A DNA stretch of 64,000 bases, taken from positions 105,958,001 to 106,022,000 of the forward strand of contig OX597814.1 of the NCBI GenBank assembly GCA_951406725.2, in the 5' to 3' direction. The first letter of the stretch is position 1; each line of letters opens with the position of its first letter. Below, one piece after another: positions 1 to 64,000 of this stretch. The translations under genes were made by a program, and so were the position numbers. This DNA is from Octopus vulgaris. Its lineage: Eukaryota. The notes under the pieces were generated by a model. The model saw nothing but the letters and a program-made list of their open reading frames with translations. It was not told the DNA's origin and did not search any database.

Positions 1-100
1 AGAAGTACGACCAATTTAATGCATATTATTTTTAACCCCCACCAAAAAAAATTCTTGTATGGACCCCAAAGGGTCATGTGGTGCCCAGTTGAGAACACCC
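1..100. mobile_element. Right end of a hAT (Charlie/MER5-like) MITE, truncated by the window start
   Basis: ggaccccaaagggtcatgtggtgcccagttgagaacaccc resembles the right end of the complete copy at 54080-54333 (ggacccataaaagggtcatatggacgacggttgagaaccactg). Confidence 0.55.
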
Positions 101-886
101 AGTGTATTAAGGGAACCACGAACCTATGATAAAGTCTATTCCACATAACAGCTGAGAGGTGAGGCTGTGTCGTTCATGCCTTTCTACAAGACAATTAAAC
201 ATAATCATTTCTTTTTGGTCTCAGCACGATGAACCTGAAGATTAAACCTCACGCACACACAAACATACACGCACATGCACACACACACGCACACACACAC
301 ATATATACTCATGTACATACACATACGCACGCATATAGTTTTTCGGGTATATACGCAGATGCTTAGGAGCGTCCGTATTTGTTATTATGCGTGCATGTAT
401 GAATGTACTTGTGTGTATATGTGTATGTGTGCGTGCGTGTGTGTGTGTGTGTGTGTATAGGTGTATATATATATCCGTGTAGGTGGGGGCGGCGTGGATG
501 TCTAAACCTATTATCCCCTCCACGCGAGAGAATCTGCTGTATGTACTTGAATATATACAATATGACATGATTAGAGGTAAGTCATTGAAACGAGAATGAT
601 ATATAAACATACATACACATACGTACATAACATACATACATACATATATTCGTTGGCACGTGCGTGCATATATACACGTCAATAGTGCCACGTGGTCAAA
701 CAAACCCTAATCACACGACGTCACTCACACGCAATCATATACGCATGCGTATGCGTATAAATGCATAAATACATATCTGCAAGTATACGTATGAGATCAC
801 ACACATACACACTTACATATTTATATATACACGCTTACAAACACACATTGACACGTTTGTGTGTGTGTGAGTGTGTGTTTGAGTGT

Positions 887-923
<37 letters not shown>

Positions 924-1202
924 TGTGTGTGTGTATGTGTGTTTGAGTGTGTGTGTGTTTGAGTGTGTGTTTATGTGTGTGTGTGTGTGCGCGTGTGTCT
1001 GTGTTTGTGTATGTTTGTGTGTGTGTGTTTGTATGTGTGTGTGTGTGTGTATACGCATACACACAAACACTCACACAGTATATATTGCTGCTGCAATTGC
1101 CGCAGGTGCTGTCTATGTTTCCATATTTATGAATGTTCAGACAAGATAGCCGGCAGCATTGTCTTCGTCGTAACAACATCAGCAACAACAAACAGTAGTA
1201 GT

Positions 1203-1238
<36 letters not shown>

Positions 1239-1849
1239 TACAAAACTATCAAGAATTGAAGGAAATAGATGCAAAGGCCGCCAGCTTCTTGTTCCCTCCA
1301 CATCAATGAAATTTAGGGAGCAGGGTGAATCTAGAATCATTGTGAACTAACAAACTTCAAAGTCTTCTCCGGTGCGCATTTTTCATTATTTTTCTTCTTT
1401 TCTTTGTTATTTTGTTTTTCTGATTTTTACAATAACGCTGTGTGTTTTGTGACCGACTCGGCCATCAGTTACAAATGCGTGTGATTAAGTTCAACTGATG
1501 AATCAACGATGACGAAACTAGTGCAGTGTTTATTATAAGAAACCCCTTTAAACTGTGTCGGTCAACTGTGGTCTATTGTCAATGGAGTAAAACGAACTTC
1601 GGCTGCGGAGTAACGAAAAAGAAGAAAAACATAAATGGTTAACAATGTGCTTGTGTGTAATGCCTTTTTGCCTGTAGTTGTGTGTGTATATATATATATG
1701 CGGACATGCATAGAACTGTGTTTGACATCATATGCATGCATAATCCTATGAACAAACCTATACACTCACATACACACATATGAGCATAATATACGATGTA
1801 GTATATTTATAACTTGCCCTTCTTATTCCTACCTCCACCCCATCTCAAA

Positions 1850-1893
<44 letters not shown>

Positions 1894-2424
1894 GATGTGT
1901 TAATATACATGCATATATATAATGTATGTGTGTGTGTCTCTCTCCCTCTATATATATAAATATATTTGCACACATGTATACACACATATATATACATATA
2001 CATACATGTATATATATATATATGTGTATATACATATATATATATATATATATACTCGGGCAAAAGCAATGAACAGTAGAAAAAATTAAATACTGAATCA
2101 GCTTAATGCGTTAATGGACTTACATACATATACATACATATGTATGTATGTATGTATATATGTATATCAGCGCATGCGTTTTACCTCTGCCTCCACGTAT
2201 CCACGCTTACATGTGTATGTGTTTCGTGTTTAGATTATTCAGGTCGTATTTTGAAGTATTGAGAAACCTGAAAAACATCTTCTTACGGAGTTGCAATACA
2301 ATTGTAACAACGATTAATAGCAAATGGTATGGAGGTGGGGGGAGTAATACATGGTTGTGTGTGTGTGTGTGTGTGTGTGTGTATTTAAAAGAATTAATGG
2401 TGTCAATTTCTGACATAAGACCAG

Positions 2425-2610
2425 CAACTTTAAGAGGGGACCAAGTTATGTACATCAACCCCAATTTCCAGCTGCTGGTTATTTTATGGACCTAGAAATA
2501 ATGAAAGGTAAAGTTGATCTCGGTTGAATTTGAACTCAGAACGTAATATCAGAAGAAATACCGCTAAGCATTTCGTCCGGCGTGCTATCGATTCTGCCAG
2601 CTCTCCTCCT
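2425..2610 (-). mobile_element. Diverged tRNA-derived SINE, family A (Meta/MESC-like core)
   Basis: Reverse complement of the family seen at 31670-32297 (atgaaaggtaaagttgatctcggttgaatttgaactcagaacgtaa...ccgctaagcatttcgtccggcgtgct). Confidence 0.7.
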
Positions 2611-3609
2611 TAAAACTCTTATACGAATAAGTAACCAAATTCACCCTCAGGAATCGAGTGACTGTCAGCTGTCAAACCAGGTGATCGAGAGGTCCCTACA
2701 CCTGCGAATTTGGGAGCTTTAATCAGGTGAGAATTGGGATTGTTTATTTTTCGGGGTAGGTCGTATTTTGGAATATTGACAAATTTAGGAATAAGTCTGT
2801 TTACGAAGTTGCTGCAATGGAGAAACCGCTAGGAATAACAGTTCAGATGAAACCCGTTTTCACATGTGCAGCACCTCCTTCTAAGGAACTAATAAAGGTC
2901 TGCGAATCTCTTCACGGCAGTCCAATCTATCGAAGACTTGTTTTCGTAGTCCGGTGGATGTTTCTTTAACGCAGATCTTGCGTCGCATTTTATTCTTTAT
3001 TCTAAAATCTATGATTTACGACTAAACTTATATTTTAATGACTTCGTTAAAATTCTGTACATACGCACACAAAAAAACACACACATACACTCACGCACAC
3101 ACGAATAGATGCCCAGTCGACATCTCACGCTACAGATTAACAAAACAGAAGTGACAGCTTAAAACAAATGTCTCCACCTTAAAGAATAATTGGGCAAATG
3201 GCTCGTGAAGCCGTTTGTAGAGAAAGTTATTGGCTGCTGTAATACATTTCACACTGTAGAATTACCCTGGGGACAACTTCTATTCTATATGTAAACTCTT
3301 TTTTTATGTTCTCTCTTTTCTCTTGATTCCTAAAATGCTAATGTTTTATGAAGAAAGGAAAAAAAAAACGTGACGATTGGGCGAAGCTATTTATACGCTG
3401 GCGCCTTGACACGGTTGTTTGGGCGCTGGCGACTGGGCACCACTGACTGGTAATTGAACTTGCTTTATCGAGGTCGCTTTTGTTTTCAGAGACAGTACTT
3501 TTTGGCACTGGTGGGAAAAACACGCGCACGGGCACGGGCAGAAAACATGTGCACACAGACAGAATAGATGGAGAGTGACAAGATGACAGGGACAGATTCA
3601 TAGATAGAT

Positions 3610-3651
<42 letters not shown>

Positions 3652-3774
3652 AGAAGAAGAAGAGCATAAAATATATTGAGCTCGATTGACATAATTTCCT
3701 TCTTATAAGTATAAAGAAATCGCTCTCTCTCTCTCTCTCACACACATATATATATATGTATATGTATATATATG

Positions 3775-3821
<47 letters not shown>

Positions 3822-3822
3822 C

Positions 3823-3923
<101 letters not shown>

Positions 3924-4729
3924 CTCTTTTATGGTGGCAACCAGATCGAACTGTCTCAAGTGTAACTGCCCAAAACAGTGAGGACGTCTGGTATACTTGA
4001 TTGAGGAAAGAAACCACGAATGACCCGTCTTTTTTTGCCTGTCTTTCTAATTGTTGTTCCTCCTGTCTGCCTTTGCATCGCCTTATCTGTCCGAATGTTT
4101 TATTGTCCTCTATTGCGTTTTTGTTCCATTTATATATATACATATATATATATATAGACAGAGAGAGAGAGGGAGAGGGAGAGAGAAACGGACAGATAGA
4201 CAGACTGACAGAAAGTGAGAAAGAGACATGTTTACATCAATCGGTGTCATGAAATATAATTTCAATGATTCTTTCCTTCTTTTTGTCCTTATCTGTCTTG
4301 ATTTTTCTCTTCTGATTTTTCCATTAAGTCAATTTTAGGATTCTTTTTCTTTTCAATGATTTGTCAACATTTCAGCAGGCGTCATAATCATTGAAACAGA
4401 AAGATTAATAAAGTTGAGTAGATTAGTAATTGTGATTAAAAGCTGCTTGTCAACTAGAATGAAAAGGAAATTCGCATTGTGCGAAAAGGTTCACGGGACA
4501 AAATTTCTGATGTGCAATAAGGTAGCGTCGAATCGTCAGCGCCAAAACGGGTGTGCCACAACGTCTCATTCTCATATTTTTATATTTAATGAAATGTCTC
4601 CGTTCATAAAATAATATTTAACTCATTAGTCGCGGGTTATACTATGCTGACGATTTCTAAAAACACTGAAATAGTGCTATGACTACCATCGACTAGAAAT
4701 GAAAAGAACCAAAGATATATATATATATA

Positions 4730-4816
4730 CCGGAGTAAACACATAAATGTGAAACAAGGTGGAAAAAAGAGTACTCAAATACCAGGGGTAGAGTAATATG
4801 CTTTATTTAAATAAAG
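4730..4816 (-). mobile_element. Terminal fragment of the Penelope-like fold-back family at 30011-30240, inserted in (TA)n
   Basis: Reverse complement of about 30162-30240. Ends in a mini palindrome ctttattt/aaataaag. TA repeats on both sides. Confidence 0.75.
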
Positions 4817-5290
4817 TATATATATATATATAAAGTCTGTTGGTATGTATTTATACACATATATATTTATATGTGTGTGGCGCGTCTGTGTTTGCCCTCC
4901 CACACCGATTGACAACCGGTGTTGCTTTCTTTACGTCCACCGGTTCAGAAAAAGCTGAGCAATAAAATAAGTACTAAGTTCGTTTAAACACTCTTGAAAG
5001 TGGTACTCCAGCATGGCCAAACACCAGTGACTGAAACGAATAAAATATGAAAGATAAAAGCTTTGTTTATATGCATACATACATACATGCTTATACACAC
5101 ACATATATATATATATACATATTTTTTTCACTTCATCTAGTTTCAACTGACGAGCTGTGGCCATTCGGTGTTGCTACATGATTTTACTTCACGAATGCAT
5201 TTTAGCATAGTATATATATATATATACACGCACATACAAATACACACATATATATATACATAATAGACATCACATATTCAAATATATATA

Positions 5291-5324
<34 letters not shown>

Positions 5325-5407
5325 GGTATGTAGAAAAATACAACATGGACAAGAACGTATAACTCTTAGAAGACGACACAATAAACACGGACAGGACATT
5401 CGAAACC

Positions 5408-5502
5408 CTCAGTCTTCAGTCAAGAACCGGATCATCGTAGTAATTTCGGCTGATTAATCTTGAGATTACTAGATCACGGCCAGCCCTCCAAGAAAAACCA
5501 AG
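5408..5502 (-). ncRNA. Putative non-circularly permuted hammerhead ribozyme, array copy 1
   Basis: Minus strand reads uaguaaU-C-ucaaga-uuaa-ucagcc-GAA-auuacua-...-ucuuga-CUGAAGA. Helix III is 7 bp and helix I is 6 bp, both perfect and abutting the core. Predicted cut between 5464 and 5463. Confidence 0.6.
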
Positions 5503-6252
5503 CAACGAGCATTAGAAAAACTAAGCTGGAAGCGTAGATTTCCTGGAAGAAGGATCGAATGCATACGAACACCAGGACAGCAAAAGGGACAGATATAAAA
5601 AAACAAAAAACAATAATGGAATACAGAAACATGAAATACAGAAGCATTAACGGTGAAAACAACAGTGTCTTACGACTGATAACAAGCAAACAAATTTTTT
5701 TCTCTGGCGCAATGGAAAAAGCCTTTATAGTGGCGGACGAAAACAGCGATGTTAACAGAACGAGGGTCAGAGGCTGAAAGGCAGATTTCGGCCAACAGTC
5801 ACGTGACAGAGAAGAGGGAAAAGAAAAGAAAGAGAAGCAAAGGAAGAGAGAGAGAGAGAGGAGGGACAAACGCAACAAAGAGAGAGAAGAGAGAGAAAGA
5901 AGGAATCAGAGAGGAGAAGGGATGGGTGTCGAAGAATGACCTGTGAGTGCAGAGCGAGACAAAGAAATAGGAGGGTAGTGGAAGACTAGACCAAAGAATC
6001 AGAGGAAAGAGAAGAGAAAAAGAGGATGAGTAGAGAGAAAAGAGAGAGAGGGGGACAGATCAAGTAAAAATGAGAGAGAGAGAGACAAACAGAGAGTCGT
6101 ACCAATTATTAAGAATATGTGCTCACATAAATGTTAAGGGGGGTACGGGGCGCCTGGAATATATGTTAAGGTATGTAGAAAAATACAACATGGACAAGAA
6201 CGTATAACTCTTAGAAGACGACACAATAAACACGGACAGGACATTCGAAACC

Positions 6253-6347
6253 CTCAGTCTTCAGTCAAGAACCGGATCATCGTAGTAATTTCGGCTGATT
6301 AATCTTGAGATTACTAGATCACGGCCAGCCCTCCAAGAAAAACCAAG
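6253..6347 (-). ncRNA. Putative permuted hammerhead ribozyme, array copy 2
   Basis: Same motif as copy 1, offset 845. Confidence 0.6.
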
Positions 6348-7096
6348 CAACGAGCATTAGAAAAACTAAGCTGGAAGCGTAGATTTCCTGGAAGAAGGAT
6401 CGAATGCATACGAACACCAGGACAGCAAAAGGGACAGATATAAAAAAACAAAAAACAATAATGGAATACAGAAACATGAAATACAGAAGCATTAACGGTG
6501 AAAACAACAGTGTCTTACGACTGATAACAAGCAAACAAATTTTTTCTCTGGCGCAATGGAAAAAGCCTTTATAGTGGCGGACGAAAACAGCGATGTTAAC
6601 AGAACGAGGGTCAGAGGCTGAAAGGCAGATTTCGGCCAACAGTCACGTGACAGAGAAGAGGGAAAAGAAAAGAAAGAGAAGCAAAGGAAGAGAGAGAGAG
6701 AGGAGGGACAAACGCAACAAAGAGAGAGAAGAGAGAGAAAGAAGGAATCAGAGAGGAGAAGGGATGGGTGTCGAAGAATGACCTGTGAGTGCAGAGCGAG
6801 ACAAAGAAATAGGAGGGTAGTGGAAGACTAGACCAAAGAATCAGAGGAAAGAGAAGAGAAAAAGAGGATGAGTAGAGAGAAAAGAGAGAGAGGGGGACAG
6901 ATCAAGTAAAAATGAGAGAGAGAGAGAGACAAACAGAGAGTCGTACCAATTATTAAGAATATGTGCTCACATAAATGTTAAGGGGGGTACGGGGCGCCTG
7001 GAATATATGTTAAGGTATGTAGAAAAATACAACATGGACAAGAACGTATAACTCTTAGAAGACGACACAATAAACACGGACAGGACATTCGAAACC

Positions 7097-7191
7097 CTCA
7101 GTCTTCAGTCAAGAACCGGATCATCGTAGTAATTTCGGCTGATTAATCTTGAGATTACTAGATCACGGCCAGCCCTCCAAGAAAAACCAAG
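7097..7191 (-). ncRNA. Putative permuted hammerhead ribozyme, array copy 3
   Basis: Same motif as copy 1. Confidence 0.6.
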
Positions 7192-7940
7192 CAACGAGCA
7201 TTAGAAAAACTAAGCTGGAAGCGTAGATTTCCTGGAAGAAGGATCGAATGCATACGAACACCAGGACAGCAAAAGGGACAGATATAAAAAAACAAAAAAC
7301 AATAATGGAATACAGAAACATGAAATACAGAAGCATTAACGGTGAAAACAACAGTGTCTTACGACTGATAACAAGCAAACAAATTTTTTCTCTGGCGCAA
7401 TGGAAAAAGCCTTTATAGTGGCGGACGAAAACAGCGATGTTAACAGAACGAGGGTCAGAGGCTGAAAGGCAGATTTCGGCCAACAGTCACGTGACAGAGA
7501 AGAGGAAAAGAAAAGAAAGAGAAGCAAAGGAAGAGAGAGAGAGAGGAGGGACAAACGCAACAAAGAGAGAGAAGAGAGAGAAAGAAGGAATCAGAGAGGA
7601 GAAGGGATGGGTGTCGAAGAATGACCTGTGAGTGCAGAGCGAGACAAAGAAATAGGAGGGTAGTGGAAGACTAGACCAAAGAATCAGAGGAAAGAGAAGA
7701 GAAAAAGAGGATGAGTAGAGAGAAAAAGAGAGAGAGGGGGACAGATCAAGTAAAAATGAGAGAGAGAGAGAGACAAACAGAGAGTCGTACCAATTATTAA
7801 GAATATGTGCTCACATAAATGTTAAGGGGGGTACGGGGCGCCTGGAATATATGTTAAGGTATGTAGAAAAATACAACATGGACAAGAACGTATAACTCTT
7901 AGAAGACGACACAATAAACACGGACAGGACATTCGAAACC

Positions 7941-8035
7941 CTCAGTCTTCAGTCAAGAACCGGATCATCGTAGTAATTTCGGCTGATTAATCTTGAGATT
8001 ACTAGATCACGGCCAGCCCTCCAAGAAAAACCAAG
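7941..8035 (-). ncRNA. Putative permuted hammerhead ribozyme, array copy 4 (in the partial unit)
   Basis: Same motif. The partial unit ends at 8046, just beyond the structure. Confidence 0.6.
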
Positions 8036-8150
8036 CAACGAGCATTATATATATATATATATTTATATATACATATAAATATATATATGACATGACATAT
8101 TCAAATATATATACATAAATATATATCTGTCTATCTATCTACATATATAT

Positions 8151-8183
<33 letters not shown>

Positions 8184-8785
8184 ATAGACATCACATATAT
8201 AAATATACACAAGCTTCTATGAGAATAATAAAATACGAAGAGCTCTCTTGAAACGCGGAATATCTCTATTATAGGTGGGGTCACTTTCTGAATTAATCTT
8301 CTTATGATTTCTTAAGGATTTTCGGTGCATCTTTTTTTTTTCTTTTTCGTGTTGTTCTTGATATTGTTGTCCTTAAACGCTAAATTTCCCTTGGACCTGT
8401 TTTTAGTTTTTCTTTAATATTATTTTGAATGAACCCCACCCCTCCAACCATCGTGACTGTACACTTTGAAGCTTATCAATAAGAAAAAAGATGAATATAG
8501 GTGTGGGTCGAGAATATTGGAAGGGGACAACAGAGAGAGAAAGAGAGAGAGAGAGAAGAGGGAGATTGGGGTGGGGTAATATAGGGGGTAGTAAAGGGAC
8601 AAGTTACGAAAATGAAAGAAATCAAGCCCTTTGCACGGGCCATTTATTTTATTAGGTCCTATATTATTTTCAACCTGATTTAACACAGTCCGTGGGGTGG
8701 TGCGAAACGGGTGGGAGTGGGGCGCGGGTCAGTCAGCTGAAACGTTCACCACCAGCCCAACTGCCCCTTACTTTCATTGTCTCTC

Positions 8786-8820
<35 letters not shown>

Positions 8821-8960
8821 AGCTAATCCCTTCAAACACCATCCATTGTCTCTTAATCTTTTCAGCTTATTTCATTCTCGTCAGTCTCCAGATGAGACCC
8901 CGATGTTGTTGCTGTTGTTATTGTTGAGTGGTTTACAGCACAACGCTTATTATCACCAAC

Positions 8961-8998
<38 letters not shown>

Positions 8999-9015
8999 AG
9001 TAGTGGTGTAGTGGC

Positions 9016-9046
<31 letters not shown>

Positions 9047-9731
9047 GTAGTAGTAGTAGTAGTAGTAGTAGTGCTGTTAATGCGGTTATTTTTGTTGTTA
9101 TTGTGCGCCACCTACGATGTGAAGGATCAAGTTTTGGGGGGCTTTTTTTTCTTCTTCTTGTTAAGACACTTCCTCCGACACATGACTGGTTTATAAACGA
9201 TTCCCTCAAAGCAGTCTTTTTTTTTTCAATGCTGCATCTCAACCCGCATTCCACCCTGTTCCGTTGCCTTTATCAACTTGTCTTTGTGTGTGTGTGTGTT
9301 TGTGTGTTTGTGTGTGCTAGTGTGCGTGTGTGTGTGTGTGTGTGTGTGTTTGCGTGTATGCTTGTGTGTGTGTGTGTGTGTCGAAGAAGGAAAAACGAAA
9401 AACTAAAACAAGAAAATAAAACAGGGAAAGAAAGAAAAGGTAGGAAGGAAGGAACGAACGAACGAACGAATAAAATGTGGCAGCTGGCTGTGTAGATAGT
9501 GCGTTGGTCTACCAAGCAAAAGGTCAGTAGTTCGTATTACAGGTAATCAGTCTTGCTTAAGAAGCCCAGGAAATCATTTACAGGTAAGCATTATTGGATT
9601 CCGAGGAATTCTTCGACGACATTTGTTTACGTGTGTGTGTGTATGTTTCTTTGTGTGTGTGGTATATCTGAGTGCGCTCGTGTGGATGTTTGTTCGTTGT
9701 TTATGGTGTATATTTCTGATCTGAAGATCCG

Positions 9732-10010
9732 TGCCTTAGTGGTAAGAGCATTTGTCTCACGATCGTGGTGTTGTATCCTTGAGCAAGACACTTTATTTCC
9801 CTTTATTGCTCCAGTCCACTCAGCTGGCAAAAATGAGTTGTTCCTGTAATTCAAAGGGCCAGCCTTGCCCCCTCTGTGTCACTCTGAGAGCTTACGTTAA
9901 AGGGACAAGTGTCTGTGGTGTACCCAGCCACTTGCACGTTGATTTCTTGAACAAGCTGTTCCGTCGATACGAACAACTGGAGCATTCATCGTCGTGACCA
10001 ACGGATGACC
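9732..10010 (+). mobile_element. Diverged tRNA-derived SINE with head related to 21655-21906
   Basis: A-box-like cttagtggtaagagc, then ccttgagcaagacact and ctccagtccactcagctggcaaa shared with the 21655-21906 SINE. Confidence 0.6.
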
Positions 10011-10119
10011 AGTTATTAAATATTTCTTTTTGTGTAAGTATTATGTCTGTGGTGTAAATGTGGGTGTGTTTGTATATGTTTATGTGCTTGCTTATGTGTG
10101 TGGTTAAGTTTATATACGT

Positions 10120-11482
10120 ATGCGTATATCGTGTACCAGTGTGTATATTTGTGTGCATGTATGTTTATGGCGTATACATGTGCGTTTTGGCTTGTGTCAA
10201 TTTGTGATCGTATATTTCTACGTAAATACGCTTAAAACGCGTGTTTACACGCGTGTATGTGTGTGAATATGTGTGTGTCTTTGTGAGTAAGTGTGTGTCT
10301 TTGTGTGTCTATGTGTGTATGTATCTTTGTGTATGTATGTGTGTGCGTCTTAGTTTGTGTATGTGTGTGTGAATGCGTGTGTGTGTGTCTTTGTGTTTGT
10401 GTGTGTGTGTGTATGTGGGTGTCTTTGTGTCTGTGTTTGTCCCCTCCCACCGCCTGGTACCCGGTGTTGCCGTGTTTTTGTCCCCGTAGCTTAGCGTAGA
10501 CAAGTCCTGGGGTCGATTTATTCGACAAAAATACTTCAAAGCGTTGCCCCAGCATGGCTGCTGTCTAATGACAGAAATAAGTAAAAGAGAAAGGATATAC
10601 GGCAGGATTCCTCATAGATTCCTTCTCACAAATTCACTCCCATGGTACGCGTCGTCGAGGGACTATAATAAATGATACTTTCCAGAGGTACAGTGAAGTG
10701 GGGCTGATGCCGAAACCCTGGTGGTTGCTAAGCAAGCTTCGTAACTATACAGCCATACTTATGCAAATAACTGTAATAAATAAACTTGAGGTTAATTAAA
10801 ATATGTCTGTGAAATATTTTAATTGGAAATGGCAAATTCCCTGCAGTTGCCGTGGAGAAAATATTCTGCCATATGGCTAAAAGATGTAAAAACATACTAT
10901 CTGCCCAATACTTCCCTCCAGGGATTCTCAGACGGGCGTTTCTGTCTCGTTAACCTTCATCAATGGGAAATACTGAAAAGAGACAACCGTGGGCAGATTG
11001 AAAACCGTAGCTATGAGGAATTCTGCCGTATATCCTTTATCTTTTACTTATTTCAGTCATTAGACAGCAACCATTCTGGGGCAACGCTTTGAAGTATTTT
11101 TTGTCGAATAAATCGATCTCCAGGACTTATTTACGCTAAGTTACGGGGACAAAAACACGGCAACACCGGTTACCTGTCGGTAGGAGGGGACAGACACAGA
11201 TACAAAGACACCCACATACACACGCATACACACAAACACAAAGACACACACACGTACACACACACAAAGACGCACACACATACATACACAGACACACACA
11301 CACACATAGACACAAAGACACACACATACGCACAAAGGCACACACGCATTCATACACATACGCGTTTTAAGCGCGTTTACTTAGAAATCTGCAATCACAA
11401 ATTGACACAGGTCAAAACGCACATGTATACACCATAAACATACACACACACAAATATACACACTGGTACACGATATACGCAT
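10120..11482. repeat. Local inverted duplication with arms 10120-10617 and 11011-11482, each containing the 3' half of a family B SINE
   Basis: atgcgtatatcgtgtaccagtgtg...ggcaggattcctcatag is the reverse complement of ctatgaggaattctgcc...cactggtacacgatatacgcat, including non-SINE flank. Confidence 0.85.
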
Positions 11483-11551
11483 CAACATTGATGTCTGAGT
11501 TGCGCAAGAAGACCGCCTGGTTAGAATAAAAATAGAAGTCTCATCACCAAG

Positions 11552-11976
11552 CAGGGATTAGGAATAAGCAAGCTTTAAGTTTTAGGTTGGTTAAAATAGG
11601 TTTCTGACATATTTTCACATCTAAAGGCAAATTCACTTCAGTTGCCGTGGAGAGAGAGAAAAACAAACAAATAAAAAAACTCTGTAATGGTAACTAGTCT
11701 AAAAACACCGTATCTGTTCGGTATTACCCTCTAGCGGATTCCCAAAGCTACGGATTTGACTGTGCCCAGGGTTCTCTCTTTGGTATTACTCCTAAAAAGC
11801 CAGGAACGAGTAGGAGTCCGCTAGAGGGAAGCACCGAGCTGATATGGCGTTTTTACACCTACCATAAGCGAGAATTTTTTTGTTCACGGCAACTGCAGCC
11901 AAATTTGATTTTAGGAGTTAAAATACGTAGCAAAAATATTTTAACTAACCTAAAGGTCGTTTATTCCTAATCACTA
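11552..11976. mobile_element. Fold-back MITE with long imperfect TIRs and hAT-like CAG/TAG ends; related half copy at about 10800-10975
   Basis: cagggattaggaataa...tttaggttggttaaaata versus tattttaactaacctaaa...ttattcctaatcacta. Internal IRs cagttgccgtg/cacggcaactg and ccctctagcgga/tccgctagaggg. No TSD seen. Confidence 0.7.
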
Positions 11977-12066
11977 ACTGGCGCTGACACTGTCATATAC
12001 ATACATACGTACACACACGCACATACATACATACATACATACATACATACATACATACATACATAC

Positions 12067-12857
12067 AACAAAGTTTGCATACATGAGGTTGATAACATCA
12101 TAAGACATGGAAGGCAGCTCCTTGAACAACACTCGTTGTCTGGTAACCTTAAATCCATGCCCAAAGAAGTCGCACGATTCCACAGCAACTTATCATCAGA
12201 TGAAAGGATGAGCCTGTATGAGCAGAAGACTATGCAGGGATATGTTAGTAGAAATTAGCCGGACTACTACTTCCCTGTTTGAAGGGTATGCGTTTGCAAT
12301 CCAGAAACAGGGAGTATCAACCAAATATTTTATGCACAAAAGGGATAGAGATGCAGGTAAAGCCATAAAACGGGATAACCAATGCACACTATGTGGAGTT
12401 CACACTGAAGATATCACCAACATCATAAGCAGTTGTCTGAAAATGTCATCATGATATTATCTACCGATGAGAGATGACGTTGTAGCTAGGACACTCTATA
12501 ATGAAATCCGTCGGAAGGATAATCCCGAGGACAAAGAAATAAGAACCCATAATATGGTAGAAGCCATAGTCACTCATAATTAAAAGGAATTCGGGTGGAA
12601 TGTAGCAGTGAAGACCTGAGTAAAATGTAAGCCCAACAGATCTGATATAATGATTTGGGATAGAGAAGAGAAATTGTGTACAGTTGTGGAAATTAGCTGC
12701 CCAGCGGATGTTAGCATAAAGCTGAAGATTAGTGAAAAAGAGGACATCTACGCTGAACTATTGAGAAATTTGCAGTTAATCTATCCAAATTACAAGATCA
12801 GGTTTATACCTGTAATTACTGGAGCGCTGGGATATGTAACACACTGCCTAAATACCA
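12067..12857 (+). pseudogene. R4/Dong-type non-LTR retrotransposon C-terminal remnant (CCHC knuckle plus RLE endonuclease)
   Basis: Same frame across stops: CTLCGVHTEDITNIISSC...NRSDIMIWDREEKLCTVVEISCP...EKEDIY...IPVITGALG. Truncated by the fold-back element at 12858. Confidence 0.85.
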
Positions 12858-13724
12858 ATCCAGAGGTAATGCAGTACGATCGTTTCAAGCAACTCCATTT
12901 AATTGAACAATGCAATCCTTACATCAATTTAAATGCAGAGCAATGCTCAGCTGCATAGAGACATAGAATTTAATTAAATTAAAACAGATGGATACGTTAG
13001 TATAATTTTACCTAAAATCTTCAAGAAGGTAAGGAGATAGACAGAGAACATGCTGTCTTCACTTCAGGATAAAAAGGATAAAAAGTATAATATTCTTCTT
13101 AATAATCTTCTGAATAACCTTAAATTTTAAATTTATTCAATATGGCAATATTGTTTAAAATATTTAACTATAGTACCACATGATACGATTTCCCATTTCA
13201 TTATCAATGGTCTACTCGTGGCCTGTCCCTTTAATTGTCAGCTAACATCTTGATTTAAGATTTCCTTTACCAAATCTCGTGATATTGCCTCAAATTAATC
13301 TTGATAGTTTTTTATGACTATACCCACTATGATTTCTGTCGACTCCCTCAGCCCACTTTCTAACAGGCATTGCTCCTTGCTCTTTTGGCCTTAGATATAC
13401 AAGGTTTGATAAACTAGGCTATAAATTAAAACTGACCCCATAAAACAGTGACAAGCAAAATCTTTCTTCCTGATACCTTAGTAGCTTCTAAGCTGAAGTG
13501 AAGACAGCATGTACTCTGTCTATCTCCTTACCTTCTTGAAGATTTTCGGTAAAATTATACTAATGTGTCCATCTGTTCAAATTTAATTAAATTATTTGTC
13601 TTTATGCAGCTGAGAATTGCTCTGCATTTAAATTGATGTAAGGATTGCATTGTTCAATTAAACGAAGTTGCTTGAAATGATCGTATTGCATTACCTCTGG
13701 ATATCCTTGTTGCTTATTTTGATT
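12858..13724. mobile_element. Penelope-like fold-back element with 210-bp inverted arms (12858-13067 and 13493-13702)
   Basis: The arms are reverse complements. The terminus ggatatccttgttgcttattttgatt is shared with 30266-30631 and is followed by TA. Confidence 0.8.
12870..12955 (-). ncRNA. Long-helix-II type I HHR-like motif with altered core (CUGAGCA); mirror copy on + at 13605-13690
   Basis: ugcag-CUGAGCA-[~58 nt]-GAA-acgaucgU-A-cugca: 5-bp helix I, palindromic helix III and GUA site, but G8 is not conserved. Confidence 0.5.
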
Positions 13725-13743
13725 TTATATATAAGTACGTATA

Positions 13744-13792
<49 letters not shown>

Positions 13793-15904
13793 GTGTTTCT
13801 CCCCTGCCTCCTCTTGACAACCGGTGTTGGTGTATTTGTGTCCTCGTAATTTAGCGGTTCGACCAAATAGAATGATAGAAAAAGTACCGGGCTTAATAGA
13901 ATAAATAGATAAATAGTTGGGTCGATTCACTCAACGAAATGTTCAAGGCCGGAATCTAATGACTGAAACAAGTAAAAGAAAAAAAGAACACACACACACA
14001 ATGCAAATAACTTTAATAAAAATAAACTTGAAATGAAAATATGAAGAAAGTTAGGAAGCGATGAAGAGCTCTCATATAAACTCTAGACAGCATTTCGATG
14101 TCCCGTGCTGTGTGATGTATACAAACACCGAAGAAAATAGCGGTTTGATTTTCACTTACTCGAGATCGATAAAATTACAACACTAAAATACTTGTGTCTC
14201 TCTTCACCTGACCATTATTCTTAATGTTTATCTTTGTGTCTCGTCAAAAGAAATCGACTTGTTTGACTGTAACTTATACTGAAAATAATACCCAGTGTTT
14301 CTCTGGCCTTCACTCCCACCCCACCATCTCCGCTCTAGTTTAGGAACATTTTACTGCCAATTATTTGGCTCCAGAATATCGAAGACATTCTATTTGGCGA
14401 ATTGTCAAAGAAAGAGCCAAGCTGTAACAAAATATCTTTGATCAATGAACATAACAATTTTTCAATTATCCCCTGGACAATAGATGTATATTTAACATGG
14501 CAGACTTTTACACAACGGTCTCAGGCCGTAAGAATTAACTGTGGAGAATAGCATACATATATACATACATGCGTACATACACACATACATATACATATAT
14601 ATACATACAAATAAAAATAGATGCATGTATGTATATATATATATATATATGATATGCGCGTGTGTATGTGTGTGTTTGTATGTATATATGTATCTATGTA
14701 TATTTTCACGCATGTAAGTTTGTATCTGTGCTTGTGTATATATTTATGTATGTATACGTATAAGAGTATTTATGCACACACAGACGATCACACACATATA
14801 AACACAAACACACACATAGATACATAATATGTACATAAAAACATACATACACGCACACAAACGTACACGGACACTGACATGCACGCATATAGATGCCTAC
14901 ATACATACATACATACATACATACATACATACATACATACATACATACATACATACATACATACATACATACATGCATGCATACACACATGCATACATAC
15001 ATACATACATACACAGACGCGCGCCTGATTACAGAGTCAGTAAAACACGACGAGAAAGCTGGTTTGCTGATTGCCATCTTAAAAGATTTCGTTGCCAGTC
15101 GTCATAAACGGAGGAAAACTCGTATAAGTAGCGACGAAAAGACTGATTACATACGCAGTCGTATGTATGCTCTAGTAGCGCGCCAGTGCGTTGTGGCTGG
15201 GTAACCAATTTATTACACACAGACAGACACACAACACACAACACACACACATACACATACACATATACATATATACACTCGCTAATAAATCTGTCATACG
15301 TGCGTAGAGATGGTCGGCTCGATGGCGGCCATGTTGTGCGCTGAGTGTGTCGTCTGCTGAAACAGACAGTCCTTCGATAAAAGCGACATAATATGGAGCA
15401 TCGAAGAATGATTGCGAGGAGTCGTTCCTTGGGACTTTATTTTCTGTATTAAACCGTTATTGTAGAGATCATATAAAGATTGACAATAAACTTTCAATCG
15501 CAACGGAGAGGGAAAGAAATGGAGAGAAGGAAATAGTTAGAAAGTTTGTGTGAAAGAGAGGGGGAGGCGAAGTGCGTGTGTGTGTGTGTTGTGTGTGTGT
15601 GCGTGTTTGTGTGTGTGTCTGTGTGTATGCATGTGTGTTTGTGAGTGTTGTGTGTGTGATTGTGTGTGTGTTTGTGTATATGTGTGTGCATGTGTGTATG
15701 TTTGTGCGTATGCATGTGTATTTGTGTGTGTTGTGTGTGTGTGTGTGTTTGTGTGTATGTGTGTTTGTGTGTGCATGTGTGTCTTTGTGTGTGTGTTTGT
15801 GTGTATGCATGTGTGTTTGTGTGTATGTGTGTGCGTGCGAGTTGGAGCGAAGGTTAAGAGAGAGTGGTCGGCGGATTGGGAGGAGATTTGTTTTGCTCCC
15901 CAAT

Positions 15905-16265
15905 ATCTTTTATCTTTTACTCGTTTCAGTCATTAAACTGTGGCCATGCTGGGGCACCACCTTTTTAGTCCAATGAATCGACTCCATTACTTCCTACTTT
16001 TCAAACCGGGTACTTATTATATCTTCTACTGGGCCGCTATGTTCAGTAGAAGAAGTTAGGGTGATGTAAACACACCAACACCGGTTGTCAATCAGTGGCA
16101 GGGAGAAAACACTAACACACACACACACACACACAACAGGTTCTTTCAGTTTCCGCCTACCAAATCCATTCACAATGCTTTGGTTGGCCTGTGGCTATTT
16201 TAGAAGACATCTGCCCAAGGTGCCACGCAGTGGGACTGAACCCAGAACCATGTGGTGGGAAGCAA
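15905..16265 (-). mobile_element. tRNA-derived SINE family B, near full length
   Basis: Reverse complement of 48434-48830 (cccaaggtgccacgcagtgggactgaaccc; gtggccatgctggggcacc). Confidence 0.8.
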
Positions 16266-16269
16266 GATA

Positions 16270-16520
16270 CGTGTAGGCAGAAAATTCCAGAAGGAAGACG
16301 TCATGGGACGAAAGATTGGACATGAAGGTTAATGGAAGTCTGAAGTATTGGATATTCGATAGATGAGGAACGAGAAGGGATCGAGTGAGTTGGAGGTGAT
16401 TCGTAGGAGGTGGAACAACACCACAAAACTCCGAGGAGTACTGGCTGTTGAAGTAGCGGTATTAAAAAAACAGGAGAGGACAGAGCCTGAGGGTGACTTT
16501 ATGCAAATCACTCTAATTAG
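16270..16520 (-). pseudogene. Highly decayed CR1/L2-like LINE ORF2 C-terminus
   Basis: Minus-strand translation ...PIFRPMTSSFWNFLPT resembles the SFFPRTxxLWNxLP tail of CR1-group reverse transcriptases. Confidence 0.35.
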
Positions 16521-16983
16521 CCTTTCTTTAGATTAGGTCTACAATGTCTGTGTATGTAGCAGTGGCACTTTCTCAGACGTGGGCGAAATACTCCATCGGG
16601 GTCCTTACTTGAATTTTGTGATGGATTATGTTATACAGAACTATATCGGTAATTTTATATGAGACATATATTCCCAGTGAGTTACCTGAAAATTTTAGGT
16701 GCTACAGGGATTCTTGGTTAGGCAGGTGGGGGTGGGGGTGCGGGTGGGGTAATATAAGGCCTCCGCGTTGCACACCACCCGAAGGTGAGAGAGGGATGGG
16801 TGAGTTATACTTATCTACAGGGAGTCTAAATCTCACCGGGTTATATCAAACGCAAATGCACAAAGGTGTCGATGGTGATGAGGATGATGATGATGATGAT
16901 GATTTTAAATTTTGGCACTAGCGCAGCAATTTCGAAGAGTGGAGGAGTCGATTACATCTACTCCAGTGCTCAGCTGGTACTTG

Positions 16984-17050
<67 letters not shown>

Positions 17051-17394
17051 TGCTGATGATGCTGCTGATGATGATGATAATGAATACTAAAGAGGTAGAT
17101 GTGTGTTGATTAAGAAAGATTATATCAATATGAAAATCTTTGATCTGGTTTATGTTGTAAGTTTATGAAGAAAAACACAACGTGAATTTGTAGATATTGA
17201 TAAGGAGAAAAAACTTACCACCTGGAGGGAAATAACATGAAAGACGGAGAGTGAAAGAGAATAATTAAGCGAAAAGAAACACACACAAAATATAAAAAAA
17301 AGAAAACCACTGACACACATAGACACACACTCGTCAGTCGGTTGCGAACTTTTTCGATTTCAAGGAAAGAAGGATTTGGCACTACAATCCTAAT

Positions 17395-17560
17395 GTTTTT
17401 TTCTAGAAGAGGCACAAAGCCTGGAATTTAGAGAGATGGGGCTAGTTGGTATGAAAGGCGAAGTCGACTTCGGTTGAATTTGAACTCAGGACGTAGCGGC
17501 AGGCGAAATATCGCTAAGCATTACGGCCGGCGTGCTAAGGATTCTTCCAGCTCGCCGCCT
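17395..17560 (-). mobile_element. SINE family A copy with internal deletion, abutting (TAA)n
   Basis: atgaaaggcgaagtcgacttcggttgaatttgaactcag...cagctcgccgcctt. Confidence 0.75.
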
Positions 17561-17563
17561 TTT

Positions 17564-17670
<107 letters not shown>

Positions 17671-18035
17671 TATAATTATAATGGCAATGATTATAAATAT
17701 GCAGGTTTTTATAGTGCCCCAACATGGCCGCAGTCACATGACTGAAACAAATAAAAAGGTAAAAATGTAACAAAAATGTGTGTGTATGTTCGAGGCAGGG
17801 GTGTATCTGGTGCATGAACAGCAGTCTAATAAAACACTCGCCCCCACCTCATGATTCTTAATCCATGGCACCATAAAGATATTATCTGCACCGTAAAGAT
17901 TGCTGAGTAACTTAATCCTACAAATCTGAACTTGGTATAAAAGAACGGAAATAATTTTAAAGTTATCTGATATATATATATATATATATATACTACATGT
18001 TTGTGTGTGTGTATATATATATATATGCATGTATG

Positions 18036-18076
<41 letters not shown>

Positions 18077-18236
18077 ATATATATATATAGTATGTATGTA
18101 TATATCGCTTTAATGGGTGACTATTATCGGCCTGGAGGGAGTGATTTATGCAGATGAACTCGTACATAAAATAGAGATGCGCAAATACACAAACACTTGG
18201 ATGTATGGGGTTGGGAATATACATGCGTGCGTGTTA

Positions 18237-18334
<98 letters not shown>

Positions 18335-18365
18335 AAGAAGAAGAAGAAGAAGAAGAAGAAGAAGA

Positions 18366-18696
18366 AATATTAAAAATATAGAAACTTTCAAAATACAAAG
18401 ACCTGGAAATAGAGGTATCTCGAATGTGGAATCTAAAACAGAAACAATTCCTATCATAGTGGGCGCATTAAGTATGATAAAAAAATATTCAGACAAATAC
18501 ATAACAAAAAAACACCAGGACTTACAAACACATATACCATACAGAAAATTGCACTACTGGGCACTGCACACATCCTACGCAAAACACTTTCAATACAGTA
18601 ACTATGAGAGCATCTCAGCAAACGACAGCACATACTCAAGGCACACAGGCCTGCGCTCAGTAGTGAAGTGAAAGCACGCTATAAAAATAAAATCAT

Positions 18697-18699
<3 letters not shown>
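18366..18699 (+). pseudogene. R4/Dong-type retrotransposon 3' end (RLE tail plus 3' UTR) between microsatellites
   Basis: KLSKYKDLEIEVSRMWNL/ETIPIIVGAL...KIALLGTAHILRKTL* with frameshifts, directly followed by (TAA)n. Confidence 0.85.
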
Positions 18700-18730
<31 letters not shown>

Positions 18731-18823
18731 TAATAATAATAATAATAATAACCATAATAACAACAACAACAACAACAACAACAATAATAATAATAATAAT
18801 AATAATAATGATAATAATAATAA

Positions 18824-18868
<45 letters not shown>

Positions 18869-18896
18869 CAACAACAACAATAATAATAATAATAAC

Positions 18897-19340
18897 GATA
18901 AATGCCCTGATGCAGTACCAGGCAGTGGCTCTCATGGCTTCTGATCTTAACTGATTGGAAGTGTTATCATGTACATTGTTTTGTCTTGGTATAAAAGATG
19001 GACTGCAGCAAATATTCTGCTCAGTACCACAGTTTGCTTGTCAATTGTTTGACCTTAACCAGTTGACCATGTCCCTCAGTGGCTAATGATATGTGCATTT
19101 CTGATCACGAGCAGCAGTGGAGAGAAGCATAGCCATATGTTGAAAGGAATTCTTTGGGGTTTGGAAACATGGGTCATCCGCTGTTTATCTAGATATGAGA
19201 TTACCATGTTGCGCACATATGGTTGGGATGCAAATGCTTGGTGTACCCTTGTCAGATGGGTAGTCATGATGGGTACATTGGGAGTCGTATATTTGTACCC
19301 CAGTATCACTTTGATGGCATGCACTGCTCTCTCACTCAAT
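18897..19340. mobile_element. Non-coding (TAA)n-associated interspersed repeat; second copy at 55210-55647
   Basis: Both copies share tttgcttgtca...gatcacgagca...catagccat...gtaccc...gcactgctctctcactcaat and both are flanked by TAA repeats. Confidence 0.75.
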
Positions 19341-19368
19341 AATGATAATAATAATAATGATGATGATG

Positions 19369-20477
<1,109 letters not shown>

Positions 20478-20759
20478 GCTAGTCTCTCAATATGTGAAGG
20501 ATCGTGTGGCTTCTTAGAGCGAATTTAGACGCAGAGTTTAGACGCAGGTTTATGGTCGGACAAGGAGCACCACTTGTTGGGATAGGAGCCTTTTAGTGTC
20601 TCTCCTGGCTTGCATAAACGTGTTATATTTATTTGTATTAGGAATCCGTACACACGGTCGCGCACACACAAACATACTCGCACACACACATGTATATACA
20701 TATTTGTATATTTCTATGCCAGTTATTTTCCTTATAATTCCCTCTCGAAATATTTGCAA

Positions 20760-21130
20760 AAGGAAATTCAACCGTGTTTCGTGGTCTGCTACCACAACAG
20801 CTCCTTTATAGGATCCAGTTAGCTTAAGATATCATCAGGAGAAACCACGCCCGGTTTCGGCCCCTAATCCTCTACCGTATTGACGTGACGTGCCCCTCCC
20901 TTTCGGAGGTGTCTTCAGCTCTGGTGTTGGGTGCATGTCTTTTTTCTTCTTCTTTTTTCTGTTCCCTGGCCTCTTCGATGTAGCGTCAACGAGTGTCAGC
21001 GAGCGACTGACTGACTTGTCAAATTTTTTCCCTTTAAATACATGCTGCTAGGCTCCAGCAGGCGGCACCAGCAAGTTGTCACGTGACACTGTCTCCACTT
21101 TAACTGACCAATGAAGGCGCGTAGTCTTAT
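20760..21130 (-). mobile_element. 5'-truncated copy (3' UTR only) of the HERO-like element at 55683-56820
   Basis: Colinear high similarity to about 55685-56050 (caaccgtgtttcgtggtctgcta...gtcacgtgacactgtctc...tgaaggcgcgtagt). Confidence 0.85.
20821..20920 (-). ncRNA. Putative permuted hammerhead ribozyme in HERO-like 3' UTR (copy 2)
   Basis: ucacguc-aaua-cggU-A-gagga-uua-ggggcc-GAA-accg-ggcgugg-u-uucuc-CUGAUGA. Differences from copy 1 in helices I and III are G-U compatible. Confidence 0.55.
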
Positions 21131-21654
21131 CCCACACTTCGCTATCAACCCAAAATTAGGTATCTGTAAATAAAGTCATCTCTGATGATCCATTCTGGGT
21201 AAGCATCTACATGCACTTGGAACATTCAATGCAGTTTTCCAAGCAATCATATCCGGGAAATTTTCGTAGAAACAAATGATATAAACTTGTGCTTACCGTA
21301 GTTTCTCCTACTTTTGCCCTGTACAGCATAACAAGTAATGCAATCAAGTATTCAGTAATTCTTCAGTTTTATGTAAAATTGCTTTTATACAAAGCTTGCT
21401 AGAAAGCCAAGCACTAAAGGGTGAGCGAATGTGTGAGTGATGTAAAGATGGCTGACACGAGAAGAAAAGGAGTCATGGTATACAGACATAGAAATATATT
21501 TACAAATTCTATACATAGTTGGGAAGAAAATTTCTTACCAGATAGCCATTCCTGCGACCATATATTTGGTAGTCATCGATAAAGTCATTGATTCCTGCAA
21601 TAAAAAAAAAAGACGATGCACCATTCATCAGCAAGTATTTTGAGGAAATTAATT

Positions 21655-21906
21655 TAATAAATAAATGCGCCCTTTTAAAGCCTAGCCAGGCTCATGGGCC
21701 CGGTTTCCCGGTTTCAATGGCGTATGTGTTCCCCGGCTGGACGGGACGCCAGTCCATCGCACCGTTACTCATGTTTGCCAGCTGAGTGGACTGGAGTAAC
21801 GTGAAATGAAGTGTTTTGCTCAAGAACACAACGCGTCGCCCGGTCCAGGTATCAAACCCACAATCTTACGATCATGATGTTGACACCTTAACCACTAAGC
21901 CACGCG
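21655..21906 (-). mobile_element. tRNA-derived SINE with an 18-bp target-site duplication
   Basis: TSD attttgaggaaattaatt at 21637-21654 and 21907-21924. Minus strand starts cgcgtggcttagtggttaagg (A box) with a B-box-like ggtttgatacc. Confidence 0.9.
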
Positions 21907-22311
21907 ATTTTGAGGAAATTAATTATCGAATATTGACTGGTAACGATGAAAATTGACTTTTGACGGCATTGAAAAGGAGCAAAGCCTCCAGTATTTTACA
22001 AAACCAACTAAAAATTCGAAACACTTGACTTCTTTTTTCATTTTTAATTACCGAGAATTTTAAAGCAATCATTTACATTTAATTAGTGTTTATGTTGTAA
22101 GTGTTACAAACATTAAAAGAAAAAGTGATTACACCCTTTGAGCAACGCAGGTGAGAAGTTAAGCGAAATGTGTAAGATGATGTCATTTTGAAACATTTCA
22201 TAACATTTACATACATGAACAATGATTCAACCAAATTGCAGGACTCACCGTTATTTATATTTTAGTTTTTAAGCTTTATCACTACAGGTTCTTTATGTAT
22301 GTATGTATGTA

Positions 22312-22398
<87 letters not shown>

Positions 22399-22704
22399 TT
22401 GTGCGTCTGTGTTTGTCCTCCCCACCACCACCACCGCTTGACTATGGATGCTGATTTGCTTACGTCCTTGTAACTTAGCGGTTCGGCAAAAGATACCGAT
22501 AGGACGATTGCTAGGCTTTGGAAGAATAAGTCCTGGTGGTCGATTTGTTCGACTAAAGGCGGCGCTCTAGCATGGCTGCAGAGAAAAAATGACCGAAACA
22601 AGTAAAACAGTAAAAGAATATGTTATATTAGCTTTATTATTCTTTTGATATCTCGTGGTTCTCTTCGCAAAATAAGCAAATCCTAATTGTGTGTGTGTGT
22701 GTGT

Positions 22705-22743
<39 letters not shown>

Positions 22744-23241
22744 CGTGCGTCTGTGTGTGTGTGTGTATGTGTGTATGCGCGCGTTTGTGTGTATGTGTGT
22801 GTGTGTCTGTGCGTGTGTAATAATTGATGAAGGAAACGGAAAATAGATTTAGCGTTAGTCTTTAGACTAGCGCTAAATCCATCTTCCGTTTCCTTCATCA
22901 ATTATTACTATCTCAACAAACACTGCGGAATTCCTGACGCAGATCCAGCGGAAATATACCCCAACCGTGGATGACACCAGGTAGCCCAAAACTGTGAACG
23001 TGCTTTACTCAACACACTAATTGACGTATACCTATTAGCCCCCAAAACTTAAACACACACACACACACAAACACACTCACTTACAAACGAGTAATAGCAC
23101 GTGACTTAGTGTGGCAAGCGCATTCGGCTTACGCTCATGAGTTCGACGCCTGGTGGCTTATGCATTTTGATATTTTGATTAGGCCTAGCGATTCTAATAA
23201 TCTCTATATAAGAAATAAGACATTATGTCATGGATTTCATT

Positions 23242-23298
23242 AGCTTACAGCTATTTCTGCAATAGGATGCAGAAACACGATACAGCTTCATCGGAGCC
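23242..23298 (-). ncRNA. Degenerate type I HHR-like motif in a probable Penelope pLTR fragment (about 23205-23410) next to (TA)n
   Basis: ggcu-CCGAUGA-[~30 nt]-GAA-auagcugU-A-agcu: 4-bp helix I, near-palindromic helix III, GUA site. Confidence 0.45.
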
Positions 23299-23418
23299 TC
23301 AAAAATGCAATTTGGGTGGGGAAAGCGTTTACATTTATTTATATATTCACAGAAAAATATTACCGGTGAAACAAGCATAAACGTATTTAGGAAATGAAGT
23401 CAAGAGCTTATATATGTA

Positions 23419-23476
<58 letters not shown>

Positions 23477-23529
23477 GTAGAAAATATATATATAAGTAGA
23501 AAATTCTGTCCATCTTTTAGAAAAGATCC

Positions 23530-23626
<97 letters not shown>

Positions 23627-24483
23627 CATATATATATGTATGTGTGTATATGCCCTTTAACTTTTGAAGTCGTTTGTATTTTTCTCAAATCTCAACAATC
23701 AGTTTCAGTTCTGTTCGATAAATTTGAATCGATGATTCAGGAGTCTTCATTGAAAGCAAACAAAAGAATATTCCCTGTTTACAGATGGTGCTCGTATCGT
23801 AGAGAGAGAGGAGGAGAGAGAGAATGAGAGAGAGAGAAGGAGAGTGAGAGAGGGAGAAAGAGAGAGGGAGACACCATTATCGTTAGTCTTTCGAGTATTT
23901 TTGTCGAGTGATTTACGCTTACAAAATCAAAACAAGTCTTTACTTATAAAACTAGTGAACCGTAGAACATCAGTTATCCATCAATCACCAACATTCTGTC
24001 AATCTGATCAAATGTGAGTTACAAGAGTCATCACAAAATCTTCATACAAGTTATCTCCCTTACTTCTCACGTTGACCCCTAGCGGAGTAAATCAAGGAAA
24101 ATGATATCTCCGGCTTCATTTTGTTTTCTTTCTTTTTATGCTTATATATTTCTTTGCTGGCAGCCAACAAATGATTCGCTTTGACCTCTCAGGTATTCCA
24201 CACATTTCTTTCATTTTGTCACACCAGTTTTTACTGTTATCTCGTTGGATTTCACGTCTTTATCTTCTTTCCTTCCTGTTGCTGTTTATCTCGTCAATAT
24301 CTACTTAAAATCACTCTCCACTTTAACTTCGCATTTATCCAACAGACACATCGTGTACAATACTCGAGGCAAAACTTTCGCACCGACACGCACACACACA
24401 TACACACACACACACACAAATACACACACAAATACACACACAAATATAAACATACATATACATACACATATTTATATACACTT

Positions 24484-24588
<105 letters not shown>

Positions 24589-24735
24589 TGTATGTACGTA
24601 TAAGCATATCTGTGTGTATTTGTGTGTGTGTGTGTGTGTGTTTAAGTTGGTTTCTTAATTATATATACCCGCACACATACATATATATATCTATACATGT
24701 ATACGTCTATGTAGATGAATGTATATATGTATATA

Positions 24736-24783
<48 letters not shown>

Positions 24784-24836
24784 CATGCATATATATATAT
24801 ATATATATACATATATATATAGAGAGAGAGATAGAT

Positions 24837-24886
<50 letters not shown>

Positions 24887-24947
24887 GTATATATATATAT
24901 ATGCATATATATATATACATGTATGCTTGTATACATGTATGCATGTG

Positions 24948-24979
<32 letters not shown>

Positions 24980-25282
24980 TGTATGTATGTATGTATGTAT
25001 GTATGTATGTATTTACTTATCGCATATTCCAACCAAATTCTGTAATGATGTCTATAGCCTTCCCAAACTTTATTTTCTTCTTTCGATTATGCAAAATGGC
25101 GATTTTGATTCTTTCGTATTTCCGTGAGATTTGTAAGCATTTTACTGATGTGTTACTGTTGTGTGTGTGATTTGGTTTTCTATGCATATGTAGGCATTTT
25201 AATGCATGTGTAGGCAAGTGCAATTATCTGTAAGTATATGTGTACACACACATATATATGCATCATACATTTTTACACCCTC

Positions 25283-25321
<39 letters not shown>

Positions 25322-25371
25322 TATAAATACATACATGTGTATGTTATGCGAACACACAGGTAAAAGCATAT

Positions 25372-25405
<34 letters not shown>

Positions 25406-25480
25406 GATGGATGAATGGATATATATATGTCTGTGTGTATGTATATATAGAAAGTGACAGACAGACATACATACATATAA

Positions 25481-25530
<50 letters not shown>

Positions 25531-26486
25531 GTGCACACATTTATATATGCACATATATGAATGTGTATGTATGTGTATATATTAATATATGCCTCCGCAT
25601 TTCATCCAATATGTCATATATAATGTTACTTGCAAACAAGTCCGCTCTTTTATCGAGTTTTTTATCTTTTTCTTCCGATATTTTATTACAGTTTCATCTC
25701 TGTGTCATGATATGTTATATGCATCCATTTTCTAATATTCTGTCCCCCCCCACCGCCTCTCTCTCATTCTTTCTCTCTCTGTCTCTCAAACACTCTGCTC
25801 TTCTCCACAATTCGTACACTCCTCATCTCAGCCATTTAATATCACCTCCAACTATAACCTTTGTACCTTGTCACAAGGGAGATAATCATGGCCGCCATGT
25901 TTGACACCTAAATCGAGGCTTTACTCCGTTTACCTCCTACACATGATTCATGATATGTATTAAGTTTCCTATTTTATACAAATAAATTTTATATTGTTCA
26001 AGTCTCTTGCTACAAAGAAATCATATCCAACAATGAATGATAAGCAAATATTCATGCATGGAGATACACATATGCATACATACTACGACATACATAATCG
26101 TTAAATATAGCTATTTAAGGATAAAAATGAAGATATATATATTTACATAAATAGATACATGTGTATATATTTATATATGTTCGTATATGCGTATTGTGAA
26201 ACCTCATTCTATCCGTCTCTCAATCTATCTATCTGTTTATCTATCTTATATATTTTCTTCCTATCTCTCTTGGCCCTTTCTCTTTCTCTGTATATATATA
26301 TATATATATTATTGTCCTGTATCTCCTTTTTTTTGCTTGTCTTGTTCCGTGGTTTGTGTCTATGTTTTTCGTCTCTCTATGTGTTCGACGTCCTTTTGGT
26401 GTCCTGTACACATATATGCGTGTATATGTACATGTAGAGGTAGGTACGTACATATATGTTTATATATATGCATATATTTTATTAAC

Positions 26487-26616
<130 letters not shown>

Positions 26617-26779
26617 TATGTGTGTATGTATACACATACATATGTTCATACATACATACACATTTGAGCGTAGTCATACAATTCATACATGCATTTGCAC
26701 AAATATACATATTATAAACAAGCACAAATATACGTATGTGTATACGCATTTTTAAATGAATGTGTATATGTATATGCAA

Positions 26780-26811
<32 letters not shown>

Positions 26812-26890
26812 ATGCATGCATACACTCATACATACACACGCATACATACATACATACATACATACATACATACATACATACATACATACA

Positions 26891-26924
<34 letters not shown>

Positions 26925-27174
26925 TTCATTTTCTTTAGTAGACATATTTCCAATGATACATGAACGAAAAGAAACATGGAGCGGTCCATTTACATGCATA
27001 AATACATCTATAATAAGGTATATCTGACTATATTCCGCGATGTATTATAGAAATGACATAACTAACCGATAATATATACACAAATGTCAAATGTCGAACG
27101 ACGACGAAACGCTGACATGATTATATTTTACTCAATCATTTTTGTTCACTTCTTGTTTGTTATCTTTTCGTCTA

Positions 27175-27209
<35 letters not shown>

Positions 27210-27534
27210 TTCTGCTCTTCAAATCTATCTTTGATATCGCTCGTTTCTCTGGCAGTTTATCTCTCACTTCGCTCTTCTATGAATATATGTTATAAACTCA
27301 AGCATTTTGATGTATGTGTTAAACATTTGGCTGACGTAGTTATCATTTAGGACAATTACTAAGTTGACTACCTTTGGAGGCGATCGATGGCTATTGTGAC
27401 TGAACACGGTTATGAGTGAGTTTAGGCGGATGTCAGGGTTTACCGAGGTAAGTCAATAGAAGCTGCAAAGCATTCCACCACGAATAATAATGGCGACCTT
27501 TGGTATGAGGAACACATATCTTCAGAACTAATAA

Positions 27535-27752
27535 TCCTTTCTTTCTATAGGCACAACACGTGAAATTTCGAGGCGCAACAGCTGATCGATTACATCGACC
27601 CCAGTACATAACTGGTACTTATTTTATCAACCTCGAAAGGATGAAAGGCAAAGTCGAACTCGGCGAAATTTGAATTCGGAACGCAAAGGCGAACAAAATG
27701 CCTCTAAGCATTTTGACGGGCGTGCTAAATATTATGTCAGCTCGCCGCCTTA
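27535..27752 (-). mobile_element. SINE family A copy
   Basis: cgaaaggatgaaaggcaaagtcgaactcggcgaaatttgaa...cagctcgccgcctt. Confidence 0.8.
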
Positions 27753-28096
27753 TTCAGGACTAATAACAAAATAGACTTGAGCACCGAGAGGAAGCGGACC
27801 GAATTTATGAATTCGTACAAGACACCTAATCAAACAGTCATTTAGTCTGTTTTCTTTTTTAAATTAAAGTAACGTTTTTAATAGCAACAGTCTTGTTTTA
27901 ACTTTAAGGACGAAGTTGTTAAAGATTCTGAAAAAGACCTACAAATAATAACTACACAGCTGCACTTCTATAAACTCGTTACAAATCGATTATGTCGTAG
28001 ACAATGTCGATAGGAAGGATTACCAGAAAAATAAACCAACACCAAAATAAAAGAATAAATATACATGTATATATCTATAGATGAAAGGCTTCAGGC

Positions 28097-28351
28097 TGCC
28101 AGAATTGCTTAACGGTATATCGTCTGCCGTTACGTTCTGAGTTCAAATTCCACCGAGGTCGACTTTGCCTTTCATCCTTTTGGGGTCGATTAAATAAGTA
28201 CCAGTTACGCACTGGGGTCGATATAATCGACTTAATCCGTTTGTCTGTCCTTGTTTGTCCTCTCTGTGTTTAGCCCCTTGTGGGTAGTCAAGAAATAGGT
28301 ATTTCGGCCGTCTTTACGTTCTGAGATCAAATTTCCGCCGAGGTCTACTTT
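28097..28351 (+). mobile_element. SINE family A copy plus the start of a second module
   Basis: gttctgagttcaaattccaccgaggtcgactttgcctttcatccttttggggtcgat, matching 31670-32297. Confidence 0.85.
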
Positions 28352-28354
28352 GTT

Positions 28355-29965
28355 AATTTCTTGTTTGCCGTTCATCTCTCTGCAACGACACTGAAACATA
28401 AGCTCCATCCCACGCAGTGCATTTACTGCATCGTCGAAACCTTGGTCCGTCTTCTCTTTGAAGAAACTCAGTCGTGCATTTTTCTATGCACCTCTTCACA
28501 TCCACTTTCAATTCGTCTCTGTCCTTTGTAGCTTTTCATTGGATCGATCAGTCAAAAGTCAGAAGGTGCCAGATCCATGCCATACGATGGGTGGTAGCCA
28601 ACTGACCAGCGCAATTTACTGATTATCTGATTCGTTGCCAAAGATGAGTGTGGTTGCGCATTGTTTTGGTGAATCTGGACCGTTTTCAGATTATTATTCG
28701 TTTTCTTCCTCCTAATGGCTTCTTTAAAATGTTTAGTGCCTCAATGTGCCACTCGCAGTTGCCTGCAGAACCATGTTTCAGAAAATCAAGTTAAAACACG
28801 ACCCTTCCATCCTCAAAGAGCTGTCATCATGACTTACTGTGTCGACAGCAGGCTTTTGGATGTCTAACATCTTGGAGAAGAGGTATGACATCATTCCATA
28901 GACAAATCCATGTCTCTGGATCATAAACACACGCCCCCCCACCACCGTTTCATTCCCTGCCACCATATCGCAAAAATGTCTTAACCTGCTTCAAAATCTT
29001 CCAACAGATCAAAGCATATTTCCAAACTTCTCTGCTTCAAATCAGATCACAATACCGAGAAACCTACTTTGTGTATCTTTAACCTAACCCACAGACTTCT
29101 ACAATCTTCTGACCAGTGTCCAGTTGTGTAGCATGCTCATAGTTCGTGTCTGGTCCGTTCCCATGAATCATTTCGTCCACTCACCCGTAATTTGTGTCTG
29201 TTGTTGCTGCTTGTTTGTTTGTTTGTTTGTTTGTTTGTTTGTTTGTTTGTTTGTTGAGCGAAGCGGTTTTCGTCCCAGAGCTCGCAAGATCGCGCCTCAG
29301 GATTAGTGGGAGAAGTCCGAAACGTGGTCCTTTGCTATTCGTAAGACCCGCAGAAGAGAAAGCAGCTCAACCCCCTATACCGAGTGCATCGACGGATGGA
29401 TGAATGCACATCCAGGCTCAGCTGCGTAGGAAGTCGGGGACAAGAAACAAGAAGAAAGAGTGGGAGAAAGTTGGAGCGAAAGAGTACAACAGGGGTCGCC
29501 ACCACCCCCTGCCGGAGCCTCGTGGAGCTTTAGGTGTTTTCGCTCAATAAACACACACAACGCCTGGTCTGGGGTCCTCCGACCGCGAGTCCGCTGCCTT
29601 AACCACTGGGCCATTGCGCCTCCTGTTATTGCTGCTGACGTTCTCTTACTACATGGTTCCTCTTTAATACTCGTTTCCTTGTCTTTAATCTTCATCCATC
29701 AGTACACGTTGTTATTCTCCATGTTTTCATAAACGGACATGTGACCTTCTGTCAATGTCGGACTGTCAACAGGCGTCCTTCGCCAAGAGATTAATGACGG
29801 AACATTGTTACAACTTGTAACACATTATTTGCCCACAATAAAGAAGAATAAGAAGAGTTGCTTCAAAGCATGGGTTACTCTAAAAACATGAGCAATTCAA
29901 AAGACCCACGTCAACTAAGAAAAAAACGTTAGTCCAACCATTACATTACTTTCGCTAGAACGTCC

Positions 29966-29968
<3 letters not shown>
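28355..29968 (-). mobile_element. Decayed mariner transposon interrupted by a SINE
   Basis: Minus-strand motifs MVAGNET (TGDETW-like), HQNNAQPH (HDNARPH-like) and HPSYGMDLAPSDF. Ends at a TA run near 29970; boundaries approximate. Confidence 0.7.
29212..29623 (-). mobile_element. tRNA-derived SINE with (AAAC)n tail and 13-bp TSD
   Basis: Head ggaggcgcaatggcccagtggttaagg. TSD tgttgttgctgct (29199-29211) and tgttattgctgct (29624-29636). Confidence 0.85.
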
Positions 29969-30007
<39 letters not shown>

Positions 30008-30010
30008 ATA

Positions 30011-30240
30011 CTTTATTAAAAAGCAGCAAAAATATCACAAAACTGTTACTCAGAGTTTCACGTTCCCGTTCGTCAGACACTTTTGTTTAGAAATAAAATT
30101 ATCCGAAGAAAGGGAACGTGAAACTCTGAGTAACAGTTTCTGTGATATTTTTGCTGCTTCTTAATAAAGCATATTGCTCTACTTTTGGTATTCGAGTACT
30201 ATTTTTACCACCTTGTTTCGTATTTATGTGTTTACTCTGG
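30011..30240 (+). mobile_element. Penelope-like fold-back pLTR insertion in (TA)n (arms about 30011-30075 and 30103-30169, then an unpaired tail)
   Basis: Inverted arms each carrying an HHR; TA/TG microsatellite flanks. Confidence 0.8.
30044..30079 (-). ncRNA. Minimal type I hammerhead ribozyme; degenerate mirror copy on + at 30100-30135
   Basis: ugu-CUGACGA-acg-ggaa-cgu-GAA-acuc-u-gagU-A-aca: complete core, 3-bp helices I and II, near-palindromic helix III typical of Penelope-associated minimal HHRs. Confidence 0.8.
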
Positions 30241-30265
30241 TATATATATATATATATATATATAT

Positions 30266-30631
30266 ATCAAAATAAGCAACAAGGATATCCAAGGTAGTGT
30301 AGTACAATCGTTTCATGCTACTTCATTTTATTAAACACTGTAAGTATTACATCGGTTTTAAAATGTCGAGCAATCTTCAGCCACATATAGAATTTTTTTA
30401 ATTAAATGGACAATGGCTGAAGATTGCTCGACAATTTAAAACTGATGTAATACTTACACTGTTTAATAAAATGAAATAGCACAAAACGATTGTACTACAC
30501 TACCTTGGATATCCTTGTTGCTTATTTTGATTATAATCATCCCATTTGATTTATATGGATAATACCATACCAAATTCTGGTGCCTTTAACTTAAATACCA
30601 TATTCATCTGAAACTAAATTTTGCTGAACTT
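30266..30631 (+). mobile_element. Second Penelope-like fold-back insertion (arms about 30266-30383 and 30414-30531, tail to 30631) in (TA)n
   Basis: Arms are reverse complements; related to 12858-13724; TA runs on both sides. Confidence 0.8.
30298..30385 (-). ncRNA. Type I hammerhead ribozyme with elongated helix II; mirror + copy at 30414-30499 has GAAA changed to AAAA
   Basis: ugugg-CUGAAGA-uugcu...cauuuua...uguaa-uac-uuaca...uaaaaug...agcau-GAA-acgauugU-A-cuaca. Confidence 0.7.
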
Positions 30632-30878
30632 ATATATATATATATTATACACATGTGTACACGGACTCACACACACATGCGTATATAATGTTATAATGTG
30701 TAATAAGTACATCTGTGGCCTTACGTGTGTACAGGTGTGTATATTTTGTTCATAGTAAAGTTCCTTAATGAGAGAGTTTATGCGCGTCTTTATTCATTTT
30801 TAATCTTGTCAATTCTTTGTTGAACACGTTATGTTAATACACTTGCAACCCATAAAGACGTGATGGTGCTATGTTGAA

Positions 30879-30931
<53 letters not shown>

Positions 30932-31148
30932 GGATGATGATGCTAGTGGGGGGATTATATGTTGGTGAAGAAAACAATTTGGATGATAATGACAATAAGG
31001 ATAACAACAACAATAAAAAAAAACAACAGCAACAACAACAACAACAACAACAACAACGGCAACAACAATAATTTCTTTTATCCTCTACAGAGGCAAGGAA
31101 TGAGGAGGATATTATATAGAAAGATAACACAAAGGATGGGAGCAATAT

Positions 31149-31232
<84 letters not shown>

Positions 31233-31669
31233 GCAATAATAACAACAATCACCGCAACCACCGCCACTACTACTGCAGCAGCAGCAGCAGCAGCAACAAC
31301 GAACATAACTTATTTGGATTTTTTCGAAGATCTTCAATTTTAATTTCGAAATCTATGGAAATAAGTATTGATTTGATTCCATCGAATTAATTAGAAATAT
31401 TAGAGAAACTAATTAAGGAGATTGTGTATTTGTATCAATTTAATCTGATGAGATGTTGGGGGTTTGTGTTTTAAATATTTACTGAGAAATAAATGTCGCA
31501 TGACGGATCAATTTGGCAATAATAACGAAACATTAAAGACCGTTCGTGCTAAGCTGGTTCTTAATCACCGATTCTTAGCCAGAAATTCTCAAAAATTAAA
31601 ACACCACAGAAAAAAAGTTCGCACACATCACTGCATATGGCACGCGGGATAATATAAATGTGTGACTAC

Positions 31670-32297
31670 GCGGCAAGCTGGCAGAAACGTTAGCAGGCCG
31701 GGCGAAATGCTTAGCGGTATTTCGTCTGCTGTTACGTTCTGAGTTCAAATTCCGCCGAGATCGACTTTGCCTTTCATCCTTTCAGGGTTGATAAATTAAG
31801 TACCAATTATGCACTGGGGTCGATATAATCGACTTAATCCGTTTGTCTGTCCTTGTTTGTCCTCTCTGTGTTTAGCCCCTTGTGGGTAGTAAAGGAATAG
31901 GTATTTTAAGGCGGCGAGCTGGCAAAAGCGTTAGCACGCTGGGCGAAATTCGTAGCCGTATTTCGTCTGCCGTTACGTTCTGAGTTCAAATTCCGCCGAG
32001 GTCGACTTTGCCTTTCATCCTTTCGAGGTCGATTTAATAAGTACTAGTTACGCACTGGGGTCGATATAATCGACTTAATCCGTTTGTCTGCCCTTGTTTG
32101 TTCCCTCTGCATTTTGTGGGTAGTAAAGAAATAGATATTTCGTCTGCCACCACGTTCTGAGTTCACATTCCGCCGAGGCCGACTTTGCCTTTCATCCTTT
32201 CGGGGTCGATAAATTAAGTACCAGCTGCGTACTGAGGTCGATCTAATCGACTGGCCCCCCTCCCCCAAAATTTCGGGCCTTGTGCCTAGAGTAGAAA
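31670..32297 (+). mobile_element. Head-to-tail cluster of three SINE family A modules
   Basis: Repeated ggcggcgagctggc...gttctgagttcaaattccgccgaggtcgactttgcctttcatcctttcggggtcgat at about 31670, 31909 and 32136. Confidence 0.88.
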
Positions 32298-32755
32298 TAA
32301 ATATCAACATGTGACTGGTTTGGTTTATTTTTCATCTAAAACCATGTAATGTATAATAACGACTTTGTGTTTCCCAAACTGTTGCCTGTTTCTACCATTC
32401 CTTTATTATAAGGAATTTAAATAAACCCGAGGACATTTCCTACCCACCATTCCAGAATCATGATGTCTTAGCTATCAGGTATCCTGTAAAAAAAAAAAAA
32501 AGAAAAGAAACACATTCTATGTTTGCTGGTTGAATTTTAACCAATTTATCATTGAATAACTTCAATGGAAAACTGGCTTCAAACTCCCTTCTCCATTCGT
32601 ACAAACCCCAACTTTCTGTCTGTGTGTGTGTACATACGTATGTATATTTGTACATATGTATGTATATTTATACATACATACACATACATACATACGTATA
32701 GATAGAAATATAGATAGATTGATTGATTGATAGATAGATAGACTGACTGAGATAA

Positions 32756-32788
<33 letters not shown>

Positions 32789-32805
32789 TAGACAGACAGA
32801 CAGAC

Positions 32806-32916
<111 letters not shown>

Positions 32917-33104
32917 TAATGTTTCTTTAAAATATTTATATTCATATGAAAATAAAACTAAATTCAGAAAATATTTCTTCTCTCAAATTTTCTTAAAACT
33001 CGTTTTATTTTTAAACTTGGAACATTTCTTCTGGAGGACTCTCACTACATCTCTCTCTCTTCTTCTTTCGCTCAGTCTTTCCTTGTCTCTCCCCTCCCTT
33101 CCTG

Positions 33105-33139
<35 letters not shown>

Positions 33140-33159
33140 CTAGACCATCATTTTAGCTA

Positions 33160-33685
33160 GAAGAAGAAGAAAAAAAAAAGAAGAAGAAGAAGAAGAAGAA
33201 GAAGAAGAAAAAGAAGAAGAAGAAGAAGAAGAAGAAGAAGAAGAAGAAGAAGAAGAAGAAGAAGAAGAAGAAGAAGAAGAAGAAGAAGAAGAGGGGGAAT
33301 GAACGAGGGGAAGGAGGAGAAGAAAAGTCTTCTATATGAAAATCATTGACGGGTTCATTTGGGAAATGATCTTAATTGGATTTGATCTTTGGATTGGATT
33401 GATGCAAGGGTGGGGGAGATGGGGAGGGGAAAATACAAACAATCAGAAAAAAAGCTTAAGTTGCTAGTAATGATGACAACAGTTAAATAATAACAATAAA
33501 AACAGTCATGATGATGATGATGATGATGATGATGATAATGATGATGATGATAATGATGACGGTGATGATGTTAACGATGACAGGACGCTGAGGATGATGA
33601 CAGCGATGGTAAAAATGACGGGGATGATGATGATGATGGGAAGATGATGGCGGTGATGACGAGAAGAAATTAAATATAGACAATT

Positions 33686-33738
<53 letters not shown>

Positions 33739-33849
33739 CATATACACACACATATATATATATACATATATATATGTACATACATATATATGTATATATA
33801 TTTATATACATACATATATATATATATATCTATATATATATATATATAT

Positions 33850-33923
<74 letters not shown>

Positions 33924-34612
33924 TGTATATGTATATATAGATACATATATATATATATATGTACATATATATATTTCATTCGTTTGTTTTGTCTGCAAAT
34001 CTCGTTCCGTTCTCGAAATCTCTGATCAAGTCTTATCCATCATCGCAAACACTCTTCTCTTTTACATCTTCCAAACGTCTTTAAATGAAATATAAATAAA
34101 TAAATAAACAAATAAATAAGTAAAAAAAAACAAACACAATAATAAATACATATAAATTTTTTTTTAAATATACCAAAATAAAGATGAAAAAATTGCCATG
34201 TTAGATTATTACAGCTTTATTTATTTTTTATGTATTTATCCCTTTGTTTGTTTACGTGTTTATCGTCCCCCACCCCTCCACCTTTCGGCCACCACTTCGA
34301 TCTCAGCCTAGTCCCCCACCCCACCCCTCGGCAACCCTAAGGCGATATCAATGCATTATTCATCCTTTGAAACGTTTTACCGATTCCAACCAATCTGTTT
34401 ATATTTATTATTTGATGACTTTGGCAAATCGACGATGACAACAACAACAAGAACAACAACAACAGCAGCAGCAGCGACAGCAACAGTAGCAGCAGCAGCG
34501 GCAGCAGTAGCAGTAACGGCATCACCGCCGTCGCCACTAACACCAGAAGAGAAAGAAAAAATATGACTGCTTTTGCTGCTGCTGTTGTTGATGATGATGA
34601 TAATGACGACGC

Positions 34613-34663
<51 letters not shown>

Positions 34664-34715
34664 CGGTGACGGTGATGGTGATGATGATGATGATGTTGAT
34701 GATGATGACGATGAC

Positions 34716-34768
<53 letters not shown>

Positions 34769-35198
34769 CGATGGTGACGATGATGGTGGTGACGATGATG
34801 ATGACGATGGTGACGATGGTGATGATGATGATGACGATGGTGATGATGATGATGACGACGAGGATGACAACGATGATGATGATGATGATGAAGGTAACTT
34901 TGTTAATGACAAGAACGATGATGGCCGTCATGGTATTGGTGATGGTGATGGTGATGATGTTGATGATAATTATATAGGTGATGATGATGATAATGATAAA
35001 GAGGAGGAGGAGAAGGAGGAAGAAAAGGAGGAGAATAATGATGCATGTGATGGAGCAATTATGATGGTAATAACGTTCATGATGACGCAATGATGGTGGT
35101 GGTGTGGTGGTGGTGGTGGTGGTGTGGTGGTGGTGGTGGTGGTGAGAATGATGCGATGATGATGACGGTGCTGACGATGAGGGTGATGATGAGGTTGA

Positions 35199-35232
<34 letters not shown>

Positions 35233-35487
35233 GGTGACACAGTGCAAGTAGATATAGAAATACAATTGCCAAATGATGAACATCAACCACAACAACGACA
35301 ACAGCAATATTATCGCAAAATAAACCTACAAATATACACAAATACACACGCACACACACATACACGCACACACATATACACATATACTCTTATACACGAA
35401 TACACATACACACTCGTACGTACAAATATACATATGCCCATACACACACACACATATACAAATATACAAATATAGCCAAACAGACAC

Positions 35488-35531
<44 letters not shown>

Positions 35532-35856
35532 TCACACATTCCAAAGAATAAACAAGAAACATACTTACCAACGAAAACAAAAGAAAAAAGGTAAAAAACC
35601 TCAAAGATCCTTCTTTTTTATTTTTTTCTTTATTTCGATTTCGCTACTTATTTTTCTTCTGTTGTTTTTTTTTGTTTTGTTTTGTTTCTGTGTGTTATTT
35701 ACCATTTGTGGGATATAAGGTAGAATTCTGTTATGGCGTAAGACCACTTAAGAAGACTATGAATATTAAACAGATCTTGTTTGCTTTTCAACTAATAAGT
35801 CTTTGGGAAAGGGTTAATATTCGGAGAGAAACAAACAAATAAATCAGAAGAATACA

Positions 35857-35919
<63 letters not shown>

Positions 35920-35972
35920 GGTGGTGGTGGTGGTGGTGGTAGTGGTGGTGGTGGTGGTGGTGGTAGTGGTTG

Positions 35973-36016
<44 letters not shown>

Positions 36017-36412
36017 GTGATGATGTTCATGGTGGTGGTGGTGCTGGTGCTGGTGATAGTGGTGGTGGTGATGATGATAAAAAATTATAAAATAATGCAA
36101 GGAGAAGAAGAAGAAGAAGAAGGAGGAGGAGGAGGAGGAGGAGGAGTAGAAGAAGAAGAAGAAGAAGAAGAAGAAGAAGAAGAAGAAGAAGAAGAAGAAG
36201 AAGAAGAAGAAGAAGAAGAAGAAACTTACTGGAAATCTTGGAAATATTGACGAGAATCTAAAAGAGATTTCAGCTTTGACAATGGTCGACTGAAATTCGA
36301 AGAATCTGCTTTGTTCTTTTGTTTTTTTTTCTCTCTTTTATGGTTTTGGCACAATTTTATTTTACCTCCGAGAAATTCTATTAATAATGATGTATACATC
36401 ACACACGCACAC

Positions 36413-36451
<39 letters not shown>

Positions 36452-37660
36452 CACACGTGTGTGTGTGTGTGGATGTACTTTTATTCATTTCTGTGGAAGA
36501 TTTAGGAATAAAAAAAATTGTGATAATTATACTCGTAGCGATAATATTAATATCAATAATGAATGGCAATCATAATAATAATAATTGCTTCTCCTGTTTC
36601 TCCTTCTCCTTCTCCTTCTCCAACTACTACCACCATTGCTACTGCTGCTGCTGTTACAACTACTGCTATAATAGTACATGTTGCATGTGAGTGAAACAAT
36701 CAAATATAAGTGATAAACAAAAACAAAAATATTATGATGATGATGGTGGTGATGAGGAGGAGGAGGAGGAAGAAGAAAAAGAGGAAAATGATGAAAGAGA
36801 AGAGAAAGAAATAAGATGCACATGTATAATATGAAGGAAGAGGAGATGAGATATTGGAGAAGAAGAAGAAGAAGAAGAAAAAGAAGAAGGAGAAGAAGGA
36901 GATGAAGAAGAAGGAAAAAAAGCAGAAGGAAAAGAAGAAGAAGAAGAAGAAGAAGAAGAAGAAGAAGAAGAAGAAGAAGAAGAAGAAGAAGGAGAACAAG
37001 AAGAAGAAGAAGAAGAAGAAAAAGAAGAAAAAGAAGAAGAAGAAGAAGAAGAAGAAGAAGAAGAAGAAGAAGAAGAAGAAGAACGAGGATATATTGATAG
37101 ATATGTGATCGTGACTACGAAAGCCGCCATGTGAATGGAAGCAAGCCAGGAATATGGAAAGTATTGGTGAAGTTCTTTTCTAATTCCATTTGAAATTCCT
37201 GCTTCTATTATCTTCATATAGGATGGTAAACCTCCCGGTCTACATGACTGGAATAATTAACTGCTTCCTTCGCTTCCAGCTAATCCTTTTGCCAATTGCA
37301 ACGTTTCATGGCCGACTGTGAACAAGGCTCGGCTCTTCTTGTTGTATGTACACTTTTCGAACGATCAGAGGCGAAGACCACCACCATCACCACTACCACC
37401 ACCACTACCACCACCACCACCACCACCACCACCACCGCCGCCGCTACCACCGCCGTCACCACCACCACCATCACTACTAGCAACAACACTCACTGACAAT
37501 GGCACCTCCAACATCACCACCGCCAAACATCACAATCAACATTACCACAACCACCACCACCACTACGACCACCACTGCCGCCGCTACCGTCACCACCACT
37601 ATCATCACCAACACAAAAATCGAAAAACCTCCCACCACTACTGCCGGTACTACCACCATC
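33160..37660. repeat. Cluster of trinucleotide microsatellites (GAA, GAT, GGT, CAC, GGA) interspersed with TA/CA runs
   Basis: Directly visible; produces spurious poly-D/M/H/K/S ORFs in several frames. Confidence 0.9.
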
Positions 37661-39775
37661 ATTGCACTGTTCGTCCACTTCATAATGTTGTCCGCAGTTG
37701 CAAAGATTAACTTCCACACAATTCACCGATACACTCTTCAATTCAGCTATGCTGCCACTGCTTACACTTCACGCATAAAATCGAAGACCTTGCAGAATGG
37801 ATAGAATATCTATACTTAATGATATATCTTATGTAATTTATCGCATATAGTTATTTATATGTAATTCGGTGTTCGGAGCGGGCAGTTACATACAGAAGCT
37901 GCTATTTCAGTCTGTAAGGAACTCTCCATCCTTTAAGATGTAAATGAATTTATGTCAATTTTTGTCTTGTAGAGATTTTTACCTTTAAAATTCATAATGA
38001 AATTTAATTGTAAAGTACGAATGAAGGTAGGAACTGAAACGTGCGTAAGCGATATGAAATTCACTACTATTGTGTAAATAAATTGGTATAGCTACTTACA
38101 TTTAGACTGTTGCTTATTAAATCCGTTCAACTACGCCACAACGTAGCACTAGGGTTCATTTTTTTATTGTCCAAAACTAGTTACACGTTCACTAGCTTAT
38201 CTGTATTCAGGCTGAGATTAAGCCACGTCGATCGAACCAATCTGGGAGGGTTAAAAAAAATTAATTGGATTGTTTTTCTCTTCATCTAATTAGTGTAAGG
38301 TTAGTTTTGTAAAGGGAACTTACGTTCGATACAATGAATCCTCTGGAAACGTAAGATCGACCGAAGTTGAACTTCAAACCGTAACTGAATGCTTAGCTGT
38401 TTCTTAGAATGCTTTCAGCTTCAGATAGTTTAATGGAAATCCAAAAGAGAAGTTGTGCTGTTTATTAAGATTTGTTTGTCAGGATTAAATGATCGTTGTT
38501 GTTGTGAAGTTGCAGGTTAAATTTTGTTGCGATTTGAATTATTCAACAAAGTCTTCGATTTTATCGTTAAATGGAAGCGAGTGAGACTTTGTTGTATTCA
38601 ATAATTTCATAAAACCAACTTTGTCTTGCCTAAATTAGAACTTTTAATGGAAACTTGTTTCTTGATATAATTTTGCAGAGCTAAAAATTTAATGAGCCAC
38701 TCATTATTAATAGTAATTAAATATTTTCAATGTAACAATGTTAAAGATTTAACTTTGCAATTGTCAAATATAGTTTATAATGTTAAGGAACTGGCATAAT
38801 TTTGCTGTCTACAAAACGTTCTTTATCGCTATTCGTCTCACCACCGTCGTTTCAACCTTCTTTCGCATACATAAATAGTTCTCTAGAACGACAGAATGCA
38901 TCTGAAGATGAACTAAGAAGGAAATTTTTATGTGGTCACTCGATTTGCTAGACATAGCAGTCAAATTTCCATCAAATCATACTAACATCGTAGTAAGAGC
39001 AAAACTGAAGTGTTTCTGCAATATCTTAAAGTAGCCGTTTACTATCTGTAAGGGAGTGATGCAGGGCCCTGTGCTCACCTTCGTCCTTTTCAAGAAGTTA
39101 TTTATGTGTGTCCTTAATTATGTTCTATATGATTTTAATCAAGGAGTCTACTTGAGATGTAGACTGCATAGCTCTTTCTTTGATTCTGGAAGGCCGCAAC
39201 GTGACCAAAATGACAGGTTCTTATTTTGAAATGTCGCTTGCTGATGACTGCCCTCCCACAGCACTTCTGAAGTTGTCATCGTCAACAAATTTACAGAGGG
39301 TCCTGTAAATATTTTGAATCCACAATTAGCCTCAGCAAATCAGAGAATTTCAATCAAGACACTCCATAAACACCACCACTACCTCCGAGTGTTTGAATGG
39401 AAGTCACCATGTTAAAGGTTCTCATCTTCCTCAAGTACGTTGGAAGATAAGAGATAACGACAGCCTTTTGAGAAATCAGAAAGTAAATTGCTAGAAACAA
39501 CAGCACAGTTTGCCAAATAATGACGGGTAGATGTTCGAGGTAATAACGACATCAAGATGGACCTCGCTTAATATTCTGAGACGAATAAATCTTTGTAACA
39601 GTAATTAAACGGAAAATATCACATTGTGTTATAAACTATTCTGTACATAAAATTACAAATGAGGTTGCCTCTACGTGGCTCACCTAACTGCTGGTAATAG
39701 CACTCAAATCACGCACACATTACCATTTTCGAAAAGGAAGAAACATTAAAAATATAGGCTAAAATTCAGCACATA

Positions 39776-39993
39776 CGACGGGTTGCAGAAAAGTTCCTGG
39801 CTTTGAATAAAAGAAAATACAGGAGGATCAGTTAATTATAATTTTATTCAACATAATCCCATCTCAGATTCACAATACTTATTGCGGCGATCCTTCAGTT
39901 TTTCTAAGCCCTGCAAAAGAACTCCGAAGGTTGGGCTTTTCACCAGGCTTGTTGCAGTACCCTTAAAGCCAGGGACCTTTCAGCACCCCCTCG
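39776..39993. mobile_element. Mariner-derived MITE (~218 bp)
   Basis: TIRs cgacgggttgcagaaaagttcctggcttt and aaagccagggacctttcagcaccccctcg; left TA intact. Confidence 0.75.
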
Positions 39994-40798
39994 TTTACTT
40001 ATTCTTCATTATACTAATGCTGAGGAATGGTTCGGCTGGTTGCTTTGAAAGGTAAAAAGACGCGAAGAAAGAGAGAGAGAGAGAGATGGGGAGAGAAAAA
40101 GGGAGAGCTAGAGAGGCGGAGAAGAAATTGGAGGGGTGTGAGTGGGGCAATGTTGTTTTTTGTTTTTCCTCTTATTGACAGAATTAAAGAAAACAAGTGT
40201 AAAGAAGTAAGGATATCATCAAAAGTAGATTTGCGCTTCATGGAAGTTTTGGCTTAAACCAGGAAAAAAGATGTGTCTGGCTGTCATTTCGTTGCCATGG
40301 TTACTACTCAGCAACAAAGTAAGGAGATAGACACAATGGAATAAGCTGTGTGTCCAATATACATACGTTAACTGATGTTTATATATACATACATACATGC
40401 GTACATACATATACACACACATATATATATACTTATACATGTATGTATGTATATATATATATGTCTATATACTTATAAATATATAATGTATATATTATAT
40501 ATATTTAAACAATATATTAATCATATATATGAGAATATATATATAATGTATATATGTATGTAGGCATTATCGTTTGTTTTTGTATTTGTATTTGTTTTGC
40601 AAGAGTCTTGATACAAAATATATGGCTTAACTCGTCCTGTGGTTATATCCACAGAGTGATATTGCTGATCAAAATACAGAAACGGGTTCATGTGCACTTC
40701 TTTATTCAAAATGAATTAGGGAATTAATTACTACAATGTGCTTCAACACGTGATTTCCGCCAATAATCAAGCGATGAAAATGCAAAAAGTGAAAACAG

Positions 40799-40864
<66 letters not shown>

Positions 40865-43800
40865 TGCACACAAATATACAAACATACACATAGACACGCA
40901 TGCACGTACACACACACATAATACATACATATATACATACATCCATACATACATAATACAGCTATCTCTCCACATTTAATCATTCCATCTTTGAAAATCG
41001 CTGTATTAAGATCTGAAATGTAAGATCTTTTTCTACTCTGACGATGGAGGTTTATCCTATCCAATGTTGACTGCTTCCATTATGATGGATCTCGGAGCTC
41101 CCAGAAACAGCTGTTGGGCTTACAACACATTTCTTCCACCCATTTATGTCTCTCTGTCGTTTGTACTCTATGTAAGTTGGATTTATTAATATAAACATTC
41201 TATATGTTTATACTAGAATATCCATCGTCTGAAATTCTTCACTCTTTACTTTCTCTCGTTTTGCTTGTATACATATACACACATTCTGTATTTCGTTCAC
41301 AAACTGTTATATTTAATATATCTAATTTGTTTATCCGCATAATTGCCTTTTTATTACATAGATATATATAGATACATGCATACATACATACTGCAAGCAT
41401 GCATGTATACATACATGCATGCATACATACATGCATACACGTATGTATGCATAATACATGCATTCATGCATACATGCATTCATACATACATACATATATA
41501 CATACATACATAATGGGATCACATTACGAAGTCTGAAAAAATCAATCCATAACATTAATAGCTGAGAGGCGAGGTGGCAGAATCGTTAGCACGCTGGGGA
41601 AAATGCTTTAGCGGCATTTCGTCCGTCTTTATGTTGTGAGTTCAAATTCCGCTGAGGTCGACTTTGACACCACTTTTAATTAATACGTAGAATTAACTTC
41701 AGCTAACTCAGGGAAGGATTCTCTAGTTGTCAAATACCTCTAAAGTGACAGCCTCCGCTTTTCCTGCTCGTCACATTCTGAGTGTAAATTCCGCCGAGGT
41801 TGATAAAACTCAATCAACTGGTGTAAATCGTATTGATTTAACTCCTAGCTGTCTAAATCAGAAACAATTATTATTATTATTTGACAATAAGCTAACCAAT
41901 TGCTTGATTCATCGTTCAATCAATCAATCGGTTGGTTTCTCAGAATCCTTTCATCGCCATTCTCGACTTCAACAGCGATGTCCCTCGTTACTCCGTACCG
42001 CTTAGCGCTTTCACTGTATCTTTACTCAACTTTTGATGGTAAACGCAACTTAGACTTCTGTTAAATATACCCATGACTTCCTATCGAATATAACTAAGAC
42101 TTCCGATTAAATATATCTGCTGTATAGTTCATATTAGACTTGTAAACACTAAAGGTTGTTGTTGCTTTAATTTTTTGGGGGTTTTTTTTGTATCGGTAAT
42201 AGTTAAATATATAAAAAGAAAAGAAATAACAAGCAAGAAAGAATATATAAATTGAAAATGAAAAGAGAATCTAAGAAATATTCCAAAGACAAGATTGTCG
42301 CCGAAAATTAAAATATTTAATTGATATGGAAATTTCAGAATTACTTGAAAGAATTTGATTATAATTAAAGGAAAAAAAAAAACATGAGTCGCCTCAAACC
42401 AGACAATGGCGTCGTCGTCGCCATCGCCATCTTCAGCGTTACTGTGTCTTTTCTCCTTCAACCCGTTTCTTAATGAAAGTTAATCTAGCATGGCCTTAAC
42501 TGGATGTGTCCCCGTTTTTCTATTCAACATTATTAATGATTTAAAACGATGTTGTGAAATTTGAAAGCAAAACTAAATTAGTAATTCTATTTGATCTCTC
42601 CACAATTTCATGAGTCGTGAGTTCACCGCACTCTTTTCCTCTGGTCATCATTCGCAAACAAATAAATACCATTATCAAAAGATATCTATACAAAACTTCC
42701 TCACTCTCTCTCTCTCTCTCTCTATCTCTCTCTTTCTCTCTCTCTGTATATATGTGTGTATGAGTGTATGTGTATACGTGTCTGAGTGAATGTGTGTTCG
42801 TGCGTGTGTGTGTGTACGTGTGTGTGCGTGTGTGTATGTATGTGCATGTGTGTGTGTGTGTGTATGTAAATGTGTGTATGTGCGTGTATGTGTGTGCATG
42901 CGTGTGTGTGCGTGTACGTGTGTGTATGTATGTGCGTTTGTGTATGTGCGTGCGTGTGCGTGTGCGTGTGCGTGTGTGTGTGCGTGCGTGTGTGTGTGCG
43001 TGTATGTATATATGTGCGTATGTGTGCGTGCGTACGTGTGCGTGTGTGTGTGTGTGCAGTACAATATATGATATTTGTGCGACAATCTAAATCATTCTAG
43101 CAAAAGATGAACGATCATGAATGAAGGAATCAAAAGACTTTACAGACTCGATACACATCCTTCATAAAAGTTAGCTTCTTGTTCGTTAATCAGCGAATTC
43201 TATATCGCAACCAGTCTTCCTGCTTGTTCCTCTCCTTCCTCCTTTTTCTTTCAATCAGAAATTACAACAGCAATTTTGAAGGGAGTCTCTTGGAGAAGTT
43301 TTTTTTTTCTAGTCATTGCTGTTAGCAGAAGTTCTATCAGATCAACCCCCAGTTTCTAAGTTTTTACGGGTGAGCACCCATCCTCTCTAGCAATATTTAC
43401 TATACGGCAATTTCACCAACAATTAAGAACACTGGTGATGTTTATCACCGCCTTAAAAGTGGATGTAGTGTTAGAGCACAGAATACTGCGTTACTCACCA
43501 TGAGAGGACCTCTTTTATGGCCACGTGGTGCTCTCGTGTTCATATCGTCTGCTACGGCCTCCCGAACTGCCAGATTGCGTAATTTCGCCTTGTTTTTTGG
43601 CTCTTCAGTGACAGACCTTCAGTAGTGGCATAATTACCGAATATCCCGTCAATTATATATGGAACATCAATGTCGGTTTAGGATATAAATACAAATACCT
43701 TTTATACACTACGAGATAAAGATCGCATTTTGGTATCAATACCGTTTCTGTCGTTATCAATTATTTTCCAATAAATCTTCTGCCTCTTTGCGACATCTGT

Positions 43801-44453
43801 GTCTAAATAGACAATGATATTCGATATATATTGATGACGGGAAATTCGATTGTTATGTCGTTACTGGACCGGCATTTAAGTCACCCCAGATGCATCAGAA
43901 GGGATAATTTCTAGGATCGGGTGGCTGGACAGGAAGTTGGTTGCACTTTTTTGTGTGGATGTCGAAGGGACTTGGAGGTCGACACACACGCATCACACAC
44001 ACATCACACACACACACATCACACACACACATCATACACACACACATACATTACACACACATGAACTCATACATCCGGTATATATACACACACCATCACC
44101 AGCTATACACACCAAGGTACACGCAGCCCTAAGATTTTCTCTTTTCTACTGCATATGGTGTCGCTGAAATGCCGATCTCGCTTCTCACAATACTTACTAT
44201 GTGGCACATCTTGACCAATTTGCAGTGGCCAACTTGGATTCCCTGTATCTCTTCATTCGGTAGACTGAGCTTCAATGAGCTAGGTCTCTGATAGAAACCT
44301 GCGAAACTTTAAGTCTCATGTAGCCGAATCAAACCGTTTTAAATAATAATATATATAACACCTACTAAAAATTTTTTCTTTAGTTTGTTCTCTCTCTCTC
44401 TCTGAATACATATATACACACACATATATATATATAAATACATATATATATAC

Positions 44454-44484
<31 letters not shown>

Positions 44485-44645
44485 AATACATATATATATA
44501 CATATATATACACATATATAGCCTGGGGCTAAATGCATCAGTAACACCCCCACCACCCCGCCCTGTCCCTAGCCACATTCAGATGGCTGATGCCCCTTAT
44601 GTTATAGAGCAGTTACTGTTTATATCTCGTTTAGAGATTTATTAT

Positions 44646-44702
<57 letters not shown>

Positions 44703-44840
44703 GTATATGTATATGCATATATATATATATATCTGTATATATATATGTATATATATATATATATATACATATATATATAGATATATATATGCATATATAT
44801 ATGCATATACATATACATATACATATATATGTATATATAT

Positions 44841-44926
<86 letters not shown>

Positions 44927-45694
44927 GCATACAGAGCGTTCTTAGATATTTACTAGATATATTCTTGTGATGGAAATATTGTATGAAAATTGAAGCAGAG
45001 TTGAAATAGGTTTTACTGTGAATATTCCACGTTGCTTTATTGAGCAATATGGAGGATGTGGCAGGAGAATCTCCTTACAACTGCCGTTTCATGACTATAC
45101 CTGCAATGCTATAACAGGTTCAATTGAAAGCCGTGCTAAACGGCTTCTAATACTAGAGATACAGTTCTATATGGCACGTTCAAATTACTACCTTTGTATC
45201 CTTTAGCTTTCTTCCCCGTGGGGTCATTTATGTCAGTACTACTCATATCCTGAGATCAGTTCAAGAAACTATTCTATGCCTTTCAAACTGTTTGATCTGG
45301 CACCAATGTGAGAATTTATAATTTCTGTTATCAATTGTAATTGTTTGGTAGAAAAAAAACCTTGGTCTATTTGTGGGGTTTCACTTTCTTCCAATAAAGC
45401 GTCCTGGATAGGGGCTGGTCCCATGAATCTTTTATCTTTTATTTGTTTCAATCATTAGACAGTGGGCATCATGGGGTACCGCCGCAAAATTATTTTACTC
45501 GAAGACATCAACCCCAGCACCTATTGTCATGTTTTTAAGCCTGGTACTTATTCTATCCGTGTCTATGGTCGAACCGCAAAGTCACAGAGACGTATACACA
45601 CCAGCACTGGTTGTCGAAAAATGGTGTAAGGACAGACACAGACACAAAAGCACGGGCACACACACGCACACACACACACACACGTATATATATA

Positions 45695-45766
<72 letters not shown>

Positions 45767-45767
45767 G

Positions 45768-45868
<101 letters not shown>

Positions 45869-45912
45869 ATATTATATTATACTATATCATATATATAAAT
45901 ATATATATATAT

Positions 45913-47187
<1,275 letters not shown>

Positions 47188-47463
47188 GTAAGCAGAGTTA
47201 GTGGTTAAAGTATAAAATATCCGTATCCGTTACCTGTAATATCCCCGAGCGATGGTGCGCAGATACATCATACACGTAGAGTGCAGAGAGCAACAGGATA
47301 AAGAAGAGTTTATCAGAAACCAATGCAAATAATTAGAAAATGGAGAAACCATACATTAACCAACACATCGAGTGGACCACATTTATAGCACTTTCTTTAA
47401 TACAAAGCATGACATAACAGATCCTACAGCCGTTTCTAATCAGATTGCCAGAATGCATTCTAT

Positions 47464-47588
<125 letters not shown>

Positions 47589-48375
47589 ACGGGCCTCTTT
47601 CAGATTTCGTCGACTAAATCCACTCACGAGGCTATAGTAGAAGACACATGTCCGAGGTGCAACGTAGTGAGACTGAACCTGGCGGTATCATGTGTTTGAG
47701 AAACAAACTTCTTACCACACAGCCACTTTTTACGTCCGAGAAAAATTTGTGAAGCTCACCCTCGTCACCGCTCTCAACGAATTGGGCAATCCGGTCGGTG
47801 GAATTTGTACGTTGGCACTATATAGAGATCTCCGTGCTGGGTAAGAGTGATGACATTTTCAGGGAAACTCTAGGCTTACGCGGCCGAATTAATTAGTTTT
47901 ATTCGGAAGATATTCGATCAGGGGACCACCATGGATAACTAACAAGAAATCCCTGGCATGGCACTGCTACAGTGAGCTACTTCCGGTACAAGATGAACAC
48001 TACAAGCACTGCTAAGCGTGACTCTTTGAGATGCACGCTGACGATGACAGAATAGAGGCACAATCTACCTCGGTGACATTTAAAATCAGAGAAAAAAGAA
48101 TCAGATCGAATACGTCAAGGCTATGTATCGAACACGCGATCGATTCTGTAAATTGCCCGCCTTATATTAGAACATATTGGGGGTAAAGATTAAAATAGGA
48201 TGACCGAAACAAGTGAACAAACGATGAAAGATGTATGCATATAACACACACACACACACACACACATATATGATAATATTATATAGTTATACAATTATAT
48301 AATATATTTATCTGTATTGTATATTTAATTTTATATACTATAGCTATATGTATATACTATACATTAAATAATATA

Positions 48376-48433
<58 letters not shown>

Positions 48434-48434
<1 letters not shown>

Positions 48435-48830
48435 TGGCTGTGTGGTAAGTAGCTTGTTTACCAACCACATGGTTCCGGGTTCAGTCCCACTGCGTGGCAC
48501 CTTGGGCAAGCGGTTCTGCTATAGCCTCGGGCGGACCGAAGCCTTGTGAGTGGATATGGTAGACGGAAACTGAAAGAAGCCCGTCGTATATATGTATATA
48601 TATATATGTGTGTTTGTTTGTGTGTCTGTGTTTGTCCCCCTAGCATTGCTTGACAACCGATGCTGGTGTGTTTATGTCCCCGTTACTTAGCGGTTCGGCA
48701 AAAAGAGACCGATAGAATAAGTACTGGGCTTACAAAAAGAATAAGTCCCGGGGTCGAGTTGCTTGATTAAAGGCGGTGCTCCAGCATGGCCGCAGTCAAA
48801 TGACTTAAACAAGTAAAAGAGTAAAAGAGT
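48434..48830 (+). mobile_element. Full-length tRNA-derived SINE family B in (TA)n; partial copies at about 4880-5055, 13790-13985, 22400-22617, 45430-45650, 47588-47725 and 57135-57290
   Basis: A box tggctgtgtggtaag, B-box-like ggttcagtccc, internal TA/TG microsatellite and a (gtaaaaga)2 tail. Confidence 0.88.
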
Positions 48831-50591
48831 ATATATATATATATGTAAATTATATTAAATATTGTATTTTATATTATGTATTTAATAATATTATATGCTA
48901 TAGTTATTTATATATATTATAATAATCTTCTATACGATTTAATATTGAGGGAATTCAAAGCCAAAAGTCGATGACTGCCGCCATTTTGACATTCGATATG
49001 AATAATTCCGCCTGAATATAATTAAGAATACCAATGTCAGGCGTTGATTAATGCGTTTAGAACAAGAATGGTTTAATAACTTGATTAGTGTGGCGTTTAA
49101 GATTCTGTTGTTGTTGTTGTTGTTGTTGTTGCTCTTACAATCGTTGTTTAGTTACGGATGAACCATATTAAGAAGAGTTGAGATCAAGGACGTTCCAACT
49201 GTGACTACCTTGTCCTCTCCACTGATAACGTCTGTGGGACTGTATTCGCCCTCAATTCAAATAGTTTGGTGCGACTCGAAGTAGAGTGAGGAACAGTGGG
49301 AAAGACAGAGACAGAGCGAATGAGAGAGGGAGGGAAAGAGATGGATAAAGAGATAGACATAGAGAGAGGGGGAGAGAGAGAGAGGGGGGAATTGAAAGAG
49401 ATGGACGGGGTGAGAGATAGGGACAAACAGAAAGAGTGAGGGAGAGTGAGCGTTTAATGGAAAAGAAGGAGGCAACTTTAGTATTTGACTGTTATTGTAT
49501 TAACAGACTGACCCTGAAGTTAAATCGGCTACGGCGGAATTTGAACGCAGCGAGCAGAGAGTCTTGAGAAATAACACAAGGCATTCCTTCTCGATGCTCT
49601 ACCATTTCCAGAAAAAATCGGCTGCTTTAGTGAGGAAACATCAGACTGGACAGCATGGAAGCGACAGAGACAATGTCTGCCGTTAAAGTCAGACTCCTTC
49701 AAAGAAACCGTGTCAAATATGGCGGCAGTCATAGTAAAAGAGAACACAACTGGAGGCTCTCGTTACTATTAAATAGTAAACCAATGCTATGCTCAGGTGT
49801 TCCGGAAGTGCGTGGAAAATTTGCGGAAGTAAATATCATACGGACGATGAAAAAGTGAACCGTTTTAAGTATCTACAGGAGACCAATTCTAAAAGAGTAG
49901 CAAAAGTACATTTATTTTGTTGGCTTGGAGGTTTGACCTTTCATCTTCAGACGAAGTCGCAGACGTCCTGTGATAGTCTCGAGTTTCTTTAGAATATTTT
50001 GGTTCCCTTGGCAACAGAACCTGAACAAAGATTCGGTACATTGAGAGCCGACAGTTTTATTGATAATAGCTACATTGACAGTAGCAACAACAACAAAAAC
50101 ATCGACGACGATCAGACCGGTAACAACAATGACAAAACAATAACAACAACAACAAACACAAACAGAATCAACGTATGTCAACTGTTTCAGTGCTTTTCAA
50201 TTTTAGGACAGCGGTTGCCGAGTCGTGTAAAGGAAGCACAGCAAACACTACATGCACAGACAGAGACACACCACAAACACACACATCACAAACACACACA
50301 CCACACAAACACACTTACCATAAACACATACAAACCACACAAACACATACACATCACACAAACACACACAGACACAAACACATGCACACACACACACACA
50401 CACACAAACACATGCACACACAGAAACACATACATACATGCACACACACAAACACACACACACAGAAACACATACACACACACCAACACAACACACACAC
50501 AAAAACATGCACACACTGGCACACACATCACATAAACACACACACAAACACACATACACACACAAATAGATAGACAGATAGATAGATAGAC

Positions 50592-50670
<79 letters not shown>

Positions 50671-50698
50671 CAGACAGATAGACAGATAGATATATAGA

Positions 50699-50838
<140 letters not shown>

Positions 50839-50897
50839 CATAAACATACACAAACACAAACAAGCAAGTACATAAACACACACAGTCACACCCCGCA

Positions 50898-50938
<41 letters not shown>

Positions 50939-50999
50939 TTGTCTGCACGAGCGAAGGTAAAGTGCACTGATTACATAAAATAGAGCTTTAGGTAAAGAG

Positions 51000-52235
51000 A
51001 AATTGATGTTTTCAAAATTAAGATAAACAAAATTCTTTTTTTAATCTAAAATATACTCTCCTTCATTTTCTACAATGCTCTTCCACCTCTCTGGTAGACT
51101 TCCAAGGGCCCTCTTCCAAAATTCACTTGTCCCTGACGAAAAATACTCCTCCAGTACTGTTCTGACCTCGTCTAAAGAATTCATATTTTTGCTGTCCAAA
51201 TGATTTTAAAGACTGCAGAATAAATGATAATCAGATGGGGCAATGCTCGGTCAATATGGTGGGTGGGGCATCGTCTCCCATTGAAACTGCCCCAGCTTTT
51301 GGAATGTCATCCTCGCTGAATGTGGCCAAGCATTATCCTCATCGAAGAACACCTTTTGTCTTGAAACCAAAAATAGTCGTTTTTCTTCTAGCGTTCAAGC
51401 TGCTCTCGGTAGATCTTTGTTGTTGTGTAGTTTGGGTTTAAAAGTTCAAAGTGGACTAAACCTTCCACATCTCACCAAACAGTTAACACCTTACGTTGGG
51501 AAAGACCTTCTTTAGCCTGGGGTGCCGGTGTTTCTCCTTTCTCTGCTCACTATCTTCGGCGCTTGACATTTTTACAGAGGGCCCATTTCTCGTCACCAGT
51601 CACTATTCTGTCCAAAAAAGGTTCATTCGTGAGACGAGACAGCAAAGAATAGCACGTATTCACTCACTGCTCTCGATTAGACTTGGAAAGTTTGTGAGGA
51701 ATTCATTGACACAATTTGCTGACTTTTCCGATGGCACGCAGGTGTCGATGAATGGCTGAACGACCAAATCCAAGCTTCTGTGTTTGTTCCTCAACAGTTA
51801 CAATGGGATTTTTTTTCACCAGGGTTTGCAGGACTTCCTTGTTGAGCATACAGATCTTCTAGAACAAGGCTTGTCTTCTAGGCTGTAGTTTCTGGCTTGG
51901 AATTTCTGGAACCACTATTGACACTAGCTTACACTTATTGTCCGATCCCCATATAGCCATTAATATTCATCGCACTTCCCGTTGCGTCGTTGCCTCTTTA
52001 TTGAACTCATAAAGCAAAATATACCAAATGTGCTCCTTTATCACTTCCATTATAGCTTAAAAAAAAAACAACTGTTAAAATCGAACTGCACTCTTAGAGT
52101 CATGCACGAAGAATAAGTACAAGGTAAAATTACTACCTGCTTTTATAGCAAGTTGATGCAGGTAGTTTATTCCACCCCCAGCCGACTTTTAGTTCATGCA
52201 ATTGAAAAACCGCATTATATATAGGATGACCCAAC
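51000..52235 (-). mobile_element. Decayed mariner transposon (transposase pseudogene plus one TIR)
   Basis: Minus strand gives RIVTGDEKW, DNAWPH, HPPY*PSIAPSDYHLF and LPERWKSIVENEGEY*. TIR-like ggatgacccaac followed by a TA run at about 52235. Confidence 0.88.
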
Positions 52236-52250
52236 ATATATGTATGTGTC

Positions 52251-52360
<110 letters not shown>

Positions 52361-52700
52361 GTGTGTTGTAAAATTCCTGATTCAAAACTGATTTAAAATA
52401 TCAAAATTTAAAAGCATAAACGTAAAACTGTCTAACGATCGTCATTGAATGATTTTTCTGAACAGAGAAGGAAAGAGAGAGAGAGAGAGGGGGAGTAAAG
52501 AGAGAGGAATAATTAGTTGGTGCTTGATAGGAACAAATGTTAGATTTTGTATCCATTTAATGAGGCATGAAGAGAAAATGCTGAAGACTAAACATTGGTT
52601 GAGAGGTTTGACCTTTCGTGACATAGTGAAGTTTAATGGAGGATTGTGTGACGGGGTTATACGAGTGTACTCCCTCACCTGGACATTAGTACCATTCATA

Positions 52701-52773
<73 letters not shown>

Positions 52774-52817
52774 GGGCACAGAGGCTCGCATACACACACA
52801 CACAAACACACACACGG

Positions 52818-53424
52818 GGGCACAGATGCTCGCAGACATACAGCTACAAACACAGACACTCATACAGCCATGTGCGAGTATATATGCATACAGAGCTTAG
52901 GACACACATATACATGCACATACACACTTAGTACTTATACAGTCATGCACAGACATATATATATATATATATATATACACATGCACATACACATACATAT
53001 ATTCAGGCAAAATCACGCGAACACACACACAAAAGAACACAAGCAGCGGCATAGAAAGGCAAATACCAAGAAACTCACAAACGCTTACAAAACATTCACA
53101 TGCAAATTGATACACAAAAACACTTTAACAACACATATGAACAAACACACACATTTATACACATATACACCACTAAACACACACACTCACTATCGACATA
53201 TGCACACGGACATACGCACGCGCACACACACACACTCACACATCTATAATGGAAACAGTTGCTGATACGACATTTTCCCTTTTACCACTCTTCAGAGCCT
53301 CGGCCATGTTTTACTCAATTTTTATTTAATTTCTTTGAGCGATGTCACTATATACTTACGTGTGTGTGTGTTCTTGTGTAAGGGCTTTTGTTTGAATATA
53401 TGTATGTGTGTGTGCATGTGTATG

Positions 53425-53466
<42 letters not shown>

Positions 53467-53606
53467 TCTGTGCCTGACTGTACAATCATTTAAGTGTGTA
53501 TGTATATGTGTGTCCTAAGCTCTGTATGTATATACACTCACATATAGCTGTATGAGTGTCTGCGTCTGTATCTGTATGACTGTGTATGCCTGCGAGCCTA
53601 GTGCCC
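52818..53606. repeat. Local inverted duplication with arms about 52818-52954 and 53466-53606
   Basis: gggcac...ctcgca...cagacactcatacagc...cagagcttaggacacac...cagtcatgcacagac is mirrored in 53466-53606. Confidence 0.75.
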
Positions 53607-54079
53607 TTATGTGTGTGTGTGTGTGTGTGTACGTACATACGTATTGTTCTGAAATAAAACACGTAAGTATTACGCGTCCATACACATACGTGCATAAATA
53701 TAGAATACATGCAAGCACATGGACGCAGAGATATTTCCATGCACAGACATATATGTCCTACCAAAAGCATTTGTCGATTGTAAACACAACTGGCAGGACA
53801 TCGTTATTTGGGACTGACAAGAAAACGTATATAACGTCAAAGAGGTCAGCCTTTCCTGTCCATGTAAATAACTCTTCGAAAATCTAATCGAAGAGAAAGA
53901 AGATAATTGTGGACAACTGCTTCGAATCCCCCAAATCTAGTGCACATGGTTTTGTGAGTAAAGGCCTAGATAACAATCTGGACCCGCCAGCTAATTCACA
54001 CAGATACAACCTGTAAGTGGAAGAGTAAAAATATGCAAGGCTTCGTAAAATTCAATGGTAAGTTTTTTTTCATCTATAT

Positions 54080-54333
54080 AAGGGATTCTCAACTACTTTT
54101 CGCCCTGTGAACCCCTTTGATTTCTACTTTTTTTTCAGGTGGATCTTCATAGACATTCAACGTTGAAAAAGTCCCCTTATATTTTGTAAATTAAATATTA
54201 TCAGGAACTGAATAAAAACATAAATAAAAACAATTGTGCATTGTATAATCAGTTTATTGTTCATAAATTTCAACAAAAACATTTTCTATGGACCCATAAA
54301 AAGGGTCATATGGACGACGGTTGAGAACCACTG
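54080..54333. mobile_element. hAT (Charlie/MER5-like) MITE, 254 bp, with 8-bp TSD
   Basis: TIRs aagggattctcaac and gttgagaaccactg. TSD atctatat (54072-54079) and atttatat (54334-54341). Confidence 0.8.
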
Positions 54334-55144
54334 ATTTATATGCTGGCTGTTATTTCTAGACGGTGGGGCGACCGCATTGAGATTTTTTGTGGTTGGTTCC
54401 GGTTATTGTTTTCTCGTATTTAATTTTATAAGGAGTGGTGGTAGGAGGAGAAAAAAGACGGGGAAAGGGAAGAGGATCAGGCAAAAGAAAATGGCTAAAA
54501 TGAATAAAAATATTCATAAATGAAAAACTGGTCATTATTGATGGTTGATGCCATTATTGGCATTAAAAATGTTTAAAAGGTTAAAGGGCAAAGAAGGTTA
54601 ATTGATTTGTGTAACAGTCGGTGGGTTGGTAGCAGCAGCAATAGCAGCAGTAGTAGTAGTAGAAGAGGTAGTGCTGGTGGTGGTAGGCGTGGTCGGGGTC
54701 ATGGTGGTGCTGGTAGTAGTAGTAGTCGTGGTCGTTGGTGGTTGTAGTAGTAATAGTGGTGGTGGTGGTGGTGATCGTCGTTGTCGTCGTCGTAGTAGTA
54801 GTAGTGGTAGTTGTAGTGGTCGTGGTGCTCGTAGTAGTAGTAGTAGTAGTAGTAGTAGATAAAAAACGGCACCAACAATAATACGAGGAAGGTGGAGATA
54901 AGATGGCGATAGACAGGGAAAGAGGGATGAAGGGTTAAAAATTAAAAGGAAAAGAAAAATAGGGATAAAATATCTTTACTGATTTCAGCAGAAATTATAT
55001 CGGTCCCAAGAATTTGACTGGTACGTTATTTTATTGACCCCAAACCGATGAAAAGACAAAGTCGAAGTAGGTAAGGAACCGGAAGAAATGCCGCGAAGCA
55101 TTTTGACCGGCGCAGCAACGATTCTGCCAGTTCATTCTTAGATG

Positions 55145-55205
<61 letters not shown>

Positions 55206-55209
55206 TAAT

Positions 55210-55647
55210 CATGTGCTCGATGCCACAGATTTGCTTGTCAGTTGTTTGACTTTAAACAGTCGAGCATGTCCCTTGGTAGCTGACAATATGTGCCTCTTTG
55301 ATCACGAGCAGAAGTAGTGGGGGGAGCATCATAGCCATGTGTTGAGAGGGATTCTTTGGGGTATGGATAATTCACCTTCGGAAATATGTGTGTTTTATTC
55401 AACATTCTTAAACAACTCTTATTCAGGAACCGTTTGAGTGGGACGGGCTACTCAACCTGAAGAAAATTCTAACTGGACCCCACCTGCAAGGTCATACGCT
55501 GTTTTCCTTGATATATGTGCGCACACATGGTTGCAATTCATGTGCTTGGTGTACCCTCATCAGACGGGTAGCCATGATTGGTATACTGGGCTTCACATAT
55601 TTTACCCCAGTGTCATTTTGATGTCATGCACTGCTCTCTCACTCAAT
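55210..55647. mobile_element. Second copy of the (TAA)n-associated repeat at 18897-19340
   Basis: Shared blocks and the identical terminus gcactgctctctcactcaat; contains ~120 bp absent from the first copy. Confidence 0.75.
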
Positions 55648-55682
55648 AATGATAATAACAATCACATATATATATATATATA

Positions 55683-56820
55683 GGAGGAATTACAACCGTG
55701 TTTCGTGGTCTGCTATCACAACAGCTCCTTTATAGGATCTAGTTAGCTTAAGACATCATCAGGAGGAACCACGTCCGGTTTCGGCCCCTACTCCTCTACC
55801 GTTTTGACGTGGCTGGGTCCTCCCTTTCGGAGGTGTCTTCAGCTCTGGTGTTGGGTGCATGGCTTCTTTGTTCTTTCTTCTGTTCCCTGGCCTCTTCGAT
55901 GTAGCGAGAACGAGTGTCAGCGGGCGACTGACTGACTTGTCAAATTTTCCCCTTTAAATATCTGTCGCTAGACTCCAGCAGGCAGTCCCAGCAAGTTGTC
56001 ACGTGACACTGTCTCACCTTAAATGACTAGTGAAGGCGCGTAGTTTTAGCCCGCGCATTTTCTAAACAACCGTCACCTGTCAGTCAGCGAAGCTGACCAG
56101 TTTCAGCTTGTCTCACCTAATGTTGTTATTTCCAGGCGGCATGTTTATGACTTTCAAGCCATTTTCGGTCTTCCCGCTTCAGCCATATATAGAAGCTGGC
56201 TTTTTTTACCTCCTCCTGTACTCTCCTTATTAGTTTTCGCAGCTCGGAGCTAGAAAAAAACAAATCTTCTTTTGAATAGCGTTGTCATTTTTCTTTCAAT
56301 GAAGCCTCTAGCCCCTACTGCCAGGTGGTAATACGCGACATTCCATCCTTGTTCTCTGCACTCTTCGATTAGTTTTTCGTACCTCTTCTTTCGTTCCTCT
56401 GCATTGCTGATGTTCTCTTCCCATGGCACTGTCAGCTCTAACAAAATTCCTATTTTCCGTTCTCTGTTTCATAGGACTAAATCTGGTCTTTTTGTCGTTT
56501 TTATTAGTGGAAATATAACTTGTCTTTCCAAATCCGTGGCCACCTCCCAGTATCCCTTCCATCTTTCGTCTATCTCGTATATTTTACTTGTAGACCTGGT
56601 TTTATATCCTTTTCCCTCCTTGTGGAAGTATTCTTTCCTGCGCTTTTCTACTTTTGGGTACTATCCCCTATTGTATCTCTCGATCTTCTCCTTGAGTGCT
56701 GCACCTATGATGCCGAGGACTTGATTATGCCGCCATGTATATCTTTCTAGTGCTAGTCTGCAATTTGACAGAACATGTCTAACCGTCACTTTCTCTCCGC
56801 ATCTACACTCATCGGTAGTT
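55683..56820 (-). mobile_element. HERO-like RLE non-LTR retrotransposon, 3' part (pseudogenised ORF about 56820-56150 plus 3' UTR)
   Basis: CRCGEKVTVRHVLSNC..RYTWRHNQVL..KRPDLVL..LLELTVPWEE..K.RY..VGARGF..SFYIWLKR with stops and frameshifts. Confidence 0.88.
55745..55844 (-). ncRNA. Putative non-circularly permuted hammerhead ribozyme in HERO-like 3' UTR (copy 1)
   Basis: ccacguc-aaaa-cggU-A-gagga-gua-ggggcc-GAA-accg-gacgugg-u-uccuc-CUGAUGA, enclosed by agcugaagaca/ugucuuaagcu. Predicted cut between 55797 and 55796. Confidence 0.6.
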
Positions 56821-56954
56821 TGTATGTATGTATGTATGTATGTATGTATGTATGTATGTATGTATGTATGTATGTATGTATGTATGTATGTATGTATGTA
56901 TGTATGTATGTATGTATGCATGTAAGTATGTATGCATGTATGTACGTATGTATG

Positions 56955-57042
<88 letters not shown>

Positions 57043-59178
57043 TGCATGCATGCATGTATGTATGCATGTATGTATGTATGTATGTATGAATGTATGTATG
57101 TATGTATGTATGTATGTATGTATGTACGTATGTAATTGACAGGCTTTGAGTTTTCGTCTATCAAATCCACTCACAAGGCTTTGGTCGACCCGAGGCTATA
57201 TTAGAAGACACTTGCCAAAGTTGCCACGCAGTGGAACTGAATTTAGAACCATGAGATTTGGAAGCAAACTTCTCACTATACAGCCACGCCTATAGCAGGT
57301 TCAACTCTGATGTCGTTCAGATTTTATCAAGTACTCCTGTTTGTTATTCTCTTTACACACACAAACAAACGTTTACAGAATAATGGCAAATTATATTCCC
57401 TGAGCGACAGGTTAAAGCGTTGTAATTGTTGAGTTGGCGTACGAAGATATATTTCGTTGGCTGTCTGCATAATTGAAGGAAAACTCGTGAACGTTTAATT
57501 GAAATATTTATTGTCGCACATAAAAAACAATTAGCGTTAATCATTTACAGTTAACAATATAAATAATTACAGACTAGCAGAGCGATACATCTTTGAGATA
57601 ACAGAAAGGTAATCGTTGTGGTTTTCCTCACTGTTAACAATTTTGTTCAAATTTGGTATATGGATTAAGTTTTGTATACTAATTATGGAAATGAAATTTA
57701 TTTCTCTTATAAATCCATAATTAAAAAGTTATTAGGTTTAAATTTTGCAAATATAGGTATTTTAATCAATTAGAAGCGAGTATTTTATACATCACCGTGG
57801 CGAAAAACTCTGTTCCTATAGTAACCAAAGATGCTGCACAAGGAGGAGAAAAAGATACGAGAAAGATAATCCTCTTAGTATAATAATACTCTTGTGTTTT
57901 TCTCCGTCACAACATATGAATGAGAAAGGAAGGGGTGATATATGAATAAGGAAGGAAGGGGTGGTGGCAAATTGCTAGTGGGACCGTTTCAACTCTGTGT
58001 GAAGTATATGTGTGTATGTAGAGGGGAAGTATGTGAATGTGTGTGTGTGTATGTGTGTGCAATGGCAGTGAGATGGTGAACATTCAACGCTGAAAAGAAA
58101 ACTCAAACAGCGTTTCAACTCTGTGTGAGTATATGTGTGTATGTGTGTGCATCTAGCAATGTTTTGACATGCCCCCACCGTACCCATTGATGATGGAAGA
58201 GGCAGTTTTCTGATTGGCTGAAAATTCTGAAAATTATTAAACTTTAAATACCTGTAACATTTTTGCAAATTTTTTCTGGAATAAATGAATAACAAATTCG
58301 GATTCAGCGTCAAAAATTACATTTACATGAAACATTAACTTTTTTTTGAAAAAAAAAACGATAATTGCAAATGGCAACGAAAACCAGAAAGATCACATAA
58401 TTTTTTTTATTGCTTGAAGAGTGTTGTATTGCCTTCACAGTGTTTACTGTTTTACAAAATTAAATTAGAAAATTAGACAAATCGGAGGACACAAATGAAA
58501 AAATTAAAAAGAAGAAAGAGAGAAAGAAAAAAGAGAAAAAGAAGAGAAAAAGAGAGTTATTTGTTCAGTCAAGCGCTGTCGGTCCAACATATACGAAATC
58601 AACGGCGCTCACTTCGTGGCGACAGAGGTCCTGGGTTAGCTACCTTATGCCGTCTGTGTAAATGTCTGGAAACACCTGATGACAAGATTTGAGGCACGCA
58701 TAGTTCAGCTACCTTCAACATTCTGAAATTAATTACCCCCAAAAGCGGCCTTTTATTCGGTACAACAATATTCTAGATATTCTAGAAGATTAAATGATGT
58801 CACGGCTTGACGCTGATTGGTTGCTTAATAGACTGATCACGTGAAACTATTGTGGTTTGCTCGTGATTTCTGATGTCGTATCCAGCTACTCGGTTTCGAA
58901 TCACCGCTACACCTTTAACTAAACATACGCGCAAGAGCGTACATACATGTGTTTTTCCTTGTTTTCGTTCCGTGCTTTAAATTAGATCGATCGTTCTTGG
59001 TCGAATTAGCTTCTCCGTGAAAAGAGATCAACGCAAATACGACATGTCATCCAGTCTGACGTTGTAACTCACCCCCGTCCCAATATTGCTCTTTCAAAAA
59101 GATTTTTCGCTTGAAAGAAATGTACGACGAAACAGGTGCTTCCTCTTCTCGTTCTCTCTCTCACTCACTCTCTCTCTG

Positions 59179-59214
<36 letters not shown>

Positions 59215-59220
59215 ATATAT

Positions 59221-59500
59221 ATATTATATTAAATTAGAGATAAAACCACTATTAGGCAAATCAAACAATGGAAAACATAAGCCAATACATAAAATTAATT
59301 AATTTATATTATTTTAAATATATATCAAAATTTAAAATAATATAAATTAATTAATTTTATGTATTGGCTTATGTTTTTCATTGTTTGATTTGCCTAATAG
59401 TGGTTTTATCTCTAATTTAATATAATATAATATTTTACTATAAAATTGGATTTAATCCTAAATCTGATTTTTCCCTGTAAGTTTGGATTTATTCCTAATA
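59221..59500 (+). mobile_element. Short fold-back copy (~99-bp arms, 59221-59319 and 59330-59428) of the 45913-46990 family
   Basis: Near-perfect palindrome plus the same tail (gatttaatcctaaatct..tttccctg.aagtttggattta), in TA context. Confidence 0.85.
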
Positions 59501-59514
59501 TTTTATTATATATA

Positions 59515-59558
<44 letters not shown>

Positions 59559-60234
59559 CTAGTTGTGCTCGGAGTTACTCAGTGTATCGAGAAATGTGCT
59601 GTAGCAGAAATCTAGTGATAAACTGCTTTAAAGTATAAACGGAGTGGGATGGTTGCAATGTTAAGGGGATTGGCATTCTATTTCTTTCGTACTGAAGATG
59701 GAGATCGAGCGAGCTATTCCCCTTTTGCTCGACATGTGGTTTCCGTCCTCGCTGAGCTCGCCTTGGGACACCTGCGTTACCATTTGTTGCACAAGGCATT
59801 GTCTTTCACTGACCTCCGAGAATTCGCCTGTAATTTGGTTGGCGAGTATAAATGTACACATACATCGCTTTGTATAGATCTACATTTATACACTCTCATA
59901 TATACACATACGCGCTCATGCACATATACATCTACATATACAGACAGAAACGATGCGATTGGAGCTGAGATTTTGAGGTTGCGGTGACAATATTTACATT
60001 TCACCTGAGGAAGCACAACTAGATTTCATAATACAGGAAAATGGTTACATAACCAAATACCTGCGAGCCTGGAGAACTACGTTGCGTGGAAACAATTGTA
60101 GTGATTGCAAATAGATGTTCAACTGTACTCCTTGTTGATTCCAATTTATTCAAATATATATGTGTGTGTGTGTATGTATGTATGTATGTATGTATGTATG
60201 TATGTATGTATGCATGTATGTATGTGTGTGCTTA

Positions 60235-60265
<31 letters not shown>

Positions 60266-60404
60266 ATGTATGTATGTATGTATGTATGTATGTATGTATG
60301 TGTGTGTATGTATGTATGCTTGTATGCGTGTGTGAATGCATATATGTATTGAAGAAAACGGAGAACAAGAATGGAAAATATATGTTATATCCTGACACGG
60401 TATG

Positions 60405-60473
60405 ATACTACTACTACTACTACTACCACTACTACTACTACTACTACTAATACTAATACTACTAATAATAATA

Positions 60474-60534
<61 letters not shown>

Positions 60535-60593
60535 TAATAATAATAATAATAATAATAATGATGATAATAATAATAATAATAATGATGATGATG

Positions 60594-60675
<82 letters not shown>
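60405..60675. repeat. (TAC)n/(TAA)n microsatellite
   Basis: Directly visible. Confidence 0.95.
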
Positions 60676-60678
<3 letters not shown>

Positions 60679-61215
60679 CACCAGCAACAACAAAAGCAAT
60701 AATTCCACAATCGTATTTTTGAAAATGGATGTCTTTCGCGTTGTCCTTTGCAGCAGTTTGTTCAATTTCTCTTTGCAATAGTGGACATGTTCTTTGTTCG
60801 CTTCCATGATTGTCATCGGTACAACATCATCTTAAAACATCATCACTTATCATTATTTCATAAGACTTTTTTTTTTATATAAATCAATCTTCGATAGCTT
60901 TTTTTCCGTGAAACACTCAAGTTAAACCACACGGCAGCCATGTCTAATGCTCGCTCAGTGAACAAAGAAATATGAAAATGTACCGTTGTTTCTAACCCAT
61001 TGTTGCTGTTGTCGTTGTTGTTGTTGTTGTTGCTTTTATTTGCAACCTGTTGTTGTTGTCGTACTTCTGCTTCTAATAATGCTTGTTTCAGGTTGCTTAA
61101 AAATTTTTCTTTCGTTTTCGTACGAACGAACTCAAACAAAAAAGATATTTTTGTAATAAAAATGTGTAACACTGTTCAAATTTCTCATGTGTCCAGCTAC
61201 AATGAACATTGCACA

Positions 61216-61295
<80 letters not shown>

Positions 61296-61551
61296 TGTAC
61301 CTACACACTTATAAGTGGATATGTGTGTGTATTTAAGTACGTGTGTAAATATATTGTTTTCCCTTTTTAATAACATTATTAGATTAATCTTCATTCCAAG
61401 TAGGGAGCATTGACATATTTGAAAGTTTTGTTGTTGCTATTGTTGTTTCATTTGGCCATGATGCATTTTACCGTTTATTGAAATCTTACTTATAAAAAAC
61501 ACATCTTTCTCTCTCTCTTTCTTCTTCATCCATCCATCTATCTATCCATCC

Positions 61552-61631
<80 letters not shown>

Positions 61632-61769
61632 AACTATCTAGCTAGATAGTTATCTCTGCCCTATATATATATATATATAGAGAGAGAGAGATAGATAGAT
61701 AGATAGATAGATATACGTAGATATACACGTATATATGTATATATATATATACATATATACATATATATA

Positions 61770-61807
<38 letters not shown>

Positions 61808-61850
61808 TATATATATGTATATATGTATATATGTAAATATAGATACATAC

Positions 61851-61933
<83 letters not shown>

Positions 61934-62326
61934 GTATATATGTTCGTGTGTTTGTGTGTGTACGTATGTGTGTAGAATACAAGTATGTTTGTATCAATGT
62001 ATGTATGTATGTATGTCGAAATAAGCATTCCCGTTGCATTAGCTAAGACGGTGAATACAAACACAACCAGCATTCGCGTATGGATAAATAGGCTCCGACA
62101 GAGAGTGAGGAGAAGAGAGTCAGACATGGAGTGAACCAGATGAAATATGAATGCACATGTATATAATTAAATGTATTTGTGTGTTACCACTAATGGCAGG
62201 AGATGTGCTGAAATAAATATTTATTTGCTTATATACAAGAACCTTTGATGTATCAACACTGTGTTTTTAACATATTGTATTTATTATATATACTAACCGC
62301 ACATCATAATCATATACATACATATA

Positions 62327-62395
<69 letters not shown>

Positions 62396-62616
62396 ATACA
62401 TATATGTATATATCATATATATATATACATGTATATATATATACATATATATATATATACAAACATATATACATACATATGTATAGATATATATACATAC
62501 ATGCATATATATATATATATGTGTGCGTGTATACATATATATATATATATACAAACATATACACATACATATTCACACATACATAGATACACACATACAT
62601 GTCTATATATATATGC

Positions 62617-62653
<37 letters not shown>

Positions 62654-63436
62654 CAAACATATATACGTACATATATATACATATATACATAGATACACAC
62701 ATACACAGACATACATACATATATACATAAATGCATATATGTGTGTGCGTGTCTGTGTATATGTATATATATATATACATATACACATATATATACACAC
62801 ATACACATATACATACACACACACATACATGCCTGTTTATGTGTGTGTGTGTGTATGTGTGTGTGTGTATGTGTGTGTGTGTGTGTGTGTGTCGAAAGAA
62901 GCATTCTTGTTGCATTAGCTAAGACGGTGCTTCTAGCGCGAAGGCGCTGAGATGCTAGTGGTGAGTGTTTGTACTTGTGTTGGGTGGAGGGTTATCCATC
63001 TACCGAGTACTCTTACGATCTATCTCCAATATACTACTAAATATAATGTGTTGCGGTGAACGGCAAGATTTTCCATTTGCTTGTTTTACTTTGACAAAAT
63101 AGACATGTTTTATTTATGCACCACTCTCCCTCTCCCCTCCCTGTCTCTCTGTGTATATATGTATATATATATATATATATATATTACAGATGCATTCATA
63201 CTTTATATATATGCAGAGTGCGACGGAAAGACCTCCCTGATTGCACATGGGCATTGCGTGGCGTTAGGGAAGTTAGACAAGCGGTAACGGTGCTTTAATG
63301 TAGCTAAGGTTTTATCGTCTGTCTTTCAGTACGGACTCGTTTACACCCTGTGCTCGCTGTTGAAACGTTTACCAACCTGCAAAAATGTGGGAGGATTTTT
63401 ACCGCACCCTACACACGCACACAACACAAACGTTTC

Positions 63437-63728
63437 TCCAGCAATATCATCTATTGCATCTCCTGCTCTCTCTGCCATTCCCTGTACATCGGACAAACGG
63501 GACGCCGCTTGGCTAACCGGTTCGCGGAACACCTCCGAGACATCCGCCTCGCCACTGGCACTCCAGTCTAACGCCATTTCCGCTCCACCGGTCACTCCTT
63601 GCAACACCTGTCTGTGTTCGGATTGTCCTTGCACACAGAGGCCATCCGGATTCCCGCTCTTTTACGCCATTTGGGATTCCCGCTCTTTTACGCCATTTGG
63701 GTTCAACTCTCCCTCCCTTTTCATCTAA
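63437..63728 (+). pseudogene. Penelope-like element GIY-YIG endonuclease remnant, followed by a CT-rich tract to the window end
   Basis: SSNIIYCISCSLCHSLYIGQTGRRLANRFAEHLRDI...PV*RHFRSTGH...TPFGFN, with an in-frame stop, a frameshift and a 26-bp tandem duplication at about 63649-63700. Confidence 0.88.
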
Positions 63729-64000
63729 CCTCCTCTCCGACTCCTACTTCTCTTCACTTCTACATCTTTTCACCCTACTCTCTTTCTCTATTTTCCCCTA
63801 CTCTCTTTCCCTTCTTCCCTCTTCTTCCCTTCTTTCCCTTCTTCACCCTTCTTCCCTCTTCTTCCCTCTTCCCCTCTACTCTCTTTCTCTCTTCTCCCTT
63901 ACTCTCTTTTCCCTTCTCTCTTTCTCTCTGCTCCCTCACTCCCTTTCTCTCCCCTCTTCCCCTCCCCCTTCCCGTGCCCCTCTCTTCTCTTCTCTCCTCC

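Follow-up and report, generated by a model that had tools for sequence, protein, structure and literature searches.

A predicted hammerhead ribozyme with a detached stem II strand in a tandem, non-coding, probably Penelope-like element of Octopus vulgaris

A tandem array of non-coding units in a (TA)n run

The window analysed here, a 64-kb stretch of Octopus vulgaris DNA (64,000 nucleotides of contig OX597814.1), contains a 2,726-bp insertion at 5321..8046 that consists of 3.23 head-to-tail units, with the minus strand as the sense (ribozyme-bearing) strand. All units lie on that strand: unit 1 (5321..6165, 845 bp), which holds the 3' end of the element at 5321, unit 2 (6166..7009, 844 bp), unit 3 (7010..7853, 844 bp) and a 5'-truncated partial unit (7854..8046, 193 bp), which is equivalent to a pseudo-LTR (pLTR, as defined in PMC8557442). 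The partial unit starts 50 nt upstream of a predicted ribozyme cut, includes one whole ribozyme and is 100% identical to the full units over 194 nt. The original prediction of a 3.2-unit non-coding array in a TA run, with units that differ mostly in run lengths, was borne out: the full units differ in seven alignment columns, none of them a substitution; five changes of length were counted, in runs of T, G, A and AG. Both ends of the insertion pass into (TA)n (left flank 5282..5320, right flank 8047..8088, neither assigned a strand) and the right end has TA microhomology (8045-8047), so that a target duplication is unreadable.

The unit has a GC content of 42% and no gene was found in it, the longest stop-free frames being 143 aa on the minus strand (mostly F, L and S) and at most 79 aa on the plus strand. 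Most unit-to-unit length differences fall in a CT-rich low-complexity tract (AG-rich on the plus strand), which in unit 1 spans approximately 5808..6100 on the minus strand. A possible intron seen by eye in this tract was unsupported (the contig from set X3 is unspliced; one joint at repeats was left out). Every full unit also carries a palindrome that we take to be E-box-like and a hexamer that is presumably TATA-like; in unit 1 they lie within 5724..5807 on the minus strand, at 5807-5798 and 5729-5724, respectively. Judged from sequence, the pair may serve as an internal Pol II promoter, some 265 nt before the cut. A UUCGAA palindrome lies just downstream of core nucleotide A9 (minus strand, 5399..5404, also at 6249, 7093 and 7937) and is retained in the divergent tails of contigs. 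No tRNA gene was found in the 64-kb window, nor, among the matches listed (best first), any further copy of the unit other than low-complexity matches. A link of the CT-rich strand to the sequence downstream of a GIY-YIG remnant (63729-64000) had been proposed, but the likeness to 63690-64000 is one of composition, since 47 of 300 shuffles match or exceed its score, and the tail of this remnant does not match the unit.

The array has one feature of a non-LTR retrozyme, a non-coding tandem repeat with a hammerhead-like motif in at least two consecutive units, and some features of a non-autonomous Penelope-like element (PLE), namely a partial tandem, a ribozyme-bearing 5'-truncated upstream copy and a microsatellite target. 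It best fits a young, multicopy, non-autonomous PLE, in keeping with the earlier proposal of a Penelope-type minus-strand tandem element in which each unit has a hammerhead-like motif; the cuts predicted here lie 844–845 nt apart. Metazoan non-LTR retrozymes are similar in their non-coding tandem units with one hammerhead each, their GC content below 45%, the few units per locus and a proposed PLE origin (PMC7229834; bioRxiv 10.64898/2026.07.22.740005). However, a type I hammerhead is part of their definition, whereas the array motif is not type I; their units are typically 170–400 nt long (range 51–972 in Li et al. 2026, bioRxiv 10.64898/2026.07.22.740005) compared to 844 nt here, and circular RNA has been demonstrated for them (Cervera and de la Pena 2020; Li et al. 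2026), while the array is known here from sequence.

Among the 2,195 contigs of set X5, 767 are ≥99% alike, and the element family appears to be young and multicopy. In set X3, which is RNA only by guess, the unit assembled as a closed 844-nt cycle, as tandem DNA or RNA would equally give; such a contig is no proof of a circle, because a 1.23-unit insert contains both junctions. Set X19 (organism B, RNA) gave two contigs of depth 3–5 outside the ribozyme, and the raw reads of X23 (same species label) gave no read ≥90% alike in 1,934 million letters, only 47 low-complexity reads. The family could be real while the 3.23 units counted here reflect an assembly artefact or one individual only: the differences between units are confined to simple-run lengths, like long-read errors, no listed contig crosses a flank and no raw read of the element was found. 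We give this only a small chance, as the unbroken X3 cycle points to a large excess of junction-spanning molecules over ends in that set, and multicopy head-to-tail non-autonomous PLEs have been described (PMC8557442). The finding on the ribozyme would be untouched by it.

Layout of the predicted ribozyme

In unit 3 the predicted split-core hammerhead occupies 73 nt of the minus strand (7102..7174). From 5' to 3' it comprises the 5' strand of stem II (7174-7170), the first strand of an interaction helix between stems I and II (7169-7161), a stem III strand with U16.1 at 7154 and C17 at 7153, the predicted cut (7153/7152), the first strand of stem I (7152-7147), a linker (7146-7142), the 3' strand of stem II (7141-7137), GAAA (7136-7133), the second strand of stem III (7132-7127) followed by a 4-nt bulge, the second strands of the interaction helix (7122-7115) and of stem I (7114-7109), and CUGAAGA (7108-7102). 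The other copies, also on the minus strand, lie at 5413..5485 in unit 1 (predicted cut 5464/5463), 6258..6330 in unit 2 (6309/6308) and 7946..8018 in the partial unit (7997/7996), so that predicted cuts are spaced 844–845 nt apart. All four copies have the complete hammerhead core (C3-U4-G5-A6-N7-G8-A9, G12-A13-A14-A15.1 and U16.1-H17), arranged non-circularly as site-GAAA-CUGANGA. Stem I has 6 bp, stem III 6 bp plus an A-U pair, and G10.1-C11.1 and A15.1-U16.1 are present. The 5' strand of stem II, which gives 5 Watson–Crick pairs, lies upstream of the cleavage site and not after A9, with the interaction helix next to it. A stem II predicted to form from an upstream strand detached from CUGANGA is our main finding, one that the original prediction had not resolved. 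A decayed GAA-like motif, lacking both stem II and a cleavage site, was also seen 3' of the core.

Six permutations of the hammerhead have been described, with block C assumed to be uninterruptible (Eckert et al. 2023, PMC10085705). The array shares with their types SGC, CSG and GCS the same core, a pseudoknotted connectivity, a short stem I–stem II linker and an interaction helix that adjoins the CUGANGA-side strand of stem I and the 5' strand of stem II, at the same attachment points as in the validated SGC-2 (oligo table, PMC10085705). In contrast to these types, the break in its chain falls within block C, at A9/G10.1. The layout may be read as the pseudoknotted SGC/CSG/GCS topology with the chain opened at that point. 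Because block C is broken, the order of the array is none of the six permutations, and we did not find it described in the accessible text of the hammerhead literature. Tested as type SGC, the array has the S, G, C block order and the interaction helix, but no stem II 5' strand 0–2 nt after CUGANGA, where tails vary freely; the published SGC pattern cannot match it, because N7 is A or G and no G follows the core (PMC10085705). Types I, II and III require nested stems and the circular order C-G-S, whereas the array has S-G-C, with no Rfam match. Minimal dimeric type I hammerheads of PLEs (Cervera and de la Pena 2014, PMC4209133) are similar in their pseudo-LTR position and in tolerating an unpaired base between 9 and 10.1, but the array has a full stem III of 6–7 bp and a non-circular order. 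The SGC and CSG examples in the accessible part of Eckert et al. come from metatranscriptomes and metagenomes, none from the genome of a known organism, while the array is an animal retroelement.

The motif exceeds chance: when the unit was dinucleotide-shuffled 3,000 times and both strands were scanned, none of the shuffles had CUGANGA, GAAA and UH within 100 nt together with 6 Watson–Crick pairs in each of stems I and III. No Rfam family reached its gathering score in the window, and no hammerhead was found at E ≤ 10 on 5300-6300. The best nested fold (ViennaRNA) is a rod that buries CUGAAGA, differs from the ribozyme and is not significant (z −0.81); the statement that the partial unit ends 11 nt beyond the ribozyme structure apparently had this rod as its basis. 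The circular monomer likewise folds no better than shuffles (z −0.48). Minimum free energy folding cannot represent a pseudoknotted fold. Several other candidates were rejected: a match to a loose split-form descriptor at 27525-27634 (0 in 20 shuffled windows), with a 3-bp stem I and long spacings, which straddles the end of a SINE-like repeat; three looser hammerhead-like matches, all lacking stem II, of which two lie at ∼17.1 kb and the third within an inverted repeat at ∼30.4 kb; and pattern matches in JGI metagenomes (7 loci) and IMG/VR (20 loci), where stems I and III were present in 0 of 27 and all are ascribed to chance.

Summed depth of the X5 contigs peaks at 7089-7146 (1.1–2.2 million, versus 50,000–500,000 in the other complex bins of the unit); the contigs include a wider sequence set that shares only the core, and the alignment gathers matching pieces only, which inflates apparent conservation. 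Divergent contigs end their match at 7102 (A9; n = 20), 7105 (N7 changed; n = 18) and 7156 (stem III; n = 22). A change at 7130 (73% of X5 depth) turns a stem III A-U pair into G-U. In the 22 loose ends at 7156, the first base converts the same pair to G-C; there the upstream stem II strand stays in register although 7 of 10 adjoining bases differ. No change at ≥4% was listed in GAAA or in stems I and II, whereas the 10 nt 3' of A9 differ in all four tails displayed. Loss of two stem II bases in an array copy was considered and rejected on contig evidence.

Could the motif instead be an ordinary type-SGC hammerhead, with a damaged stem II or a 4-bp pairing 5 nt after A9, and the upstream complement be incidental? 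Its block order would fit. A scan for pairing 3' of A9 gave 0, 0 and 1 pairs with a 0-, 1- and 2-nt insertion and at best 4, only with a 5-nt insertion; in two divergent tails a G-U pair of this helix is improved to G-C, but in two others the closing pair is lost, and no insertion after A9 was listed in the 2,195 X5 contigs. The Naiad elements described below have tails unpaired with the strand before GAAA and an upstream strand that pairs over 4–6 bp. We consider this explanation very improbable.

The same layout in Naiad elements

Naiads are PLEs that were published as lacking canonical hammerheads; they prefer (TA)n and form partial tandems, and those of cephalopods were described as old, long-inactive remnants (Craig et al. 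2021, PMC8557442). Among the 52 available Naiad consensus 3' ends, 9 show the split layout with unrelated stem sequences (by eye, with no alignment statistic), 7 cleanly and 2 with mismatches. They form six independent sequence sets, again by eye, and include two Octopus families and one Euprymna family. Across these unrelated sequences the catalytic positions and a cleavable NUH are constant and only N7 varies; covariation in the stems is visible by eye across the consensi, in addition to the one stem III change in the contigs. Other Naiads have a CSG hammerhead or a twister-like motif at the same position.

The array resembles Naiads in its (TA)n target, in being a partial tandem whose upstream copy is 5'-truncated, and in having a split hammerhead near the 3' end. 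However, its unit is non-coding and 844 bp long, compared to 3.4–4.4 kb for Naiads; its stem sequences are unlike those of the Octopus Naiads, and it is young. The stem I-core motif of the 844-bp family had 0 matches in Craig's consensi, and four short motifs gave no match to an autonomous PLE there (for one motif, among the 24 of 29 places listed). The protein marks of the Naiad clade are an N-terminal GIY-YIG, a CxC motif and an RT; being non-coding, the array may be assigned to Naiads from ribozyme layout and (TA)n target only.

One alternative is that the split ribozyme is active only as a domain-swapped dimer. Each unit would form one rod from stem III and the interaction helix, and the 24-nt loop of one such rod (site, stem I, stem II 3' strand and GAAA) would be bound by flanking sequence of another, namely the stem II 5' strand on one side and stem I with CUGANGA on the other. 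Two copies, from a pseudo-LTR or a tandem transcript, would be required, and a monomer circle would be spared. Stem III and the interaction helix do fold into a stable nested hairpin of −11.6 kcal/mol, joined on one strand by a 0-nt link; dimeric action has been described for minimal PLE hammerheads and for amphibian retrozymes, and the partial unit contributes exactly one extra ribozyme. On the other hand, a hinge-like asymmetric bulge or loop separates the interaction helix from stem III in all split-layout Naiads, SGC and CSG cleaved as single constructs (dimers are not excluded there; PMC10085705), and two of the split-layout Naiads are annotated 'no pLTR'. We consider the dimer unlikely, but a serious candidate. 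The original suggestion that the core assembles from three successive units is unneeded, as the fold is complete in 73 nt and also occurs in the 'no pLTR' Naiads. A point against our main reading is that even a single short link from stem III to the interaction helix is difficult to reconcile with the crystal structure, as Eckert et al. remark (PMC10085705); the array ribozyme has both links.

A further conceivable explanation is that the motif is a conserved pseudo-LTR RNA element that does not cleave or depends on protein, for example an RT-binding or 3'-end signal, and that ordinary partial-tandem insertion plus unequal recombination produced the array, no monomer or circular RNA being involved. 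In the only PLE studied in vitro (Anolis), the hammerhead cleaved only with protein and its cleavage was unnecessary for insertion; 8 of 9 predicted Xenopus retrozyme dimers failed to cleave; the best nested fold is inactive, and the cyclic contig can be had from a 1.23-unit insert. Yet the catalytic positions and NUH are kept in unrelated Naiads, and the CSG or twister-like motif at the same place in other Naiads suggests selection for cleavage, which makes this explanation improbable.

Proposed mechanism and meaning

We put the probability at roughly 0.7 that the array is a recent non-coding, non-autonomous, retrozyme-like PLE insertion with a hammerhead of a new order in each unit: stem II 5' strand and interaction strand, cleavage site, GAAA, other interaction strand, stem I, CUGANGA. 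The core nucleotides, the four helices and, in Naiads, the same layout built from other sequences can be read directly from the letters, and the steps that follow are conjectural. Minus-strand transcripts, from an internal promoter or read-through, would fold the ribozyme, most likely within one unit and hinged where stem III meets the interaction helix. Cutting after AUC would turn multimers into monomers of 844–845 nt. A PLE enzyme, most likely a Naiad-type RT/endonuclease targeting (TA)n, would nick (TA)n and prime 143 nt 3' of the cut. With an uncut multimer or a re-ligated circle as its template, this would give the partial tandem; since the copy extends 50 nt past the cut, a linear monomer that had been cut cannot have served as the sole template. 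Alternatively, the same array is obtainable from a 1.23-unit insert expanded by unequal recombination.

We also lean towards a broader reading, in which an active hammerhead of a seventh linear order, its core strand detached from stem II, has spread in Naiads and been amplified in octopus. The split form would be widespread in Naiads of cnidarians, a chordate and cephalopods, those of nematodes having CSG; the array would be a young octopus-type retrozyme that yields 844-nt monomers or circles and may need two copies per transcript. Retrozyme surveys would undercount such elements, because the standard descriptor and Rfam screens miss the split motif. Naiads had served as evidence for Penelope proliferation without hammerheads; at least 15 of the 52 available consensus ends carry a permuted one (9 split, 6 CSG), and if this reading is true, their apparent spread without hammerheads would be an artefact of the descriptor. 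It would also mean that hammerhead topology reaches outside the six arrangements thought possible, with the A9–G10.1 backbone link dispensable, and that non-circularly permuted ribozymes extend from environmental RNA to high-copy animal genomes, where they would be common.

The array and its candidate ribozyme

As assembled, the array at 5321-8046 is made up of head-to-tail units starting at 5321, 6166, 7010 and 7854 (845, 844, 844 and 193 bp), and the three full units differ in seven alignment columns, which reflect five length changes in simple runs and no substitution. This agrees with the original prediction of ∼3.2 near-identical units that differ mostly in run lengths. The insertion in a TA run and the non-coding character that it described also held, as (TA)n adjoins the array on the left and on the right (with TA microhomology at the right end) and no credible ORF was found in the array. 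The window itself is animal DNA rich in microsatellites. The 5' boundary of the array lies 50 nt upstream of the predicted cut in the partial unit (7997/7996), and the 3' boundary 143 nt downstream of that in unit 1 (5464/5463).

An Rfam search matched no hammerhead or other relevant family at the array ribozyme. We then scanned for the three hammerhead core blocks in any order. Only one compact solution emerged. It reads cleavage site, GAAA, CUGANGA along the minus strand and has six Watson-Crick pairs in stem I and six in stem III; as it occurs once per unit, the proposed one candidate ribozyme per unit is upheld. When the unit was shuffled 3,000 times with its dinucleotide composition preserved and both strands were scanned, no such 6+6-pair solution appeared. 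This zero is not a bug, because at looser settings the scanner did match shuffles (in 1,000 of them, six strands at 3+3 pairs and one at 4+4). The block order is that of type SGC, a non-circular hammerhead type that Eckert et al. 2023 (PMC10085705) validated in vitro and found in no genome of a known organism.

Stem II, however, was not where type SGC would place it. After A9, insertions of 0, 1 and 2 nt gave 0, 0 and 1 pairs, and it took a 5-nt insertion to reach four pairs. Instead, the partner of the strand 5' of GAAA is 7174-7170, which lies upstream of the cleavage site; the two form five Watson-Crick pairs, with G10.1-C11.1 as the closing pair. Moreover, the segments that adjoin 7174-7170 on its 3' side and the CUGANGA-side stem I strand on its 5' side form an 8-bp helix with one bulge, which gives the I-II interaction helix the same attachment points as in the tested SGC-2 ribozyme of the PMC10085705 oligo table. 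The upstream stem II strand and these attachments indicate that the predicted unit RNA is the topology of types SGC, CSG and GCS with a fourth opening point, between A9 and G10.1. According to Eckert et al., their six permutations were counted on the assumption that the A9-G10.1 link is unbreakable. Hammerheads of Penelope-like elements (PLEs) are commonly described with one base left unpaired between positions 9 and 10.1, so a break there is structurally plausible. We give a probability of about 0.9 to the fold being a conserved hammerhead homologue. Assembly of the core from three successive units, also suggested originally, is unnecessary.

A weak extra match of a loose split-hammerhead descriptor at 27525-27634 (minus strand) runs across a SINE end and was judged to be chance. 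SINE-like copies lie at ∼27600-27750 and ∼28100-28350, and at 31670-32109 as 1.8 tandem copies of 241 bp; we take the repeat to resemble the octopus OK family. From this resemblance and the Naiad parallels below, the host would be cephalopod-like. A long near-perfect inverted repeat, MITE-like or foldback, lies between TA runs at ∼30270-30530, and a second, shorter one at ∼30030-30165.

The split layout in Naiad elements

The broken Penelope-type GIY-YIG endonuclease remnant at 63425-63680 (plus strand, one in-frame stop) is real, with a Pfam PF01541 match at 63425-63571 (E 0.00011). Downstream of it, a CT-rich tract continues to the window end and there is no RT; C-terminal-endonuclease PLEs likewise have no RT after the GIY-YIG. 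The proposed CT-rich link to the array did not survive: the tail scored 66 against the unit versus 58 ± 8 in shuffles, 47 of 300 of which scored as high, and the likeness is compositional.

Naiads, a PLE clade, are described by Craig et al. 2021 (PMC8557442) as lacking canonical hammerheads, preferring (TA)n and forming partial tandems; in eight cases a 'half core' was noted, the other half lying 35-50 nt to one side or the other. We compared by eye the last ∼330 letters of 52 consecutive consensi from part of the supplement. At least nine had the split layout, with stems II, interaction, III and I of 6, 5, 4 and 6 bp in Obim and Ovul, 6, 10, 11 and 6 bp in Amil and Anas (which share the 5-nt linker of the window's element), 5, 8, 5 and 4 bp in Movir-2, 4, 8, 4 and 5 bp in Chem-3, and 6, 15, 6 and only 2 bp in Bfor; Aacu and Esco had it with mismatches. 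None of the nine showed pairing between the post-A9 tail and the strand preceding GAAA. By sequence they fall into six independent sets, whose stems are related neither to one another nor to those of the window's element. We infer the host groups of Bfor, Chem, Amil and Movir from their abbreviations.

In addition, at least six of the 52 ends (Nbra-1, -2, -3, Hcon, Hpol and Asuum, all nematode, with a long interaction helix) were of type CSG, previously reported from two metagenomic sequences by Eckert et al. (PMC10085705). Both counts are lower bounds, as the remaining ends show other motifs or none in view. The split or CSG layout explains four of the eight half-core cases (Ovul, Esco, Nbra-3 and Hpol). 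Several bivalve and hemichordate Naiads in the supplement have another conserved 3' motif in common, which might be a further ribozyme. By eye, Naiad-1_Movir terminates in a twister-like motif.

Family variation in sequencing runs

A unit-length query (6596-7439) was aligned to four of 24 sequencing runs. In X5 (presumed DNA), 2,195 contigs aligned, 767 at ≥99% identity, 446 at 95-99, 588 at 90-95 and 394 below 90. Summed depth, which is not a copy number, was ∼50,000-500,000 in most covered bins versus 1.1-2.2 million at 7089-7146, and divergent contigs ceased to match at 7102 (A9; 20 contigs), 7105 (N7 changed to G; 18) and 7156 (stem III; 22). Thus, the segment that they share matches the catalytic core. 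The most frequent change, found at 7130 in 117 contigs and 73% of depth, converts an A-U pair of stem III to G-U, and this pair becomes G-C with the first base of the loose ends at 7156. These 22 ends have an agreement of 0.72 and a median length of 12; they preserve the register of the upstream stem II strand, with seven of the ten adjacent bases changed. Among the loose ends listed, all four tails diverge over the 10 nt that follow A9, and no insertion after A9 was among the changes listed for X5 contigs. A UUCGAA palindrome a few nucleotides downstream of the core (minus strand, 5399-5404, 6244-6249, 7088-7093 and 7932-7937) is retained in four tails that otherwise differ; it resembles a degenerate remnant of the GAAA block in a minimal type I hammerhead.

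X3 (presumed RNA) yielded one 874-nt contig consisting of the 844-nt unit and a 30-nt terminal overlap, with no differing letter. It is therefore a closed cycle, unbroken at either end of the element, which is compatible with circles or long multimers but no proof of either. In X23, which carries the same species label as the element-bearing runs, the raw genomic reads showed no trace of the family: none was ≥90% alike in 1,934 million letters and none covered the ribozyme core. This run probably represents a different kind of genome.

Proposed mechanism and novelty

The minus strand would be transcribed, perhaps from E-box-like and TATA-like motifs ∼265 nt upstream of the cut, and the transcript would fold and cut after AUC into pieces of 844-845 nt; cleavage in the family is probable. 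The ribozyme may act as a monomer or as a dimer. Stem III and the interaction helix are joined by both of their links, which would strain a monomer fold; every Naiad example keeps an asymmetric loop between these helices, which favours a hinge. A (TA)n-targeting PLE enzyme would mobilise the element in trans, and a Naiad is a somewhat favoured partner. The cut linear monomer alone cannot be the template for the array. The template might be an uncut multimer, in agreement with an Anolis PLE for which passages of PMC11167929 describe internal initiation and dispensable cleavage, or a re-ligated circle copied more than once, as retrozyme models are described; a circular monomer is put forward tentatively. 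Unequal recombination between pseudo-LTRs would yield the same array.

We found neither the split arrangement nor any paper on a break 'between A9 and G10.1' in the literature on hammerhead permutations, retrozymes and PLE/Naiad ribozymes, searched mostly outside subscription papers. In that literature, type SGC was met in Eckert et al. alone, and hammerheads in connection with octopus and Penelope elements in Craig et al. alone. Passages of Perreault 2011 (PMC3088659), Weinberg 2019 (PMC6765202) and a 2026 paper (PMC13725137) cover small core insertions, a bipartite mammalian hammerhead and unspecified 'alternative permutations', and do not describe this break. PLE-derived tandem retrozymes are an element class already known; what appears to be new is the arrangement of the ribozyme.

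Follow-up and report, generated by a model that had tools for sequence, protein, structure and literature searches.

The window analysed here, a stretch of 64,000 nucleotides from Octopus vulgaris, holds on its minus strand a 5'-truncated retrotransposon copy with a hammerhead-like motif downstream of its broken open reading frame (ORF). The copy is 89% identical to positions 2772-3895 of a full unit that we call family A, and is flanked by (TACA)n and (TA)n microsatellites, one on each side. The motif recurs in a second copy of the family and in a tandem array. We assigned the following features:

55685..56827, minus strand: family A HERO-type non-LTR retrotransposon, 5'-truncated, the last 1.14 kb of a ~3.88-kb unit
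56126..56827, minus strand: broken C-terminal remnant of the ORF, with motifs seen in the translation that we take to be a CCHC-type knuckle and PD..E..W endonuclease-like motifs
55834..55844, minus strand: 5' strand of helix P0, its 3' end abutting A9
55820..55833, minus strand: hairpin Ph with a GAAA loop, separating P0 from stem II, with one mismatch in this copy
55814..55819, minus strand: 5' strand of stem II, placed ahead of the cleavage site; G10.1 is 55819 or 55820
55798..55812, minus strand: 5' strand of helix X, a 4-nt bulge and the 5' strand of helix III, last base U16.1
55796..55797, minus strand: predicted cut in GUA, separating 55797 from 55796, with the fixed 3' end 112 nt downstream
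55783..55796, minus strand: 3' strand of stem I, a linker of 2-3 nt and the 3' strand of stem II, last base C11.1
55769..55782, minus strand: GAAA (G12-A15.1), 3' strand of helix III and 3' strand of helix X
55756..55768, minus strand: 5' strand of stem I and CUGAUGA (C3-A9)
55745..55755, minus strand: 3' strand of P0, immediately 3' of A9
55685..55744, minus strand: tail to the 3' end common to all copies (31 aligned), with the presumed internal start of reverse transcription
20761..21132, minus strand: second family A copy, shorter, with the same motif (CUGAUGA from 20838)
5314..8047, minus strand: non-coding 844-bp tandem array of 3.2 units, with four motif copies of the same wiring and different helices

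Translation of the ORF remnant ends with the stop at 56128-56126, and the motif lies 315-330 nt downstream. A preliminary description of the window had placed it "about 350 nt" behind an RLE ORF; the position relative to the ORF stands, the distance is shorter. The motif string quoted there is present letter for letter on the minus strand: CCACGUC (55812-55806), AAAA, CGGU (55801-55798), A17 (55797), GAGGA(G) (55796-55791), GGGGCC (55788-55783), GAAA (55782-55779), GACGUGG (55775-55769), UUCCUC (55768-55763) and CUGAUGA (55762-55756). The cleavage site follows from the NUH rule established for hammerheads. No Rfam family matches 55680-55900 at E<=10; the best 150 of 330 rows for the whole window contain only microsatellite-driven miRNA matches, and three further motif copies gave one chance match.

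The tail of family A has 2357 candidate copies in the 2.8-Gb genome. Aligned copies are about 90% alike and share a single 3' end 112 nt past the predicted cut (31 copies). The family A protein contains a reverse transcriptase (RT) domain by Pfam, its best solved relatives are R2 proteins, and named protein relatives are known from sea urchin, lancelet, coral and fish. By eye, the single ORF shows motifs of a finger, a knuckle and a nuclease; Pfam gave no match for them, with two fragments of the C-terminal part tested. Set by eye against HERO-1_BF in the supplement of PMC7650587, the RT is identical at 11/14 and 18/25 residues of two blocks, and the R4 row differs. These residues and relatives agree with the HERO-like host named in the preliminary description, and we call the element HERO-type.

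Another HERO family of this genome, B, has a short spacer and carries the motif at the same spacing and with different helices (loci L116, L117, L119, L120, L124, L125, L127-L129 and L249-L254). Four loci, L085, L092, L095 and L097, are internally deleted forms of family A in which reference ~540-710 abuts 3520-3780 and both spacer and 5' region are retained; they are candidates for small non-autonomous units. Small hairpins stand between the ribozyme and the fixed 3' end in both families (window 55744-55685 in A, the L116 tail in B), possibly as a signal for the start of reverse transcription.

Comparison of family A, family B and the array, before other genomes were examined, gave us the reading of the motif as a rewired hammerhead. 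Its blocks are ordered, 5' to 3', as P0, hairpin, 5' strand of stem II, X, III with UH and the cut, I, short linker, 3' strand of stem II, GAAA, III, X, I, CUGAnGA and P0. The strand before GAAA finds its stem II partner upstream of the cut, GGCCCC with GGGGCC in family A and the reverse in family B. The strand after CUGAUGA pairs further upstream still, forming P0, and the hairpin fills the gap with zero unpaired bases. All three inter-block links are thus closed, the RNA entering and exiting through a flush four-way junction at A9/G10.1. From the sequence comparisons that follow, we consider this wiring very likely.

The preliminary description had correctly seen a non-circularly permuted hammerhead architecture common to the array and the element, with different helix sequences in each family, and a short linker between stems I and II. 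It gave the stem II strand no partner. Its enclosing stem is real, 55844-55834 pairing with 55755-55745 with one G.A mismatch, but its role is not accessory: as P0, it belongs to the four-way junction that replaces the A9-G10.1 link.

A loose pattern from GAAA to CUGAnGA, through which family B came to light, matches the genome 3083 times; its reversed control matches 172 times. We then applied a core descriptor made only of CUGAnGA, GAAA, UH, helix III of at least 3 and stem I of at least 4 to metagenome loci, namely 80 of 300 related loci fetched by protein alignment. It returned 35 matches in 31/80 loci, all sense, with 0 antisense and 0.1 per shuffled set, so that the motif is beyond chance, as had been claimed; one match, lying inside an ORF, is a chance hit. 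Together with four instances from the Octopus vulgaris genome, and after removal of 10 redundant and 1 truncated, they make up 28 non-redundant instances.

The junction, defined as stem II, P0 and a flush hairpin of at least 4 each, is present in 24/28 of these core-picked instances, where 0.14 are expected when the upstream 75 nt are shuffled. The misses are the in-ORF match, L135, L201 and one family B copy with a P0 change. The core letters CUGAnGA, GAAA and NUH served as the filter, and pairing at the first four positions of II, P0 and the hairpin is built into the selection of the 24; the G10.1-C11.1 pair, which the test did not require, is G-C in 23/24 and G-U in 1/24 junction-bearing instances. 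Nearly every helix position among the 24 shows 2-6 pair types: 3-5 per position in P0 (4-15 bp) and in stem I, and 3-6 at the variable positions of stems I and III, which with A15.1-U16.1 flank the cut. The flush hairpin takes 13-37 nt. Across proteins that are 30-60% identical, CUGAnGA, GAAA, UH and G10.1-C11.1 are kept while all helices change, and the core lies on the sense strand and in the spacer every time.

Among loci with at least 250 nt after the ORF end, 26/32 hold the core. The 6/32 with no core match are L154 (a near match), L139, L190, L191, L204 and L206; some core-less loci perhaps lack the motif through a short spacer. Motif-bearing loci fall on all main branches of a tree made by a quick method, containing no named HERO element or outgroup, on which kink-turn and bulge types were assigned by eye. 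L204, L206 and L207 branch off far from the other relatives and show no motif in the flanking sequence available; they could mark the edge of the ribozyme's range. The viral contigs contained no relative among 33 stretches. We also looked for a compensatory P0 change within a family A subfamily and saw none: the changes occur at the mismatch and outside. Loci L231-L237 are an older family A subfamily, with a different tail and with changes outside the paired P0 positions.

A pair of helices inserted at A9/G10.1 could disturb the core, and the literature examined yielded no tested precedent for it. A viroid hammerhead tolerates an extra core base, placed between A9 and G10.1. Only small core insertions are reported in the part of Perreault 2011 covered here (PMC3088659).

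Short links between the blocks bring the far ends of I, II and X together in a second junction, which requires a sharp bend. In a kink-turn, two helices are separated by a 3-nt bulge and, after it, G.A / A.G pairs in tandem. This pattern lies between III and X in 16/28 instances with G-A on both strands, and in 20/28 under a looser rule (raw counts). Families A and B, L138, L174 and L176 have at that place a bulge of 4-6 nt that is not a kink-turn. Spacing from G10.1 to U16.1 is narrow, at 19-25 nt. Two solutions, kink-turn and bulge, at one and the same place would favour a monomer over an obligate dimer.

The motif of the window copy is itself damaged. Stem II retains 4-5/6 pairs, and the altered tract corresponds to the 3' strand of the hairpin plus the 5' strand of stem II; all six stem II pairs are present in copies such as L002. 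The predicted minimum-energy folds of the window copy (z -3.07) and of L002 both pair the G run with the stem I strand, an inactive form. A stem II of at least 5 bp is kept in 0/17 pattern-picked and 9/26 top-scoring family A copies. The modal form of the damaged tract occurs in 2/31 copies, against 19-26/31 elsewhere; a control G run in the 5' region is also variable (modal form 3/10). At window 55824-55813, the G/C tract that supplies the hairpin and stem II strand varies from copy to copy almost without exception, a frequent change being C-to-G replacement.

Selection for dead ribozymes was considered as the source of this variable tract and rejected, the control G run being equally variable. 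G runs seem unusually unstable in the Octopus vulgaris genome. The tract damage is probably decay of copies, and the window copy probably a weakened or dead relic; a cleavage assay on the window copy could therefore fail without refuting the family.

We turned to the full-length organization of family A with a search for its 5' region (first 631 nt), which gave 149 candidates, of which 40 were scored and 30 fetched. In 16/30 fetched loci the sequence continues, without any indel, across the join between the unit start and the 3' end of the element itself: 14 cross by 62-990 nt, 12 of them through the cut, and 2 by ~14 nt. Four other loci begin 4-9 nt inside the unit and the rest further in. 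Around this site the 5' ends of insertions cluster mildly, close to where the RT would start: three or four lie 4-9 nt after the join (L077, L088, L079, L095) and two more precede it by ~14 nt. In full units the tail (equivalent to 55744-55685) runs directly into the 5' region. What the preliminary description had called a "3' UTR" is indeed downstream of the ORF; it is a spacer, bounded by the end of one ORF and the start of the following one.

Nine insertions have both repeats. After masking of CpG sites and of the variable tract, the two repeats of an insertion, upstream and downstream, have 24 variants in common where 6.1 are expected (0/20000 permutations), and 20/24 come from two insertions, L214 and L220. 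Such sharing shows that the repeats descend from one lineage; it does not show that they came from one molecule. In eight metagenome loci an ORF end is followed by the motif-bearing spacer and then by an ORF start, although an assembler may join repeat contigs head to tail in metagenomes. At L184:190-7250, two HERO units lie head to tail, each with its own motif; as they are only 71% alike, one circle cannot yield both. RNA contigs over the join region (four runs, type guessed) have their depth mainly in the 3' UTR, with one low-depth contig spanning the join; they are silent on cleavage, strand and circles.

Footprints of cleavage were sought as insertions that start at the cut. A pattern forbidding the natural four upstream letters returned 2/2 family A matches that start exactly there and have unrelated flanks, one of them already seen when the test was set up. 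At four control positions the match counts were 0, 0, 3 and 6; all nine matches were internal variants, with 0 true truncations. For family B, the same test, set in advance, returned six matches, 6/6 of them insertions that start at the cut, reach the 3' end and have unrelated flanks, a count taken at the cut alone. The cut placed by the preliminary description at 55797/55796 is thus where eight insertions begin at the equivalent position. All eight have a T before the join, as would be expected if the RT adds an A when running off a true RNA end. A stall of the RT at the helix boundary could give a similar stop.

Other signals at the cut are neutral or absent. Indels are not enriched there in family A (5/100 versus 12/100 at a control stretch), the 5' ends of the 16 long copies do not pile up at it, and 2 of ~40 array 5' ends lie within 5 nt of it, which is not significant. 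A17 reads U in 5/100 family A copies, compatible with cleavage. We take it as likely, with these footprints as indirect signs, that the ribozyme cleaves after H17 in vivo.

The 844-bp array belongs to a family with 1322 candidates that are 99-100% alike, and which is very young. Its arrays have one 3' end, next to (TA)n in 10/10 distinct ends seen, and scattered 5' ends, with up to several units per array. By BLAST, the array has no match outside the motif to family A or to the 80 metagenome loci, in line with the earlier statement that array and HERO element are unrelated. It looks like a retrozyme: it is a non-coding tandem unit as in a non-LTR retrozyme, but has not the type I hammerhead of one. 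Elsewhere in the window, long inverted repeats (45696-47137, 30261-30535, 30007-30173 and 59215-59433; opposite-strand self-matches of 84-95%) are probably DNA-transposon or foldback elements, and a dispersed repeat of ~240 bp at 31670-32252, tandem at 31670-32109, has copies at 2479, 17451, 27586, 28102 and 41566.

We now propose a replication route for these elements, and lean towards a model in which the rewired hammerhead cuts a head-to-tail transcript to unit-length RNA, the ends are rejoined, and the RT runs round from a fixed internal site. P0 would stack on the hairpin and stem II on the core as usual, while the kink-turn or the 4-6 nt bulge would bend III/X back to the far ends of I and II, allowing a single molecule to fold. 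A transcript spanning two spacers would be cut after H17 in both, as the genomic footprint suggests. After the cuts, P0, II, X and III (19-33 bp in total) would bridge the nick and favour rejoining; by topology, four helices would span it, against one in types I and III.

Rejoining might be carried out by the ribozyme itself or by a host tRNA ligase / RtcB; or the RT might cross the nick. A rejoined or bridged template is, in our judgement, rather probable. In both families, A and B, target-primed reverse transcription would start ~112 nt beyond the cut and pass the cut site; in the long copies seen in the genome, the RT would have run past the unit start and into the spacer again, and in a small share of copies it would have run off at an unjoined nick. 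Cutting for "release of units from tandem transcripts", one of the roles suggested in the preliminary description, fits the head-to-tail layout. The other, the definition of transcript ends, does not hold for the end that is copied: all copies end ~112 nt beyond the cut and run through it. It is possible, more tentatively, that the HERO clade at large replicates via ribozyme-made circular RNA with rolling-circle target priming by its own RT, that an L7Ae-family protein controls the kink-turn, and that the 844-bp arrays are non-coding parasites of the route.

The genomic data do not separate the circle model from an uncut linear tandem RNA. The ribozyme might cut, with cutting used to provide a 5' end for translation or to curb read-through, while the template is linear uncut read-through RNA from (partial-)tandem loci, copied from an internal RT start as in Penelope and with no circle. 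This would explain the seamless join, the shared variants and the absent scars equally well; it has a precedent in uncut RNA as the main substrate of a Penelope element, according to the part of PMC11167929 covered, and agrees with the two unlike units in tandem at L184 and with the few copies starting at the cut, which fit linear cut RNA. But repeats would then shorten at each round unless renewed, and among 30 family A loci none has a redundancy of >990 nt. Nor does a linear template explain why the wiring should span the nick with 19-33 bp, or why there are multi-unit arrays of near-identical units, and we regard it as unlikely. The fold might also be active only as a dimer, in which motif 1 supplies CUGAUGA and the 5' strands of I and II, and motif 2 the cut site and GAAA, so that a two-spacer RNA is cut and a single-motif circle is stable. 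Helix III is far from the far ends of I and II in the hammerhead crystal structure (PMC10085705, in part), amphibian retrozyme hammerheads cut better as dimers (PMC7229834, in part), and a dimer would account for the template staying whole. Against this, the kink-turn or bulge sits exactly where a monomer needs its sharp bend and the spacings are tightly kept, which leaves the dimer quite improbable.

Two further readings do away with the cut or with the new wiring. If the core letters were a relic and the fold kept for binding or RT positioning, without cutting, the broken stem II of most family A copies and the lack of an indel scar would be understandable; yet core letters and G10.1-C11.1 are kept while the helices change, eight insertions start at the scissile position, and the control G run is as variable as the damaged tract, so that the damage looks like copy decay. 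We find this reading highly improbable. Closest to the preliminary description would be a plain type-SGC hammerhead that sets the transcript 3' end. Block order and short I-to-II linker match type SGC, and in family A alone the sequence after CUGAUGA permits a weak stem containing G.U pairs. The pairing of the stem II strand with the strand directly after CUGAnGA nevertheless lacks its first pair, 10.1/11.1, in 24/24 instances (paired 0/24), is at shuffle level at the other positions, and in family A would set U against C at 10.1/11.1. With copies that end ~112 nt past the cut in addition, we give this reading hardly any credence.

Relative to known hammerheads, the novelty of the motif lies in its wiring; comparisons here refer to the parts of the cited papers that were covered. 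Type-SGC and type-CSG hammerheads cleave in vitro (Eckert et al. 2023, PMC10085705), and type SGC comes from metatranscriptomes and metagenomes, with none from genomes of known organisms. With these types (HRIMA-1 and variants), the HERO motif shares the full core, the non-circular order of site, GAAA and CUGAnGA, the I-to-II linker of ~3 nt, and a helix joining the other sides of stems I and II (named "I" in PMC10085705, X in the HERO motif). Eckert et al. assume that in SGC/CSG the CUGAnGA block runs on into its stem II strand, whereas in the HERO motif the two are split and joined by a four-way junction (P0 and hairpin). In the HERO motif, moreover, none of the three links between blocks is open, and III and X are separated by a kink-turn or bulge. 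The HERO motifs sit in animal retrotransposons, the SGC ones in environmental RNA/DNA. The words "kink" and "k-turn" are absent from the supplement of PMC10085705 by keyword search. The permuted order noted in the preliminary description is not new in itself: the S-G-C block order is already published (PMC10085705), and it is the stem II wiring that is new in the literature searched. That search, whose scope excluded subscription journals, Repbase Reports and bioRxiv supplements, found no description of a rewired hammerhead or of a hammerhead in HERO; Eckert 2023 was its only match on type-SGC hammerheads, ribozymes in HERO and RLE elements led to two reviews of R2, and the literature on four-way junctions, k-turns and L7Ae, judged from listings, gave nothing on the HERO motif.

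Animal non-LTR retrozymes resemble the present elements in their tandem one-hammerhead units, dispersed arrays and proposed spread by circular RNA (PMC7229834; bioRxiv 10.64898/2026.07.22.740005), and RtcB can close animal retrozymes into circles in vitro (Cervera and de la Pena 2020, PMC7229834). They are non-coding, 170-400 nt long, Penelope-linked and equipped with type I hammerheads (same sources), while the HERO element is a 3.9-kb unit that encodes its own RT, with a ribozyme of another topology, not type I. Penelope-like elements are likewise autonomous, with (partial-)tandem copies, pseudo-LTRs, a hammerhead in the repeat and an internal RT start (PMC11167929, PMC6155905); cleavage was not needed for the Penelope element tested (PMC11167929). 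Their telomerase-like RT, GIY-YIG nuclease and minimal type I hammerheads set them apart (PMC11167929, PMC6155905). The HERO element has instead an R2-like RT and HERO motifs.

R2 carries an HDV-like ribozyme at a fixed 5' end and is copied from the 3' end of its RNA. The HDV-like ribozyme in R2 was reportedly described by Ruminski in 2011. The HERO element differs in having a hammerhead, placed in the spacer, and no fixed 5' end. R2 and other RLE elements have a single ORF (zinc finger, RT, C-terminal endonuclease) and a ribozyme that frees RNA from a longer transcript (PMC7650587, PMC4640811); the HERO element likewise has a single ORF, with an RT and a putative zinc finger and C-terminal endonuclease, and a ribozyme that would do the same.

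If the proposed wiring is true, the hammerhead fold would be widened beyond the six permutations thought possible, and a block assumed unbreakable would have been broken. Non-circular hammerheads would then be present in thousands of animal-genome copies missed by Rfam. A family with an R2-like RT would gain a route of replication without a fixed 5' end and with an internal start, which would form a bridge between LINEs on one side and Penelope elements, retrozymes and viroid-like circles on the other. Uses in making circular RNA and in RNA-templated insertion would be open to a ribozyme that holds together the ends it has cut and to an RT that starts inside a circle.
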